A DNA stretch of 64,000 nt. Origin: a candidate division WOR-3 bacterium. Lineage in GTDB: Bacteria; Hydrothermota; Hydrothermia; JBDRYB01. The notes beneath the pieces were generated by a model. The model was not told where the DNA came from. It was given only the letters and a program-made list of their open reading frames with translations, and searched no databases. Shown one piece after another: positions 1 through 64,000 of this stretch. A program made the position numbers and the translations under genes. Position 1 is the first letter of the stretch. Each line of letters begins with the position of its first letter. The stretch lies in NCBI GenBank assembly GCA_039803205.1, contig JBDRYB010000002.1, forward strand, positions 96,243 through 160,242, in the 5' to 3' direction.

Positions 1-299
1 TCATACATGGCCCCAACAGCTAAGGTTGTGAGCAGAGTGAGAACAAAAAGAGCGATGTTTATCCAAACCCGGGTGCCTTTCGTTTTAACCCTCGGGAGGA
101 GAATAGCCCTTACGGTCCCGTCCTCCTTCTGGTTTATGTGGAGGTAGAAACCCCGGTGGTTTGCTTCCACGACGAACATCTCAGCGTTTTCCTTCTGAGG
201 CGGCCTCATATAACCCTCAAAGATGAGCATACCATCCGGAAGGGCCTCCTTGTAAATGATCTCCATGAACCTACCAACGAGGGTTTCTATCTCTTCCAT
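1..299 (-). CDS. Probable site-2 protease (M50) family membrane protein, N-terminal part (runs off window)
   Basis: Own translation from ATG 299: MEEIETLVGRF...RVWINIALFVLTLLTTLAVGAMY. The 'NIALFVLTLLTT' segment is typical of S2P/M50 N-termini; the HExxH motif would lie outside the window. Overlaps the stop of the upstream gene. Confidence 0.55.
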   Translation of the reverse strand, partial: MEEIETLVGRFMEIIYKEALPDGMLIFEGYMRPPQKENAEMFVVEANHRGFYLHINQKEDGTVRAILLPRVKTKGTRVWINIALFVLTLLTTLAVGAMY

Positions 300-1042
300 A
301 TGACCTCAACTATGTCCCCAACAGAAAGCCCAAGAGCCGCGGAGGCATCCCCTTCCCTAACAGATAACTCGAGAAATCCGCCTGAGCCTATCAGGGCTAG
401 TGGCTGGCCCCTCTCAGCATCCCCGTATGTCCTCGCAGGGTGAATCTCCACTCCACCAGCGAGAACGACAAAGCCCTTACCCTCAACCATGCTGGCTGGC
501 ACATCGGTTATCAGGTTCCCGAACCTGTCCCTCATTATCACCCTTCCCCTTATTCCCCCCTCTGTCTCCCTGGGCGACAGGAAAGCGCAATGGAGAGGTG
601 AAGGGCATGGGTGGCCGAGATTTTCGGGTTTCTCTCCCAAGGCAAGCGCCCGGGCCGCTGGAGCAAAGACATCCCTCGCGTGGAATGTAGGGGAGGCAGT
701 AGGGGGGACCGGGATCTCAAAAGCCCGGAAATTCTCATCCATGAATGGAGATAGTATCCCATTATCCGGAGCCACGAAAAAATAATCGTGCCACGACGCG
801 ACAAGGGCCTTTCTGGATGTTCCAACCCCCGGATCAACGACAGCTAGAAAGACCGAACCAGCCGGAAAATACCTCCAGGATGTAAAAAGCACATAAGCAC
901 CAGCCCTTATGTCCTCAGGGGGAATCTCGTGGCACAGGTCTATGACGGGAATACCCGAGAGCACGCCCTTTACCTGACCAACGTACGCGCTGGCGGGCCC
1001 GAAATCCGAGAGGAAGACCACAAACCTGTCTGACACACTCAT
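287..1042 (-). CDS. SAM hydroxide adenosyltransferase (DUF62, chlorinase/fluorinase family)
   Basis: Motifs LSDFG..YVGQVKG, IDLCHEI, AVVDPGVGTSR, APDNG, TFHARDVFAP, DRFGNLIT. Start set at ATG 1042. Confidence 0.92.
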   Translation of the reverse strand: MSVSDRFVVFLSDFGPASAYVGQVKGVLSGIPVIDLCHEIPPEDIRAGAYVLFTSWRYFPAGSVFLAVVDPGVGTSRKALVASWHDYFFVAPDNGILSPFMDENFRAFEIPVPPTASPTFHARDVFAPAARALALGEKPENLGHPCPSPLHCAFLSPRETEGGIRGRVIMRDRFGNLITDVPASMVEGKGFVVLAGGVEIHPARTYGDAERGQPLALIGSGGFLELSVREGDASAALGLSVGDIVEVIWKR

Positions 1043-1201
1043 ATTATAAGGCACGCGAGGAAGGCTACGTCAACCACGGATTTTAGGGAGGCGGTCTATG
1101 ACCTCTGGCCATGCAGAAACATCCCGGGGGGTTGGGGCTAGCCATTTTGTTAACCAGGCACCAGGCCTTTGACTTGCATTATAATATTCCCCGGAGGAAA
1201 G

Positions 1202-2170
1202 ATGTTGGGAATTTTTGTGATTGTCCTTTCGTCCCAGAAGGACACCCTAATAGACCTCGGTGAGGCCCAGAGGCGAGCCGGCGCGATAATGGCCGCAGCG
1301 GCTTTCGGTAAGACCAAGGGCGGGATCTACGCTGATGCGTCGGCCGAGTTGGAGCCCATAGCGGCAAGGCTCTCTTCCTTGGGAAAACACGACGGCAAGG
1401 GGGGATTTACCTTCACTGATCCTGACTCAGCCGAAAAGGCCGCTCTCTATGTGAAGGGTGTTGAAGCCACAACAGGGGTGAATAGGTGCTTTAGCATCCT
1501 GAGCAAACAGATAGTCATATACCGCGCCCCAATCCAGGAGGCATACAGACCGGAGACCGAGGTAAAGATAGGAACAGCTACTCAGCTCTGGGTTGAGAAC
1601 CCTGAGGAATACAGGTATTTCAAGACCCTAGCGGATGCTTATGGGATAAAGTGGGGCGTGGACGAAAAGAGGGTTCGCCGGGGAGGCAAACCCCTGCCCG
1701 GGGACATGGTAGAGAAATGCAAGCTGGTGATGGAGCTCTGGGATGCCTACAGCAAGATAGAAACCACGAACGACACTTCCATGGTCATGGTCTATAAGAA
1801 GGACATAAAGTCAAAGGCAGAGGTCAACTTCAGCAAATCAGCGGAGCTCTTCAAGGGTTTTCTGCTCTCTGATAGCGTTTTCCAGATATACAACATATAC
1901 GCTGAGGAATCACCCATGAAGGCAAAAATAGGGGCCGAGATTACGGATCTCAGGGGGAGGGTTGATTTCTTCACGAGGTATCTAACCGAAGGCAGCTATC
2001 TCTTCCAGGAGGCAAGGCGGGAGCTGGTCACCGGACCCGACGGGACCCAAGCGATAAAAGAGACCCCGGAGAAGCGGGGAACCAGGTGGGACTTTATAAA
2101 GTGGTTCCTGCCGGATCTGGTGGATGTGACCCAGAGAACCCTGAGGGCTTTTGGAAAGACACTGAAATGA
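1202..2170 (+). CDS. Hypothetical secreted protein (paralog of next gene)
   Basis: GGAGG RBS before ATG 1202; short hydrophobic N-terminus; end-to-end similarity to 2167-3117. Confidence 0.75.
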   Translation: MLGIFVIVLSSQKDTLIDLGEAQRRAGAIMAAAAFGKTKGGIYADASAELEPIAARLSSLGKHDGKGGFTFTDPDSAEKAALYVKGVEATTGVNRCFSILSKQIVIYRAPIQEAYRPETEVKIGTATQLWVENPEEYRYFKTLADAYGIKWGVDEKRVRRGGKPLPGDMVEKCKLVMELWDAYSKIETTNDTSMVMVYKKDIKSKAEVNFSKSAELFKGFLLSDSVFQIYNIYAEESPMKAKIGAEITDLRGRVDFFTRYLTEGSYLFQEARRELVTGPDGTQAIKETPEKRGTRWDFIKWFLPDLVDVTQRTLRAFGKTLK

Positions 2171-3117
2171 TCACCCTAGCTTTGGTTTTATTCGCTGGCG
2201 CAAAGGACACCATTCCCCTCGCTGACATGCAACGCGCGGCCGGTGCCCTCGCTGGAGCCAACAAGGCCTGCCTGAAGCTGGGCGAACCATACGCTCGTTT
2301 GGCCGAGAGGTATCTTGATAGGCACACGGTCACCCTTGCCAATTGGGGGAAATACGACTCCATATCAGGAATGTATTCCTTCACTACCACTGGAACAGCC
2401 AAAGCCGCGAAGGAATATATGGAGAGAGCCGCTGTCAAAACCGATGTATACAACTTCTTCAACGAGCTATCCCTAGCGCAGAGGGTTCTGGGTGAGATAC
2501 CCCTGATCTCAGGCGGAGCAATAAAGGTCAAGGTTGCCGTGCACTGGCACCTGGCAAAGGAGAATCCCCAGGCATACGGCCTCATAAAGACCCTAGCGGA
2601 GATATACGGGGTCAGCTGGCCACCACCGCCAGGCCCAGCAACTGTCATGCCAGCCGATTACCTGACCAGGGTTATGACGGTCAAGGACTGGGTTCTCGCT
2701 GTTGATGCCATTCCTTTTGACCCCATGGACACGGTCTATGTGAGCGTTCTTACTGGGGATTTCAAAGCAAGGGTAAAGACGGGGTTCTCTGTGGGATGCG
2801 AGCTGCTGTTCTCATATTTCTCCGCGGATTCCCTTTACAGGGCATACGCCAATGACTCCCCCTATCCTATAATGGCAGGCGTCATGATGGATTCCCTCTC
2901 ATCCGAGGCCCTGAAATTCAAGGAATACCTGACCGTGGCCAAATATGTCTTTGAGCCGGCCGTTGACACCATGATAACGAATCCGGACGGAACCCAGACA
3001 TGGGTAAGACACCCTGAGAAGAAGGGAACAATGTGGGAGTTTATCTCAACATACCATCCGGACATAGCGCCTAGGACATCAGCCGCCATGAAGGCTTTGG
3101 GGGTGACGGTCCCTTAA
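2167..3117 (+). CDS. Hypothetical secreted protein (paralog of previous gene)
   Basis: ATGA overlap with upstream stop; signal-like MITLALVLFAGA; shared blocks ENP..Y...KTLA..YG..W and PDGTQ.....PEK.GT.W.FI. Confidence 0.75.
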   Translation: MITLALVLFAGAKDTIPLADMQRAAGALAGANKACLKLGEPYARLAERYLDRHTVTLANWGKYDSISGMYSFTTTGTAKAAKEYMERAAVKTDVYNFFNELSLAQRVLGEIPLISGGAIKVKVAVHWHLAKENPQAYGLIKTLAEIYGVSWPPPPGPATVMPADYLTRVMTVKDWVLAVDAIPFDPMDTVYVSVLTGDFKARVKTGFSVGCELLFSYFSADSLYRAYANDSPYPIMAGVMMDSLSSEALKFKEYLTVAKYVFEPAVDTMITNPDGTQTWVRHPEKKGTMWEFISTYHPDIAPRTSAAMKALGVTVP

Positions 3118-3701
3118 TGAGAATAAGGGAGGCCGGGCCTAAGGATGTTAAGGGGATAGTCAGCGTCCATATCTCCAACGCCTCTGTCTGGTATAATTCA
3201 AAAGGTAAGCCGACCAAAAGATCATACAAGTTCCTTAGTCCTTATGAAAGGCGGCTCTCTGGTGGGCCATGGATGGATGAGGGATTGTGCGAGAAGCACC
3301 TAAAAAATCTTATCGCTGTGGGAGGGATTGCTCTGGTAGCCGAGAAAACAGGAAAAATAATCGGCGAGGCCGAGATTATTCCCTCAGCAGAAAGAGAAGG
3401 AAACGCTTTACATATCTCTATTCTCTATGTCCACAAAGACTGCCGAGGCAAGGGAGTTGCTAGAAGGCTCCTGGAAGCAATTTCGGAAAGGGCACAAGCA
3501 AATGAGCAGGATATCCCCGTATGGTTCTGGACCCGGCATCACGATGATTGGGCCACACATTATCTACGGCAAGGTGGCATAAGCTCGCCTCATGAGTTTA
3601 TAATTTATCCGTGGCACTCAAGGACGATCTCGCGGCCCTATCAGCTGATAGCACCTCCGGCGCGGCAGAGCTGTTGCAGAAAGCCGCGACCATTGCCCTG
3701 A
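3117..3701 (+). CDS. GNAT N-acetyltransferase, probably 3'-truncated
   Basis: IREAG..D, LYVHKDCRGKGVARRLL acetyl-CoA motif. The tail after about aa 130 looks non-homologous and overlaps the next gene by 91 bp. Confidence 0.7.
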   Translation: MRIREAGPKDVKGIVSVHISNASVWYNSKGKPTKRSYKFLSPYERRLSGGPWMDEGLCEKHLKNLIAVGGIALVAEKTGKIIGEAEIIPSAEREGNALHISILYVHKDCRGKGVARRLLEAISERAQANEQDIPVWFWTRHHDDWATHYLRQGGISSPHEFIIYPWHSRTISRPYQLIAPPARQSCCRKPRPLP

Positions 3702-4393
3702 GATACGCTGGTTCTGTTCCCGCTGAGGAGATAGCAGATGGGCTTCTTGCCGCGAGGCCGGACATGGCCTCTGTCATAAACCTGGCACTTGAGCTCAGAC
3801 GCCACAGCTCAACCTCGGATGCCGAGGAGATAACCATGGCTTTTCTCCACGAGCACAGGAAGTTTTTCGCCAGAACGGTGAACGAGACAGCCAAGCTCTT
3901 GGACCACGGGGCAAGGGTTTTGACCTATTCTCGGTCAAGCACGGTCCTGGCCGCGTTTCTTGAGGCAAGGTCAAAAGGAAAATCCTTTGTTGTTTATCTC
4001 ACAGAAGGGAGGCCCGGAATGGAGGGGGTCAGCCTCGCGAGGGAGCTATCGGATGTGGGGATACCCGTTGTCCTCGGAACGGATTCGGCGGTGGCGGGTT
4101 TTGTTGCTGAGTGCAACATGATAGTCGTTGGAGCGGACGCGGTTGGGCCCGAACGCTTTTACAACAAGACAGGAACCCTTGGTCTCGCGCTCATATCAAG
4201 GGCTATGGACAAACCATTCTACCTATCCGTGAGCCGGGACAAACTGCTGACCCACGAGGGGATGTCGTATTACAGGGTCAGGGAGATGCCGGGGGAAGAG
4301 ATAGTATCCCCAGTGCCAGAGGGGGTGAGGGTGATCAACCGATACTTTGAGGCCGTTCCCGTTGAGCTGGTGACGAAGATGGTTGGGATATAG
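3611..4393 (+). CDS. eIF-2B alpha/beta/delta-like (IF-2B family) protein
   Basis: SGAAEL, RPDMASV, LTYSRSSTV, EGRP..EG, VGADAV, NKTGT, N.YFE motifs. Confidence 0.85.
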   Translation: MALKDDLAALSADSTSGAAELLQKAATIALRYAGSVPAEEIADGLLAARPDMASVINLALELRRHSSTSDAEEITMAFLHEHRKFFARTVNETAKLLDHGARVLTYSRSSTVLAAFLEARSKGKSFVVYLTEGRPGMEGVSLARELSDVGIPVVLGTDSAVAGFVAECNMIVVGADAVGPERFYNKTGTLGLALISRAMDKPFYLSVSRDKLLTHEGMSYYRVREMPGEEIVSPVPEGVRVINRYFEAVPVELVTKMVGI

Positions 4394-4428
4394 GGATAAC
4401 TGCGATCGTTCTCTCTCGTTCTTTGCCC

Positions 4429-5976
4429 TTACCGGACCACCGGCAAAACGCAGGAGGCTACTCCCTGTTTGTGCTCAAAGACAGCTATGTATATTCCCAC
4501 GGAAAGCCCCTCTGGCCTGAAGGCATATTTCCCAGGCTCCAGCGTTCCTGAAAAGAGCACAGACATGCGCCTACCGCCTGTGTCATATATGGAAAGGGAA
4601 CCCTCGGTTCTTCTGGATATAGAGAGGATTATCCCATCCGGCCCAAATACTATGGCGGGGCCAGCAAAACCTGGGATGCCGTAGTCCTCGTATGCAAGAA
4701 GCCCGCACCCGGAGGCGCCGTCCGTGTCATCAAGGAGAAAAGCCGCATCCACTCCGTTCGTTGTGCCAACTAGGAGTTCCGCACAGCCATCACCATCAAC
4801 ATCAGCATTTGATGGGTCATGGATGTCCCCGGAACTCAGATTGACGCTCCAAAGGAGGGTTCCGTCGGATCTCAGACACCAAAGGGGGTGTGGGTTCACG
4901 CCCGGGGCGGGAACGAGTATTTCCACCAGGTTGTCGCCATTTACATCACCGAGCGATGGAGACCTATGAACCCCGCATCCGCCCGGAACGGGCCATCTCC
5001 ACTCAACCGCCCCCGTGATGCCGTTAAGGCAGAAAACCGAATCCCCAGGGTTATCGGTTCCGGCAACTATCTCAACAACTCCGTCCCCGTCTATGTCAGC
5101 CGAGGCTGTCCCGGCAGGCTGTGAGGGGTATGAGGCGCCTATGTATGTGTTCCAGAGGGTTATTCCATTTCTGTCCACGCAATAGACCCTACCCGCGTCA
5201 GAGTGGTGTATGACATCAAGGTGGCCATCGCCGTTCGCGTCTATTATGGTTGGCATGGAATAGTGTCCACCGGCCGCGGGATTCGTCCATAAAACAGAAC
5301 CGTCCTCACCGTTCAAGAGAAAGAGAGCTGAGGTTGATGATATTGCTATCTCCCATCTGCCATCCTCATCAACATCCGCTATAGCGGGAGCCACATCACA
5401 ATCCCCTTGGAGCCAGAGCGCGCGTTCCGTCGCACCGGTGGCCGCGTTCAGCCAGTAGAGGGTATCGTTGGCAGAACCAACTATGACCTCAAGATTGCCA
5501 TCCTGATCTATGTCAATGATCTTAGGGGAGGGATACCCACTTATCACTGTGGAGGGCCTTGACCAGAGAACAGATCCGTTCAGGCCAGAAAGGGCCTCTA
5601 TTCCGCCGGTGAACTGATGAGTGATCACTATGTCCAGCGTTCCATCCGCGTTCAGATCCTCTAAGGCTGGTTGTCCCAATATATGCGCGCCACCGGTGGA
5701 AACGAGCCACTGAGCTAAGCCAGAAATCCCGTCAACCAGAGCGACCTGGCCCGTCCCGTAGCTCGCTACAACAACCTCCAACTGCGGGTCAGCGTCAAAC
5801 TGCGCTACCGAGAGAGCATTCTCCGGAAAGCTCGCGCCGCCGTATGTCCAGACTATGTCAGGGGGAGCACTCATGCTTCCCCTGAGCGGGGAGAAGTGGG
5901 TGTTCGCCAGGTCACGGCCATACATGGGCCACCAGGCAGGGTTCTGGGAAGCTACTAAGAGCATCGCACAAAACAT
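4429..5976 (-). CDS. Secreted FG-GAP/PQQ-like beta-propeller protein with T9SS-like C-terminal domain
   Basis: WPMYGRD..NT N-terminus; repeated P...D(L/I/V)(N/D)GDG..E(I/V); C-terminal IYDTGGR...GIY...VVR. Confidence 0.8.
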   Translation of the reverse strand: MFCAMLLVASQNPAWWPMYGRDLANTHFSPLRGSMSAPPDIVWTYGGASFPENALSVAQFDADPQLEVVVASYGTGQVALVDGISGLAQWLVSTGGAHILGQPALEDLNADGTLDIVITHQFTGGIEALSGLNGSVLWSRPSTVISGYPSPKIIDIDQDGNLEVIVGSANDTLYWLNAATGATERALWLQGDCDVAPAIADVDEDGRWEIAISSTSALFLLNGEDGSVLWTNPAAGGHYSMPTIIDANGDGHLDVIHHSDAGRVYCVDRNGITLWNTYIGASYPSQPAGTASADIDGDGVVEIVAGTDNPGDSVFCLNGITGAVEWRWPVPGGCGVHRSPSLGDVNGDNLVEILVPAPGVNPHPLWCLRSDGTLLWSVNLSSGDIHDPSNADVDGDGCAELLVGTTNGVDAAFLLDDTDGASGCGLLAYEDYGIPGFAGPAIVFGPDGIILSISRRTEGSLSIYDTGGRRMSVLFSGTLEPGKYAFRPEGLSVGIYIAVFEHKQGVASCVLPVVR

Positions 5977-6095
5977 TCCACACCTCCTCTTTGCTAGCGC
6001 GGATATTATAGTAGCTTTCCGTGGAGTAAGTCAATAAGCTGGGTTCACCTGCGTGGTTTTTGTCCCCCTTTACGCGTTCGGTTTATAATCTGAGC

Positions 6096-6896
6096 ATGAA
6101 ACTGCTCGTTCCTACCGATTTTTCTCCTTATTCTGACAGAGCCCTGGAACTGGCAGATCTCATTGCCAGAAAAACCAAGGGGGAGATAACCCTCCTGAAT
6201 GTGATATATGACCTCAGGGAATCGCCTCTGTTCCCAACAATAGTAAGCGGCATTGTTGCCGAGAGCCTTGAGGCGAGGAGAAAAGAAAACCTCACCAGGC
6301 TGAGGGAAATAGCCGAGACCAATCCCTTGATCAAAATGACAATCGCCGAATTCGGGGAAGCGCACAGGGTAATCCTTGAGCGCGGATCATCTTGCGACCT
6401 GATCGTCATGGGAACAAGGGGGATACACGGGCTTTCTGGCGCTTTGGTTGGTTCTGTGACCCTTAGGGTCCTTAGAAAGGCTGTGGTTCCATTGATAACG
6501 GTCAGGGAAAAGGTTCCAAATGACATAAAGAAGGTGGTGGCGGCCACGGATACATCAGAGGTTTCCGGCAAGGCCCTGAACGCGGCAATTGCCCTGGCAA
6601 GGGCCGTGGGTGCTGAGATGATCCCTGTTTACATAGACACCATAGCCAGATATGTCTCTGAGGGCAAGGTCTATTGGCAGAGGGTCGTAGAACGCGTCTC
6701 AGCGATATCCGAGTGCAAGGATTGCAAAATATATCAATCAGATAGCCCTGTTCGCGGGATAATTGAGTTCTCAGAGCGCGAGGGAGCTGACCTCATAACC
6801 GTAGGAGCACGAGGGCTTTCTGGGATCCGTGAGGTGGTCGGAAGCACGGCAATAGGCGTTATGTCCTCCGCCTCAGCCCCTGTAATGGTGGTTTGA
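6096..6896 (+). CDS. Universal stress protein (tandem Usp domains)
   Basis: LLVPTDFSPYS, DLIVMGTRG...GSVT; second domain VAATDTS, DLITVGARG...GSTA. Confidence 0.92.
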   Translation: MKLLVPTDFSPYSDRALELADLIARKTKGEITLLNVIYDLRESPLFPTIVSGIVAESLEARRKENLTRLREIAETNPLIKMTIAEFGEAHRVILERGSSCDLIVMGTRGIHGLSGALVGSVTLRVLRKAVVPLITVREKVPNDIKKVVAATDTSEVSGKALNAAIALARAVGAEMIPVYIDTIARYVSEGKVYWQRVVERVSAISECKDCKIYQSDSPVRGIIEFSEREGADLITVGARGLSGIREVVGSTAIGVMSSASAPVMVV

Positions 6897-7813
6897 GCCG
6901 GCTCGCGTTATCAACCAGCTGGAACGCCCGGCGCATGGCCACGGGCGCTGAGGTCGTGGATTCCATCATCGGCCTGGGAATAACGAGCCTTGAGCTCTCA
7001 TACAACCTTGAGCCAGACATGGCATGCGATGTAATCGCGCGCATAGGGGAAACAGGGGCCACGCTTGTTTCCCTCCATCATCCCTGCCCCATGCCCGCGG
7101 GCTTTACGAAGGACCAGGCCTCAGGGGAGATCTACAACCCAGCCTCATTTGAAGAAGAGGAAAGAACGCTCGCAGTCAAGAGCCTCATGAGAACCCTTGA
7201 GTTCGCGGCTGAAAATGGGGTTAGGATCGTTATCCTCCACGCGGGAAACATCCCCGAAACGCGAGAAGCTGAGCATGAGATGGCTGAGCTGTTCAAGGAA
7301 GGGAACGAGTCCTGGCTCCGGATGAGGGACGATCTGCTTCGGGAAAGACAGAGGCAGATGTCAGCGCGGCTCAGTGCCCTGATGCGCGTCCTAGATGAGG
7401 TCGTCTTTGGATACGAAGAAGCTGGGGTCAGCCTCGCGATTGAAAACCGTTATTACATAACGGATATACCGGATATTGAAGAAACAGCTAGGCTCCTTGA
7501 GAGCTACCCTCCCCTCCTATACTGGCACGATACGGGCCACGCTCGAGCGCGGGCGTGCTGGGGCCTTGAGGGGGAATATGACGCGCTGAAGGAATTCCGG
7601 GAGCGTCTCGCTGGCTATCACATCCACGACGCGGAGGGCCATAGGGATCACAAGGCCCCTGGCAAGGGAGACATTGATTTCGCTGAGATCCTCAGGCTTG
7701 GCGGAACCGGAGGCAAGGCCCTCGTGCTTGAGCCTGGAAGATGGGTTAAAGAGGAGGACCTGCGAAATGGTATAACCCTGCTTGAGGATATCCTGAGAAG
7801 GGTAGGGACATAA
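6893..7813 (+). CDS. Sugar phosphate isomerase/epimerase (AP endonuclease 2 / xylose-isomerase-like TIM barrel)
   Basis: LAIENR, WHDTGH, YHIHD, DHKAPGKGDIDF, VLE metal-binding motifs. Confidence 0.85.
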   Translation: MSRLALSTSWNARRMATGAEVVDSIIGLGITSLELSYNLEPDMACDVIARIGETGATLVSLHHPCPMPAGFTKDQASGEIYNPASFEEEERTLAVKSLMRTLEFAAENGVRIVILHAGNIPETREAEHEMAELFKEGNESWLRMRDDLLRERQRQMSARLSALMRVLDEVVFGYEEAGVSLAIENRYYITDIPDIEETARLLESYPPLLYWHDTGHARARACWGLEGEYDALKEFRERLAGYHIHDAEGHRDHKAPGKGDIDFAEILRLGGTGGKALVLEPGRWVKEEDLRNGITLLEDILRRVGT

Positions 7814-7838
7814 TCCGAAAAGCCGCAGAACGCGGTTA

Positions 7839-10370
7839 TCACCTCACGATCATCAATTTCTTCACATCGTTTGACTTCTGCGTTCTGAAAACAACGAGGT
7901 AAAGCCCTGGTTGAGCCCTTGCGCCGGAGCCGGTTCTCCCGTCCCAGAAATAGGGTTCCTCAGAGCCGGGGGATTCCTCATCGTGCGCCTCAGACCAAAC
8001 CAAAAGCCCATCTATGGTATATACCAAAAGCTCACTAAACGACGAGCGGCTTAGCATCTGATACTCAAAACGGACACCAGCCGCCCTATCCGGATTAAAG
8101 GGGTTCGGGTATATCCTCGTTATCGCGTCCCTGGTTGATCCTGGGACCTCGGGAGGCTCCGCGTTCAACGCGTCCCAGGCGTTCAGCATTCCCCAACCCG
8201 TGAGGTAGTTCGCATCGGTGTATCCTGGGATGTCAGAGCCTGTCCTCAGGAGAACCTTTCTCAGGCTGTCCGCTGACCAGGACGGGTGAGCCTGCCAAAC
8301 GCAAGCGGCCGCGCCTGCCGAGAGGGCCGAGCTGAAGCTCGTTCCCGAAAAGAAAAGGTAGAATGTGGTGTCCTGCTCCCCAAAGAAGACCGTGTCAGCG
8401 GCCGCGTAGGCCCAGAAAGGCGCAACCAGCTCGGGCTTTGTCCTGCCATCGGCCGATGGCCCGTATGCGCTTGAATATGATGGGACCCATACCCCGTTCA
8501 GGGAATCCCATTCAACGCCACCAATAGCGCATATTCCAAAGGCGTCAGCCGGCGCGGAAAGGCTCGTGTCCCCGACATTTGGGAGAGGCGGAGGCCCGGA
8601 TCTGGCCACATTTCCCATTGAGTTGAATATCAGGATGTTCTCGGAAAGGGCTCTTCCAGCGGCCCTTGATGATGGAGCGGTCTTGCCATCCATATCCGAA
8701 TCAAAATACCAATCCCTATATCCTAGCGAGCTGTTGACTATCCGCGCGCCGTGCCTTCCAGCCCATTCCAAAGCCTCAACCCAGAAATCCTCCTCAATCA
8801 GGTTCTCAAAGCTTCCAGCCTGGCTCGTCACAACCTTCTCGCATTTTGCCAGAAGGAGATCGCATCCTGGGGCTGTTCCAACCAGGGTTTTCTCAACTAG
8901 TCCTGCTATGACGGAGAGGATCTTGGTCCCATGATAGTGTCCGGGGCCAGCGGTTGGCGTCTCCGCTGATCCATCTCCCCTCCTCTCCCAGACAAGAACC
9001 CCGGAGGAAAGAGCGGGCTTCTCGGAGAACTCCTCGCCGAACCTGGCTATCCGGTTCCCGGATTTGCCGTAAAGCGTTATGGTTCCAGCGCTGTCCTCTG
9101 AAGCAATGACAACCTGGCCGCCGTAGATCCCAACAGAGGCTGGGCTTGGCATCGGACAAACCGTTATCGGCCTCATCGCAAAACCTCCGGAGGGGCCTGG
9201 GGAGGACCCGAATATGAGGGTATCTCCCCTCCAATAGGCAATGTAGAGGCTGTCAGATGCAAAAAGGCAAGGAAGGGTGCCCTGATCAATGAAACCCGTT
9301 TGCCATACTGAACCATCATACCATGCGATGTTGAGTGATGAGCCGTCGCTCGCGAGGATTACCGGCGTGTCCTGGAACATGGCTGAGCCCATCCCCCAAT
9401 AATCTGCCAGAGGAATGATTAGGGTTCCTGTGGAAAAGCTCGTTCCGTAATCCGTTGAATGGGCCTCGTAGATGCCATGGCCCGGAACATAGTAAAAAAC
9501 ATAAACATTCGCTCCGGACGAGGCTTGCTTGGGGTCAATTCCCTCACCTAAGTTCGCCACATCAAAGGGGGATGGGTTGTTGTGCCTTATCTTTGCGAAC
9601 CTCACACGCGGGGTTGTGCCCTCTTGCCAGGCAAGGCCAAATGTATCCCCGGAAAGGAACGAAAGTGATGGCCTTGTGGCAAAATAGCCAGCGCTGAGCT
9701 TTGTTGGGGACGAGAAAACGCCCTGATTATCGCCAAAAGAGAAGTATATGTTCCAGCGGTTTGACCCAGGAGAGGCAAGGGAATCCTCCGTGCTCGCTGA
9801 GAAAGCGAGGACTGACATCGCCCCCTGAACCGAAAGGCTCATACTATTTACATAGGAGGGCTCATCGGGGGGGAAACCCGGAAGCGCAATCCTCCCTGCC
9901 TGACTGAATAGGCTGTCGCCTGAGTTGAAGTCATGCTGAGCCTTCAATCTGTCCGTTCCTTTTATGTGTCTGAGACACGGGTGGTTCAAATCAAATCCAG
10001 CATCAAGAACCGCAACGCGAACTCCAGTCCCTATGTAACCAGCATCGTGAACCTTGTCAACTGATATCGCTTCAACCTGTTGTCTGCCGGTTTCCCCATA
10101 ATCATAGAGATGATCCTTGCCCCCAGCGGTCTCGTAACGCCCCTCTGCCACAAATGCCTTTTTGCCCCTCATGGCCTCAACAGCGCCCGCAGGGAGCCAG
10201 AAGGATACCGCGCAAAGCCACCTGGATTCCGCCCTCTTTCTCGCGCCGAGGCACTCAGCGAGATACGGGTTCGCGGAATCAAAGACCCAGACCTTCCGAA
10301 AATCCCCTGGTTTTGAGCTCTTTGCCCAATCTGATGGGTTTATTGCCAAAACGAAAAGAAATACGCTCAT
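7839..10370 (-). CDS. Secreted S8 subtilisin-like serine peptidase with internal insertion and FlgD-Ig/T9SS-like C-terminus
   Basis: Catalytic VAVLDAG, HGT, NSMGN, KPELVAP, SGTSFS; C-terminal YPNPFNP...WDGR...PGLY. Confidence 0.88.
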   Translation of the reverse strand: MSVFLFVLAINPSDWAKSSKPGDFRKVWVFDSANPYLAECLGARKRAESRWLCAVSFWLPAGAVEAMRGKKAFVAEGRYETAGGKDHLYDYGETGRQQVEAISVDKVHDAGYIGTGVRVAVLDAGFDLNHPCLRHIKGTDRLKAQHDFNSGDSLFSQAGRIALPGFPPDEPSYVNSMSLSVQGAMSVLAFSASTEDSLASPGSNRWNIYFSFGDNQGVFSSPTKLSAGYFATRPSLSFLSGDTFGLAWQEGTTPRVRFAKIRHNNPSPFDVANLGEGIDPKQASSGANVYVFYYVPGHGIYEAHSTDYGTSFSTGTLIIPLADYWGMGSAMFQDTPVILASDGSSLNIAWYDGSVWQTGFIDQGTLPCLFASDSLYIAYWRGDTLIFGSSPGPSGGFAMRPITVCPMPSPASVGIYGGQVVIASEDSAGTITLYGKSGNRIARFGEEFSEKPALSSGVLVWERRGDGSAETPTAGPGHYHGTKILSVIAGLVEKTLVGTAPGCDLLLAKCEKVVTSQAGSFENLIEEDFWVEALEWAGRHGARIVNSSLGYRDWYFDSDMDGKTAPSSRAAGRALSENILIFNSMGNVARSGPPPLPNVGDTSLSAPADAFGICAIGGVEWDSLNGVWVPSYSSAYGPSADGRTKPELVAPFWAYAAADTVFFGEQDTTFYLFFSGTSFSSALSAGAAACVWQAHPSWSADSLRKVLLRTGSDIPGYTDANYLTGWGMLNAWDALNAEPPEVPGSTRDAITRIYPNPFNPDRAAGVRFEYQMLSRSSFSELLVYTIDGLLVWSEAHDEESPGSEEPYFWDGRTGSGARAQPGLYLVVFRTQKSNDVKKLMIVR

Positions 10371-10714
10371 CTCAGCTCTCCAGGAACCCAGGGTTCTCCT
10401 GTGGTTATGGTGGTTTCCGGCTCAACTAAGAGGACGAGAGCATCCCCGTAATCAGCGCGTGAACGGTGCCTCAGCCCCGCCTTGACGAGATAAGCCTGGC
10501 CCGGAGTCAGCTTTACTGTCCCCTTATCAGTGTCTATTTCAACCACTCCAGAGAGCACATAAAACAGCTCATCCTCGTTCCTGTGCACATGCCAATGGTA
10601 AGAACCCCTCAGCCTAGCAAGCCTTATAGCTATTCCCGAGAACCTGACAAGGTCCTTGGGAACCCAAACCTCATCTATTTTCTGTGCCTCCTTTAGTATA
10701 TCTATCGGTTCCAT
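10367..10714 (-). CDS. Cupin domain protein
   Basis: WHVHRNEDELFYVLSG ... GQ...V.AGLRHRS. Confidence 0.88.
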   Translation of the reverse strand: MEPIDILKEAQKIDEVWVPKDLVRFSGIAIRLARLRGSYHWHVHRNEDELFYVLSGVVEIDTDKGTVKLTPGQAYLVKAGLRHRSRADYGDALVLLVEPETTITTGEPWVPGELR

Positions 10715-10808
10715 GCTATCCGAAATGTTAATCTGTCGGCTCAGCGGTTTTCAACTTGCAGGCTCACTAGTTATTAATCCGCCAGCTTGAATTTGAGGGC
10801 ATAATTCG

Positions 10809-12671
10809 CTATTTGGATTTCCTTCTCCTCCTGCCCACCCTTCTCCCTCTTTTACCCTGCCTGAACTGGTCCTTGTAGAAGAGAGGGGTATCTTGCGGAA
10901 CAGAGGCTTTAAGCTCATCAGCCTTCGCCTCAAAGGCCGCGAGCTCGCGCTCAAAAGGCCCCCAAAACTCGTGCAGGACATCCTGCCAGGAGATCTCACC
11001 CTCCTCTACTCTGTCAAGGTCCTCCTCCATCTTGGCAGTGAAATCCTCCCTGAATACCTCAGAAAAATTGGGAGTGAGGATGTCAGAGACAAGGATTCCC
11101 AAGGGGGTTGCGACCAGCGCTCGCTTTTCTCTCTGCGCGTATCCCCTGAGAAACAGGGTTGAGACGATAGTAGCGTATGTTGAGGGCCTTCCTATGCCTT
11201 TTTCCTCAAGGGTTTTTATCAGGGACGCCTCCGTGAACCTGGGCGGGGGCTCGGTCTCCCTTTCCTCGGTCTCAAGGCTGAGCAATTTCAGTATATCACC
11301 TGGTTTCATGATGGGCAAAGGTTCTGCCTTTACCTCCTCACCCGTTATCCTGTAGAAACCCTCAAAAAGGAGCTTCCTCCCGGCCGCTTGGAATGTAATC
11401 TCAGGAAGCCCATCGGGATGCAATTTCGCTGAATAAGTCTCAAATAGCGCATCCTTGGCCTGGCTAGCGACGGCCCTCCTCCAGATTATGCTGTAGATTC
11501 TGAACTGATCCTCGGAAAGGTGGCCCCTTATGCTCTCAGGGGTGCGTCTGGGATCCGTTGGTCTTATGCACTCGTGCGCGGCCTGAACCCCTTTGGCTTT
11601 ATCCTGATAAACCCTGGGTTTCTCCGAGAGAAAGGCCTCCCCCCATGTCTCTGAAATCAAATCCCTTATCTCCTTGACTGCCTTATCCGCCATCCTGACC
11701 GAATCCGTCCTCATGTAAGTTATGAGGCCAGTTCTCCCCTCAGGCAGATCGACGCCTTCATAGAGGCTTTGGGCTATGGACATGGTCTTCGCGGGGCTGA
11801 ATCCGAAAATGTTTGAGGCCTCCTGCTGAAGGGTGCTTGTCTTGTGGGGAGGCGGAGGCGAGGACTTCCTCTTTGCCACCCTAAACTCGTCAACAATGAA
11901 GTTTCTCTTCCCTATCCTCTCAGCCATCTCTTTGGCCTCTGAGAAGTTCTTTATGCGCTCAGGGTGCCTTGCCTGAAACCTGGCCTTTTTGTGTTCCAGC
12001 TCAGCCACCAGTATCCAGTATTTTTCGGGAACAAATGCCTTTATCTCCTTCTCCCTGTCCACCAGCATTTTCAACGCGACGGTCTGAACCCTGCCAGCAG
12101 AAAGACCCCCGCGGATTATCTTCCACAGGAATGGAGAGACCTTATAGCCAACCAATCTATCAAGTATGCGCCTTGCCTGTTGACTGTTGACCTTGCGCAT
12201 GTCTATATCGGTCGGGTTGGCCATGGCCCTCTGAACCTCCTCCCTTGTTATCTCGTAAAAGAGAACCCTTTTTATGGGAGCCTGGGTGTATTTTGATATG
12301 TCCTCAGCAATGTGATAGGCTATTGCCTCACCCTCACGGTCAGGGTCGGTTCCCATGAATATCTGGCTGGCGTTCTGCGCGGCTTCCCTCAGGGCCTTCA
12401 GTATCCCTGCTTTTCCTCTTACCACGATGTATTTGGGTTCAAAGTTGTTCTCTATCTCAACCCCAAGAGCGCTCTTCGGAAGATCAATAAGGTGGCCCTG
12501 AGAAGCGAGAATCTGGTAATCCTTTCCCAGGTATCCGCTGAGGGTGTGGGCCTTTGTCGGGGACTCAACTATGAGGAGCTTTTTCCTGTCGGCGGCGCCA
12601 CCCTTGGGCTTCTTTATGCCGGTTGGCAATCTCGGCGAAGACCTTCTCTTTCTCGTCGGTATGCCAGCCAT
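10809..12671 (-). CDS. topA: DNA topoisomerase I (type IA), without C-terminal zinc ribbons
   Basis: IVESPTKA, TDPDREGEAI, SAGRVQT, ITYMRTDS, AHECIRPT, GIGRPSTY. Start at 12671 or 12731. Confidence 0.96.
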   Translation of the reverse strand: MAGIPTRKRRSSPRLPTGIKKPKGGAADRKKLLIVESPTKAHTLSGYLGKDYQILASQGHLIDLPKSALGVEIENNFEPKYIVVRGKAGILKALREAAQNASQIFMGTDPDREGEAIAYHIAEDISKYTQAPIKRVLFYEITREEVQRAMANPTDIDMRKVNSQQARRILDRLVGYKVSPFLWKIIRGGLSAGRVQTVALKMLVDREKEIKAFVPEKYWILVAELEHKKARFQARHPERIKNFSEAKEMAERIGKRNFIVDEFRVAKRKSSPPPPHKTSTLQQEASNIFGFSPAKTMSIAQSLYEGVDLPEGRTGLITYMRTDSVRMADKAVKEIRDLISETWGEAFLSEKPRVYQDKAKGVQAAHECIRPTDPRRTPESIRGHLSEDQFRIYSIIWRRAVASQAKDALFETYSAKLHPDGLPEITFQAAGRKLLFEGFYRITGEEVKAEPLPIMKPGDILKLLSLETEERETEPPPRFTEASLIKTLEEKGIGRPSTYATIVSTLFLRGYAQREKRALVATPLGILVSDILTPNFSEVFREDFTAKMEEDLDRVEEGEISWQDVLHEFWGPFERELAAFEAKADELKASVPQDTPLFYKDQFRQGKRGRRVGRRRRKSK

Positions 12672-12762
12672 AAGGGGCAAATGATAAAGGAAGTTTCTGG
12701 CTGAGCGCAAGTTCGGATTCAGAATCTCCAAATCGCACTCAACTTGCGCACGGCCATATCAT

Positions 12763-13329
12763 ATGCAACCTAAAGTGCACCTTAGAAAGGCAATTCACGC
12801 CCTATCCGGCCTAATCGGCATAGGGGTTCTCGTTTTCCCCAAACCCGCAATGGTGGCACTTTGCTCGTGCGGGCTTGCGCTCGCGGGGCTCATTGATATA
12901 ATAAGGCTCAGATGGGGATTCAGGGGGCCGATAAAGGGGCTCTCCCGTCTCTTCAAAGAAAAGGAAGGCCAAACCATATCCGGATCAACCGCTCTCCTTG
13001 CCAGCTACCTGTTTCTCGTAGCGTTGTTTCCTGCCCCGGCCGCGGCTTTCGCTATTTTGTTCTTCTCGCTCGGCGACCCCCTCGCATCCCTTTTCGGCAA
13101 ATACTTCCCCATATGGAGATTCAGGGAGAAGAGCGTGGGTGGGGCACTTGCTTTTATCCTCGTGGGGCTTGCCCTGAGCGCGACTTTACCCGGCTTGAGC
13201 TTTTGGATTAAAATATGCGCCTCGGTTATCGGAGCCTTGGCCGAGTTTCTGGCCGGGGATGTGGATGATAACCTGACGGTGCCAATAGCTGTCGGGGTAA
13301 TTATGCTTGTTGCTAACAAGGTTTTCTAG
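12763..13329 (+). CDS. Polyprenol/diacylglycerol kinase family membrane protein (SEC59/DGK1/VTE5)
   Basis: RKAIH, GDPLASLFGK, KSVGG, DDNLTVP. Confidence 0.85.
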   Translation: MQPKVHLRKAIHALSGLIGIGVLVFPKPAMVALCSCGLALAGLIDIIRLRWGFRGPIKGLSRLFKEKEGQTISGSTALLASYLFLVALFPAPAAAFAILFFSLGDPLASLFGKYFPIWRFREKSVGGALAFILVGLALSATLPGLSFWIKICASVIGALAEFLAGDVDDNLTVPIAVGVIMLVANKVF

Positions 13330-13342
13330 GAGGTTAACAGAA

Positions 13343-15394
13343 ATGAAGAGGTCGCTTCTTTATCTTGTTGGAACGATGATCGTCGGATGCACGCCAGGCT
13401 TGGTGAGGAACCCCGATCTCAGCCTGAAGTATCCTGAGGCCGCAAAAGCGAAGTCCTCTGAGATGAAGGAGGACTATTCCGGAGCTGAGCAGGCATACAA
13501 GAGCCTCGCGCAGAAAAACCTGCCCGGGATAGAGAGGTTCTGGGTCCTCGTGAACATGGCTGACCTATACTACGACAAGCTTGGCCAGCCGGAGAAGGCA
13601 GCTGAGGCACTTGAGGAGGCCGGAAAGATATTGCCCGAAAGAAATCCCCTCCAAGACGAGGTTCTTTATCGGAAAGGGCTTTGCCTTGAGATGATGGGGA
13701 AGACAGTTGACGCGGCAAAGGCCTTTGAGCAGGTTGCGACCCAGTTCAGACAGAGCCCGTGGTCCCAGGATGCCCTTGATGGGGTTGAGAGGGTCTTTGA
13801 GCGCAACTTCAAGGAGTATGCCGCGGCCATGGTTGATCCCAGAACCGGGGATACCATTTACATAACGAAGCTACAGGTTGACAAGGCCCTTGACCAGATA
13901 CCACCTATGTATCGCCCGAGGTATGAGACCCCTGAGGGAAAGGTGGAGCTGGTTGAGCGCTTGCTGGACGAGGAGCTGTCCCTCCTTGAGGGCGCGGTTC
14001 TCAGGCTGGACACCCTTCCTGATGTCATTAAGGAAATAAAGAGGGCAAAGGTGAGCGCTCTCCAGAGGGTCTATTACACGGAGGAGATCCAGGCCAAGGT
14101 TGAGATAGCTGACAAGGAGATAAAGAAGTATTACATGGACCACAAGGAGGAGTTCAAACAGCCCGGTCAGGCAAGGGTCAAGAGGGTTGTCCTCAAGAGC
14201 CAGGATGAGGCAAACCAGGTTGCAGAAAGGATAAAGGCTGGCGAGAGCGTGGACTCCCTCGCTAACCAGATGACCCTCTTCAAACACGAGGCAGGCAGGG
14301 GTGGCGAGTTCATAGTCTATTCAACCCAGGACGCCTACAAGCTCTTCTACGACGGCGTGATGGCGCTCAAGGACTCGGTCGGGGTCGTGCAGGTTGACGA
14401 TACCCTCTGGGCCGCTGTCAGGGTTCTTGAGAAAAAGGAGCCCGGATACAAGACAGTGGATGAGGTGAGGTCCCAGATAATCCGCAATATCAGAAGCGAC
14501 AAGGAGCGCGCCGCGTGGGATGCCAGGAAGGCCGATCTCAGAAAGAAATACGGCGTGAAGGTGATGATAGATACCCTCACCCAGGAGCTCCCTGAGACCC
14601 TCGCGGTGATAACCCTCATGGAAAGGGCTATAACCAAAAAGGACTTTGAGGACAAGCTCTCAGAGATACCCCCCATGTTCAAGGCTCGCTATGAGCAACC
14701 ATCGGGCAGGCTCATGCTGGTGGAGAACATGATTGATGAGATAATCGTCACTGCTGACGCGAACGAGAAGAAGATGTATCTGAAGTCCTCTGTTGTGTCT
14801 GAAATGAACACTGCCAGGAAGAGGGCGCTCATGGGGGGCTATTACGCCACCCAGATAAGGGCAAATGTGCAGGTGAGCCAGGACGAGATAGCCAAGTATT
14901 ACAAGGATCACAAGGAGGACTTCAGGGTTCCAGCACAGGTCAAGTGTCAGAGGATAGTTGTGAGGGACAAGAGGCAGGCGAACGAGGTCCTCGCTATGGT
15001 CAAGAAGGGGGATCTGAGCTTTGACTCCTTGGCCATAAAGTTCTCCATACTTCAGGGCGAGGCACGAAGGGGCGGCGAGGTCACGGTCTTTGAGAAGCAG
15101 GAACCCATCAACTTCTACAACGAGGTCTCAAAGAAGAAGGCCGGATGGCTTGGGATTGTCCCGTTCGCGGATACTGCTTGGGCTGTGGTGAAGGTGAAGG
15201 AGGTCCAGAAGGCGAGCTACAGGCCCCTTGAGGAGGTTTCCCCCCAGATAGAAAGGACAATAAGAGCCGAGAAGGAAAAGGACCTCGCTTTCAGGCGCAA
15301 AGACGAGCTCAAGAAGAAGTATTCGGTCGTGCTATACATAGAGCCAACCCAGGGGACAGAGGAAAGCCCCCAACCAACGCCACCGGAAAAGTAG
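13343..15394 (+). CDS. Lipoprotein with TPR region and two PpiC/SurA-like foldase modules
   Basis: Lipobox-like IVGC; TPR-like N-terminus; duplicated module IPPM...YE.P.G / EI.KYY.DHKE.F..P.Q / L.EV..QI...IR.EKE. Confidence 0.8.
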   Translation: MKRSLLYLVGTMIVGCTPGLVRNPDLSLKYPEAAKAKSSEMKEDYSGAEQAYKSLAQKNLPGIERFWVLVNMADLYYDKLGQPEKAAEALEEAGKILPERNPLQDEVLYRKGLCLEMMGKTVDAAKAFEQVATQFRQSPWSQDALDGVERVFERNFKEYAAAMVDPRTGDTIYITKLQVDKALDQIPPMYRPRYETPEGKVELVERLLDEELSLLEGAVLRLDTLPDVIKEIKRAKVSALQRVYYTEEIQAKVEIADKEIKKYYMDHKEEFKQPGQARVKRVVLKSQDEANQVAERIKAGESVDSLANQMTLFKHEAGRGGEFIVYSTQDAYKLFYDGVMALKDSVGVVQVDDTLWAAVRVLEKKEPGYKTVDEVRSQIIRNIRSDKERAAWDARKADLRKKYGVKVMIDTLTQELPETLAVITLMERAITKKDFEDKLSEIPPMFKARYEQPSGRLMLVENMIDEIIVTADANEKKMYLKSSVVSEMNTARKRALMGGYYATQIRANVQVSQDEIAKYYKDHKEDFRVPAQVKCQRIVVRDKRQANEVLAMVKKGDLSFDSLAIKFSILQGEARRGGEVTVFEKQEPINFYNEVSKKKAGWLGIVPFADTAWAVVKVKEVQKASYRPLEEVSPQIERTIRAEKEKDLAFRRKDELKKKYSVVLYIEPTQGTEESPQPTPPEK

Positions 15395-15421
15395 TCTTAC
15401 TGGGTTTTAAGGGACGAGAAA

Positions 15422-16303
15422 ATGAGCATATTGGTTGATGAGAACACGAGGGTTGTTATCCAGGGTATAACCGGAAGGGACGGTTCCTTTCACGCTAAGG
15501 CCATGTTGGACTATGGGACAAAGGTCGTCGCGGGTGTAACGCCCGGAAAGGGGGGCCAGAAGGTTGAGGGGATCCCAGTGTTCAACACCGTTGCTGAGGC
15601 AATAAGGGAAACCGGCGCCAACACATCCTGCATATTCGTTCCTGCTCCGGCTGGTTATGACGCCATACTTGAGGCCGCGGACGCCGGGGTAAAGCTCATC
15701 GTAGCCATAACAGAGGGCATCCCATCAGGGGACATGGAGAAGGCCATTCGGTTCCTGGATCAGAGGGGCGCAAAGCTTATAGGCCCAAACTGTCCAGGAA
15801 TAATCTCCCCCGGAAAGGCAAAGGTCGGGATATTGCCGGGCCACATTTTCACCCCAGGGCCTGTTGGCCTCGTTTCCAGGTCAGGAACCCTCACATACGA
15901 GGTCGTTTCCCACCTTACAAATCAGGGACTCGGCCAGACAACCGCGATAGGCATGGGAGGAGATCCCATAATTGGCCTGAAGTTCACGGATTACCTTGAG
16001 ATGTTTGCGGCTGACCCTGAGACAGAGGCGGTTGTCATAATCGGCGAGATAGGCGGGACTGATGAACAGGATGCCGCGCTCTACATAAAGGAGAACTTCA
16101 AGAAGCCAGTTGTTGCTTTCATAGCGGGAAGAACCGCGCCGCCCGAAAAGCGCATGGGCCACGCTGGGGCGATAATATCCGGGTCTGAAGGAACGGCTGA
16201 GGAAAAGATAAAGGCCTTTGCTGAGGCGGGCATTCCGACAGCGGCACTCCCTGAGGAGGTCCCTCTTCTCCTCAAGGAAAGAATGAAAGCGAAGGGGCTT
16301 TGA
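15422..16303 (+). CDS. sucD: Succinyl-CoA synthetase alpha subunit
   Basis: [30 protein letters not shown]. Confidence 0.98.
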
Positions 16304-16884
16304 TCTGGCTGATCCTCATCTCGGCAGATACCCTCGGACCATGGTCTCAGGTCCAGGCTAAATATAACAAAGTTTTTTCTCTTTCCGCGTCCTTCATCGA
16401 ATCAATCACATACTCAGAAGGATACTCTGAGCGCTACGCGGGCAGGCTATACATAGAGCGCCCCGACAAGGTCCGCCTTGAGGCATACGAACCGGATACC
16501 CAGCTCATTGTCTCCGATGGCAAGATCGCTTGGCTTTACCTCCCAAAATCAAAAGCCGCGATGCGCCAGCCGGTTTCAGAGGTATCAAAGGCATGCGACC
16601 CAAGACTGTTTCTCCTTGAGCGCCCACCGGGGTTCAGGGTCTCTTACCAGCTAAGGGATTCGGCCCATATCTACACATTCATCCCGCCTTCCGGTGATGT
16701 TTATCCGTATCAGAAGGTAATGGTGGAGCTGGGGCCAGGCCTGGATATAAGGGTTGTGTCCGTGGTTGATCCATTAGGTAATCTTTATGCCTTTGCTCTC
16801 AGGGACATCGTCCTGAATCCAGGCCTTAACCCCGAGCTCTTCAGGTTCACGCCACCAGAGGGAACGGAGATCTTCGGACAGTAG
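16300..16884 (+). CDS. lolA: Outer-membrane lipoprotein carrier LolA family
   Basis: [32 protein letters not shown]. Confidence 0.85.
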
Positions 16885-16944
16885 GGATACAACGCAGGCG
16901 CCCTGTATTCGCAAATAGGGAGGATCCTGGTTTATAATTTCTCC

Positions 16945-18072
16945 GTGCCAATAGCGATCTTGGTTATAGCGACAAGCCCTCGTCTCGCTCATGATCCAGG
17001 AGAACTCTGCAATCCCATGCTCTATATGAGCCCTGGAGCTGATACCTTTGATCTGAACGCCTTTATTGAGCGCGAGCTCTCTTGGAGGCCAGGCTATTGG
17101 CGCAGGGGTTTGGAGAATTCGCGGCTATATTGGCCCATGATCTCCAGAAAGGTCAAGGATGCTGGACTCCCTGAGGAACTGGTTTGGCTCCCACTAATAG
17201 AGAGCGCTTTTGAGCCGCAGGCCCTTTCCAGAAAGGGCGCGCTCGGTCTTTGGCAATTCGTTCCCTCCACCGCAAAGGCAGAGGGCCTCGTGGTGAACAT
17301 GTGGGTTGACGAGCGACTTGATCCCGTAAAATCAACGGACGCGGCCCTGAGACATTTGAGAAGCCTTTACGCGCTTTTCGGGGATTGGAACCTGGCGCTT
17401 GCCGCTTATAACGCTGGCTCAGGAAGGGTATGGTGGGCGCTTTATCAAGCCTCTCTCGGAGGAAAAAAGAGAAGGAGAAGGATTCCCAGGCAGGTCAAGG
17501 AGATGTGGCTCAGACAGGGGGATGTCTGGGACTTTTGGTTAGCGCAAGAGTATTTTCCAAAAGAAACGAGAAGGTATGTTCCCCTGTTTTACACTGGCCT
17601 CGCGGCTGTTGAGCGAGCGGGCCAGTTCGGGGTGAACCTCTCAGACACCCTCTCATACCCACTTGCTTCTGACACCGTGCTGGTTGATTATCCCACGGAT
17701 CTGGCTCTGGTCGCGGAATTGCTTGGTTTGCCAATAGATTCAATATCACTTCGGAATCCGGAGCTCGCGGTCGGGCTTACGCCACCGGATACGCTTTGGC
17801 CCCTCAGGGTTCCGCCCGGAATGGGCCAGGGCCTTGATTCGGCTTTGAAGACAATAGAACCAAGGGAAGTCACCATTTGGATAAGCTATAAGGCACAGAG
17901 GGGGGACAACCTCTGGAAACTGGCAAAGCGCTACGGAACAACCCCCGAGCACCTCGCTGAGGTTAACGGACTTTCCCTCAAAAAGAAGCTCAGGCTTTAT
18001 CAGAGATTGAAGATCCCGAAGAAGGTAAAAGCCCGGTCAAGGAGGGATGAAATATGCATGGGAAAGGGGTAA
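16945..18072 (+). CDS. Lytic transglycosylase (MltD-like) with C-terminal LysM
   Basis: LPLIESAF, GLWQF, DERLDP, LAAYNAG, ETRRYV; LysM GDNLWKLAKRYG. Confidence 0.9.
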   Translation: MPIAILVIATSPRLAHDPGELCNPMLYMSPGADTFDLNAFIERELSWRPGYWRRGLENSRLYWPMISRKVKDAGLPEELVWLPLIESAFEPQALSRKGALGLWQFVPSTAKAEGLVVNMWVDERLDPVKSTDAALRHLRSLYALFGDWNLALAAYNAGSGRVWWALYQASLGGKKRRRRIPRQVKEMWLRQGDVWDFWLAQEYFPKETRRYVPLFYTGLAAVERAGQFGVNLSDTLSYPLASDTVLVDYPTDLALVAELLGLPIDSISLRNPELAVGLTPPDTLWPLRVPPGMGQGLDSALKTIEPREVTIWISYKAQRGDNLWKLAKRYGTTPEHLAEVNGLSLKKKLRLYQRLKIPKKVKARSRRDEICMGKG

Positions 18073-18415
18073 AAGAGACCCCGGCCGCACTTTTAATCCG
18101 TGGATCTTGAGGTTGTTGATCCAGTTGTCGCACTGGGATGATAATATGGCTCTGAGGATGCGGTATCCCGAGAAAGCTTTCAGAAAGGCTTGCCGTGAAG
18201 CAGGAATCCGCGACTTTCGCTTTCACGATCTCAGACACACATACGCGAGCTGGAAGGTTATGGATGGGGTTGACCTCAGGAGCGTGGCCGAATTGCTTGG
18301 CCATAGAACACTAGCCATGGTAATGCGCTATTCGCACCTTTCCCCGGATCACCTGGACAAGATCAGGGAGAAGGGGGTTATGGTGAGATTGCAGCCAAAG
18401 GAGTTTAAGCTATGA
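18047..18415 (+). pseudogene. Tyrosine recombinase/integrase, C-terminal fragment
   Basis: FRFHDLRHTYAS, VAELLGH, MVMRYSHL. The N-terminal domain and first catalytic Arg are absent. Confidence 0.85.
18296..18391 (+). repeat. Integrase 3'-end direct repeat, copy 1
   Basis: 96 bp, 88/96 identical to 19306-19401. Confidence 0.95.
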
Positions 18416-19281
18416 AAAAGGTAGTGCAGTTTTTGCATCCTGGGCCGGAATACGAGGGAAAAGACTGGCATCCAGCAGATAAATCACACGGAAGGCGCTT
18501 TATTTTTACAAAGGGAAGGGTAAAAAACTCTCGCGGCCAATGGGAATGGCTTCCCGTAACGGCATGGGTGGAGTGGGAGGCAAACGCAAAACTTTATCCC
18601 AACCGGACTGTTGGGACAGCCATGCCCAAAAATATCCACCTACCATACCTACCCAATAAGGGAATTCCAGGCCCAAAGGAACGGCACAGCACTGATCCAT
18701 GCGTATTTGGTGATCGTTTCCTATATACGGTCTGCAGGCAGATCAACCGGAAAGGTAATCCCACTAAGATGCAAAGCCTTGAAGAAGGTTCGGTAATCCT
18801 GTTTGGCTCACGGATAAAATACCCGGACGGCTATCATTTCGTGCTGGACACACTTTTTGTTGTGTCTGAGGATCGGGTTCACCACTCGCGTGAGAGCCAA
18901 TTGAAACCCCCTGAAGTGCCCGACTGGTATTTCAAGTTGACCCTGGAGCAAGTATATGCCCTCCCCCATCGTTATACCCTATTAAAGGGCTATACCCCTG
19001 AGGAACAGCCTGAATTTTTCAGCTGGATACCCTGCAAGGTCTGCAATGATAGTGCTCCAGTGCCTTTTGAGAGGCCTAAGATAAAGTTGCGTGGTATCAG
19101 ACCCAAAATGACGCAAGGTTTTTCTTTGCGCATAGCTATGGAACCAAAAGAAGCCTGGGATGAGGTCGTTAGGCAGGTAAAGGAACAAGGCTGTGAATTA
19201 TGTGCTGGTCTTGAAGTGCCCACAAACCAGCCCAATCCGCATTTTGAAAACCTGATGGAGAAGTTTCTGAGCGGTAAATGA
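18412..19281 (+). CDS. Hypothetical island cargo protein
   Basis: 289-aa ORF with ATGA overlap to the integrase fragment; visibly more AT-rich than the flanks; blocks QFLHPGPE, TDPCVFGDRFLYTVCRQ, GSVILFGS, FVLDTLFVV. Confidence 0.8.
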   Translation: MKKVVQFLHPGPEYEGKDWHPADKSHGRRFIFTKGRVKNSRGQWEWLPVTAWVEWEANAKLYPNRTVGTAMPKNIHLPYLPNKGIPGPKERHSTDPCVFGDRFLYTVCRQINRKGNPTKMQSLEEGSVILFGSRIKYPDGYHFVLDTLFVVSEDRVHHSRESQLKPPEVPDWYFKLTLEQVYALPHRYTLLKGYTPEEQPEFFSWIPCKVCNDSAPVPFERPKIKLRGIRPKMTQGFSLRIAMEPKEAWDEVVRQVKEQGCELCAGLEVPTNQPNPHFENLMEKFLSGK

Positions 19282-19305
19282 GCTGTTAGTTATTTATTAT
19301 TTTCC

Positions 19306-19419
19306 CTCGGCCACAGGACCCTTGCCATGGTAATGCGCTATTCTCACCTCTCCCCGGATCACCTGGACAAGGTCAGGGAGAAGGGGGTTATGGTGAGATT
19401 GAGCCCTTCAGAAGACTGA
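19306..19419 (+). pseudogene. Second integrase 3' tail (direct repeat copy 2)
   Basis: Encodes LGHRTLAMVMRYSHLSPDHLDKVREKGVMVRLSPSED*. Confidence 0.9.
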
Positions 19420-19456
19420 GGGCAAAGCTCGGCCTCTCAGCTCTATAATCTTGGCC

Positions 19457-19840
19457 ATGGATAAAGAGGTCGCAAATTGGCTAGCGGGCGCCAAGTATGA
19501 CCTGGAGACAGCGGGCTCTCTTTATAGGAGCAAGAGATACATCTATGTGGTCTTCATGTGCCACATGGCTATTGAGAAGGGATTCAAGGCGCTCGTCAGG
19601 CAGACAACCGGCAAAACCCCGCCGAAGATTCACGACCTCATTCGCCTGGCAGAAATGGGCGGTGTGGAACTTGAGCCTGAGACAAGAAAAACCCTTATTG
19701 ACCTCAACAACATGGGGGTGGTCACCAGATACCCGGATGACCTGGCAAAGCTGAGTAAGCTCATAACTAAAGAAAGGGCATCCTCCGTCCTCAGGTTCAC
19801 CAGGAGGTTCATACCTTGGATAGAGAAACGCTTGAAATAG
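19457..19840 (+). CDS. HEPN domain protein (HEPN-MNT pair)
   Basis: A..DL..A..L, F.CH.A.EK..KA, PPKIHDL..L, TRYP. Confidence 0.9.
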   Translation: MDKEVANWLAGAKYDLETAGSLYRSKRYIYVVFMCHMAIEKGFKALVRQTTGKTPPKIHDLIRLAEMGGVELEPETRKTLIDLNNMGVVTRYPDDLAKLSKLITKERASSVLRFTRRFIPWIEKRLK

Positions 19841-20148
19841 TCAAAAAACTTGCTGAGGCCCTCAGGGCAAAAGGCCTGAGGGTTGAAGGTATAGTTGTTT
19901 TCGGGTCAGCCCTCAGGGGCAATCTCAGCCCTGATAGCGATATTGACATAGCGGTTATCTCTCCTGATTTTGAGGGCCTTGACGCAATAGAGCGCATGAG
20001 GATCATCTCTGAGGCAAGAATAGAGGCACACCTTCTTCAGAGGGCCATGGACGCCTTCGGCTACACCCCTGAGGAGTTCCGAGAGGCTTCTGAGGGCACA
20101 TTCCTCGGGGATGAGATAAAAGTAAAGGGAACCCTAATTCCAGTCTGA
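19816..20148 (+). CDS. Minimal nucleotidyltransferase (MNT)
   Basis: VFGSALRG....DSDIDIAVIS; overlaps the HEPN gene. Confidence 0.9.
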   Translation: MDRETLEIVKKLAEALRAKGLRVEGIVVFGSALRGNLSPDSDIDIAVISPDFEGLDAIERMRIISEARIEAHLLQRAMDAFGYTPEEFREASEGTFLGDEIKVKGTLIPV

Positions 20149-20259
20149 TTCTCAGCGAGATCAGTGAGGTCCAAATGGTCATTTTTCGGTCAGTTGGATT
20201 AACATTTGTATCCCTGAATTGGTTGTCAGAAAAGGGTTATACGGATTTGGGGTGTTAGC

Positions 20260-20301
20260 TTTTTAATCCGACGGCCGCAGGTTCAAGTCCTGCCGGGGGT
20301 G
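20260..20301 (+). pseudogene. 3' half of a tRNA-Lys(UUU), att-site-like remnant
   Basis: TTTTAA-TCCGA-CGGCC-GCAGG TTCAAGT CCTGC-CGGGGGTG gives anticodon loop, T-arm and acceptor 3' strand. No D-arm or pairing 5' half upstream. Confidence 0.75.
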
Positions 20302-20607
20302 TCCTCAAAACCCTACTCAAAACAGGGTTTTCACGGATTAGAGCTTTCTCCCCAGAATCCCCCAATACCCCTAAAATACCCCAAAATTTGTCCACCAGAA
20401 CCCCCGGCCTCAGAAACCAGCTCTCAGAGGCCGGAGGATAACACAGAAGGGCTTTTGAGCCTTCAAGGGGAATAAATAAACCCTCCCGGAGGCCACGGAA
20501 ACTCAGAGCCCCCGGCCCAGGCCCTTTGCATTCCCGGCCATGAGGCGGTTATTTTCCCGGAGCGGGCCGTTAAGGAGTGTTCAACTTGGAAAGTCTGGAT
20601 TGGAGCG

Positions 20608-21066
20608 TTGAACAAGCTGGCAGGCTTTGACCCTCTCCTTGTTGCTACATGGGCACAGCTTCACTGGAAAACCTTTGAGACTTTCACAGAAAAGGGCCGC
20701 GCGGTTATCATGGGCAGGCTCCGGCCTTTCAGGGAATATACCGAAAAAGCCCAGGATATTATACGAGGCGCGCACGAGGCCAGAGAGGCACACTTAAGAG
20801 ATGGGCACCGGACCCAATCAGAAAACAGGGAAAATACCTCTATATTTGAGCCTCACGGAGAAGGTGAATACCTTAGGCCTCCGGGAATAGGAGGCCCTCG
20901 GCCCCCCGAGTTAAAGGCCCAGGCGCGCGAGCTATGGGAGAACAACTCCCTCACGGCGCGACAAATAGCCGAGAGGCTTGGAATACCCCCGGAGAGAGCG
21001 AGGATTATCACTGATTGGGTTTACTTTCAAGGCTGGAAGCTGACCCTTACCCAAAACCTTCCCTAA
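20608..21066 (+). CDS. Hypothetical protein with C-terminal HTH (mobile-element remnant)
   Basis: ELKAQARELWENNSLTARQIAERLGIP is HTH-like; start uncertain. Confidence 0.45.
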   Translation: MNKLAGFDPLLVATWAQLHWKTFETFTEKGRAVIMGRLRPFREYTEKAQDIIRGAHEAREAHLRDGHRTQSENRENTSIFEPHGEGEYLRPPGIGGPRPPELKAQARELWENNSLTARQIAERLGIPPERARIITDWVYFQGWKLTLTQNLP

Positions 21067-21070
21067 TCCT

Positions 21071-21846
21071 CATAATTTGTCTCCTATGGAAGGACTCATT
21101 GAATATCTTTCACCACTGATGGAAGTCTTGGGAGACAGCAGGCGTTATGCAATGGTGAGGGATGCTGTCTCAGGGGTAATCCAATGCGGTAAGCTCTCGG
21201 TCATAACCAGAGGCCTCATGTGGCTCACGGTATCAGTGAGCGTGGATGAGGAGCCGGTTACGAGTGGATAAACAGAAGCTCTGGCGAGCTATCATGTGGG
21301 GCACGGATAACCCTGATGAAATCCCCGAGAGGTGAGGAAATGGGTAAGGGCCAGCCAATACCCCTTGATCGTTCGGGTCTATTCCATTATAAGAATACAG
21401 ATATGTTTGGGGCTTTGATCTTTGGGCTTCTCGTTCCTCCTGATTCGGTCACCCCTCTCAATCTTCACTGGATTGATACCATAGAGGACTGGAAATGGGG
21501 ATACATGAGGAAACTGGAGGCCAGAATAAGGGTCATATATTGGACCGCGAGACCCAGAGCAAGGGGGTTCTATAGGTTATCGCCTGATGAAGTTTTCATC
21601 TCCTATTCCGTATCAGAAAGGTTTGTAACCCGTGTTAGTGAGGGAGTAATGATCTGGACCCGGTGGATGTGTCGCGAAGACAGCGGGGTAGTTGTATCCT
21701 TAGAAGGTCCTTGGAAAACCGAATTCCTGATATGCAACAAAAAGACCCGGAAATACACCAACTTCTATGTGATAGTATCCCCTCCTCGGGGTTCTCTGGA
21801 CCTAAAGGGCAGGAAGATGGAAAGTCCCAGCGTGCTATCCAAGTAG
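21071..21846 (+). mobile_element. Degenerate IS transposase remnant (possibly IS4-like)
   Basis: Broken ORFs (MEGLIEYLSPLMEVLGDSRR...; MKSPRGEEM...). The first ~97 bp recur inverted at 63318-63414. Confidence 0.5.
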
Positions 21847-21883
21847 GGAAACAGGACGCTTTTTGGGGATATAATCTAGTCCT

Positions 21884-24034
21884 GTGAAATTCGCTCGGGT
21901 TGCCATCCCAGATGCAGGCGCTACCCTGACCTACCGGGTTCCTTTGGAGATGGGCCTCGGCAGGGGCGATGTGGTTCTCGTTCATGTCAGGGAAAAGACC
22001 TACACCGGCCTGGTTCTCGGAGAGGATGACCCCTTCCCGGGCGCGAGGCCCATCTACGGCAAGACTGGCATAAAGATCCCCGAGGGCCTCGTCGCGCTCT
22101 CTGAGTGGATAGCCATATACTATCTCTCGCCCATCCACGAGGCCGCGAGGCTCATCCTTCCGCCTGGAATGCCGAAAAAGGAGCGGATTGAGATAAGGAT
22201 GAGGAGGGACCCTCCGCTGGTTAAACCGAGGGGAAGGGTCCAGAGGGAGCTTTTGGCTTATCTTTGGGAAAGGAGAGGGCGGTGGCTCAGCTTGGATTGG
22301 CTTTACAGGAAATTCGGGCAACCTGGAAGGGGGTTTCTTGAGAGGCTCATTGAGGAAGGGGCTTGCCAAGTGAGATCAAAAATGCCAGAAGCGAGAACCG
22401 AGGAAGGGGAAAGGTTTGTGGAGGAGGGAGGGGATGTCTTCTTTCCGGAAAAGCCCACCTCTCAGCAGAGAAGGGTCCTCAGGAGCCTGAGGGAAGTTTT
22501 GAAAAAAAAGGAGTTTAGAGTCGCTCTCCTCCACGGAGAGACAGGCTCTGGAAAGACCGCTGTCTACGCCTGGCTCGCGAGGGAGGCCCTGATGAGAGGC
22601 AAATCAGCGATAATTCTGGTGCCTGAGATAAGCCTAACCCCCCAGCTCGCGGCTGTTTTCAGAAAGGCACTGGGGAAAAGGATCGGCGTGTATCACAGCG
22701 CTTTCAGCCCATCAGAAAGGATGTGGGTTTGGAGGCAGGCCGAGGCTGGAGACATAAGGGTTGTGCTTGGGCCAAGGTCAGCGCTCTTCCTTCCCGTGAG
22801 GGATCTTGGGCTTATCGTTGTTGACGAGGAGCACGATGACTCATATAAATCCCAGAGGCTTCCTCATTATCACGCGAGGGATGTTGCCACTGTGAGGGCG
22901 AAGGCCGAAGGAGCGCTTCTTGTCCTTGGCTCCGCCACCCCATCAGCCGAATCCTACTACAACGCGAAGCGCGGAAAATACCTGTATCTCAGGATGCCTG
23001 AGAGGGTTCCCGCATACACGGAGCCAGTTGTCAGGATAATAGACCTAAAAGAGACCGAGGTCTCAGGGGTTTTCTCGGTTCCGCTTCTTGACGCGCTCAG
23101 AGAAACGATTTCATCAGGTTACCAGGCAATACTCTTCCTGAACCGACGAGGCTACGCTCCGTATATCCAGTGTTTGAGATGCGGGATCGTTTTGGACTGT
23201 CCTTTTTGCTCCATTTCATACACATTCCACAAGGACACCGGAGTCCTGGTCTGCCACCTCTGCGGCAGGACAGCGAGGGTTCCAACCCTATGCCCCTCTT
23301 GCGGAAGCCCGTCCCTTGTTCCGATGAGATACGGGGTCCAAAGGGTCCAGGAGAACCTGGAGGCCCTTCTCCCAGGAGTAAGGATCCTCAGGCTTGATAG
23401 GGATATATCCAGAAGGAGAGAGGGACCTGAGGGGGTCTTCAGGGATTTCGCCTCAGGAAACGCCAAGGTTCTCGTTGGAACCCAGCTAGTAACAAAGGGC
23501 CTGGATTTTCCGGGCGTGAAGCTCGTCGGGGTTCTCATAGCGGACATGGGGCTTTTCAGGCCGGATTTCAGGGCAAGCGAGAGAACATTTCAATTGCTCT
23601 CGCAGGTTACGGGAAGACTGAGAACAGGGGGGATGGTTATGATACAGGCTGTTAACCCTGAGGAAGGAGCAATAAGGTTTGCCAAGCTTAAGGATTACGA
23701 GGGATTCATGGCTCAGGAGCTCGCGGAGCGGAAGAGATACGGCTACCCACCGTTCTCCAAGCTAGTTCTCGTTGAGGCAAAAGGGAAGGATAGGGCCAAG
23801 GTAATCCAATTTCTTGAGGGGCTCGCGATGCAAACCGCTTCTTGGCTCGGGGGGAAGGGACTGATCCTGGGGCCGTCGCCATCCCCATATGAGCGGGTGG
23901 GAGGGCTTTTTAGGGCGAGATTTCTGATAAAGACCAAAAAGGGCCTCAGCCCAGAGCTGGACTTTCTGGCTGGGTATCAAACGCCCTCAGGGATCGAGCT
24001 CAGAGTGGATGTTGACCCAGTGGATATGATGTAG
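21884..24034 (+). CDS. priA: Primosomal protein N'
   Basis: GETGSGKT, VPEISLTPQ, DEEH, GSATPS, LNRRGY, four CxxC, KGLDFP. Confidence 0.97.
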   Translation: MKFARVAIPDAGATLTYRVPLEMGLGRGDVVLVHVREKTYTGLVLGEDDPFPGARPIYGKTGIKIPEGLVALSEWIAIYYLSPIHEAARLILPPGMPKKERIEIRMRRDPPLVKPRGRVQRELLAYLWERRGRWLSLDWLYRKFGQPGRGFLERLIEEGACQVRSKMPEARTEEGERFVEEGGDVFFPEKPTSQQRRVLRSLREVLKKKEFRVALLHGETGSGKTAVYAWLAREALMRGKSAIILVPEISLTPQLAAVFRKALGKRIGVYHSAFSPSERMWVWRQAEAGDIRVVLGPRSALFLPVRDLGLIVVDEEHDDSYKSQRLPHYHARDVATVRAKAEGALLVLGSATPSAESYYNAKRGKYLYLRMPERVPAYTEPVVRIIDLKETEVSGVFSVPLLDALRETISSGYQAILFLNRRGYAPYIQCLRCGIVLDCPFCSISYTFHKDTGVLVCHLCGRTARVPTLCPSCGSPSLVPMRYGVQRVQENLEALLPGVRILRLDRDISRRREGPEGVFRDFASGNAKVLVGTQLVTKGLDFPGVKLVGVLIADMGLFRPDFRASERTFQLLSQVTGRLRTGGMVMIQAVNPEEGAIRFAKLKDYEGFMAQELAERKRYGYPPFSKLVLVEAKGKDRAKVIQFLEGLAMQTASWLGGKGLILGPSPSPYERVGGLFRARFLIKTKKGLSPELDFLAGYQTPSGIELRVDVDPVDMM

Positions 24035-24088
24035 GCAAAGGAAACCGGGCGCTTGACCGGCCACGGCCTATAAGGTTATAATTTAGCC

Positions 24089-24493
24089 ATGGCTGAAACA
24101 GAAACCCTACCTCCACAGGCTGATGAGAAGGAGTGGGAAGGCTTCGCTCGCGAGCTCAGGCTGGCCCGGCCGTGGATCATGGCCATGGGCGTTATAGACA
24201 TAGTTATCGGCGCTTTGTCCCTTCCTCTTGGTGCTGGGAACATTGTGATTGGAGCCATGCTCCTTCTCCTTGAATCCAGGCTCAAGAGATTTCTTAATGG
24301 CGAGGCTAATACCCTCAAGGTATTTGCTTCCCAGCTCAGGCTTTACTTCGTCATATCTGTCATAGTGTTCATCGCTACGATGGTCTTCTATTTCATATTC
24401 GTCCTTCTCTATGTGGTTCTCGTGATCCTATTTGCCATAATCCTCACCCTCATAACCACCGCGGGTAGCACGGCAACCCAGAGCCTACTGTGA
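24089..24493 (+). CDS. Small membrane protein (DUF5362-like)
   Basis: Several hydrophobic segments; upstream TTGACC...TATAAT promoter-like sequence. Confidence 0.65.
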   Translation: MAETETLPPQADEKEWEGFARELRLARPWIMAMGVIDIVIGALSLPLGAGNIVIGAMLLLLESRLKRFLNGEANTLKVFASQLRLYFVISVIVFIATMVFYFIFVLLYVVLVILFAIILTLITTAGSTATQSLL

Positions 24494-24499
24494 GAACCC

Positions 24500-25069
24500 T
24501 TATCCCCAAAGAATCATCCTCAAAGCGAGGAGGATGTAAAACCCCAGCATTACCAAGAGCGTGCTCCTCTCGGACCTGAGAGCAGACCGCCACTTCCCCC
24601 CTCGCCAGCTGGCCCTTTTCGGGATAATGAGAAATCTGTGGGCCCTCTTGCAGTAATCAGTGAATTCCTGAGGAAAGGCCTTTCTCAGGTGATCCTCCTC
24701 AGCGAGTATGATGAGCGCATACTCGGCCCAAAACAGGATGGCGAATGCAATAGCTAGCCAAGGAAAGAATGCCCCTGATGAGAGCGTCATTCCCAAACCA
24801 AGAATGAAGTTCCCCCAGTATATAGGGTTTCTCGTCCAAGCGTATGGCCCCCATGTCACCAGCCTCGGGGCCTCTAGCCTCGGAGAGCGCGTCGTTGGCC
24901 CTGAGAACGAGACCGAAACCCAGCGGATCGCCTCCCCCAAAATGGTCAGGAGGGCTCCGGTCGCTAATAGGACGGGGGAGTATTCCCCGAACACAAGGGC
25001 TATCAGAAAAAAAGGAACACCGAGCCAACCCCGGTTCCTGAATAGCCAACGGCCGATTTTTAATGGCAA
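24500..25069 (-). CDS. Isoprenylcysteine carboxyl methyltransferase/PEMT family membrane protein
   Basis: LVTWGPYAWTRNPIYWG, EEDHL...F...F.DY. Confidence 0.88.
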   Translation of the reverse strand: MPLKIGRWLFRNRGWLGVPFFLIALVFGEYSPVLLATGALLTILGEAIRWVSVSFSGPTTRSPRLEAPRLVTWGPYAWTRNPIYWGNFILGLGMTLSSGAFFPWLAIAFAILFWAEYALIILAEEDHLRKAFPQEFTDYCKRAHRFLIIPKRASWRGGKWRSALRSERSTLLVMLGFYILLALRMILWG

Positions 25070-25169
25070 ACGGAAAAGCTTGGGGTATGGTTTTGCAACG
25101 GATCAAGTATAACCCTCCTGCCCCCGCTTAGTTGAAAAATCCTTCTGGGAGAATGGTATAATTTGCTTT

Positions 25170-25793
25170 ATGAATGAGGATCTAAGACGCAAGGTATCCG
25201 CGATTGCCCAGGTTGCTGGTTGGCTCTGGCAGAAGGGTTGGGCAGAGGCCGGAGCAGGCAACATCTCGGTTGATCTATCCGAAGGCAAAGAGAGAAGAAT
25301 CCTCATTACCGCCACTGGCTCCAAGATGAGGGATATAGCGAGAGAGCCTGAGGCAAACCTAGGGATAATAGAGCTCACGGATAAGGGCCATCGGGTCGTC
25401 TGGCCGGAGGGGATGGGGTTCTCGCCGACATCCGATCTGGCCGTGCACCTTGAGATACACATGAGGAAACCAGGCCTCTCGGTTCTTCACACCCATCCGA
25501 CGGAGCTGATAGCTCTCGCCCGATTGCTACCGAATGAACATGAAGTGAACTCAGCTCTGCTGGGCGCTCTTTTTGAGGTTCCGGTTTTACTGCCCAGGGG
25601 GTTAGGCCTCCTTAGACCAGAGGGCTCACGGAATCTTGCGGTTGATACGGCAAACGCCCTATCAGCTCGCGATCTGGTTCTCTGGCCAGGGCACGGCGCG
25701 ATCGCTGTTGATCCCGAACTCACCAGGGCCTTCGATCTTATTGATGTAGCGAACAAGGCCGCGGCAATCTGGCTGATGAGCCGGGACAAGTAG
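25170..25793 (+). CDS. Class II aldolase, rhamnulose-1-phosphate aldolase-like
   Basis: GWAEAGAGNIS, PTSDL..H, LHTHPT, W.GHG. Confidence 0.85.
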   Translation: MNEDLRRKVSAIAQVAGWLWQKGWAEAGAGNISVDLSEGKERRILITATGSKMRDIAREPEANLGIIELTDKGHRVVWPEGMGFSPTSDLAVHLEIHMRKPGLSVLHTHPTELIALARLLPNEHEVNSALLGALFEVPVLLPRGLGLLRPEGSRNLAVDTANALSARDLVLWPGHGAIAVDPELTRAFDLIDVANKAAAIWLMSRDK

Positions 25794-25797
25794 GCCC

Positions 25798-26340
25798 TTA
25801 TTCCGCAACTTTCCTGAATACACCGACAGTGTCCCCGCCAAACTGGACCTCAAAGACATCACCTATTGGGTTAGCAGGAAGACAGTAACCACGGTGTGCT
25901 ATGTAGTAGAAATCCCCATCCTTATAAAGCCTAAACTTCTTTCCGGAGAACCCCGAGTCCGGCTCCCACTCCTTATACCGTCCTTTCCTGTCCATCCAGT
26001 AAAACTTCTCTGCGACTAGAAACTCCTTCTGGGGTTTTCCGCACGGCGGATCGTCGGATATGACAAACACGAGGACCGTATCCGGGATGATCCAGGATCT
26101 AGCTGTGTCTCCCTGCCAGATCAACTGCCAACACTTGGCCCTGCGATATATCCACTGCTTTCCCTCTCTGGCATAAACCTTGTAATGCACGACCTCTTTT
26201 AGGGTGTCAGATCTCTCGGCTCCTGATGTGTCAATGTAGGTCAGGATTACCTGTTTCAGGAACTGGCCTGTTGGGTATCCGCACTCCGAGCCTCCGTATT
26301 TCTCGGAGATGAGCAAAAGAAAACAAAGAAACCAGCTCAC
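25798..26340 (-). CDS. Hypothetical secreted protein
   Basis: 180-aa ORF filling the gap; short hydrophobic N-terminus. Confidence 0.65.
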   Translation of the reverse strand: MSWFLCFLLLISEKYGGSECGYPTGQFLKQVILTYIDTSGAERSDTLKEVVHYKVYAREGKQWIYRRAKCWQLIWQGDTARSWIIPDTVLVFVISDDPPCGKPQKEFLVAEKFYWMDRKGRYKEWEPDSGFSGKKFRLYKDGDFYYIAHRGYCLPANPIGDVFEVQFGGDTVGVFRKVAE

Positions 26341-26435
26341 TTGATAATTTTAAGGCAGGGGCTCAGAGGTTTTCCAGCGCGAGAAATTGGAGTGTCCGAA
26401 TGCGCCAGAACCCTCGGGAGCTTTAAGATTTGATC

Positions 26436-27074
26436 ATGCCCCTTCTCTATGCGATAACGGACGAGAATCTCATTCCAAAAGGGAGGCTCCTGAAGGCAGT
26501 GGAATCAGCCATCTTGGGCGGAGCTGATATAATTCAGCTCAGGGACAAAACCACGCCGGACAGCGAACTCCTCCCCCTGGCTATGGAGCTCATGGCCTTG
26601 TGCAATGAGCACCGTGTTCCCCTCATAATCAACGACAGGCTTGAGATAGCGGCTGAGCTGAGCGCTGGGCTCCACCTTGGGGACGAGGATGTGCCTGTGG
26701 CCGTTGCCAGAAGAGAGCTGGGGCCTGATGCGATAATCGGCAGGAGTTGCCACGACAGCATAGCACTCGCGCTTGAGGCCAGGGAACAGGGAGCCTCATA
26801 TGTGGCGTTTGGCCCAATATTCCCGACCCCAACGAAGCCGGGCCGCCCTGGCATAGGGCTCAGCATCCTTGATGAGGCCAAACAGACTCTTGATTTCCCC
26901 TTCGCGGCAATAGGGGGCATAGATGTGAGGAATATCCGAGATGTCGCGGGGAAAAAACCCTGGGCAATATGCGTGATAAGGGCAATATTCGCTCAACCAG
27001 ACCCAAAAGAGGCGGCCGCGAGGCTCAGGGAGCTCATGGCGCCAGATTCGCTCAAAACTGAAATCCAACCATGA
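26436..27074 (+). CDS. thiE: Thiamine-phosphate synthase
   Basis: QLRDK, IIND, HLGDED, GRSCH, GPIFPTPTK, AIGGI. Confidence 0.95.
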   Translation: MPLLYAITDENLIPKGRLLKAVESAILGGADIIQLRDKTTPDSELLPLAMELMALCNEHRVPLIINDRLEIAAELSAGLHLGDEDVPVAVARRELGPDAIIGRSCHDSIALALEAREQGASYVAFGPIFPTPTKPGRPGIGLSILDEAKQTLDFPFAAIGGIDVRNIRDVAGKKPWAICVIRAIFAQPDPKEAAARLRELMAPDSLKTEIQP

Positions 27075-27089
27075 GCTACCAGAGGGTTT

Positions 27090-27224
27090 CTACGATTTTC
27101 GTTCTTCCGGTTTCTCCCATCCTCCGTGAATACCTCAAGAACACCGGAAAATCTCTCTGTCCTGAGCCCTTCCGATAACTACCATCCCTTCTGTCCATCC
27201 GGTTGGTATATCTGGAAGTTCCCC
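27090..27224 (-). mobile_element. Transposase remnant (ISNCY/integrase-core type)
   Basis: Own translation: PDIPTGWTEGMVVIGRAQDREIFRCS*GIHGGWEKPEE. Shares an 18-nt exact match with the 36.6 kb remnant. Confidence 0.5.
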
Positions 27225-27226
27225 TT

Positions 27227-28756
27227 CTACCTCACTGCTATTCTTCCTGACTGCTTCCCAGCCCGCCAGAAGTAAACACCCTGGTCAAGCTCTATCCTGT
27301 TGTCGCCCTTCTGAAGCATGCCAGAATACGCTAACCTGCCGTCAGCCAGGTATATCTTTATGCTCGTGGGTTCGGGGGAGAGGAATGATGCTCCGCCTTG
27401 GCAGGGTCTGGCTATGATCCTGGCGTTGGATCCGGAGTGGTGTTCATCCTCGCTTTCATAGAGGGGGTCGCATATGGGCCTAACTGAGATGCCCGGATCC
27501 ACGCGTTCGTAGCTCAGATCGGTCTTCGTGTATGACCAGTCTGACAGCGAAGCGACAGCGTATGTTGATAAAGACGGGGAGCTCGCCGGAGGATTGCAAG
27601 TAGCAACACAGGCTCCGGGGAATGTCCCGTCGCTCCTCAGGATGAGCAAGGCGAAATCCCAGTTCCCGACGCCGTAACTCATGGTCATCCCCGCTATCGC
27701 GAATCGCCCATCCGGCTTCTCAATAATGCATGTCGGGATCTCGTAGTTGCCGCCCCCAAAGGTCCTCGCCCATTCCAGGTCCCCGTTAGAGGCAAACTTC
27801 ATGATGAGGAAATCGTAGGAACCGGCCCCAAAAGAGCTGCTGAAAGCGGGCAATATAAATCCACCGTCCGATGTCCTCGTTATCTGAGGGCGGTAGAAAT
27901 AGTCCAAATTAGCGTCAGCGAAGGCCTTGGCCCAAAGCAGGGCACCGTCCGAGAGCCTTATTTTCAGAACTCCGCCGCCATATCCTCCCAGATATCCGTC
28001 AACAACGAGGTTCCCATCAGCAAGTTGGGCTACAGAATACCCGAAATCGTTCTGACCGGAGGTGCCATAGGTTTTAGCCCAAAGGGTGTTTCCAAACCCA
28101 TCAAGGCATATGACTAAGATGTCAAAGTCAGAGGAACCGCTTCTCACAGTGAACCCAGAGACAACTATTTTCCCATCAGATGTCTGAATAACCCCATAGG
28201 CGTGATCCTGGTTCACATCGGAGTATTTCTTTGCCCAGACCACATCCCCGTTTGGCGTCAGCTTCATGACGATGATATCCTGCTGGCCGCCGGGTATCGT
28301 ATGTCCAGCAATGGCGAGGCCTCCGTCAGATAGCATCACCATCGAGTGAGCGTAATCATAGTCGGGATAGGGAACCCCGTAGCTCTTTGTCCACAGGATT
28401 CCTCCGGATGAGTTCAGCTTCATGAGCACGATATCGTTGGAGATGTTGAAGTCGTCAAAGGCGTGGCCACCAACATAGTAGCTTCCGTCAGCGGCCTGAA
28501 CTATGGGCCAAGCGAACTCGTCGTATGTGCCGCCTGTTCGGTAATACTCATAGGCCCAACTGAGAGCGCCCGTTGAGTCCGTCTTTACGACCAGGAAACT
28601 CCCGTTTGAGTAGAATTCCCCCGAGTATCCGGCCATAGCGTAGCCCTGGTCCTGGGTCTGGATCACCGAGAAGCACTTGTTTGACCTATCCGTTCCGTAG
28701 GACTTCGCGAAGAACCCCTGCAGTTGAGAGATCAAAATACAAATTATACCAAACAT
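27227..28756 (-). CDS. Secreted beta-propeller protein (W-A-K-T-Y-G repeats) with T9SS-like C-terminal domain
   Basis: Repeats QT.DGG...G...D..V.K....G...WAK.YG; C-terminal IY.ADGRL...GVYFW.AG...R. Confidence 0.8.
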   Translation of the reverse strand: MFGIICILISQLQGFFAKSYGTDRSNKCFSVIQTQDQGYAMAGYSGEFYSNGSFLVVKTDSTGALSWAYEYYRTGGTYDEFAWPIVQAADGSYYVGGHAFDDFNISNDIVLMKLNSSGGILWTKSYGVPYPDYDYAHSMVMLSDGGLAIAGHTIPGGQQDIIVMKLTPNGDVVWAKKYSDVNQDHAYGVIQTSDGKIVVSGFTVRSGSSDFDILVICLDGFGNTLWAKTYGTSGQNDFGYSVAQLADGNLVVDGYLGGYGGGVLKIRLSDGALLWAKAFADANLDYFYRPQITRTSDGGFILPAFSSSFGAGSYDFLIMKFASNGDLEWARTFGGGNYEIPTCIIEKPDGRFAIAGMTMSYGVGNWDFALLILRSDGTFPGACVATCNPPASSPSLSTYAVASLSDWSYTKTDLSYERVDPGISVRPICDPLYESEDEHHSGSNARIIARPCQGGASFLSPEPTSIKIYLADGRLAYSGMLQKGDNRIELDQGVYFWRAGKQSGRIAVR

Positions 28757-28820
28757 GCTAAAGCCTCCTTTGCACGCGATTTATATATTATAAAACAATC
28801 TGACACGGATCTGACACAGA

Positions 28821-30236
28821 TCAGGGCCTCTCATAGAGAAGTAGTCTCACGCCGGGGAGATCCCAATCCCCTGAGAGACGGTAACCCATCTCAAGCCTCC
28901 TCATTAGGGGCTGAGGAGAAACCTCCCACTCCCTGGATAACATGAGCCATATCCTATTCCCGGACAAGGTGATCGTATCCTGATCTGTGCTTCGGTCTAT
29001 TCCCACAAAGCTCTCGGTATAATAATAAAGCAGGGCCTGACCGACATTGCCGCTCGCCACGAAAAGAGGTTCATCGGCCTTGCGGTTTGCTCTCAGAAGG
29101 GCCGCGGCTGAGCGGACATCTTCCTTGTAATACCTCCTATTAAAGAAGAAATTGAGATCCGAGACGCACATGAGGCCAAGCATTAGGGCCGTTGAGATCC
29201 AAGACAAGGCCCTTGTTTTGAAGCTCATGGCCAGCCATAACCACACGAAGAGGAGAAACACCCCTGACCAAGCCGTGTATCTTGGGTGGTGGGTTATGTT
29301 GAGGCCAGGCAAGAGGCTGAGAGCCAGAAGGAGAACTGGCGGCAACAGCGCGCATGTAAGCATAAAGACGAAACCCTTATTACGGATAAGCGATCCGATC
29401 TTCAATACGGGCAAGAGCGCGGCCGTGCCGCCGGCCGCAAGCCAGGGCCACTCCCTTATTATGGCCCAAATGCCTTCAATCCGTATTTCCCTTACCGATG
29501 GACCGAGGCTGAACCCGAAGAAATAGGGAAACCAACCGTAGACAAAGCTCATCATCTCGCCGAGAGGGGTCTTCTTTATTGAGACAGGCGGAGGAGGGTT
29601 GCCGAAGGCGTAGATAGCCCATGGCAAAAAGGTAAGCGAGGCTATGATGGTTGAGACCAAAAGCCCCATGATAACTGGCCTCTCGCGCCTGAAGGCCAGG
29701 ACATAGGCCCAAAGCCCCACCGTGAAAAAAGCCACTACATACTGGGACCAGAGGCCAAGCCCCAAGAAAGCCCCGCACGCCAACCACCACGCCTTACCCC
29801 TTTCAAACCTGAGAAAGGCAATTGACGCCAGGAGACAGAACAGCACAACCAGGGTGTATGACCTCGCTTCCTGGGAGTAAAAGAAGAGCCAGGGGCTCGC
29901 TGAGGTAAAGAGCGCGACCAAAGCCCTTTGCATCCTCGGGAAACCCAGCTCTTTCGCCAGGAAATAGCTTGCAAGGACCGATAGCGCGCCAGCCACAGCC
30001 GCCGGGAGCCTGAGAAATGCCTCAGAATCCCTTATGTTCAGGCAGATATTGGCAAATAGGTAATAGAGGGGGGGTATCGTCGTCTCAAGGATCCTTATTT
30101 TGAACCAAGGGCCTTCGGAGCAGAAGTAGCTCATCGCCTCATCCATCCAGATGGACATCCTGGAAAGCCCGGCAAAGCGCGATAGAGCAAGGATCGCTGA
30201 GATAGCCATTATCGCTAACTCGGCCCACTTGCTCAT
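28821..30236 (-). CDS. GT-C glycosyltransferase (family 39/PMT-like)
   Basis: SIWMDEA, PPLYY, LRLP, YSQEARSY, multiple TM segments. Confidence 0.88.
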   Translation of the reverse strand: MSKWAELAIMAISAILALSRFAGLSRMSIWMDEAMSYFCSEGPWFKIRILETTIPPLYYLFANICLNIRDSEAFLRLPAAVAGALSVLASYFLAKELGFPRMQRALVALFTSASPWLFFYSQEARSYTLVVLFCLLASIAFLRFERGKAWWLACGAFLGLGLWSQYVVAFFTVGLWAYVLAFRRERPVIMGLLVSTIIASLTFLPWAIYAFGNPPPPVSIKKTPLGEMMSFVYGWFPYFFGFSLGPSVREIRIEGIWAIIREWPWLAAGGTAALLPVLKIGSLIRNKGFVFMLTCALLPPVLLLALSLLPGLNITHHPRYTAWSGVFLLFVWLWLAMSFKTRALSWISTALMLGLMCVSDLNFFFNRRYYKEDVRSAAALLRANRKADEPLFVASGNVGQALLYYYTESFVGIDRSTDQDTITLSGNRIWLMLSREWEVSPQPLMRRLEMGYRLSGDWDLPGVRLLLYERP

Positions 30237-30312
30237 CTTGGCCTTAAGGATAAAACAAGGCCTCCAACCAAGGCAACCCTTGCGCTCAGTTGGTTGAATT
30301 ATAATCTAGCGC

Positions 30313-30443
30313 ATGGATATTGTTCTACTACCTGACCCCGAGACCGCGTTCATCAGACCGCTTCTCAGACATAAGGCAGGAGATAGCGGATGTCCTCATT
30401 GCATCAGGGATTAATGTTAAATACCACCACCACGAGGTAGCGC
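30313..30443 (+). pseudogene. glnA: Glutamine synthetase remnant (two fused segments)
   Basis: One frame gives MDIVLLPDPETAFI; another gives DRFSDIRQEIADVLIASGINVKYHHHEVA. Both are GS-I motifs normally far apart. Confidence 0.75.
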
Positions 30444-30588
30444 CGTGCTCGCTTTCAATGCCCGGGGGCGGAATCGTTCCTGACTCGCCTCGCGTGAATT
30501 GGCTCGGCGAGCAGCTAAAGGTGGACGCTCGTGGAACACGAACGATCCGAGGTATCGTGCTCGCTTTCAATGCCCGGGGGCGGAATCG
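30444..30588. repeat. 33-bp perfect direct repeat overlapping the tRNA-Phe 3' end
   Basis: CGTGCTCGCTTTCAATGCCCGGGGGCGGAATCG at 30444-30476 and 30556-30588. Confidence 0.95.
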
Positions 30589-30643
30589 AACCACCGACAC
30601 GGGGATTTTCAGTCCCCTGCTCTACCAACTGAGCTACCCGGGC
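30571..30643 (-). tRNA. tRNA-Phe (GAA), CCA not encoded
   Basis: Reverse complement GCCCGGGTAGCTCAGTTGGTAGAGCAGGGGACTGAAAATCCCCGTGTCGGTGGTTCGATTCCGCCCCCGGGCA forms a full cloverleaf. Confidence 0.97.
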
Positions 30644-30712
30644 AGGCCTCAAATTATAATTTCACTGCCCGGCCGGTTGCAACAGGGGCTCTATGAGGTT
30701 TAAAATTTCAGC

Positions 30713-32353
30713 GTGATCCTGGTTTTCTTTCTCTTGGTTTATCCATTCCAGGATACCATTGACTTCTCCCGGAGCTGGGCAAAAAGGGTTTTGGGCGATG
30801 AGGGTTTCAGCTCCGGCTATGCCCTGGCGGCTGGGGATGTTGATCGGGACGGCTACCAGGACCTGGTGGTCGGGTGTCCTGGCGCGAGCAAGATCTACAT
30901 CATATATGGCCCTCTTGGGGATACGACCGATCTCCTTTGGCCCTCCGGAAGGAGAACCGTTATAAGGGGAAGGGATTCGGTTGGGACATCCGCGGCAATA
31001 GCCGATTTCAACCAGGACGGTTACACTGACCTTGCTTTTTCCGACCTTGATGGCAACGGGACCCTTTACATAGCCCTTGGCCCTATATCTGACAGCCTTG
31101 ATCTCTGGGGAAACCTATGGGCTCAGAGGATAGTCTACTGCCCAGGCCTCTATTACCACTGCATGCTCGGTAGCTCCTTTGCTGTTGGCGACTTCAACGG
31201 CGATGGCTATCCTGACCTTGCCGCTGGCGCACCAGGGGCAACATTTTACTGGAGGGAGAAAGCAGGCATAGTCTACATAATAATGGGGCGCGAGCGCTTC
31301 AACTCCGTTGAATACCTGGACGGATGGCACAGTGTGAAGACGATTCAGGGCGCTCTCAGCTATGACCAGATAGGTAGTTCCCTTGCCGCGGCTGATTTCA
31401 ACGGGGATGGCATGGATGACCTCGCTATAGGCGCTATTGGGCTCAGCTATCGTCAGGGCGCTGGGGGCTTTTACATCCTTTACGGCCAGGCTACCATTCC
31501 GGATGTGATTGACATGCTTTACACGGATGAGGTGCGTTTGGCCCTGGTGTTCGGCGAGAGGGAATACGGTTCTCTGGGAAATTCCCTTTCTGCAGGGGAT
31601 TTCAACGGGGATGGGCTTTTGGATCTCGCTGTTGGGGCTTGCGCATTTGGGGAACCAGAGGTGAACGCGGGGAGGGCATACATCTTGTATTTCCCCTTGG
31701 AGAGTGAAACCCTGGACATGGCAATGGCCACGAGGATAACGAGGATCATCGGCAGTCAGGCAAACGCTCTTTTGGCCTGGAGGCTTTCGGCTGGGTTCGT
31801 CAACCACGATGACCGCTCTGATCTTCTGGTCTCAGCGCCAACATACGATATCATGGGTCGCGCGGACGCTGGCCAGGCTTATCTGGTTCTTTCGCCTTTT
31901 CCTGAGACAGTTAGGGTTGATGAAGATGAGCCCGGAGTTTACCACTTTTTCGGGGCTGAACCGAGGGACGAGCTGGGCCGAGGCCTTCTTCTCTGGGACA
32001 TGAACCAGGATGGCGAGGATGATGTGGTAATTGGCGCGCCCTTTTCGGAGCCCTTTGGGGGTAGGGAAAAAGGGGGCGTAGCCTATGTTGTTGAGGATTC
32101 TGTTGATACAACGGAAAATGTGGCCTGGAACGAGAACCCCGGAGGCTTTCCAGGGGTTATCGCTCGCGCTGGGCTGGGCGCCGCGATATTCCTTTCTCCT
32201 GGCGATATTCCCCTGAGGATCTACTCGGCTGATGGGAGGCTGGCCTGCTCGGCTGAGCTCTTTAGGGGTGAGAACAGGATAAAGCTTAAAACCGGGGTCT
32301 ATGTCTGGCTCGCTGGGCCTCACAAAGGGAAACTGGTGATACGGGGGAAATGA
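30713..32353 (+). CDS. FG-GAP (integrin-alpha-like) repeat protein with T9SS-like C-terminal domain
   Basis: Repeated G.S.A.GDFNGDG..DLA.GAP; C-terminal IYSADGRL...GVYVW.AG. Confidence 0.85.
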   Translation: MILVFFLLVYPFQDTIDFSRSWAKRVLGDEGFSSGYALAAGDVDRDGYQDLVVGCPGASKIYIIYGPLGDTTDLLWPSGRRTVIRGRDSVGTSAAIADFNQDGYTDLAFSDLDGNGTLYIALGPISDSLDLWGNLWAQRIVYCPGLYYHCMLGSSFAVGDFNGDGYPDLAAGAPGATFYWREKAGIVYIIMGRERFNSVEYLDGWHSVKTIQGALSYDQIGSSLAAADFNGDGMDDLAIGAIGLSYRQGAGGFYILYGQATIPDVIDMLYTDEVRLALVFGEREYGSLGNSLSAGDFNGDGLLDLAVGACAFGEPEVNAGRAYILYFPLESETLDMAMATRITRIIGSQANALLAWRLSAGFVNHDDRSDLLVSAPTYDIMGRADAGQAYLVLSPFPETVRVDEDEPGVYHFFGAEPRDELGRGLLLWDMNQDGEDDVVIGAPFSEPFGGREKGGVAYVVEDSVDTTENVAWNENPGGFPGVIARAGLGAAIFLSPGDIPLRIYSADGRLACSAELFRGENRIKLKTGVYVWLAGPHKGKLVIRGK

Positions 32354-32377
32354 CACGAGCCCTGAGAGTAATTTTTC

Positions 32378-33622
32378 ATGCTTAAGTGGTGCCTTGGGCT
32401 TTTCGCGCTCAGTGCGGGCGTGAGGCTCGCTTATGTCTTGGTTGTTCCCCAACAGGAATCGCTTCTTTTGGATCAGGCCGCTTACGATGCATTAGCCGCC
32501 CGGATCCTTCAGGGCAAGCCCTATGTCCTCGTGCCCGGTTCCGGCTACGCCAATCCAATTGCTCCTCCTTTTTTCACGGACACGAGTTCCCCTTCAGCGG
32601 TCTATCCTCCCGGATATCCCCTGTTTCTAGCCGGAATCTACAAGGCCTTTGGTCAAAGGTATCTCCCCGTGAGGTTGATACAGGCTATACTCTGGGGCCT
32701 TTGCGCTCTAACCCTCTTTCTAATCGGAGAAACAATCGGCCTGAGAAGGGTCTGCTCCGGCTTGGGGGCTGGTCTCCTTGCACTCTCGCCGCCGCATGTT
32801 GAGCTTGCTGGTCTTCTGCTCTCTGAGAACCTCTTTGCACCCCTTCTCTTGCTGGCGGTCCTGTTTACGGTCCTCGCGGTGAAAAAGGGCCCCTGGTGGG
32901 CTATCTTGGCAGGGGTATGCTCCGGCCTCTCCGGCCTCACCAGGCCGACTGGGGCCGGTCTGATAATAGCTCTTGGCATTATACTCCTTGTCTTCATGAG
33001 GAAGCATGCTATATGGCCCTTTTTCGCCTTGATTCTCTTTGGATTCCTGATCCTCTCCCCCTGGGCCATAAGGAACCAGAACGCTCTTGGTTGGCCAGTA
33101 ATATCAAGCACGGCAGGTGGAAGGGCGCTCTATTTGACAGCCACCGGCGTTCCAGAGGGCCAGGAGTGGGACTCAATCCCTGGCTTCCTTGCCAGAAAGG
33201 GAATAGAACCTACCACCCTCCATCAATCCTTGAACGAGGCCCAGCTGGATAGGCTCTACGCGGAGATGGCTAGAGAGGCCTTTCTCAGAGACCCAATAAG
33301 GGCCCTCTCGGTCATGAGCCTGAACCCTCTCAGATTCGCTTTCAACATGCCCTATCCTGGGACAAGACCATCGGGAAAAACCGTAGCGTATGCTGTATTC
33401 ACCGGCATTGTTATAGCGCTCTCGTTCTGGGGTCTCATCAAGAACAGAGAGCCCTCTCTCTGGGCGATAGCCCTGGTTTTCATCTATTTCGCCCTGGCGC
33501 ACACCGTAATGTCCCCAGCCCTGGTGAGGTATTCCCTACCGGTTATTCCCCTTCTTTACCCTATAGCCCTATCAGGCCTTATTCCGAAGCCCAAGATCAC
33601 TCCTCACCAAGCGCGCCCCTGA
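32378..33622 (+). CDS. GT-C glycosyltransferase (ArnT/family 39-like)
   Basis: D...YD..A, PPGYPLFLA, LLSENLF, LTRP, PW..RN, RY..P. Confidence 0.85.
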   Translation: MLKWCLGLFALSAGVRLAYVLVVPQQESLLLDQAAYDALAARILQGKPYVLVPGSGYANPIAPPFFTDTSSPSAVYPPGYPLFLAGIYKAFGQRYLPVRLIQAILWGLCALTLFLIGETIGLRRVCSGLGAGLLALSPPHVELAGLLLSENLFAPLLLLAVLFTVLAVKKGPWWAILAGVCSGLSGLTRPTGAGLIIALGIILLVFMRKHAIWPFFALILFGFLILSPWAIRNQNALGWPVISSTAGGRALYLTATGVPEGQEWDSIPGFLARKGIEPTTLHQSLNEAQLDRLYAEMAREAFLRDPIRALSVMSLNPLRFAFNMPYPGTRPSGKTVAYAVFTGIVIALSFWGLIKNREPSLWAIALVFIYFALAHTVMSPALVRYSLPVIPLLYPIALSGLIPKPKITPHQARP

Positions 33623-34568
33623 GGAACCCGTTGTTCTCGGCCAGAATGCGCCTGGCCTCAAGCCTATCAACCCCTCTCTTGTGCATGACTATCGCGACCT
33701 TCGCGGAGCCGCCGGCTTCCATTAGGAGCTTTGTCGCGGCCTCATAATCCAGGCCTGTCATGAGCATTATTATCTTCTTCGCCCTCTGAACCAACTTCTC
33801 CGTTGCCGCACAGACATCCACCATGATGTTACCATAGGTCTTTCCGAGGCGGACCATGGCCGCGGTTGACATCATGTGGACGATCATGAGCTGAGCCTGC
33901 ATGCTCTTCATCCTGGTTGAACCAGCTATAACCTCTGGCCCGACATCAGCTACTATGACCGTATCAATGAAGGATTCGTCAAAGTTCCTCTCAGGATTGG
34001 TTGTAATCAGTGCTGTTCGGCATCCCCTGCTTTTGGCAAATTTCAGGGCCGTGCGCACATAGGGCGCTCTCCCTGAGGCGGAGAGACCTATGACCATGTC
34101 GTTGGGGGTGAGGTTCAAGGCCTTCATGTCCCATTCGGCCCACACCTCGTTGTCCTCAGCGCCAGGCGAGCTCCTGACCGCGGCTCCGGGCCCACCGGCT
34201 ATCACCCCTATGAAACGCCAGTATGGAACCGAGAAGGTTGGGGTCATCTCAGTTGAATCAGCAACCGCAACCATTCCAGACGCGCCAGCGCCAACATGGA
34301 CTATCCTGCCTCCTGCTCTCAGAGAGGTTATCATGTCCTCAGTGGCCTTCGTTATCTCAGGTAGCGCGGCCTTGACAGCAGGCGCGACCAGGTGATCCTC
34401 AGCGTTTATGAGCTCAAGAACCCCTTTAGTGGGGAGCTTGTCCAAGTCTTTTGTCCTCGGATTCTGCATCTCCGTCCGGAGGGTCTCTACTTCCTCAAAG
34501 ACCTCCTCTTCTTCCCTCTGCTTATACCTCAAGCAAACATAATCCTCAATACGCTCCTCGTGTTTCAT
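33597..34568 (-). CDS. murQ: N-acetylmuramic acid 6-phosphate etherase
   Basis: TE.QNPRT, GAG.SG, IAGG, GAED, SASG, GPEVIAGSTRMKS, GN.MVDV. Start uncertain. Confidence 0.88.
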   Translation of the reverse strand: MKHEERIEDYVCLRYKQREEEEVFEEVETLRTEMQNPRTKDLDKLPTKGVLELINAEDHLVAPAVKAALPEITKATEDMITSLRAGGRIVHVGAGASGMVAVADSTEMTPTFSVPYWRFIGVIAGGPGAAVRSSPGAEDNEVWAEWDMKALNLTPNDMVIGLSASGRAPYVRTALKFAKSRGCRTALITTNPERNFDESFIDTVIVADVGPEVIAGSTRMKSMQAQLMIVHMMSTAAMVRLGKTYGNIMVDVCAATEKLVQRAKKIIMLMTGLDYEAATKLLMEAGGSAKVAIVMHKRGVDRLEARRILAENNGFLRGALGEE

Positions 34569-34711
34569 GGCTAGAGTATAAATGGGATAAGGGTTATTAT
34601 TCAAATTTACCCCTTTGATTTACCGCAGGATAATATTCCCTAAAGGGAATATTGGGTGCCCATTGGAGTTCACGAGAAGCCACATGGACAAAAAAGCCCA
34701 TCCACAATGAG

Positions 34712-35452
34712 CTATGCAGATTTTTTAAATGCCCTCATGAAGGCCCTGTATCCGGCCCTCGCTATTTCTTCCCCTTTATGGAAGTCCAGAGAACGATAAG
34801 GAAGCCTTATCCTGATGTATGTATCCGAAACAGCCATGGCCGATTTCCTCGCCTTGTGGGTTCTGTATCCCCACAGGGCAAATATCCCTCGCCTGATAAG
34901 CCTTCCGGGTCTGGGAACCGAGGCTATTTCAACCGATAAAACCCTTTCTGCGCCGAGCTCTTTTGCGACCCATGCTGGTATGGGATCCAGTATCCCGCCG
35001 TCCACCAGGATCATCCCTTGATAACGAAGCTCCGGGAATATTATTGGGGTTCCGATTGAGGCCCTAATTGCTGGCCATAAAGCCCCCTGAGCGAAGACAA
35101 CCTCCCTCGCGAGCCAGGGCAAGAAAACCGCGCCACGCCTCGTTATATCAGCGGCCACACAAGCAAAACGCAGGTCCATATCCTCAATTTTTGTCTCCCG
35201 AAAGTATCCGCTCAGATAACCCTCAACCTCCGAGTGTTTCAGGGGATCAACCTTCTTCTCCATGTCCCTGAGAACGCGTTCGGCCTCCTGAAAAGAGCCC
35301 CTCAGAGCATAAAGCGCTCCTATCAGCGCCCCCATTGAACAACCGACAACGATGTCCGGTTTTAGACCCAATTCCTCAAGGGCATACAGAACACCCATGT
35401 GCGCAAAACCCCTTGCTCCTCCTGCTCCGAGGACAATCGCGCTTTTCGGCAT
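34712..35452 (-). CDS. Patatin-like phospholipase
   Basis: GAGGARG.AH.G, GCSMG, VDGG. Confidence 0.9.
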   Translation of the reverse strand: MPKSAIVLGAGGARGFAHMGVLYALEELGLKPDIVVGCSMGALIGALYALRGSFQEAERVLRDMEKKVDPLKHSEVEGYLSGYFRETKIEDMDLRFACVAADITRRGAVFLPWLAREVVFAQGALWPAIRASIGTPIIFPELRYQGMILVDGGILDPIPAWVAKELGAERVLSVEIASVPRPGRLIRRGIFALWGYRTHKARKSAMAVSDTYIRIRLPYRSLDFHKGEEIARAGYRAFMRAFKKSA

Positions 35453-35453
35453 A

Positions 35454-36482
35454 TCAGTAGTATGCCACAGAGCCGTCAGGGAGCCTTATCTTGACCGAAC
35501 GCATCCAGAGCTGAGGCCGCCACCACTGCTCGTTCTCCCTATACCACTGGACAGTCCGTAGAAGCCCATCCTCAAGCTCAACCTCGGGTTCCCATCCGAG
35601 GAGTTCCTTTGCTTTTGCTATCCCAGCGATGTGACGCTGGACATCCCCTGGTCTCTCCTGCATGTGGAGGAGGCATTCCTCTGATTTTCCCAGCAACCTG
35701 ATGATCGCCCTCGCCATCTCGAGAACGCTCGTTGCCCTTCCCGTTCCTAGGTTGATTACCTGACCAATCACGCGCTCGGGGGGCGCAAGGAGCGCGGCTT
35801 CAACGCCCCTCGTTGTATCCTCAACAAATAGCCAGTCCCGTGAAGCGTGGCCAGTGCCGAATACCGTTAAGGGTTCTCCCAGTAGCGCGCTCGTGATGAG
35901 CCTCGGGACGAGCTTCTCAAGGTGCTGATATGGCCCATAGTTGTTGAAAGGCCTGATTATCACTCCGGGGATCTTGTATGAAACGAGGTATGACCAAACT
36001 AGCCTGTCCGCTCCTGCCTTAGCGGCCGCGTAAGGGGTTGTGGGCATGAGGGGGTGGTCCTCGTTCATGGGTTCAGTTATTGCAGAACCGTATACCTCGG
36101 ATGTTGATATGTGAATGAACCTCTCTATCTTCTTTGCCCACCTGTAAACCGCTGAGACAACGGACTGCGTTCCGAGGACATCGGTCGTGAAGAAGACCCT
36201 ATCGTTATACAACGAGCGAGAGACATGCGTTTCCGCGGCATAGTGAACCACATAGTCGGATCGGGAGACCAGCTCATTAACGAGGTGCAGGTCATTCACA
36301 TCCCCATACCAGAACTCAAAACGGGGGCTTTCCTTTATCTCCTGAGGGATGTTTTCTGGATTACCAGCATATGTCAGAGCGTCAAGGACGATGATGTGCC
36401 AGTCCTCGTGCTTATCGTGCATCTTCCTGACGAAATCAGAGCCCATGAACCCGGCGCCGCCGGTGACCAGGAGAGTCTTCAT
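35454..36482 (-). CDS. rfbB: dTDP-glucose 4,6-dehydratase-like
   Basis: TGGAGFMGS, LTYAGN, AAETHV, STSEVYG, PYAAAK, NNYGP.Q..EK. Confidence 0.85.
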   Translation of the reverse strand: MKTLLVTGGAGFMGSDFVRKMHDKHEDWHIIVLDALTYAGNPENIPQEIKESPRFEFWYGDVNDLHLVNELVSRSDYVVHYAAETHVSRSLYNDRVFFTTDVLGTQSVVSAVYRWAKKIERFIHISTSEVYGSAITEPMNEDHPLMPTTPYAAAKAGADRLVWSYLVSYKIPGVIIRPFNNYGPYQHLEKLVPRLITSALLGEPLTVFGTGHASRDWLFVEDTTRGVEAALLAPPERVIGQVINLGTGRATSVLEMARAIIRLLGKSEECLLHMQERPGDVQRHIAGIAKAKELLGWEPEVELEDGLLRTVQWYRENEQWWRPQLWMRSVKIRLPDGSVAYY

Positions 36483-36584
36483 ACTGAAAGGATAAAGTGT
36501 GGACTCGGCCCGGAGCAATTTGCTCTGGAACTTATGTGAAATTGAAGAGCACACGAGGGAATGCCCTCGCGTGCGTTAACCTCT

Positions 36585-36822
36585 ACTCGTTCTTCTGGTT
36601 CATCAGATACTCAACTAGCTCATCCGGCTCCTCCCATCCTCCGTGAATGCCCAATACCTTCTCTGGGTCTTCTTGATCTTGAGCCTCTGGCGGTGGGGTC
36701 TGAGGAGCCTGTCTATCTGTGCTCTGGACATCCTGAGTAGCTTTTGCTCGGTCTCTGGTTCAAGAATCAACTCCCCCGGGCCGTATATCCCCCTCCTGCC
36801 TCCGCGGCCCGGTTTCCTCCGT
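36585..36822 (-). mobile_element. Transposase remnant (ISNCY/integrase-core type)
   Basis: Own translation: RRKPGRGGRRGIYGPGELILEPETEQKLLRMSRAQIDRLLRPHRQRL. A shifted frame gives VLGIHGGWEEPDELVEYL. Confidence 0.55.
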
Positions 36823-36887
36823 CAGCTTGACACACCACCTCCTCCGGGTAAATAATTGGCGATGACTGATAAGAGGAGGTTTGGATC

Positions 36888-38729
36888 ATGCTGATGCTTC
36901 TGATAGGAGCCTTTTACTTGGAGACTACCCCGGCCCATTTTTCTGACGGCCAGTGGGATCCCCTGATCTATGTGTCGCGGAGGCTTCAAGTTGAGTCAGC
37001 GAACCCTTCGGATTCCGGCGCGGTTGAGATTTATCCGAGGTTTGACGCGAACCGGGACGGCTACTATGACCTCATGTCAGCGGTAGCAATAGGCGGGGCA
37101 GGAGGCTACATAAAGCTATGGTTTGGCTCTGCGACCGGATACTCTTCAGGCAACTATTGGCAGACCCAATCCGACTCCGGCGGGAACATGGACATGGCTG
37201 ACCTTAACCTGGATGGATGGCCAGAGCTCATCCACTCCGGCTGGGGAACCGACGGCGGCAAGTGTACGATATACTGGGGAAGTCCAACGGGCTACTCGCC
37301 CTCTGACACGACCCGGCTGCCCAACGGCAACGCTGAGGCTGTCTATGTCTACGATCTGGACAAGGACTCTTACCTGGATATATTGCTGGCCGGAGACAAC
37401 GGAACCCTCTATGTCTACTGGGGAGGCCCGGGCGGCTATTCCTCTGGCAATAGATCAACCAGAAGCCTAAACACGGTCGGCCACAACATTGAGGTCGCGG
37501 ACCTGAACAAGGACGGTTGGCCGGATGTGGTTCTACCGACGGGAAGCCTGATCGCGGCCGAGATAACAATCCTCTGGGGGGATGCAACCCCAAGAGACCT
37601 CGGGGACAATACTACATGGAGCCATGTTGATGGCTCAGGCTATTCCCACGGCGTTACCCTTGGGGATTTCAATCGGGATGGCTGGATAGACATAGTCCGG
37701 TCCGGATACGGCCCGTGGCCTCTGGGCGCGCCGCCCTCCAAGGTCTATTTCTCAAACAACGGCACATTCAGCTCCGGCAACAGCATCTCGCTCAATGTTG
37801 GACACTGCTATGGTGGCAGTGCGGCCTATGACTTCAACGGTGATGGCTGGCTTGACCTTGTCTTTTTCAGGGGGAGGCCGGGAAGAAACGAGCAATTCCA
37901 GCTTCTGATGTATCGCAACTCCGGGTCGTCCCCTTATTTTTCTGATGCCAATTCAACCGGTTTCGGCCCCCAGCAATACTACACTGGCGGATTCGTCTGG
38001 GATTTCAACCGAGACGGCAAGCCTGAGATATTCGCTAATAACGGCTGTGGATATGGGCTTCAGTCCTATGTGCTCTGGGGAGTAAGGCTCTCTGGCTCCT
38101 CCGTGGTCTACGATAGCATGCAGTCTCTCCCTGTTACTGACGATCACCACGGCGGCTTCCGTGAGTGCGGGAATGTATATGACAGGTCACCATACGCGTG
38201 GTATGAGTCAGGGGTGTTTTCTCACACGAACCTCCAGACCCAGGCTACGCTATCCTGGATAGCTTGGGAGGACAACCAGGTCGGCGCTCGTGTGAGGATG
38301 TATATAAGGACTAGGTGGGATGCCTCATCTCCGTGGTCGGGCTGGCGAGAGGTTTCAAACGGGGAGCTTGTGAGTGAATCCCCCTATTTCCCTGCTAGGG
38401 ACATCCAATATAGGGCAGAGTTCCTCTGGGATAACCCTGCGTATATGCCTTGGCTTGAGAGGGTTCAGCTTGAGACACAACCCCTTTCGGTTGAAGATGC
38501 CCAGTATCACGATCCCGAAAAGCCCAGCTTCGGTTCAGGGAGGGGCCTCATCTGGGTATCCTGGCCCGGACACGAAGCTGAGGTTTCCTTATACTCATCT
38601 GACGGAAGGAGGCTCGGCCTTGAATCCCTAAATAACGGAAGGGCTGAGTTTAGGGGACTCTCATCTGGCGTCTATTACATCTTCCTCTCAGGCGAAAGGC
38701 CCACTGCGCTCAAGGTCATATTGAGATAG
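36888..38729 (+). CDS. FG-GAP/VCBS repeat protein with T9SS-like C-terminal domain
   Basis: Repeated D(L/F)N.DG..D; GAGGAGG RBS; C-terminal LYSSDGRR...GVY...KVILR. Confidence 0.82.
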   Translation: MLMLLIGAFYLETTPAHFSDGQWDPLIYVSRRLQVESANPSDSGAVEIYPRFDANRDGYYDLMSAVAIGGAGGYIKLWFGSATGYSSGNYWQTQSDSGGNMDMADLNLDGWPELIHSGWGTDGGKCTIYWGSPTGYSPSDTTRLPNGNAEAVYVYDLDKDSYLDILLAGDNGTLYVYWGGPGGYSSGNRSTRSLNTVGHNIEVADLNKDGWPDVVLPTGSLIAAEITILWGDATPRDLGDNTTWSHVDGSGYSHGVTLGDFNRDGWIDIVRSGYGPWPLGAPPSKVYFSNNGTFSSGNSISLNVGHCYGGSAAYDFNGDGWLDLVFFRGRPGRNEQFQLLMYRNSGSSPYFSDANSTGFGPQQYYTGGFVWDFNRDGKPEIFANNGCGYGLQSYVLWGVRLSGSSVVYDSMQSLPVTDDHHGGFRECGNVYDRSPYAWYESGVFSHTNLQTQATLSWIAWEDNQVGARVRMYIRTRWDASSPWSGWREVSNGELVSESPYFPARDIQYRAEFLWDNPAYMPWLERVQLETQPLSVEDAQYHDPEKPSFGSGRGLIWVSWPGHEAEVSLYSSDGRRLGLESLNNGRAEFRGLSSGVYYIFLSGERPTALKVILR

Positions 38730-38789
38730 AAAATCCCCGGCCGGAACAGGAGGTGCAGGAGGATTTTGTCCGGCTAGGCTTTTTATCCC

Positions 38790-40253
38790 TTACCTGACTA
38801 TTCCCGTGCCCCTGTATTCGCCCCCCTGCCAGAGATAGACCCCGGGTTCAAGGTTAATCCGTTTTTCGCCCTCGTTTACCTGGCCTGACCATACCATCTT
38901 TCCATCTGCCGAGTAGACCCTCAAAAACACATTATCCTTGGAACGGAACAAGATTCCGCCCGCAATCGGGGAACAGAACAGCAGATTATTTCCAACGGCC
39001 GCATCCTCAACAATAGCGGAGGGGGAACAGAACTCGTTTTTTGTGGGCGTGAGATCGTTTACTGGGGGAGGGGTTGCGGTTGACATCCCTGAGGGTGTGT
39101 TCAAAGAAAGGCTCAGGGTTGTAGTCGTGAAAGCGAGACTTGTGGGGGTTATGGGAACATCAACAACACAGCCGGGAAAGTTTCCGCTTGGGTCCACTGT
39201 TAAAACGGAATGATAGGCCCCAACCCCACACCCCACAGCATATCCTCCGGACACGGGTATTGTCTCGTAACCTTCATCCCAGCCGTAATCATACCTTCTC
39301 GCCCAGATCACCGAACCACCAGAATTTGTCTTAAGAATAAAGATATCGTAGCTACCGGAAAAGCTAGCGGTGGTTCCCGTGGCCACGAGATCACTCCCAT
39401 CAGATACCAAACCATAGAAGAGGTCCCCTGAACCGCCGCCGTATGAGTTTGCCCACAAGAGATTTCCCGAGAGGTCGGTTTTCATTAGCATGGCATCACC
39501 GGAGGAATAAGAATTATACTGGCCGGCAACCACTATGCCATCCGAAACCGCGACAACTGCTTGCCCCACCTCATATTGAGACGCAGTGCCATATGCCCTA
39601 GCCCACAGGAGCGTCCCGCTCGTGGAGAGCTTCACGAGCAGAACCTCTCTGTCTGAACCCGAACTGAGATACCCTGTTATAAGGTATCCATCAGATACCT
39701 CAACGCAATCGTATGCTTCATCGTAGCCCGTTCCTCCAAAGTATTTTGCCCAGAGAACAGAGCCAGAGGAGGATATTTTGAGAATGATTACATCCCCGCC
39801 AGACCCGAAGCTGTATGTGCCGCCCACTGCCAAGAAGCTCCCGTCAGATGTTGGGATTATCCTGTTGAGCCAATCGCTGCTCGTGCCGCCGTATGCCAGT
39901 GACCATAACAAAGAGCCGTTCTGATCCGTCTTTATCACGAACCCATCCATGTTTCCTATGGTTCTCGTATAACCTGCGACCAGTATTCCATCGGATACCC
40001 TGGCTATGGACCTGAAATACTCATGATCAGTATCCCAGCCGTATCTCTTTGACCAGAGCCTTTCGCCTGAAGCATCAAGGCGCACGATTGCCCCATCATA
40101 CTCGGATGAAAAGCTCTTGTAGACACAGCCCCTCAGGGCGTATCCGCCGTCGGGCATCTGCACCAGGAAGGAGGGGCTTCTGCTGACATCAGACCCAGAC
40201 ATGTAGCCCTTTAGGAAAAGGGCCAGAAGACAGCTCATAATGGCGCAATTCAT
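38790..40253 (-). CDS. Secreted beta-propeller protein (W-A-K-x-Y-G repeats) with T9SS-like C-terminal domain
   Basis: Paralog of 27227-28756; GGAGG RBS before ATG 40253; C-terminal VYSADGK...GVYLW. Confidence 0.8.
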   Translation of the reverse strand: MNCAIMSCLLALFLKGYMSGSDVSRSPSFLVQMPDGGYALRGCVYKSFSSEYDGAIVRLDASGERLWSKRYGWDTDHEYFRSIARVSDGILVAGYTRTIGNMDGFVIKTDQNGSLLWSLAYGGTSSDWLNRIIPTSDGSFLAVGGTYSFGSGGDVIILKISSSGSVLWAKYFGGTGYDEAYDCVEVSDGYLITGYLSSGSDREVLLVKLSTSGTLLWARAYGTASQYEVGQAVVAVSDGIVVAGQYNSYSSGDAMLMKTDLSGNLLWANSYGGGSGDLFYGLVSDGSDLVATGTTASFSGSYDIFILKTNSGGSVIWARRYDYGWDEGYETIPVSGGYAVGCGVGAYHSVLTVDPSGNFPGCVVDVPITPTSLAFTTTTLSLSLNTPSGMSTATPPPVNDLTPTKNEFCSPSAIVEDAAVGNNLLFCSPIAGGILFRSKDNVFLRVYSADGKMVWSGQVNEGEKRINLEPGVYLWQGGEYRGTGIVR

Positions 40254-40386
40254 CTTTTGAACACCTCCATCGTTCTTTGTCTGAAGGGCGTTATTGTTAA
40301 TCGCTGACCTTAGAAAATTCCAATACAGATCGGGGTTCATTTAGCGCAAGAGTTTGATTTCAGGCTTATTTCTGATCTATAATCTC

Positions 40387-42219
40387 ATGGTGGAGATTGA
40401 GGAGCTCAGAGAGATGTGGAATAAGGGAACAGGGCTCTTGTTTTCAGGGGAAAATGAGGGATTTTGGGAGTATGTCTCACAGCTCAGAGAGGTTGGCGGT
40501 GAAAGGGGGGTATTGTCCTATCTGCTTGAGGAATATTACTACAGGGTAAAGGAGGATTCTGTAAAGGCCATGAAGATAGCGAGAAGGGTCATATCCTCCA
40601 CATCAAACCCCTACTTCCTTACCATGGCTTGGTCGCACATGAGTTGGGCTCTCAGGGTCACGGGCGATATTTCTGGGGCCCGGTCTGCGGTCCTGAAACA
40701 CCTTGAGTTTGCTTCCGAGACCGGCAAGCGGGATGAAGCCCTCATACTCTTGGCTTACACCAATTTCTTCGCAGAGGATCTCGCGGAGGCTGAGAATACT
40801 TTGAGCCATCTAGAGGGCCTCTCAGGACTACCACTCATCAAAGCCCTTCATGTGCAGGCTCTTTTGGAGCTCTTTAAGGGGAATTTTGCTAAGGCGGAGG
40901 AACTCGCTCGCGAGATCATTAAGCACAAAAACGAGGATTACGCTCAACCATTCAAGCTCTCTTTGGCCCTTGAGGTCTTGGGATGCGCTAGGGAGGCTAT
41001 GGGGGATGTGGATGGGGCTTTGGCTATCTACGCGTCTGCTTTTGAGCAAGAGATCGCTGGAGAGACAGCTTATGCCCTCTTTTACCTGAATAAGGTGGAG
41101 AGGATCAGGCTCATTGCTGGCGCGAGAAAACCAATCAACGCGGATCTAGCGAAGAGGGCTATTCTTCTTGCCCAAAAAACTCCGGAGGGGAGGGCCGGAT
41201 TGACGGAGTATTGTTCGCTCTCGTTTTGGGAAACCGGAAGATTTTCAAGAGTGATATCCGGCCTCATTGAGGCCGGCGATGCTTACATCGGCGTCAACCA
41301 GCCCCAGGAGGCCCTTATTGTCTACCTCATAGCGGCCATGCTCGCCAAAAAGCACGACGCGCCGGGGTTCTGGACTGCCATTGAGCGCATAAGGCCAAAG
41401 TTCGGCCTATACAGGGCTTTTCTGGAGAACCACTTCTTCTTCAGGGATTTCACGGGGGATGTCCTTGTGCCCCTTTTTGAAACCAGCCGACAAAAGGGCT
41501 TAGGGATAAAAATAAGCATGCTTAGGGGGATGAATCTCCCCGGCATGAAGCCTCCAGAGAAGTGGCGCTCGAAGAAAGCCCTCCTCCTCTTCAAGTATCT
41601 CTTACTCAACGAGGGTAGGCCTCTTCAGGCCGATTACCTCGTATGGCTTCTCTGGCCCAGGGCGAACCCCAAGAAAGGAATGGACAGGCTTTATCCGCTC
41701 GTTAGCGCCATCAGGAAGGAGCTCGGAAAGCTTTCCGGCCTTCTCGTCTCAAAAGGGGGGTGTTATTCCCTCAAGCAGAGTCAGGAGCTCTGGGTTGATG
41801 TCCACGAGTTCAGGAGGCTGATGAGGGAAGCGGAATCTTTGGAGGCTAACCCGTGCCTTCAGCTTGAGAAGTGCCTTGAGGCTATTGAGCTCTATCGCGG
41901 GGACCTCCTACCCGAGGACAGGTATGATCGGTTCATAGAGGAGCACAGATCTGAACTGCGCCACAGGTTCAGGTGGGCTGTTGAGAAGGCTACCCAGATA
42001 TTCCTCAGTTCCGGCAGAAAACAAGAGGCCCTTGAATTAGCCCAGAAGCTTTATCTGGCATTTCCCAAGGATAACGCCATAGCGAGCGCATACATAAATG
42101 TCCTCGTCTCATCCGGAAAAACCGAGAGCGCGAGGGAGGTCTACAAGGAGTTCAGGAACCGGCTTTGGCGGGAGCACAGGATGAAACCCTCATTCGGTTT
42201 TTCTGATAACAGGGGTTAG
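40387..42219 (+). CDS. Transcriptional regulator: TPR-like N-terminus plus C-terminal wHTH/BTAD (SARP-type)
   Basis: WRSKKALLLFKYLLL, LWP, LWVDVHEF, A.ELYRGDLL, G....A...Y. Confidence 0.82.
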   Translation: MVEIEELREMWNKGTGLLFSGENEGFWEYVSQLREVGGERGVLSYLLEEYYYRVKEDSVKAMKIARRVISSTSNPYFLTMAWSHMSWALRVTGDISGARSAVLKHLEFASETGKRDEALILLAYTNFFAEDLAEAENTLSHLEGLSGLPLIKALHVQALLELFKGNFAKAEELAREIIKHKNEDYAQPFKLSLALEVLGCAREAMGDVDGALAIYASAFEQEIAGETAYALFYLNKVERIRLIAGARKPINADLAKRAILLAQKTPEGRAGLTEYCSLSFWETGRFSRVISGLIEAGDAYIGVNQPQEALIVYLIAAMLAKKHDAPGFWTAIERIRPKFGLYRAFLENHFFFRDFTGDVLVPLFETSRQKGLGIKISMLRGMNLPGMKPPEKWRSKKALLLFKYLLLNEGRPLQADYLVWLLWPRANPKKGMDRLYPLVSAIRKELGKLSGLLVSKGGCYSLKQSQELWVDVHEFRRLMREAESLEANPCLQLEKCLEAIELYRGDLLPEDRYDRFIEEHRSELRHRFRWAVEKATQIFLSSGRKQEALELAQKLYLAFPKDNAIASAYINVLVSSGKTESAREVYKEFRNRLWREHRMKPSFGFSDNRG

Positions 42220-43557
42220 ATCCGCGGTTTTAAGGCTCGCTTTTTTGGGATTCAAGACGATCGGGACAGCCTCGGGTTTCTCCGCGAGGAGCTCTGGAGA
42301 GACCTCCCTGATGAGAGGGTTTCTGCACCTGATCATTAGGTTAAGGGTATCATCTGGGTTCACTCTGTAGACCGCGAGATCGTATCCGCCCGAACCGAAG
42401 CTCCATGTCCTCCCCACCAAAACGAACTCGCCCTCACTTGTCCTGGTCATGCCGTAGCACCAATCACCTCCAGCCCAGCCTATTGTTCTCGTCCAAAGGT
42501 GATTGCCGAGGGAGTCAAAACCGCTAAGAAGCATGTTGCACCTCCTTAGTCCGAAGCTGAAAGTGTATCCGGCGAGAGCAAACCCATAGTTGGTTGGGGT
42601 TATTGAAAAACAATAATCAGCATCATCGCCGCCATATATCCTTGCCCATAAAAGGTTCCCTGAGCTATCAAACCCGCATAGAAAGACATCCTGAGTGTCC
42701 GCGGAAAACCCCTTTGTGAATCCGGCAGATATGAGGCCCCCGCTCTCGGTGCCAATAACAGAAAGCCCTTGGTCCCACTGCTTTGCTCCAACCTCCCCTA
42801 GAACTTTACTCCAAATTGAGTTACCCAGGGAGTCATAGACCCCAACGAAGAGGTCAATATCCGCGCTAGCGTAATTCCCAGCTATACCCACTACCGCGAA
42901 CCTATTTCCGGGAACCTGGGCGACTGACTTCATCTCGTAAGCGAACCCACCCGAGACCTTTTTGGCCCAAAGGGGTTCTCCAGAAGGCCCTATCCTCACC
43001 AGGAGCCCCTCGCTCTCCGACAAGGCAGAGGAGCCGGGCGGAGTGCTCATTCCGACCAATAGGAAACCATCTCCAAAAGGAACAACGCAACGAGCAACCT
43101 CGCTTCCCTCGGCTCCAAGGGTCTTCATCCAGATTACTTTGCCCGATTGATCAATGTTCACTAGGAGTATGTCCGCGTCTTTGTCCGGCGTGCTGTATGT
43201 CCATCCGACAACCATAAACCCGTTTCCATCAGCCCGAGCGAGAGAGTGAGCCACATCATCCTCGGGGCCGCCTATTACCTTAACCCAAACGGGGTTATTG
43301 AGGGAATCAAGCCTCGCTATGAGGATGTCCTTAGCGCCATATCCAAAGCTGGCGGTGTAGCCAGTGACTATGGACCCGCCATCACTCGTGGCGAGGACAG
43401 AGAAGCCATTTTCGTTGCTAGTGCCGCCCAGGACGCATACCGTTTCCTGGCGGCTCAGATAAGGCTTCTGATAAACGATCTCGCGTGGCCTCTCAGCCCT
43501 ACAACCCAAGGATATCAAAGCAAACGCCAATAAGATTTTCTTAGAAAAGCCTCTCAT
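42190..43557 (-). CDS. Lipoprotein beta-propeller (same repeat family, no sorting domain)
   Basis: Lipobox SLGC; repeats T.DGG....G.T.SFG.G..D...G...W.K..GG. Confidence 0.78.
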   Translation of the reverse strand: MRGFSKKILLAFALISLGCRAERPREIVYQKPYLSRQETVCVLGGTSNENGFSVLATSDGGSIVTGYTASFGYGAKDILIARLDSLNNPVWVKVIGGPEDDVAHSLARADGNGFMVVGWTYSTPDKDADILLVNIDQSGKVIWMKTLGAEGSEVARCVVPFGDGFLLVGMSTPPGSSALSESEGLLVRIGPSGEPLWAKKVSGGFAYEMKSVAQVPGNRFAVVGIAGNYASADIDLFVGVYDSLGNSIWSKVLGEVGAKQWDQGLSVIGTESGGLISAGFTKGFSADTQDVFLCGFDSSGNLLWARIYGGDDADYCFSITPTNYGFALAGYTFSFGLRRCNMLLSGFDSLGNHLWTRTIGWAGGDWCYGMTRTSEGEFVLVGRTWSFGSGGYDLAVYRVNPDDTLNLMIRCRNPLIREVSPELLAEKPEAVPIVLNPKKASLKTADLTPVIRKTE

Positions 43558-44645
43558 AATCCTATTTCAAATCCCCTGAAGGCCCAGGCCCTTATCGTCC
43601 AATACGGGTCTTCACGGCCTAGGCCCTTCAGGAATTCTCCTGGGATCATGTATCCCCCTCCCACGCCGAACCTGAACCCTTCAACATCGTAGAACAGGTT
43701 CAAGCTCAGCTCCTCTCCTATTTCCTCACGGTCGGGGAGATAGAGATACGCCAAGCCGTCAAGCCTCCCTGAGAGCTCCGGCGTTATCCCGAAGAGAACC
43801 GAGATGTCAGCGGCCTCAAAAGAGTGCATGTCCATCCAGTATATGCCATAAGGGCCTCCGTTTCCGGATGAGACATAAGGGGGCAGGATGGTATCCGTCA
43901 TCGCGTCCCAGGTGAGAGCGTCCCCGAAACCCGTCCATCCGTTGTAGTATTCGTCCAGGATATATGGATAAGAGAAGGGCGAGCGCCAGGCCTCCGAGAA
44001 ATGGAAGAATCCGCCGCCTATCTCAGCGACCCCGAGGCCCCAGAAGACCCCTTCAGCAACCCAGGCGTTCCCCAACCTGTTTGAGGCCAGCTCCCCTTTG
44101 ATCTTGAACCCTGTCCTGTTGAAGTAGAACCTGGCGCCTAACCAACGATCCGGAAACGCTTGGGTTTCCAGGCCCCCATAAAAATCAATACAGAACCATT
44201 CTGGTCCTATGCAGATATATGATCCCGCGAGGTTCCTGTCCGGCCGGGCCCCCGGCAATATGCTGTCGGATCTCATGAACCAGAGCATATCTGCCCTGAT
44301 GTTGGGAAATTCCAGGCTGATCCTCGCGCCATCCGCGCCCATATCCAGGTCAGAGAGCCATAGCCCATCCCCATAAGTTAACCCCTGCCTCCCGATCCTC
44401 AAACAAAGTGGCCCTGGCGCGAGCTCCATGTATGCCCTTGATGGATAAAGCTCGTGCCCCTCGCCGTTTAGATCACCCCTCGCTATATCCCAATAAGCAA
44501 AGCGAACCTCAAGTCCTGCTTTCTCCCAGCATATCCTTTGGCCCAGCTCCCCCGATATGACCACCAGGTCAGGCCTTGCCCAGAAAAACCCAGCCGAACC
44601 GAGAAAGGCGTTTTCTGCCGCGAGCAGAAGGTGGGTAGTTAACAT
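43554..44645 (-). CDS. Probable outer-membrane beta-barrel protein (alginate-export-like)
   Basis: RAYMEL...LRIGRQ.L.YGDG...DG.R; alternating aromatic strands. Confidence 0.55.
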   Translation of the reverse strand: MLTTHLLLAAENAFLGSAGFFWARPDLVVISGELGQRICWEKAGLEVRFAYWDIARGDLNGEGHELYPSRAYMELAPGPLCLRIGRQGLTYGDGLWLSDLDMGADGARISLEFPNIRADMLWFMRSDSILPGARPDRNLAGSYICIGPEWFCIDFYGGLETQAFPDRWLGARFYFNRTGFKIKGELASNRLGNAWVAEGVFWGLGVAEIGGGFFHFSEAWRSPFSYPYILDEYYNGWTGFGDALTWDAMTDTILPPYVSSGNGGPYGIYWMDMHSFEAADISVLFGITPELSGRLDGLAYLYLPDREEIGEELSLNLFYDVEGFRFGVGGGYMIPGEFLKGLGREDPYWTIRAWAFRGFEIGL

Positions 44646-45427
44646 TATCTCTCCTGGATGTGCCCTATTGGCATTATTAGCAGGGGCAGTTCGTCTTCCT
44701 CTAGGCCCAAAAGATTCGCGAGGGCCTCGTCCCCGAAGGCGCCTATCGCAACGGTTCCAAGTCCAAGAGCCTCAGCGGCCAGGTAAAGGTTCTCGCAGGC
44801 CGCGCCCGCATCAATAAGCGCGTAGCGAAACCCTCGTTGTCCATACTTGCCCATGCTCCTTTGGACCTTTGATGTTATTATCACCGCGCAAGCGCCTCTG
44901 CCAGCGTGGGCTTGTCCTATGGCTATTCCTGGCAGAATTGACGCCACTTTACCCTTTTTGTAGAAGGAGAGACTATGCCTCTGTGGATCATACCTGTATA
45001 ATCCTGGTTCCAAGCCTTCAACCTCATGGACAGCAACTATGAGCTCGGTCGGATAGAGCGCGCCAGCCGAGGGCGCGGCCCTGAGCGCGTGGCCGTTGGA
45101 TTCGCCGGTTATTCCGATAGAGTAATAGACCAGCGCGGAAAGCTCCGAGAGGGTTATGGGTTCCTCTGATAGCTCCCGTCTTGACCTCCTGGATCTTATT
45201 GCCGAAGAGAGGCTCATGCTCAGCTCCGGCCGCGGTGGAAGGAGTATCTCAGATGATGTATCCCTCAGGCTCACTTTTGGTTCGCCTACCCTTATCCTTG
45301 TTATCTCGTAGAAGGCTCGCCAGGCGGTTTTCGGATCCTCCGCCGGGGCCGCGCCGTGGGCCTTGCAACCGCTCGCGAGAGCAAGGCAAACCAATCCATA
45401 ACCCATAACCCTTAACCCGAAGGTCAT
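44645..45427 (-). CDS. SagB/ThcOx-family nitroreductase-fold dehydrogenase with lipoprotein-like signal
   Basis: RRSRR, LRAAPSAGALYP, GLYRY, KYGQRG.RY...DAG, GAF.D; N-terminal LALASGC. Confidence 0.88.
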   Translation of the reverse strand: MTFGLRVMGYGLVCLALASGCKAHGAAPAEDPKTAWRAFYEITRIRVGEPKVSLRDTSSEILLPPRPELSMSLSSAIRSRRSRRELSEEPITLSELSALVYYSIGITGESNGHALRAAPSAGALYPTELIVAVHEVEGLEPGLYRYDPQRHSLSFYKKGKVASILPGIAIGQAHAGRGACAVIITSKVQRSMGKYGQRGFRYALIDAGAACENLYLAAEALGLGTVAIGAFGDEALANLLGLEEDELPLLIMPIGHIQER

Positions 45428-46110
45428 CTAGGCCTCCCCACCGGCAAAAGGAGCATGGGCAGTTCGTCCTCGGGCAAGCCCAGGATATCTGAGACCGCGT
45501 CATCATCAAAAGCGCCAACCCAGACCGTGCCATAACCGAGCGCGACAGCGACCAAAGAGAGGTTCTCGGCGGCCGCAGCAGAGTCCATTACAGCGTATCT
45601 GAATCCTCTTTCTCCGTATCTGTCAAGTGTCCTCTGGATCTTTGATGTGAAGACAATCACGCAGGAGCAATCCCCCACGAACTCTTGTTCAAGGCAGGCT
45701 ATCTCAAGGGACCTGGCCAGATCTCCCGTAGCCTGGGCCCAGAGCTTGTGATGTAGCCAATCGTAGCGATATAAACCTGGTTCAAGCCCCTCAACCCGGT
45801 AGGCCACAACGAGGAGTTCGGTAGGGTGCCTGGCGCCAGCTGAGGGCGCGGCCCGGAGGGGTATACCCTGCTTATCTCCGGTTATACCACCCGTGTAAAA
45901 AAGTAGAGCTGAGAGCTCGGAAAGGGTTATTTGGTCCCCGGTGAAGGAGCGGATTGACCTCCTGGCCTTGATCGTGTCGGATAAGGGCATTCTCAGCTCC
46001 GGGACAGGAGGGAGAGGGATCTCGCCCCTGGTGGGGGTCAATTCGGGCCTCGGGGGTCTCGCCTTGATTATCTTTGTCCTATCGTGAAAGGCTTTCCAAT
46101 CCATAGGCAT
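45424..46110 (-). CDS. SagB/ThcOx-family nitroreductase-fold dehydrogenase
   Basis: RRSIRSF, LRAAPSAGARHP, RYGERGFRY, GAFDDD. Confidence 0.9.
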   Translation of the reverse strand: MPMDWKAFHDRTKIIKARPPRPELTPTRGEIPLPPVPELRMPLSDTIKARRSIRSFTGDQITLSELSALLFYTGGITGDKQGIPLRAAPSAGARHPTELLVVAYRVEGLEPGLYRYDWLHHKLWAQATGDLARSLEIACLEQEFVGDCSCVIVFTSKIQRTLDRYGERGFRYAVMDSAAAAENLSLVAVALGYGTVWVGAFDDDAVSDILGLPEDELPMLLLPVGRPR

Positions 46111-46224
46111 AGAGTATAAGATAACCCGTGAATGAGAGACAAGGATGGCAGTGGCACGGAGACCGATTGATATTGCACCATACCAGGACCTTGCTTTAAG
46201 CTATCCCCACATAGGAGGCGAAAA

Positions 46225-47880
46225 ATGGCCGTTCACGAATACAAACCCGTAAGAGCCCCGAGGGGCACTCAGCTGACATGCAAGTCATGGCAGACAGAGG
46301 CTCCCATGCGCATGCTGATGAACAACCTTGACCCTGAGGTCGCGAAGGACCCAGCAAACCTCATAGTCTACGGCGGAACAGGCAGAGCCGCGAGGAGCTG
46401 GGAGGCTTACCACGCGATACTTCAGGCGCTAAGAGAGCTTGAGCTTGATGAGACCCTTCTCGTTCAGTCCGGAAAACCAGTTGGGGTTTTCAAGACGCAC
46501 GAGTGGGCCCCCCGTGTCCTCATAGCTAACTCAAACCTCGTTGGTAAGTGGGCGAACTGGGAATATTTCCGCGAGCTTGAGGAGCGAGGCCTCATCATGT
46601 ATGGCCAGATGACGGCTGGCAGTTGGATATACATAGGGACTCAGGGCATCCTCCAGGGAACCTACGAGACATTCGGCGCGGCCGCGAGAAAGTTCTTTGG
46701 GGGCACCCTCAAGGGCAGAATAGTTGTCACTGCTGGTCTGGGGGAGATGGGTGGAGCTCAGCCCCTTGCCGCTACCCTTAACGGTGGGGTAATGATAGCG
46801 GTTGAGGTCAACCCTTGGGCAATAGAACGGAGGCTAAAGCACGGGTATCTTGATAAGGAAACTAGGAGCCTTGATGAGGCGCTAGAGCTTGCCACGAAAG
46901 CGGCTGATAAAGGGGAAGCGCTCTCGGTTGGCCTCCTCGGCAACATAGCCGATGTCCTTCCCGAGATGGTCAAAAGGGGGTTCGTTCCGGACATCCTTAC
47001 TGATCAGACCGCGGCTCACGACCCCCTGAACGGATATATTCCCTCTGGGTATACGGTGGAGGAGGCCGCTGAGCTCCGAAAGAAACCCGATGAATACATA
47101 GCCAGGGTAAAGGATTCCGTGGCAAGACATGTCTCAGCCATGCTGGAGCTCCTCAGAAAAGGCGCAATAACCTTTGAATACGGCAATAACCTGAGGCGTC
47201 TCGCTTATGAGGCCGGGGTCTCAGATGCTTTTGAGATAAAAGGCTATGTTCCGCATTTCATCCGGGATCTTTTCGCGCAGGGTTCAGGCCCTTTCAGGTG
47301 GGTAGCGCTTTCTGGTGAGCCTGAGGATATATTCAAGACGGACAGGAAGGTTCTTGAGCTCTTTCCGGACAACGATCACCTCAGGCGCTGGATAGAGCTC
47401 GCTGGGAAAAGGGTGAAGTTTCAGGGTCTTCCCGCGAGGATATGCTGGCTCGGTCAGGGGGAGCGAGCTGAGTTCGGCCTGGCGATAAACGAAATGGTAA
47501 GAAAGGGGGAATTGAAGGCTCCTATTGTGATAGGCCGGGATCACCACGATACCGGGTCCGTCGCGTCCCCGTTCCGGGAAACAGAGGCAATGGCTGACGG
47601 CTCTGACGCCATCGCTGACTGGCCCATCCTGAACGCCATGCTCAATGTCGCATCAGGGGCCACATGGGTTTCCTTCCACCACGGAGGAGGCGTTGGCATA
47701 GGATACTCCCTTCACGCTGGAATGGTTGTTGTTGCTGATGGCACGAAGGAGATGGATGTCCGGCTTGAGCGTGTATTGACGAATGATCCGGGCATTGGCG
47801 TCATCAGGCACGCGGACGCTGGATACGAGATAGCCAAAGAGACAGCCAGGAAACATGGCCTGAAAAGGCCTATGGAATAA
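46225..47880 (+). CDS. hutU: Urocanate hydratase
   Basis: [45 protein letters not shown]. Confidence 0.98.
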
Positions 47881-47884
47881 CCTC

Positions 47885-49162
47885 ATGCTTCCCATTTTTA
47901 TCCTATCAACCCATTGGTTTGCTGAGCTTCTGACCGTTGACGCAGAGGCATACGCGAGCTCGGTGATCCAAACATCCGATGGTGGATACCTAATAGGAGG
48001 AGATATAGAGGACCCCCAGACCACGAACCCGGACCTGTTCCTTATAAAGCTCTCAAAGGAAGGCTCTCTGGAGTGGGCGAAGATATACGAGACCACAGTC
48101 GGCCATCTTTCCTTCCTCATTCAGACGAGCGATGGAGGCTACGCGCTCGCTGGCTCCACATGGTATCCCCTGAATGTCAAGTCCGAGTTTTTGCTCGTCA
48201 AACTGAAGCCCGATGGCTCTGTTGAGTGGGCGAGAAGCTATGGTGGCAGGCTTCACGATGAGGCGAATTCAATAATCCAGACAAAGGAAGGCGGTTATCT
48301 CTTGATCGGGGAGACGAGGAGCTATGGGGCCGGGGAGAGCGATGTGCTGGTCATCAGAACAGATCCGAGGGGGAATCCCATATGGGCCAAGGCCTATGGG
48401 GGTGAAGGGAACGAGAGCGCTCGCTCTGCTGTGATGGTTGAGGACGGCTATGTTATTGCAGGAACCACGACCAGCTTCGGGTCCGGCGGAGAGGATGTCC
48501 TGGTTATGAGGGTATCGGCCGACGGTTCGTTGAAGTGGGCTAATGCTTACGGCTTTGATGCATACGAAGAGGCATTTTCTTTAGTCCAGGCAGATAAAAA
48601 AGGTTATTTTATCTCAGGCTGGACGGATAGCTTTGTGCCTGATGGGGACCGAGACGCTCTCTTTATCAGGCTCAGGCCTGATGGCTCTCTGATGTGGGCA
48701 AAGAGATTGGGGCTTCCAGAGAACTGGGAGGAGGCCCGTTCATTGGTGCAGGCCAGAGACAAGGGCCTCGTCGCGGCGTGCTTTGCTGAGATACCGAGGG
48801 GTTGGTCACAGGACATTCTGGTGGTTAAGGTAACCGAATCAGGAGAGCTCGCTTGGGCGAAAACCTTCGGAGATAACAGTGAAAGGGACATGGCCTCCTC
48901 GTTGATTCAGGCAAAAGATGGGGGCCTTGTGATTGCCGGGACAACATCTGTTTCAATACTCACGAATTTCCTCGTGCTGAAGATTTCCCCTGAGGGGAAG
49001 GGCCTGAATTGCCTGATGGATTACTCCCCTGAGGTCTCGGGCCTTGAGCTCCGGGTTTCTCCTTCTGGTCTCTCAGTTGAAGATTGCTCTGTTTTCAGCG
49101 ATCCCCAGGAAATAAATATCAGGACGCCCGGATTCATAAGAGCCAGAGGTCTTTGCGAATAG
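47885..49162 (+). CDS. Secreted beta-propeller protein (same repeat family, no sorting domain)
   Basis: IQTSDGGY...WAK.YG repeats; ends at GLCE. Confidence 0.78.
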   Translation: MLPIFILSTHWFAELLTVDAEAYASSVIQTSDGGYLIGGDIEDPQTTNPDLFLIKLSKEGSLEWAKIYETTVGHLSFLIQTSDGGYALAGSTWYPLNVKSEFLLVKLKPDGSVEWARSYGGRLHDEANSIIQTKEGGYLLIGETRSYGAGESDVLVIRTDPRGNPIWAKAYGGEGNESARSAVMVEDGYVIAGTTTSFGSGGEDVLVMRVSADGSLKWANAYGFDAYEEAFSLVQADKKGYFISGWTDSFVPDGDRDALFIRLRPDGSLMWAKRLGLPENWEEARSLVQARDKGLVAACFAEIPRGWSQDILVVKVTESGELAWAKTFGDNSERDMASSLIQAKDGGLVIAGTTSVSILTNFLVLKISPEGKGLNCLMDYSPEVSGLELRVSPSGLSVEDCSVFSDPQEINIRTPGFIRARGLCE

Positions 49163-49195
49163 CGCGCGGATTGCCATGGCCATCATAATTAGGAT

Positions 49196-50317
49196 GTGCT
49201 CAGAGAAATAGAGGATAACCCTCTTGTAAGAGCCCTATCAGAGGCCCTCTCAGGCCTTGATGTCTATCTCGTCGGTGGTGTGGTTCGTGACGCGCTTTTG
49301 GGAAAGCCCTGTCTTGATGTTGATGCGGTTCTGGTCCCGAAAGCCGATCCGCCCGGCGAGTTCAAAAGGGCTTTGTCCCTCCTTGAGAAGCGCTTTGGAA
49401 TTAGGGGCATAAAGAGCCAGTTCTTCACTGGAAAGTTCAGCCTTGGAGAAGGAGAAGTTGACCTCGCCCTGGCCAGAACCGAGGAATACCCTGAGCCAGG
49501 CTCTTTGCCGGCTGTTCGTCCCGCATTCAGCCTTGAGGAGGATCTCAGAAGGAGGGATTTCACGGTCAATGCAATTGCTCTGAGCATGTCAGGTCAGATG
49601 ATTGATCCCCTCGGGGGTGAAGATGATCTCAGAGCCAGGGTTCTCAGGGTCATATACAGGGGTAGTTTCAAGGATGACCCAACGAGGGCGCTCCGGGCGA
49701 TCAGATATAGATACCAGCTCGGGTTTTCCTACGCGCGAGAGACCGAGGAGGAGTTCGCCCTGGCCAGGAAACACATGGCCAGTGTCTCTTTTGAACGGAT
49801 AAAACACGAGCTGGAGCGCTCATCCGAAAGGCCGGAAAGGATGAAAATTTGGCCTGAGATGGTGCAAAGAGGCCTTCTCCGAGGCAAAATACCCTCTATT
49901 GGGGTGCTTGAAGCGCTTTCTGAGAGGGTTGGGTTCACTGCGGATTCCTGGGTAATGTTCTACGGGCTCATCTCAGAGGATATTCCGGTTGGACTCACGA
50001 GAAAGGAGAGGGGTATCCTGAGCCACATCATCGCGAACAAGCTCAAGGAATTCTCTTGTCTATCCGAAGCGCACGAGGCCTTGAGAAAAGCGCCTGATGA
50101 GGCCATTCTAGTGCTTGGGGTTTTGAACCCCCTCTTGGAGGATTACAGGAAAATGAGGCCTGTGGCAAAACCCCTGATCAAGGCTGAGGAGATGGAGGAG
50201 ATGGGCTTCGTGGGGGCTAAGCTCGGGAGGGCTATTTTGGAGCTGGAAAAGGCCAGACTGGAGGGAAAATTGAAAACCAGGGCAGAGGAGGCTGATTTCC
50301 TGAGAGGGCTTTCTTAA
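49196..50317 (+). CDS. Class II tRNA nucleotidyltransferase (CCA/A-adding family)
   Basis: YLVGGVVRD.LLG...D.D, RTEEY..PGSLP.V, DL.RRDFTVNA, DDPTR..R..RY, ERI..E. Confidence 0.92.
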   Translation: MLREIEDNPLVRALSEALSGLDVYLVGGVVRDALLGKPCLDVDAVLVPKADPPGEFKRALSLLEKRFGIRGIKSQFFTGKFSLGEGEVDLALARTEEYPEPGSLPAVRPAFSLEEDLRRRDFTVNAIALSMSGQMIDPLGGEDDLRARVLRVIYRGSFKDDPTRALRAIRYRYQLGFSYARETEEEFALARKHMASVSFERIKHELERSSERPERMKIWPEMVQRGLLRGKIPSIGVLEALSERVGFTADSWVMFYGLISEDIPVGLTRKERGILSHIIANKLKEFSCLSEAHEALRKAPDEAILVLGVLNPLLEDYRKMRPVAKPLIKAEEMEEMGFVGAKLGRAILELEKARLEGKLKTRAEEADFLRGLS

Positions 50318-50472
50318 CGCGTGCTGTCTTGGCCCATTTCTAAGCTCCCTTAAGTCCTTCTTGGATAGCTTAGCCAAGTATCTCCTTGGAGTCTCATAAG
50401 GGAGACCCGCTATCTCAAGGTCAGCTCTTAGTTTTGAGCGAACTTGGCTCTCAAAGAGAGGAGGGCACCGCA

Positions 50473-51387
50473 TCACCTCAGAAGGGACATAAGAGCTATA
50501 CCGAGCACGGTCAGAGCTATCCCTGCCCACCGTAACCAACCGATCCTTTCCCCGAGAAACATCCCAGAAAGGATGGCCGCGAACAAGGGGCTTGTTGACG
50601 AGATGGGCGAGACAACATATATCTGCCCGATCTTCAACGCGTTTATGAAAAGGAAAGCGCTCCCCGCATCGTGGAGGACTCCAGCTGCGGCTATCCTCCC
50701 CCAATCCCTCAGGCTGATCCCTCGGATCCCCTTCCAATAAAAGGCCAGGGCCACGCTCACCACGATCACCGACGCGAAGAAGACCCTGAGCCAAACAGCC
50801 GTCATCAGGGGCGCCTCGTGCGATAGCGTTTTGAAGACCACATTGTTCACCCCCCAGGAGACCGCTGTGAGGCCAGCAAAAACCCATGACTTTCTGGTTT
50901 GGATGGTTTTGGGCGAATCCATGTATAAAAGCCATATCCCTGCTAGGATGATGGCGGCCGCGACCATGGAGAGAGGCCTTGGCACGACCGAATAAACCAT
51001 GAAATCAACGAGTATTGCCAAAGGCGGATAGGAATTGACTCCGGGCGAGACCAAGGAGACATCCATTCCGCGCATGGCCTTCAGATAAAAGAACCATGCC
51101 GCGACGGGGCCGAGCATGGCGCCCAAGAAACCTAGTAGCCATGCCCTTGGGCTTATGTGGAGAAACCAGCCGGGATCAAGCGCCGCGACCAAGAGGCTCA
51201 CAGCGAGGAAACCCGATGAGAGCTTGATCGCGTTCAGGGCAAACGCAGGGTAGCGCTCAGATGGCCTCTTCAGGATCACCGGAGTGAGTCCAGAGAGGGC
51301 CGCGGCGCCGAGGGCAGAGAGAACCGCCAGCACTAGAGGTAAAATTATATTGCTAGCATCTTGAACGAGCTTGATCCGGGGCATCAA
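50473..51387 (-). CDS. DMT/EamA family transporter
   Basis: Two EamA-like repeats, P...TSPLFA...FLGER; start uncertain. Confidence 0.85.
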   Translation of the reverse strand: MMPRIKLVQDASNIILPLVLAVLSALGAAALSGLTPVILKRPSERYPAFALNAIKLSSGFLAVSLLVAALDPGWFLHISPRAWLLGFLGAMLGPVAAWFFYLKAMRGMDVSLVSPGVNSYPPLAILVDFMVYSVVPRPLSMVAAAIILAGIWLLYMDSPKTIQTRKSWVFAGLTAVSWGVNNVVFKTLSHEAPLMTAVWLRVFFASVIVVSVALAFYWKGIRGISLRDWGRIAAAGVLHDAGSAFLFINALKIGQIYVVSPISSTSPLFAAILSGMFLGERIGWLRWAGIALTVLGIALMSLLR

Positions 51388-51438
51388 GCTGGCCTATAAT
51401 TTGATAATGTATCTCAATAACAACAAGGAGCATCCTTC

Positions 51439-51723
51439 ATGAGACGAAAAATTTTTATAGCACTCATCTTTCTGGCCCTGTTCGCGGCTATCCACCTTGC
51501 TGGGGATCTGGTTCCGGTCAGACTGCCCTTTTTCGGGACATCTGAGAGCGTCTGGGAACACCTCAAGATGGGCTGGTGGAGCTACGGCCTCGCGTATGGC
51601 ATATCCTGGGCAATAACTCGGAAAGGTAGCCTCGCTGGGCTTTTCACGGGCACGCTTCTCTTCGTGGTTTACACATACAATGCTCCCCCCTTTGACCTGT
51701 TTCAGGAACCACCTCTCCCATGA
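51439..51723 (+). CDS. Small membrane protein (DUF6512-like), possibly truncated
   Basis: ESVWEHLKM motif; AAGGAG RBS; ATGA overlap with feoB. Confidence 0.6.
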   Translation: MRRKIFIALIFLALFAAIHLAGDLVPVRLPFFGTSESVWEHLKMGWWSYGLAYGISWAITRKGSLAGLFTGTLLFVVYTYNAPPFDLFQEPPLP

Positions 51724-53597
51724 AGATAGCCCTCCTCGGTCAGCCGAACACCGGCAAGAGCAGCTTCTTCAACCGGGTCGCTGGGGTAAAGGCCAGGACA
51801 TCAAACCTTCCTGGCACCACCGTCAGGGTTCACGAGAGCCCCATCCGGGTTGATGGCGATGAGATACTCCTAGTTGATCTGCCTGGAACATACTCGCTTA
51901 CACCCCTTGATCCAGCGCAGGCCGAGGTATTGAGCTACCTAATAAAGGGGGATATATCGGGCCTGATAATCGTTCTGGACGCGACGGCGCTCGCGCGAGG
52001 CCTTGAATTGGCAATAGAGGCCGCTGAGCTGGGGATCCCTATGGTTCTCGCTTTGAACTTCTGGGATCAGGTTCCGAGGAAGGGGATTGAGATAGACGCG
52101 GATAGGCTCTCTGAGATCATGGGGGCAAAAGCGCTGGCATGCTCAGCTCTGCACGGCAAGGGAATACCCGAGATCCTAAGGGAGGCCGTGTCCGCGGCAA
52201 AAGCGGGGAGTCCTCCTGAACCGCTGAGATACTCTAGCGATGTGGAATCAACAATAGCCAAAGTGGAAAGGAGGATACCGGGCAGATTCGGGGCCATAAA
52301 AGCGATTGAGGGGCTTGAAGGGCCTTTTGGTTCTCTGGATGAGGAAACCAGAAATGCAATAAGGGAACTTGAGTCCTCAAGGGGGAGGCCCGGCTGGGAG
52401 ATCATGGCGGCCGAGCGGCATCACCTTGCCATGAGGACAGCTGAGAGGATAACCTCAAGGCTCTCCGAGAGGCCATCGCTTTCATCGAGGGTGGACAGGT
52501 TCGTGCTTCATCCGCTCTGGGGCTCGCTAACAGCCCTTTTGGTATTCGGGTTTTTCTTTTGGGCGATATTTTACCTCGGAAGGCTCATAGAGGGGTTAAC
52601 CCTGGCTCCCCTGGAAGCGCTTTTTTCAAATATCGTCGCGCCAATCCAAGGGAAGCTCTTGGGCGCAATAGCCAGTGCCGCGCTGGACGCGATCCTGGGC
52701 ACCCTCGGCATCGTCTTTCCGTATTTCATCCCCCTCATCTTCTTCATGGCCATAGCCGAGGACCTGGGATACCTTCCGAGGGTGGCGCACATGACCGATG
52801 GCCTGCTTCACAGGATGGGGCTTCACGGAAAGGCAGTGATACCTTTCATCCTCGGCTACGGCTGCTCTGTTCCTGCCGTGGCCGCTGTGAGGATAATGGA
52901 GAGCAGGCGGGATCGTGTGCTTACGGGCATCCTAGCGCCCCTTATACCCTGTTCCGCTAGGACAACCATTATCTTGGGCCTTGTCGGATATTTTCTCGGG
53001 GGGTTCTGGGCTCTGGCTATCTACATCCTAAACATCCTGGTCATAGGGGTGATCGGGACCCTGCTCTCCCGGCTCAGAGGGGGCGAATCGTGGGGAATGG
53101 TGATGGAGATACCCCCATACAGATTGCCAACACTACGCTCGGTTTGCCTCAATGTCTGGCTTCAGCTCAAGGAATTTCTCGCTGTGGCCTTTCCCCTTCT
53201 CATCCTTGGTTCGGTCCTGCTCGGCCTCCTTGATTACTGGAACATCAAAGGCCTGATTGATTTCGCTCTTTCTCCATTTGTCTCAGGGCTTCTCGGGCTT
53301 CCAAAGGAGCTCGGGGCACCTCTTGTTTTCGGTTTTCTGAAAAAGGAACTCGCCCTCATCATGGCCGCGACAGCCCTTTCTGTTTCGCCAACAAACATAA
53401 ACACCGCACTGTCTCCCATTCAGATAATGGTCTATACGGTTTTCGCGGTGTTTTATGTGCCGTGTCTGGCGACAACATTAATGACATGGCGCGAGCTGGG
53501 TTGGAAGCCTGCCTTAGGCGCGGCTGGGCTCAGCCTCGCTGTGGCAACGATAATGGCGCTGGTGATAAGGGCCCTGGGGGCAGTGTTGAGCCTCTGA
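51720..53597 (+). CDS. feoB: Ferrous iron transporter B
   Basis: GQPNTGKS, N.PG.TV, DLPGTYSL, G.GCSVPA, PCSAR, YVPCLAT. Confidence 0.95.
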   Translation: MKIALLGQPNTGKSSFFNRVAGVKARTSNLPGTTVRVHESPIRVDGDEILLVDLPGTYSLTPLDPAQAEVLSYLIKGDISGLIIVLDATALARGLELAIEAAELGIPMVLALNFWDQVPRKGIEIDADRLSEIMGAKALACSALHGKGIPEILREAVSAAKAGSPPEPLRYSSDVESTIAKVERRIPGRFGAIKAIEGLEGPFGSLDEETRNAIRELESSRGRPGWEIMAAERHHLAMRTAERITSRLSERPSLSSRVDRFVLHPLWGSLTALLVFGFFFWAIFYLGRLIEGLTLAPLEALFSNIVAPIQGKLLGAIASAALDAILGTLGIVFPYFIPLIFFMAIAEDLGYLPRVAHMTDGLLHRMGLHGKAVIPFILGYGCSVPAVAAVRIMESRRDRVLTGILAPLIPCSARTTIILGLVGYFLGGFWALAIYILNILVIGVIGTLLSRLRGGESWGMVMEIPPYRLPTLRSVCLNVWLQLKEFLAVAFPLLILGSVLLGLLDYWNIKGLIDFALSPFVSGLLGLPKELGAPLVFGFLKKELALIMAATALSVSPTNINTALSPIQIMVYTVFAVFYVPCLATTLMTWRELGWKPALGAAGLSLAVATIMALVIRALGAVLSL

Positions 53598-53600
53598 GAG

Positions 53601-55034
53601 CTATTTTTTTATTGACCGGTTTATAAGCCAGAGAATCAGAGCAACCACAACCCACTGAAGGACCGCTGTCGCTATGGTGAACCTTCCGAATGGGTTCCAC
53701 CAAGGCTCGCCCCAGCTCAGGGATTGCCAGAACCACCAGGCCATGAGAACTACAAAGGAAACCGGCACAGCGCCCACCAAGAAGACCCACAGAAACCAAG
53801 GCGGAATCGGGAAGTCTGATACCCTGGTTATATCCTCTGACATCCTCTTTATGCCGTATTTCAAGGATGCTATGACGAAGAAGACTCCTGATAGAAGCAA
53901 CCCGAGTCCCCAGACCCAGTCCTGGTTCTTGAAGAAATCCACCGAAAGCGCTGAGGGAATGCCCATGATGAACATCACTGAGCCAACAAGCCATGTCGCC
54001 TTTCCCCTTGGGACCCCCCAATCCATCACAACCCGAACCGGGAGCTCAACGAGGGATATGAGCGAAGCGACGGCCGCGAGGAAAAGCCCAAGAAAGAAAA
54101 GTATGGCCAGGATGTTGCCCAGGGGGAGACGGGTCAGGAGCACAGGGAGCCAAACGAAGGAAAGGCCCTCGTTCCCAGAGGCGAGGACCTGCATGGCCTC
54201 GGCCTGGGAGAGGAAGACGAAAACCGTCGGGATTATTGCCATGCCAGCCACGAGGGAGGCTATGTTGTCCGAAAGGCCTATGACGAGGGAGTTCAGCGAT
54301 ATGTCCTCGTTCTCCTTTGTGTAGACAGCGTATGTGAGGAGAAGGCCCCACCCAGCCCCTATGCTCCAAGCGGACTGGGTGAAACCAGCGAGCCATGTCT
54401 TTGGGGAGAGGAGGAATTCTTTCTTTACGGAAAACAGATAAACAAGCCCTTTTGATGCTCCCGGGAATGTCAAAACAGCTACTGCAAGTATGACCAGTAT
54501 AATGAAAAGCGCTGGCATCATAAGGGTGTTAGCGAGCTCTATTCCCTTAGCGATGCCTCTAGCGACGATTATCAGAACCAGACCAAGGGATATCGCTTGA
54601 AAGAGAACAGTCCACGGGGTTCCAACGAATCCATCCCAAATTGCCTGGGCCTGAATGTGGGTGAGGCCAGAGAAACCCGGCCAAACGCTCAGAAAGAGGT
54701 ATCTCAGGCACCATCCGGTCACCACAGCATAGTAAAAGGCTATAGCGGTTGAAACAAGGGCCACGAACCCGCCTATCCAGCCGTTTCTCTTGCCCAGGAC
54801 CTCCGCGAATGTTGCTACTACGCCTCTTCTGGTGTGTCTCCCGAGAACCATCTCAGCCATGAGAAGGGGAAACGACCAGACCAAAAGGGCTATCATCCAG
54901 GTTATAACGAGGGCGCCTCCCCCCTCGGAACCAGCGACCCTGGGAAAGCGCCAGATGTTTCCTGTGCCCATGGCCATTCCGAGTGAAGCGAGGATAAATC
55001 CGAGCCTGGTTGTGAACTGTTCCTTCTTCGCCAA
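53601..55034 (-). CDS. Sodium-dependent transporter (NSS/SNF family)
   Basis: GMAMGTGNIWRFP...GGG, 11-12 TM segments. Confidence 0.92.
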   Translation of the reverse strand: MAKKEQFTTRLGFILASLGMAMGTGNIWRFPRVAGSEGGGALVITWMIALLVWSFPLLMAEMVLGRHTRRGVVATFAEVLGKRNGWIGGFVALVSTAIAFYYAVVTGWCLRYLFLSVWPGFSGLTHIQAQAIWDGFVGTPWTVLFQAISLGLVLIIVARGIAKGIELANTLMMPALFIILVILAVAVLTFPGASKGLVYLFSVKKEFLLSPKTWLAGFTQSAWSIGAGWGLLLTYAVYTKENEDISLNSLVIGLSDNIASLVAGMAIIPTVFVFLSQAEAMQVLASGNEGLSFVWLPVLLTRLPLGNILAILFFLGLFLAAVASLISLVELPVRVVMDWGVPRGKATWLVGSVMFIMGIPSALSVDFFKNQDWVWGLGLLLSGVFFVIASLKYGIKRMSEDITRVSDFPIPPWFLWVFLVGAVPVSFVVLMAWWFWQSLSWGEPWWNPFGRFTIATAVLQWVVVALILWLINRSIKK

Positions 55035-55080
55035 GATGGAAATTATACTATATCAGGAATCCCGGGGAAAACTCCGGGCC

Positions 55081-56949
55081 CTAATAGGGCCTCAGAACGG
55101 ATGGGACATGTTCTACTTGTTCTATCAGTCCTGCCTCGCGGAGTTCCAGGAGGAATTCCCTTATATCCTCTTCTTCAGCAGATGGATACTCCGCCTTCAG
55201 GAACTCCATTATCTCGCGGAAACTGCGCCTGCCGTTTATGAGGAAAACTGCCTCGGTGAGTATTCTCGGATAATCGGGATCCCTCATCATCCGCTCTATG
55301 AACCCTCTGTGTCTATCTGGTTTGCCTGAGAAGAAGGTTCTCATGTAAAGAGGAGCCTTGAAGTTTCTCCTGAACACAGGCCCGCCTATGCTGAAGAAGA
55401 TGTCCTCTATGCCGAGCTTACTCGCGAGCTCCCTGTAGCCCTCATCTGTATCCGCGACGATTCTGTATGGCTCCTCTCTTGTCACCGCAAAAGAAAGAGC
55501 CCCTTCCCTTCTCTGGGCCCAGAGAAGGGCGAGACGCTCAGGCGCGGCCTCGGTTTCACGCGAGAGATCCTCTTCTGTTCCATCAATCAAGGTCTTTATT
55601 ACCTTCCTGGTCATGTCATGCTCCCAGCACCCGAGCCACAGCGCCACTGAAACGACTGAGCCCACAAGGATCATCTCCTCCGAGGATACCTTGTCCGGAG
55701 TATCTGCTGATGAGTGATAAAATAGGTCTGGCCAGTGGCCTATCATCACCGTTGGAACGCCGATCGTCGGGTCAGAGAGGATATAGTGATCGGATCCGCC
55801 GCTGAAATCCTGCCTCTTGAATGACCAGTATTCCGGCAATCTAAATATCTTGGATGTCTTGACCTCTTTGATGATCCCCTCTATAAGATAACCCATGAAA
55901 CACGGCAGGCTCCAGGGAGAAGGTTCTATTATGAGCTGCCCCTTGGTCTTCTCCTGATCCTCTCCAACCATGTCAAGGTCAATCCCAGCGAGAAACCTGC
56001 GGACCATCTCAGGCTTCTCGTGTGCCAGGGCCACTGTCCCGAACATCTCCGGAACCCATACGAATGTGATGCTCTTTGAGGGCTGGGGTAGGTCACCGGA
56101 AGAGATGAGTCTCTGGAGGGTTATCGCTATTTCAGCCGCAAGGGCTGATCCAGAAGCGTTATCGTTCGCGCCCGGGCGCGGATGGCAGAGGTGAGCTACG
56201 ATGACTATCCCGTCCGGCTCCTTACCCCGGATCCTGGAGATGAGAACCCTCCCCGTTCCTTTGAAGTTCTCCGCATCAACGCTCACATGAACCTCAAGCG
56301 GATTTCTGCTCAACTTTCTTCTTATGTCCCTGGCAGACCTGTGAGTGATAGCAAAGGCCGCGCCGGCCCCGGTAAAATTAGGAAACATCCCAGCATAGGA
56401 ATAAATGTCCTGCATCAGGAGTTTTACTCTACCTATGGATTTGTCCTCTTTCGGCATGTGGTCAAAGAGGACGCATGCCGCTTCGTATTTCTCAATAGCG
56501 AGCGGATAAACAACGCTCGGATGGCCGGTCGCCAGGACCGCCTTTCCCCTCACATCCTTTCCGTAATAATCCTCGTCCTTTGTTCCCGCGCCAACGCTCA
56601 CGAGAGGAAATCTGCCCTCCAGGGATGATGAACCAGGAACCAAGCTTATGGGATTCTCCGAGTAATCGCAAATGGTAATGGGATTTTTGGCAATGAGGGT
56701 GAGCTTCCCTTTTCTGGCATTCCAGGCGGGAGGCATCCTCCATGTCCAGTAATCCGTTTCGCCGTCCAAAGGAAATGTGAAGACCTCGTTTTCAACACCA
56801 GCGGAATCCAGCTGTGCCTTCAGGAAATCCAGGGCAGAATCGTAGCCGGGTGAACCTCTTATTCTGTGGAACTCGCTTAGAGCGCAGACGAGCTCCATCA
56901 CCCTTCCGCGGCTAAGCTTCTGCAAAAAGAACCTGGCTATCCTCAGCAT
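55081..56949 (-). CDS. M28-type aminopeptidase with PA domain (DUF4910-like)
   Basis: AHLCHP.PGANDNASG, VPEMFG, LDMVG, GSDH, YHSSADT. Confidence 0.85.
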   Translation of the reverse strand: MLRIARFFLQKLSRGRVMELVCALSEFHRIRGSPGYDSALDFLKAQLDSAGVENEVFTFPLDGETDYWTWRMPPAWNARKGKLTLIAKNPITICDYSENPISLVPGSSSLEGRFPLVSVGAGTKDEDYYGKDVRGKAVLATGHPSVVYPLAIEKYEAACVLFDHMPKEDKSIGRVKLLMQDIYSYAGMFPNFTGAGAAFAITHRSARDIRRKLSRNPLEVHVSVDAENFKGTGRVLISRIRGKEPDGIVIVAHLCHPRPGANDNASGSALAAEIAITLQRLISSGDLPQPSKSITFVWVPEMFGTVALAHEKPEMVRRFLAGIDLDMVGEDQEKTKGQLIIEPSPWSLPCFMGYLIEGIIKEVKTSKIFRLPEYWSFKRQDFSGGSDHYILSDPTIGVPTVMIGHWPDLFYHSSADTPDKVSSEEMILVGSVVSVALWLGCWEHDMTRKVIKTLIDGTEEDLSRETEAAPERLALLWAQRREGALSFAVTREEPYRIVADTDEGYRELASKLGIEDIFFSIGGPVFRRNFKAPLYMRTFFSGKPDRHRGFIERMMRDPDYPRILTEAVFLINGRRSFREIMEFLKAEYPSAEEEDIREFLLELREAGLIEQVEHVPSVLRPY

Positions 56950-57126
56950 GGGCTCAATTATAGCTTTTTTGTAAATACTCAGTCAAGTCGCGTTGGCTCA
57001 GATCAACTCTTCCCAACACGCTCCAAAACGGGAACTTATCATCAGAAACCAAAACACCAGGCCCTTCTGTGGCACAAAATGATCCTCATGCAGTAATTTA
57101 CCCGGCGTGCCTTCCTGGCTTAAAAT

Positions 57127-58659
57127 ATGAATGTGATCCTGGGCATTTTCATCCTTGGCCAGGCCCCCGAGCAGGTTCCGGGTTTTGCCCTACCGGACAC
57201 CGCTTACGAGATGACGCCTGTGGGGGGTGGGGATTATTTGCCCGTGATATCCCCTGACGGAAGAACCATGTTCTTCTGTTCAACGAGGCACGGGGGCTTG
57301 GGAGGGGAGGACATATGGGTCAGCTTCGCTGATTCTCTGGGAAACTGGGGGGCTCCTCAGAACCTCGCGGACCTTAACACCACAGCAAACGAGGGACCGA
57401 GCGCTGTCTCAGCTGATGGCAAAGCTCTGTTTTTGGGCTACAACACATCACCGGATCCGGCCATAAGGCGGTTTTTCGGCCTAAAGGAGGGTCAAGGAGG
57501 GATGGACATATTCGTTTCCAGGTGGAGGAAGGACAGGTGGAGTGCCCCGGAGAACCTCGGTCCCAAGCTCAATAGTCCAGGATGGGAAGCCCACGCCTCG
57601 GTGGCCCCGGATGGTTCAGCGATCTACTTTGCTTCAAACAGGGAAGGAGGCCTGGGCAAGACGGACATCTGGGTCTCCCGGTGGAACGGCTCTGCTTGGG
57701 AGGAACCTGAGAACCTCGGGCCTAATGTCAACACCCCATTTGAGGAGTATTCTCCGTTTATCGCTTCTGATGGGATAACTCTATATTTCTCCTCAAATGG
57801 CAGAGGCGGCCTTGGAGGCCAGGACATATTCGTTACTAGGTTCCAGGACGGGAAGTGGAGCGAGCCAAAGAACCTGGGAAGGCCCTACAATACCCCTCTT
57901 GATGACATATTCTTTTCAGTGCCAGCCTCAGGCGAATACATATATTTCTCAAGGGGGGACAGCATAACAGGCTCCGGGGATACGGTGTCCCACATATACC
58001 GGCTGAAACTCAAACCTGAGATAGCGCCCTCACCAGTAACCCTTGTCAAGGGAAGGGTCTACGACGCCTCAACGGGCGGGCCCCTTCGCGCTTGGGTCAC
58101 GGTTGAGCTCCTGGAAACGGGCGAGACCGTGCAAAGGGTTGAGACCGATCCCTACTCTGGAGGTTTCACCCTGATACTGCCAAAGAGGGCGATATATGGG
58201 GTGACGGCCGAGGCCGCGGCGGGTGATTTCACATATTCCTCATTCAACTACGATCTCACGGACGAGAGAACATACCAGGAATCCAGGCTAGAGATAGGGC
58301 TCATGCCCGTGAAAGCCGGCGCCAGCTTCTCTGTGAGGAACTTCCTCTTTGACTTTGATTCGGACAAGCTGAGGCCCGAGTCCGGCCCAGAGCTCTCAAG
58401 GCTCTCTTTGTTCCTGAAAGAACATCCTAGCATAAAGATAACCATAGAGGGCCACACGGACGATGTCGGGGAGGAGGATTACAACCGGGCCCTCTCCGAG
58501 AGGAGAGCAAGGGCTGTCCTAGAGGCTCTCGCGGCAATGGGAATACCCAGGAGCAGGATGAAGGCTCTTGGCTATGGGGAGAAAAGGCCCCTCGTTCCGA
58601 ACGATTCTGAGGAAAACAGGCAATTGAACAGACGGGTGGAGATAGTGATAAGCGAGTAG
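57127..58659 (+). CDS. OmpA-family protein with PD40 repeats (PorE-like architecture)
   Basis: PD40 repeats (SPDG..MFF.S.R.GGLG..DI.VS...W..P.NLG); carboxypeptidase-regulatory-like segment; OmpA_C IEGHTD...LSE.RA...NRRVE. Confidence 0.9.
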   Translation: MNVILGIFILGQAPEQVPGFALPDTAYEMTPVGGGDYLPVISPDGRTMFFCSTRHGGLGGEDIWVSFADSLGNWGAPQNLADLNTTANEGPSAVSADGKALFLGYNTSPDPAIRRFFGLKEGQGGMDIFVSRWRKDRWSAPENLGPKLNSPGWEAHASVAPDGSAIYFASNREGGLGKTDIWVSRWNGSAWEEPENLGPNVNTPFEEYSPFIASDGITLYFSSNGRGGLGGQDIFVTRFQDGKWSEPKNLGRPYNTPLDDIFFSVPASGEYIYFSRGDSITGSGDTVSHIYRLKLKPEIAPSPVTLVKGRVYDASTGGPLRAWVTVELLETGETVQRVETDPYSGGFTLILPKRAIYGVTAEAAAGDFTYSSFNYDLTDERTYQESRLEIGLMPVKAGASFSVRNFLFDFDSDKLRPESGPELSRLSLFLKEHPSIKITIEGHTDDVGEEDYNRALSERRARAVLEALAAMGIPRSRMKALGYGEKRPLVPNDSEENRQLNRRVEIVISE

Positions 58660-58880
58660 GGAGGTCTTGTGTTTGCCCACCCGAATTTTTTATCTCCTTG
58701 GCCTAGAACTGGTTTTTTTGTAACCGGAACTCCTTATCCGGCAAGGAATTACGCAAAATACCCTTGTTTTATGCTGGTTTCCAAAAAAATGTTTAGAGCC
58801 CTTATCCAGTGAGGATTTTGGGAGCTTGCTTCTCTCTCTGATTTATACTTTGGAGCTTCTCCAGAAGGAGGTAAGACAAA

Positions 58881-59180
58881 ATGAAAAAGGCAAGATGGCT
58901 GATAAGGCTGGCAATGGGGATAGCCCTTCTCGGGGGGCTCACGGGCATATCCAGGGCTGATGTGCAGTGTCCGCCGGGACACGAGAATGAGTGTGGGGCC
59001 AAAAAGGCTTATTACTGCATATGCTTTAACCCCCACCGAACTATCTTTATGGGATACGATTGTTGGTGCAGAGAGGGCCAGAGCTGCTATCCGTGCGTTC
59101 CTGTGCCTGATTGTAACCAGGTATGTGGTGGAGGCGGAGGAGGCACACAAGGAATAGGGTTCTTCTTCCCGCCATGGTGA
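58881..59180 (+). CDS. Secreted cysteine-rich small protein (10 Cys)
   Basis: AGGAGG RBS; signal peptide ending ISRA; 10 Cys, Gly6 linker, hydrophobic tail. Confidence 0.8.
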   Translation: MKKARWLIRLAMGIALLGGLTGISRADVQCPPGHENECGAKKAYYCICFNPHRTIFMGYDCWCREGQSCYPCVPVPDCNQVCGGGGGGTQGIGFFFPPW

Positions 59181-59214
59181 TAGGATCAAGAGAGAGAGAC
59201 AGTGGGAAAAGCAT

Positions 59215-60195
59215 ATGAAGAGGATAGGCCTTTTTGCGGGCCTGGTGTTGGCTGAGGCGCTCCAGCTGGAGCTTCCCGAGGGCTTCAAGATGACCAATCT
59301 GGTGGCCAACGGTGGCGATTACATATACGGGACCGCGGACAGCTCAGGTGTCACCTACCTTATGAAGTGGTCAGCCGATGGTAAGCTTCTCATAAAAAGA
59401 CTCTCAGAGGCCTGTTGCGGCTACCTTTGCCTTACGAAGGACTACCTGGTTGTAAGCGAGGCTACCACATCCCGGCTCACCATTTTCACCACGGATCTTG
59501 ATTACATCAAAGAGGTAATCCTTAAAACAAAGTGCCCTCCCCCGCGCATGACCTTCGGCCACAAGCATGTGTATCCACTTGAGGATGGGAGACTTCTCGT
59601 GATCGGAAAATATTTTGCCGGAGAAACTCTAGCAGTAGCCACCATTTGGGACACATCAGGGAAGTTCCTAGGGGTCTTTCTGTCCCCTGATAGCGCGTGG
59701 GCAAAGTCTCAACCCTTCGCGGCCTCGCCCATATTTTGCAGGAGCAAAGGCGATACGGTTCTTGCGGTTGATTTCTTTCCGTTCAAGCTTTACCTCATAT
59801 CCATCAAGGGCAAACCTGAGCTTCTTGACAGCTTCACCGTGAGGATCAAGAAGCGAAAGAACTTCTCCACTCCTGAAGGCGAAGCGGCCGAGGAGTATGA
59901 GGCATTCGTAAAGTGGATGGAGGAAGAATGCACATCCAACCACCCTGTTCTGGGCAAACAAGCTTATCCTCTGAGCGATGGCAGGATTGTTTTTGAGTTT
60001 GCCCAGTGTGCAAGCGTTGTTGATATAGACATGTCTCCCCACATAGGGATATACGATCCAGCAAAAAGGAAGGTTCTCTGGGCTGAGGATCTGAACACCT
60101 CTATCCTGGGCGGCATAAGGGGCGATACGCTTCTTATGGGCGCGAGCGGGTGTAATGCAAAAAGAACTGTGCTCCAGAAAGCGGTGGTTAAATAG
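59215..60195 (+). CDS. Secreted beta-strand-rich protein, probable beta-propeller
   Basis: Signal peptide MKRIGLFAGLVLAEA; repeated WSADGK / FTTDLD / WDTSGK / YDPAKR turns. Confidence 0.65.
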   Translation: MKRIGLFAGLVLAEALQLELPEGFKMTNLVANGGDYIYGTADSSGVTYLMKWSADGKLLIKRLSEACCGYLCLTKDYLVVSEATTSRLTIFTTDLDYIKEVILKTKCPPPRMTFGHKHVYPLEDGRLLVIGKYFAGETLAVATIWDTSGKFLGVFLSPDSAWAKSQPFAASPIFCRSKGDTVLAVDFFPFKLYLISIKGKPELLDSFTVRIKKRKNFSTPEGEAAEEYEAFVKWMEEECTSNHPVLGKQAYPLSDGRIVFEFAQCASVVDIDMSPHIGIYDPAKRKVLWAEDLNTSILGGIRGDTLLMGASGCNAKRTVLQKAVVK

Positions 60196-60307
60196 CCAAA
60201 AATTGGTTCGTTGTATGCCCATGGCATCGACAGGAATGTGATTAATTAACCCTAAAGCCCCCACCTATAGTTCCCATGGGGGAGAGCGGTGGCTCCTCTC
60301 TAACCAA

Positions 60308-60421
60308 TTATGAATTGTAATTGCCCTTCTTCCCCGTCAAAACCTTATAGAAGCACCAGAAAAACAGAGAGCCCACCACTCCCCAGCCTATTATCATGAA
60401 TGCCCAGCCTTGCCAGCTCAT
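60308..60421 (-). CDS. 37-aa single-TM protein, putative small partner subunit of the NSS transporter (MetS-like)
   Basis: Own translation MSWQGWAFMIIGWGVVGSLFFWCFYKVLTGKKGNYNS*; GGAGG RBS; ATGA overlap with the NSS stop. Confidence 0.8.
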   Translation of the reverse strand: MSWQGWAFMIIGWGVVGSLFFWCFYKVLTGKKGNYNS

Positions 60422-62034
60422 CCCTTACCTCCCTGGGTTTGCCTGCCGCGCCAGGCGAGCTTTATCAGCCAAGCGAACAGTATGGCAGTGGCAACCATGA
60501 AGAGCCTTCCTGCCCAAACTCCGACCCCGGAGCCGAGAAAGCCCCTGAGCCAGGCCAGAAAACCTTGCTGAATCACGGTCTTAACCGCTGGGGTTATTAT
60601 GTCCATGACCGTCCAGGTGCCGAGAATGATGATGAGGAGAACCGGGGTCACGAACTTCGTTATATACATGAAGAACCTGGGCACCCTGATAGCCGCGCCC
60701 TTGTGCAGCTCCTCCCAAGCCATATCAGACCCGAAGAACCACATGAGAATGATGACCTCAAATGTCGCGCCGAGGACCAGGCCAAAGGTTCCGGCCCAGA
60801 AGTCCATTTCATCCATAGCGCCGCGGAGCATTATGGGGATGTGGGTAAATATGAGGAGGAAAACCCCAAGGGTCAGAGCGGCTCTCAGCTTGCTGAAGCC
60901 ATATTCATCCTGGAGAAATGCGATTACGGGCTGAGATAGGGCAACGGACGATGTTATGCCCGCGAAGAACAGGAGGCCGAACCAGAAAGCGGAGAAAACC
61001 CACCCGAAGGGTATGGAAGAGAATATGGCCGGCATCGTGACGAAGCCCAAGTTGAAGCTCCCACCCCTTGCTATCTCTTGAGCGCCAACTACGCCAAAGA
61101 AAACCACTGCGGCTGGTATAGCGATTGAACCTCCGAGTATGACCTCGGCGAACTCGTTCGCTGAGGCGGTCGCAAGCCCGTTCAGGGCTATGTCGTCTTT
61201 TTCATCAAGATAGGAGGCGTATGTGATTATGGCTCCGAAACCGAGGGATAGGGTGAAGAATATCTGGCCTGCGGCCGCGAGCCAGACAGACGGCCTCAGA
61301 AGGGCTGACCACTGAGGCTCCCAGAGAAAGGCCAGGCCAGAAAGCGGCGTCTGGTCCGAGCTAATAGGCGCTCCGAGGGTGAACACCCTTACCACCAGGC
61401 TAGCGGCCATTATGAACAGGGCTGGCATGGCAAACTTCGCGAGGTTTTCAATTCCCTTCTGAACCCCAAGCGCGAGTATGGCTATGTTCAGGATGAATGT
61501 GAAGAGGAAAAACAGGTATGCTGGTAGAGAAGGGATTACGACCTGGCCCCCCATGAGGGTTTTCGCGTTCATGTATCCGGAGAGGAAATCGGAGAAGGGT
61601 TTGAGGACCTGGGCGACGCTCGTGTCCGCGAGGCCTGGGAGGCTTGGCATCTGTCCAAGGAGGGAGAGTATGCTGTAGCCAAGGCACCAGCTCTCTATGT
61701 AGTTGTAGTAGGTGACTATGACGAGAGGAAAGAGTATGCCCATTATTCCCAAGTATTTTGCTATGGGGTGCCTCCAAACGCTCTCGTATGCGCCCGGAGT
61801 GGAGCCGTGGCCAAGGACACCGGCACGCCTTCCGATTATCCACTCAACCCACATCAGGGGGAGGCCAATCAACAGAAAGGAAACGAAATACGGGATCATG
61901 AAAGCGCCGCCCCCGTTCTTGGCGGCTTGAACAGGGAAACGAAGGAAGTTACCCAGGCCTACGGCGTTTCCGGCCATAGCAAGGATGAGCCCTATGTTGC
62001 TTCCCCAGTGCTCTCTTTTTCTCGGACCAGCCAT
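60418..62034 (-). CDS. Sodium-dependent transporter (NSS/SNF family, LeuT-like)
   Basis: REHW, AGNAVGLGNFLRFP..A..NGGGAFMIPY, QIFFTLSLGFG. Confidence 0.95.
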   Translation of the reverse strand: MAGPRKREHWGSNIGLILAMAGNAVGLGNFLRFPVQAAKNGGGAFMIPYFVSFLLIGLPLMWVEWIIGRRAGVLGHGSTPGAYESVWRHPIAKYLGIMGILFPLVIVTYYNYIESWCLGYSILSLLGQMPSLPGLADTSVAQVLKPFSDFLSGYMNAKTLMGGQVVIPSLPAYLFFLFTFILNIAILALGVQKGIENLAKFAMPALFIMAASLVVRVFTLGAPISSDQTPLSGLAFLWEPQWSALLRPSVWLAAAGQIFFTLSLGFGAIITYASYLDEKDDIALNGLATASANEFAEVILGGSIAIPAAVVFFGVVGAQEIARGGSFNLGFVTMPAIFSSIPFGWVFSAFWFGLLFFAGITSSVALSQPVIAFLQDEYGFSKLRAALTLGVFLLIFTHIPIMLRGAMDEMDFWAGTFGLVLGATFEVIILMWFFGSDMAWEELHKGAAIRVPRFFMYITKFVTPVLLIIILGTWTVMDIITPAVKTVIQQGFLAWLRGFLGSGVGVWAGRLFMVATAILFAWLIKLAWRGRQTQGGKG

Positions 62035-62035
62035 T

Positions 62036-63106
62036 TCATCTCTCCTTTTTGAGTATTAGCCACATATCCCTCCCTACCCTCTGGCTCTCCTGTAAGTTGA
62101 ATCCTGGTGCTTGCTCGAGATCGTAAGGCCCTGGAAACGGGGACAAGCCTCCCCCCAAAACCTTCGGCGCCACACAGACTCGCAGTTCGTCAAGCCACGG
62201 ACCCTCAAGGAGGCTCCTCGCGATCCTCACTCCTCCCTCAAAGAACACAGAGTTTATCTCGGCCTCAGCCATCATTTTCAGAACGAGCTCCATATCCAGC
62301 TCATGGCCTATAACCCAGACATCGTGGCCCTTATCCTGGATTGCCATTATCTTGTTCTCATCCGCCTTATCCGTCGTGATCAGTATTGTCTGGGCAGACT
62401 GATCCAGGACCCTTGCTGAAAGGGGTATCCTGAGGGATGAATCAAGGATGATCCTGACCGGAGGCCTTGGCGCATACACCCTTCTGGGCGTCAAAAGCGG
62501 GTCATCGGCCAACACAGTTCCAATCCCAACCGAGACAGCGCAGAATTCCCCCCTCATCCTGTGAACCAGATCAAGGGATTCCTCGCAAGAAAGCCATTTG
62601 CTTTTGCCCTGGCTATCAGCCATGAACCCGTCCAAAGATACCGCTATCTTTAAGACAACATACGGAATGCCGAGCTCGTGACACTTGAAGTGCCCGGGGT
62701 TTATTGCCTTAGCCTCGGCCTCCAAGAGGCCAACCGAAACATCAATACCCGCCTCAATCAATTGCTTTACACCCTTGCCGTTGACTCGGGGGTTGGGATC
62801 GAGGCTCGCTATTACTGCTCGCTTTATTCCGGCTTCAATTATTCTGTCAGTGCAGGGCGGCTGTGTTCCGTGGTAACAATGGGGCTCAAGGGTCACATAC
62901 AGGGTTCCGCCCTTGGCGTGTTCCCCTGCCATGAAAAGAGCCTCTGCCTCAGCGTGTAGGGCCCCCGGGCCCCTGTAAAAACCCTGGCCTACTATCCGGC
63001 CCCTGTTGGTTATTACCGCTCCAACAGATGGTCTCGGCCCAGCAAAGGGTTTCCCTAAAATGGCCAGGTCCAAGGCCCTGGCCATCATATCCCTATCAAT
63101 ATCCAC
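62036..63106 (-). CDS. ribD: Riboflavin biosynthesis deaminase/reductase
   Basis: HAE, TLEP.C....PPC, DPNP.V.GKG, SLDG, DDP.LT.R, EGG. Confidence 0.95.
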   Translation of the reverse strand: MDIDRDMMARALDLAILGKPFAGPRPSVGAVITNRGRIVGQGFYRGPGALHAEAEALFMAGEHAKGGTLYVTLEPHCYHGTQPPCTDRIIEAGIKRAVIASLDPNPRVNGKGVKQLIEAGIDVSVGLLEAEAKAINPGHFKCHELGIPYVVLKIAVSLDGFMADSQGKSKWLSCEESLDLVHRMRGEFCAVSVGIGTVLADDPLLTPRRVYAPRPPVRIILDSSLRIPLSARVLDQSAQTILITTDKADENKIMAIQDKGHDVWVIGHELDMELVLKMMAEAEINSVFFEGGVRIARSLLEGPWLDELRVCVAPKVLGGGLSPFPGPYDLEQAPGFNLQESQRVGRDMWLILKKER

Positions 63107-63317
63107 CAGAGGTTATTATTATAATCTCTGGCCTCGCTTGATTTCAAGCTCGCGCGCTCGCGGACAAGGAAGTATTTGGATCACCCAGGCCTTCGGTGAG
63201 GCATCTGCGCGGCGTAAAGGACATGAAAACCCTGTTCAGCTGAGCTACCCATCGTTTCTCAGACCAGGGGGATATGCCGGGGATCAAAAATAAGCACAGA
63301 GGGGAAAGGATCATGAT

Positions 63318-63414
63318 AGCATTCCCTCACTATTGCATAACGCCTGCTATGTCCCAAGACTTCCATCAGTGGTGAAAGATATTCAAGGAGTCCTTCCATA
63401 GGAGACAAATTATG
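63318..63414 (-). mobile_element. Second copy of the IS/transposase 5' end seen at 21071
   Basis: Reverse complement CATAATTTGTCTCCTATGGAAGGACTC.TTGAATATCTTTCACCACTGATGGAAGTCTTGGGA... is near-identical to 21071-21167. Confidence 0.75.
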
Positions 63415-63498
63415 GCCTAGATGGCCAACCCAGGGCCAGCACCTCAGGAGGGCCTATTTATGAGGATTAGGAAAAGTTTTGGGTAAGGGTCAGTTCCT

Positions 63499-63729
63499 CT
63501 ATAGACGCTTGCCGCATTTGACACAAATACCTTTATGTTGATCGCACACCATGGCTGGATGTGATGCCGGCCATTTTTCGCATACCGCGCATGAATCCCG
63601 CTTACCGCTAAAGGAACAGCTATCACACAATAGTCCAGGATGGTCAGCTGGCCAACGACCACATATCGCGCACTGTTCCCTTTTGCTCCCAAAACCATGT
63701 TCATCACACAAGAGTGCTCTCTCAGTCAT
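63499..63729 (-). CDS. Triple-repeat Cys/His zinc-finger protein, PHF5/Rds3-like
   Basis: GGGGAGG RBS; six ligand pairs CDEH, CAIC, CDSC, CAVC, CDQH, CVKC in three internal repeats. Confidence 0.75.
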   Translation of the reverse strand: MTERALLCDEHGFGSKREQCAICGRWPADHPGLLCDSCSFSGKRDSCAVCEKWPASHPAMVCDQHKGICVKCGKRL

Positions 63730-63861
63730 CCAAGACCTCCCCTTTCTCTCCGCCCGAAAGTATAAAGGCCCGTGTCAAGCGCGCGCAAACTATGTGATCC
63801 TTCGTGATCCCTCACCCCCCTAGCCCCTGATTGACCCCGTGATTTATCATTTTGGGCATGA

Positions 63862-64000
63862 AGGAGAGGGCCGGAAGAAAGCCCATACTCTGATAGGCTC
63901 TGGACCTTGGCTTCTCTCCTCTGGTATTTGGGGCTCTCAGTTGAGAACACGGCTAAGGTGATGAGGGCGATAACGGGAAGAAAAGTCTCTCCCTCAGGGG
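63862..64000 (+). mobile_element. Possible transposase fragment (IS256-like), runs off window
   Basis: Own translation ...LWYLGLSVENTAKVMRAITGRKVSPSG resembles the G.S......L.G..VS HTH region; no clean start. Confidence 0.35.

Follow-up and report, generated by a model that had tools for sequence, protein, structure and literature searches.

A short bacterial protein with three zinc-knuckle units and a predicted PHF5A/Rds3-like fold

PHF5A/Rds3 is a subunit of SF3b in the U2 snRNP. In the first-pass annotation of the window, that is, the whole stretch of 64,000 nucleotides from a candidate division WOR-3 bacterium analyzed here, a small cysteine-rich reading frame close to one end was proposed to encode a prokaryotic relative of this spliceosomal protein. 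The locus raises three questions: whether the reading frame is a gene at all, whether its likeness to PHF5A/Rds3 reflects common descent or merely recurring cysteine motifs, and what such a protein might do in a bacterium.

The gene and its genomic setting

The reading frame, taken from the ORF list and its translation, comprises 76 codons beginning with ATG and lies on the minus strand (Table 1). The open frame upstream contains no further in-frame start codon. Twelve ligands, ten Cys and two His (C8, H11, C20, C23, C35, C38, C47, C50, C62, H65, C69, and C72), form six C-x2-C/H knuckles and hence three units, in which the spacers measure 8, 8, and 3 residues. The units are joined by two similar 11-residue linkers (GRWPADHPGLL and EKWPASHPAMV) of the W-P-A-x-x-P-A type. 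Seven residues precede the first ligand and four follow the last, the sixth knuckle being a complete C-x2-C. Each spacer carries a Lys/Arg pair, and two tryptophans, W26 and W53, are located three residues past knuckles 2 and 4. The protein has no signal peptide and a pI of about 8. It is most likely a cytoplasmic protein of three tandem zinc-knuckle units. The 76-residue frame, the ribosome-binding site, the twelve ligands, the three repeats, and the similar 11-residue linkers are all as the first-pass annotation had described them, and the sequence is identical to the translation quoted there.

Table 1. Features at the locus, in window coordinates (the coding sequence includes the stop codon)
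Feature	Position	Strand	Basis or remark
CDS, triple-zinc protein, 76 aa	63499..63729	-	translation, single copy, purifying selection, PF03660 27.4 bits
RBS, purine-rich AAAGGGGAGG, GGAGG ending 6 nt 5' of ATG	63736..63745	-	sequence read
Unit 1, residues 8-23: C-x2-H, 8-residue spacer, C-x2-C	63661..63708	-	translation; ligands invariant in 7 homologues
Unit 2, residues 35-50: C-x2-C, 8-residue spacer, C-x2-C	63580..63627	-	translation; ligands invariant
Unit 3, residues 62-72: C-x2-H, 3-residue spacer, C-x2-C	63514..63546	-	shortened, typical of subfamily
Short dispersed repeat, abuts stop codon	63315..63493	.	about 16 other places in the genome; depth above that of the ORF
Dispersed repeat, like 3' part of a degenerate IS-like element	63180..63330	.	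about 8 other places
Dispersed repeat, like 5' part of the same IS-like element; contig ends inside it	63803..64000	.	about 8 other places, 82-99% identity
Terminator-like hairpin, about 72 nt 3' of the stop, inside repeat	63413..63427	-	pattern scan alone; weak

Conservation of the protein was analyzed at several levels. In an alignment of 7 close homologues all 12 ligand positions are invariant, and full-length homologues are present in other genomes at 63-67% identity. Among 61 genomes, five, including the source genome itself, match the protein at E < 1e-3. Two of the others possess it at full length with 66-67% identity (G032 and G011), one has a copy broken by stops (G027), and one a partial copy (G048); all four belong to one genus in another family of the same class. 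The two genomes of the window's own genus that were searched with the protein gave no match. A pattern scan of 185,579 species genomes returned 5 loci, situated in MAGs labelled uncultured bacterium, Bacteroidetes, Smithella, and Proteobacteria. When the window gene was compared with three orthologues, pN was 0.22-0.27 against a pS of 0.80-0.89; the gene and its relatives are under purifying selection. Moreover, in a DNA alignment of five loci, namely the window and four orthologous ones, similarity starts and stops at the borders of the ORF. Each of the four orthologous loci has a GGAGG-like site of its own, and upstream conservation is otherwise absent. Because the ligands are invariant, homologues exist, pN is lower than pS, and similarity is confined to the ORF, the ligand pattern is more than chance, and the 76-residue ORF is confirmed as a real gene.

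It could still be supposed that the ORF encodes a peptide precursor, made on the ribosome and then modified at its cysteines, or has no function. Its small size, its abundance of cysteine, its repetitiveness, and the absence of the exact sequence from a 15-billion-protein collection would be in keeping with this. Such an explanation is very improbable given that no radical-SAM or other maturase adjoins the gene at any locus, and that purifying selection, invariant ligands, confident globular models, and a strong ribosome-binding site all speak for a working protein. In the one metatranscriptome from the same hot-spring study, no contig covers the stretch.

The gene is present in a single copy in a genome of 2.32 Mb, 50 contigs, and 95.9% completeness, and the contig, and with it the window, ends 271 bases upstream of it. 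Proteins that cluster, at 90% identity or more, with one encoded at another place in the window bear the name candidate division WOR-3. A DNA search of this genome with 894 bases around the ORF yielded 41 further matches, all on the flanks, and none of these touches the ORF or the 73 bases upstream. In the other copies, the repeat at 63180-63330 follows that at 63803-64000 after about 300 nt and overlaps an ORF resembling a transposase tail. Short degenerate ORFs that resemble the HTH head and C-terminal tail of a transposase are carried by the other copies of the outer repeats, the transposase label being a reading of these sequences rather than a database match. Two hot-spring DNA runs show a contig depth that is several-fold greater over the flanks than over the unique piece of 369 nt at 63464-63832. 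The dispersed repeats restricted to the flanks, the transposase-like ORFs in their other copies, and the higher flank depth bear out the earlier description of the gene as lying between IS-like remnants.

The terminator-pattern scan of the region returned 2 sites against 0.9 expected from shuffles, which is chance level, and the promoter scan gave no promoter-like site for the gene. Elsewhere in the window, an FMN riboswitch considered for the 390-nt gap before ribD was discarded, as Rfam at gathering level reports one tRNA only for the whole window.

The GC3 of the gene is 0.41, compared with 0.59-0.68 in six other window genes, and the orthologues are located in loci of 32-41% GC. The neighbours differ at every locus and include a tyrosine integrase, an N6 methylase with a specificity domain, a DUF4143 protein, and gatB; across the loci compared there is no conserved partner gene. 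A 165-residue acidic protein encoded 3' of the gene in G032 and G027 found no match in the window's genome when used as query, and no family of PADLOC-DB matches the window protein at E ≤ 0.01. On account of the low GC3, the flanking repeats, the patchy distribution with absence from genomes of the same genus, and the differing neighbours, the gene is probably a horizontally acquired accessory gene of a hot-spring bacterium. For this genome alone it would be a minor one.

The wider family of three-unit proteins

A word-indexed homologue search with the single protein as query gave no candidate, and the relatives were obtained by exhaustive phmmer comparison with 1.84 billion representatives, which produced 75 matches at E ≤ 1e-3, 22 of them at E ≤ 1e-10. 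Most relatives have 75-150 residues and three tandem units with the consensus L-C-x2-C-G-F-G-x-K-K-D-N-C-x2-C-G-K-W, each followed by a linker of 11-13 residues, and in the wider family each of the three spacers is about 8 residues long. Signal peptides of the Sec or Tat type occur in many of these relatives. The exported bacterial proteins of the form C-x2-C-GFG-x-KK-x2-C-x2-C-GKW, which are matched at E values down to 6e-18, resemble the window protein in repeat family, number of units, and predicted fold. They differ from it in that they mostly possess Sec/Tat signals and equal 8-residue spacers, whereas the window protein has no signal peptide, linkers of the W-P-A-x-x-P-A type, and a shortened third unit. 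Some phmmer matches proved spurious: P0012 is an ASPM-like IQ protein, and P0036, P0055, and P0071 contain repeats of the 'RWPEAEP' type.

Longer members are protist proteins that bear the module at the C terminus, as in Willaertia magna, a Carpediemonas-like organism, and other EukProt entries. Their modules belong to the same repeat family as the window protein but are parts of long multidomain proteins. In several of them the chain ends are of the PHF5A type, a single Cys with a spacer preceding the units and another single Cys closing the module, which places their form between that of the bacterial proteins and that of PHF5A.

A profile built from 43 members retrieved 219 clusters at E ≤ 1e-5. 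In NCBI the family clusters bear the name 'hypothetical protein' and come from Myxococcales, Bacteroidia, Planctomycetia/Thermoguttaceae, Pseudomonadota, and Pyramidobacter; several have the JGI label 'ribosomal protein L37E', apparently in error. A crude count by pattern finds three full units in 126 of the 183 stored matches, and relatives of two units also exist, for example P0010, P0066, and P0063. Occurrence in genomes is low. A six-frame search with PF03660 (the Pfam PHF5 family) found 5 of 272 genomes of the window's phylum, which is an undercount because the search missed the window's own gene, and the family profile found 1 of 301 genomes in the phylum of the 'Smithella' genome, the seed itself. 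The family is sparse, being rare in genomes and spread over bacteria and protists. In the ESM Atlas, where recognition was below the tool's reliability mark, all ten best family-bearing matches were PF03660, and the top cluster (score 0.92, 111 members) was 50% Bacteria. The commonest phylum in that cluster is Promethearchaeota, with only 2 members of known phylum, which serves as a lead only.

Likeness to PHF5A/Rds3 in sequence and predicted fold

PHF5A contains five CXXC motifs, and its zinc sites are formed by motifs 1 and 4, by motifs 2 and 5, and by motif 3 together with two lone Cys near the termini, which adjoin a stem of terminal strands, as described in the accessible portion of Teng (2017). 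Kaur and Subramanian (2015) describe Rds3p as composed of three treble clefs, with circular permutation in two, and Dabrowski-Tumanski et al. (2016) describe its deep trefoil knot, the core of which encloses 8 of the 12 ligand Cys. The same portion of Teng (2017) names only Rds3 as having the PHF5A fold in the PDB, in keeping with the first-pass statement that the fold is regarded as eukaryote-specific. Full-text literature searches found no paper on prokaryotic PHF5 relatives.

The HMMER comparison with the Pfam PHF5 profile that had been suggested as a check placed the window protein above the gathering cut-off of PF03660, with 27.4 bits and E 4.1e-6 against 26.7 bits; the margin is 0.7 bits, and Cys-rich repeats inflate profile scores such as this one. 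PF03660 is also the best Pfam family in 26 of the 29 relatives scanned, 17 of which reach the cut-off, with a maximum of 49.2 bits, and by our own count the PF03660 label is precomputed in 106 of the 120 clusters listed from the 219. Among PDB sequences, PHF5A was matched by the single protein at E 0.037, and Rds3 by a 7-member profile at E 4e-4; with the 43-member profile, Rds3 (E 1e-6) and PHF5A (E 1.6e-6) ranked first. Positions 27-105 of the latter profile fall onto Rds3 17-88 in one collinear alignment covering all three units, and the match to PHF5A likewise consists of one alignment that runs collinearly through the three. Beyond the ligands, the family shares with PHF5A/Rds3 the G/S-F-G turn past the first knuckle (C-x2-C-SFG in Rds3, GFG/SFG-type in the family), an aromatic residue three positions past the second knuckle, and the length of the linker. 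NCBIfam gave nothing meaningful for the window protein, with a best E of 2.7. The single sequence found its best PDB match in CRIPT (PF10235; PDB 7DVQ chain 0), with E 0.031 and an alignment confined to the final 33 residues (K-G-I-C-x2-C-G-K). This match was rejected: C62 is paired with the second Cys of the CRIPT knuckle instead of the first, which puts the ligands out of register; the Pfam score is 12.1 bits (E 0.33) against a cut-off of 25.5; the match is lost with both family profiles (E ≤ 1); and there is no structural match.

Profile scores of this kind leave room for convergence, in which the protein would consist of three independent small fingers, each Zn being held by two adjacent knuckles, while the PHF5 match would stem from C-x2-C periodicity and the predicted fold from recall by AlphaFold2. 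The marginal Pfam score would suit this explanation, as would the 43-member profile itself, which also matches unrelated C2H2 finger arrays (PRDM9 and Aart) at E 1.3e-5, about ten times more weakly than Rds3; periodic Cys/His patterns alone can therefore approach a score at the level of Rds3. Alignments of family members to the HMM fall in several registers, a point that may likewise be counted for convergence, although the registers follow from the internal threefold repeat and register alone proves nothing. In addition, relatives show weak double-zinc-ribbon matches to PF12773 (DZR), at 16.9-24.0 bits and below the cut-off of 27.3; that family is not among the 10 Pfam matches of the window protein. 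Against convergence stand the position of PF03660 as best family across nearly all relatives scanned and the likeness beyond the cysteines, namely the GFG/SFG turn, the aromatic past the knuckle, and the 11-residue spacers.

The predicted structure was then compared with the PDB. AlphaFold2, supplied with an alignment of 23 sequences, gave a model of the window protein with pLDDT 82.6 and pTM 0.63, confident models being 2 of 5; the remaining 3 are poor, which would again suit independent fingers. With Foldseek, ranks 1-17 against the PDB are all PHF5A/Rds3, with TMq (the query-normalised TM-score) of 0.54-0.66 and rmsd of 1.9-3.0 Å over 63-75 columns, and at rank 18 TMq falls to 0.21. VIA-align reported Z ≥ 2 for 16 of 208 chains, and all 15 entries listed are PHF5A/Rds3, with Z of 5.7-7.4, where by VIA's own caution a Z under 8 can reflect a common arrangement. 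The superposition covers 67-68 residues at 2.2-2.4 Å and is collinear, placing residues 1..73 of the model onto PHF5A 16..89. A search independent of Foldseek, over 48,161 representative PDB chains, returned Z ≥ 2 only for 5gm6_J (7.3, Rds3) and 5zya_D (5.7, PHF5A), and that no other fold reaches Z 2 argues against convergence. So does P0034, a distant and fully regular member. With a 43-sequence alignment all 5 of its models were confident (pLDDT 81-85, pTM 0.69) and showed the same fold, matching PHF5A/Rds3 exclusively with TMq of 0.55-0.64 and Z of up to 7.5, and 72 residues were aligned onto PHF5A 14..88. It should be borne in mind that the training data of AlphaFold2 included structures of PHF5A/Rds3, which the network may be reproducing, so that the models are not independent proof.

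The number of units bears on convergence in both directions. Relatives of two units count against the PHF5 fold, because a single two-unit chain cannot close a three-site triangle; nevertheless, no other number of units is nearly as frequent as three, the number that a closed fold with three sites would need. On balance, convergence is considered unlikely, and homology of the window protein to PHF5A quite likely. The PHF5A/Rds3-like identity put forward in the first-pass annotation is supported by sequence profiles, comprising the Pfam match, the family-wide PF03660 matches, and the PDB-sequence profiles, and by the predicted fold in two AlphaFold2 models, which match PHF5A/Rds3 and do not show the independent fingers that the annotation had named as the contrary outcome. 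It is likely, in our estimate, that a real gene here encodes a PHF5-like three-zinc module.

The homologous reading implies a particular architecture. The models predict a triangular triquetra fold shared with PHF5A/Rds3 alone, and the collinear superposition on PHF5A 16-89 would imply an interleaved zinc pairing. Three Zn ions would tie the six knuckles in the pairs 1+4, 2+5, and 3+6, interleaved as in PHF5A/Rds3, and this pairing would pull the chain into a compact, rigid triangle. A knot, in PHF5-like proteins a deep left-handed trefoil, is likely in the modelled protein and would be shallow at its ends, because the knotted core of Rds3, with its 8 of 12 ligand Cys, falls inside the aligned range. 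The window protein would thus be a more regular, stem-less relative of PHF5A in which all six knuckles are complete.

Regarding the order of the units, the first-pass annotation had proposed a circular permutation of the type 2-3-1. This is unnecessary, because the structural alignment (1..73 onto 16..89) and the family-profile alignment are both collinear. The short spacer of unit 3, which recalls the short first unit of PHF5A and is the chief argument for such a permutation, is confined to a small subfamily, in which the alignment shows a deletion relative to the 8-residue spacers of wider relatives. Since all three spacers measure about 8 residues in the wider family, the likeness of spacers is most simply read as a parallel deletion. 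A smaller permutation does exist at the level of the aligned sequences. In the collinear alignment, knuckles 1-5 of the window protein fall on the five motifs of PHF5A and knuckle 6 on its C-terminal lone Cys, while in the 7-member profile the N-terminal lone Cys of Rds3 and the next 11 residues align with the second Cys of a knuckle and an inter-unit linker; PHF5A can therefore be understood as this repeat array opened half a knuckle earlier. It splits the sixth knuckle between its termini, where the window protein keeps it whole. The PHF5A-type cut, which leaves two and a half units preceded by a single Cys with linker and followed by a single Cys, is found in 12 of the 183 stored matches, a crude count since 45 of the 183 fit neither pattern, and its bearers include two signal-peptide proteins and several of the protist C-terminal modules.

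Compared directly, PHF5A/Rds3 (PF03660; PDB 5SYB, 2K0A, and 5GM6 chain J) and the window protein share twelve ligands in three units and are collinear over about 70 residues, with 11-residue inter-unit spacers in both. The stem of N- and C-terminal strands in PHF5A is missing from the window protein, the model of which spans PHF5A 16-89 only. The third zinc site of PHF5A draws on a lone Cys at each terminus, whereas the window protein has a complete sixth C-x2-C. Furthermore, two of the ligands in the window protein are His, unlike in PHF5A, the spacers are 8-8-3 as against 3-8-9, and sequence identity is only 21-24%. The gene, unlike that of PHF5A, is an IS-flanked accessory gene of a bacterium without a spliceosome.

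Possible function and origin

Bacteria, to our knowledge, have no spliceosome, and the function of the protein is read here as unconnected with splicing. A tentative proposal is that the zinc knot acts as a rigid scaffold for the binding of nucleic acid or of another protein, in which case its edges, with the Lys/Arg pairs, W26, and W53, would form the binding surface. The Trp of the profile that lies three residues past the second knuckle, W26 in the window protein, aligns with a Tyr of PHF5A (Y36, native numbering), which is situated at the branch-point adenosine pocket according to the accessible portion of Teng (2017). Many relatives carry Sec or Tat signal peptides, and a nucleic-acid role is therefore ill-fitting for the family as a whole.

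The main functional rival to a binding scaffold is metal buffering. On this explanation the same fold would serve, much like a metallothionein, to buffer or detoxify metal, its gene being carried by mobile DNA in a hot spring rich in metals, and exported relatives would do likewise in the periplasm. The presence of 12 thiolate or imidazole ligands in 76 residues, the mobile, IS-flanked setting with low GC3, and the hot-spring source are consistent with it, as are the Tat signals of many relatives; the Tat pathway exports proteins that are already folded and loaded with their cofactor. The fixed C4/C3H tetrahedral sites of a rigid fold, by contrast, look structural rather than exchangeable. Metal-resistance genes adjoin none of the six loci examined, and no metallothionein family appears among the 10 Pfam matches at E ≤ 10. 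Buffering is for these reasons regarded as improbable, and the scaffold remains our working proposal.

As to origin, the available part of the most thorough study on the beginnings of the spliceosome (Vosseberg 2023, Table S4) gives neither paralogues nor prokaryotic homologues for PHF5A. The link between PHF5 and bacteria is already latent in public data, because database pipelines tag many of these proteins PF03660. It is possible, and suggested here with reserve, that PHF5A, listed among the proto-eukaryotic inventions of the spliceosome, descends from a prokaryotic family of three-unit zinc-knuckle proteins. The fold could be regarded as a ring of six knuckles closed by three zincs, the chain of which can be cut at different points. 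Bacterial members would mostly be cut after knuckle 6, and some bacterial members, many protist ones, and PHF5A would be cut through it.

If this descent is true, the window protein and its kin would represent the prokaryotic root that a core protein of the U2 snRNP has so far lacked, and the family would constitute a set of circular permutants of one knotted protein provided by nature. Every spliceosome has PHF5A at its branch-point pocket, and its knotted fold with three zincs is otherwise unexampled in the PDB, as far as the accessible portion of Teng (2017) goes. A family in bacteria and protists that is predicted to share this fold, in a plainer form with threefold regularity, would offer a testable ancestry for this 'invention'. 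Its members, short and easy to express, would also lend themselves to work on the folding of a knot tied by zinc, especially those that differ only in where the chain is cut.

Repeats around the zinc-protein gene and the gap before ribD

The zinc-protein gene is flanked by dispersed repeats, and a DNA search of its own genome with the surrounding 894 bases returned 41 further matches, all of them to the flanks; the repeats are spread across many contigs. The contig end falls within one repeat copy, and the IS-like and MITE-like repeats therefore probably cause the breaks in the assembly. The interval of approximately 390 nt separating the gene from ribD (63107-63498) consists largely of repeat copies; no Rfam match to an FMN riboswitch was obtained in this interval, and a sigma-70-like site lies upstream of ribD. 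Across the whole window, a single tRNA gene provided the sole Rfam match at gathering level.

Features of the window (window coordinates)
Feature	Position	Strand	Remarks
Family of degenerate IS-like elements and shorter MITE-like repeat	63180-63493, 63803-64000		Dispersed repeats (also loci L012, L013)
Sigma-70-like site	63147-63118		Upstream of ribD; 11/12 matches
tRNA gene	30571-30643	(-)	Rfam, gathering level

Orthologous loci in other genomes

Stop codons together with a change of frame disrupt the orthologue in genome G027 (locus L004, about 1507-1853). The genes beside it remain intact and share synteny with G032, a genome of the same genus as G027; they encode an acidic protein of 164 aa, a TetR regulator and an epimerase. 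Identical copies of the zinc protein also occur at L018 (4001-5077) and L019 (1228-2304), in two metagenome-assembled genomes whose labels place them in separate phyla, one as Bacteroidetes and the other as Smithella. The adjoining 259-aa protein is likewise identical, and an integrase lies upstream in L019. The identical copies represent either a mobile element common to different phyla or a binning error.

Naming and variants within the three-unit family

Several three-unit members (P0085, P0088, P0096, P0111 and P0145) carry the JGI label "ribosomal protein L37E", probably a mislabelling arising from the Cys pattern; eL37 gave weak matches to the family profile (E 0.04-0.16). Two-unit versions also occur (P0010, P0063, P0066, P0070 and P0043), some with signal peptides. 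A three-zinc triangle cannot be closed by one two-unit chain, and these versions may adopt a different pairing or be assembled from several chains. One subfamily with Tat signals (P0106, P0117, P0118, P0123-P0129, P0134 and others) shows a systematic ligand shift: unit 3 opens with a knuckle in which two Cys are adjacent, G-N-C-C-G-F-G, in place of C-x2-C-G-F-G.
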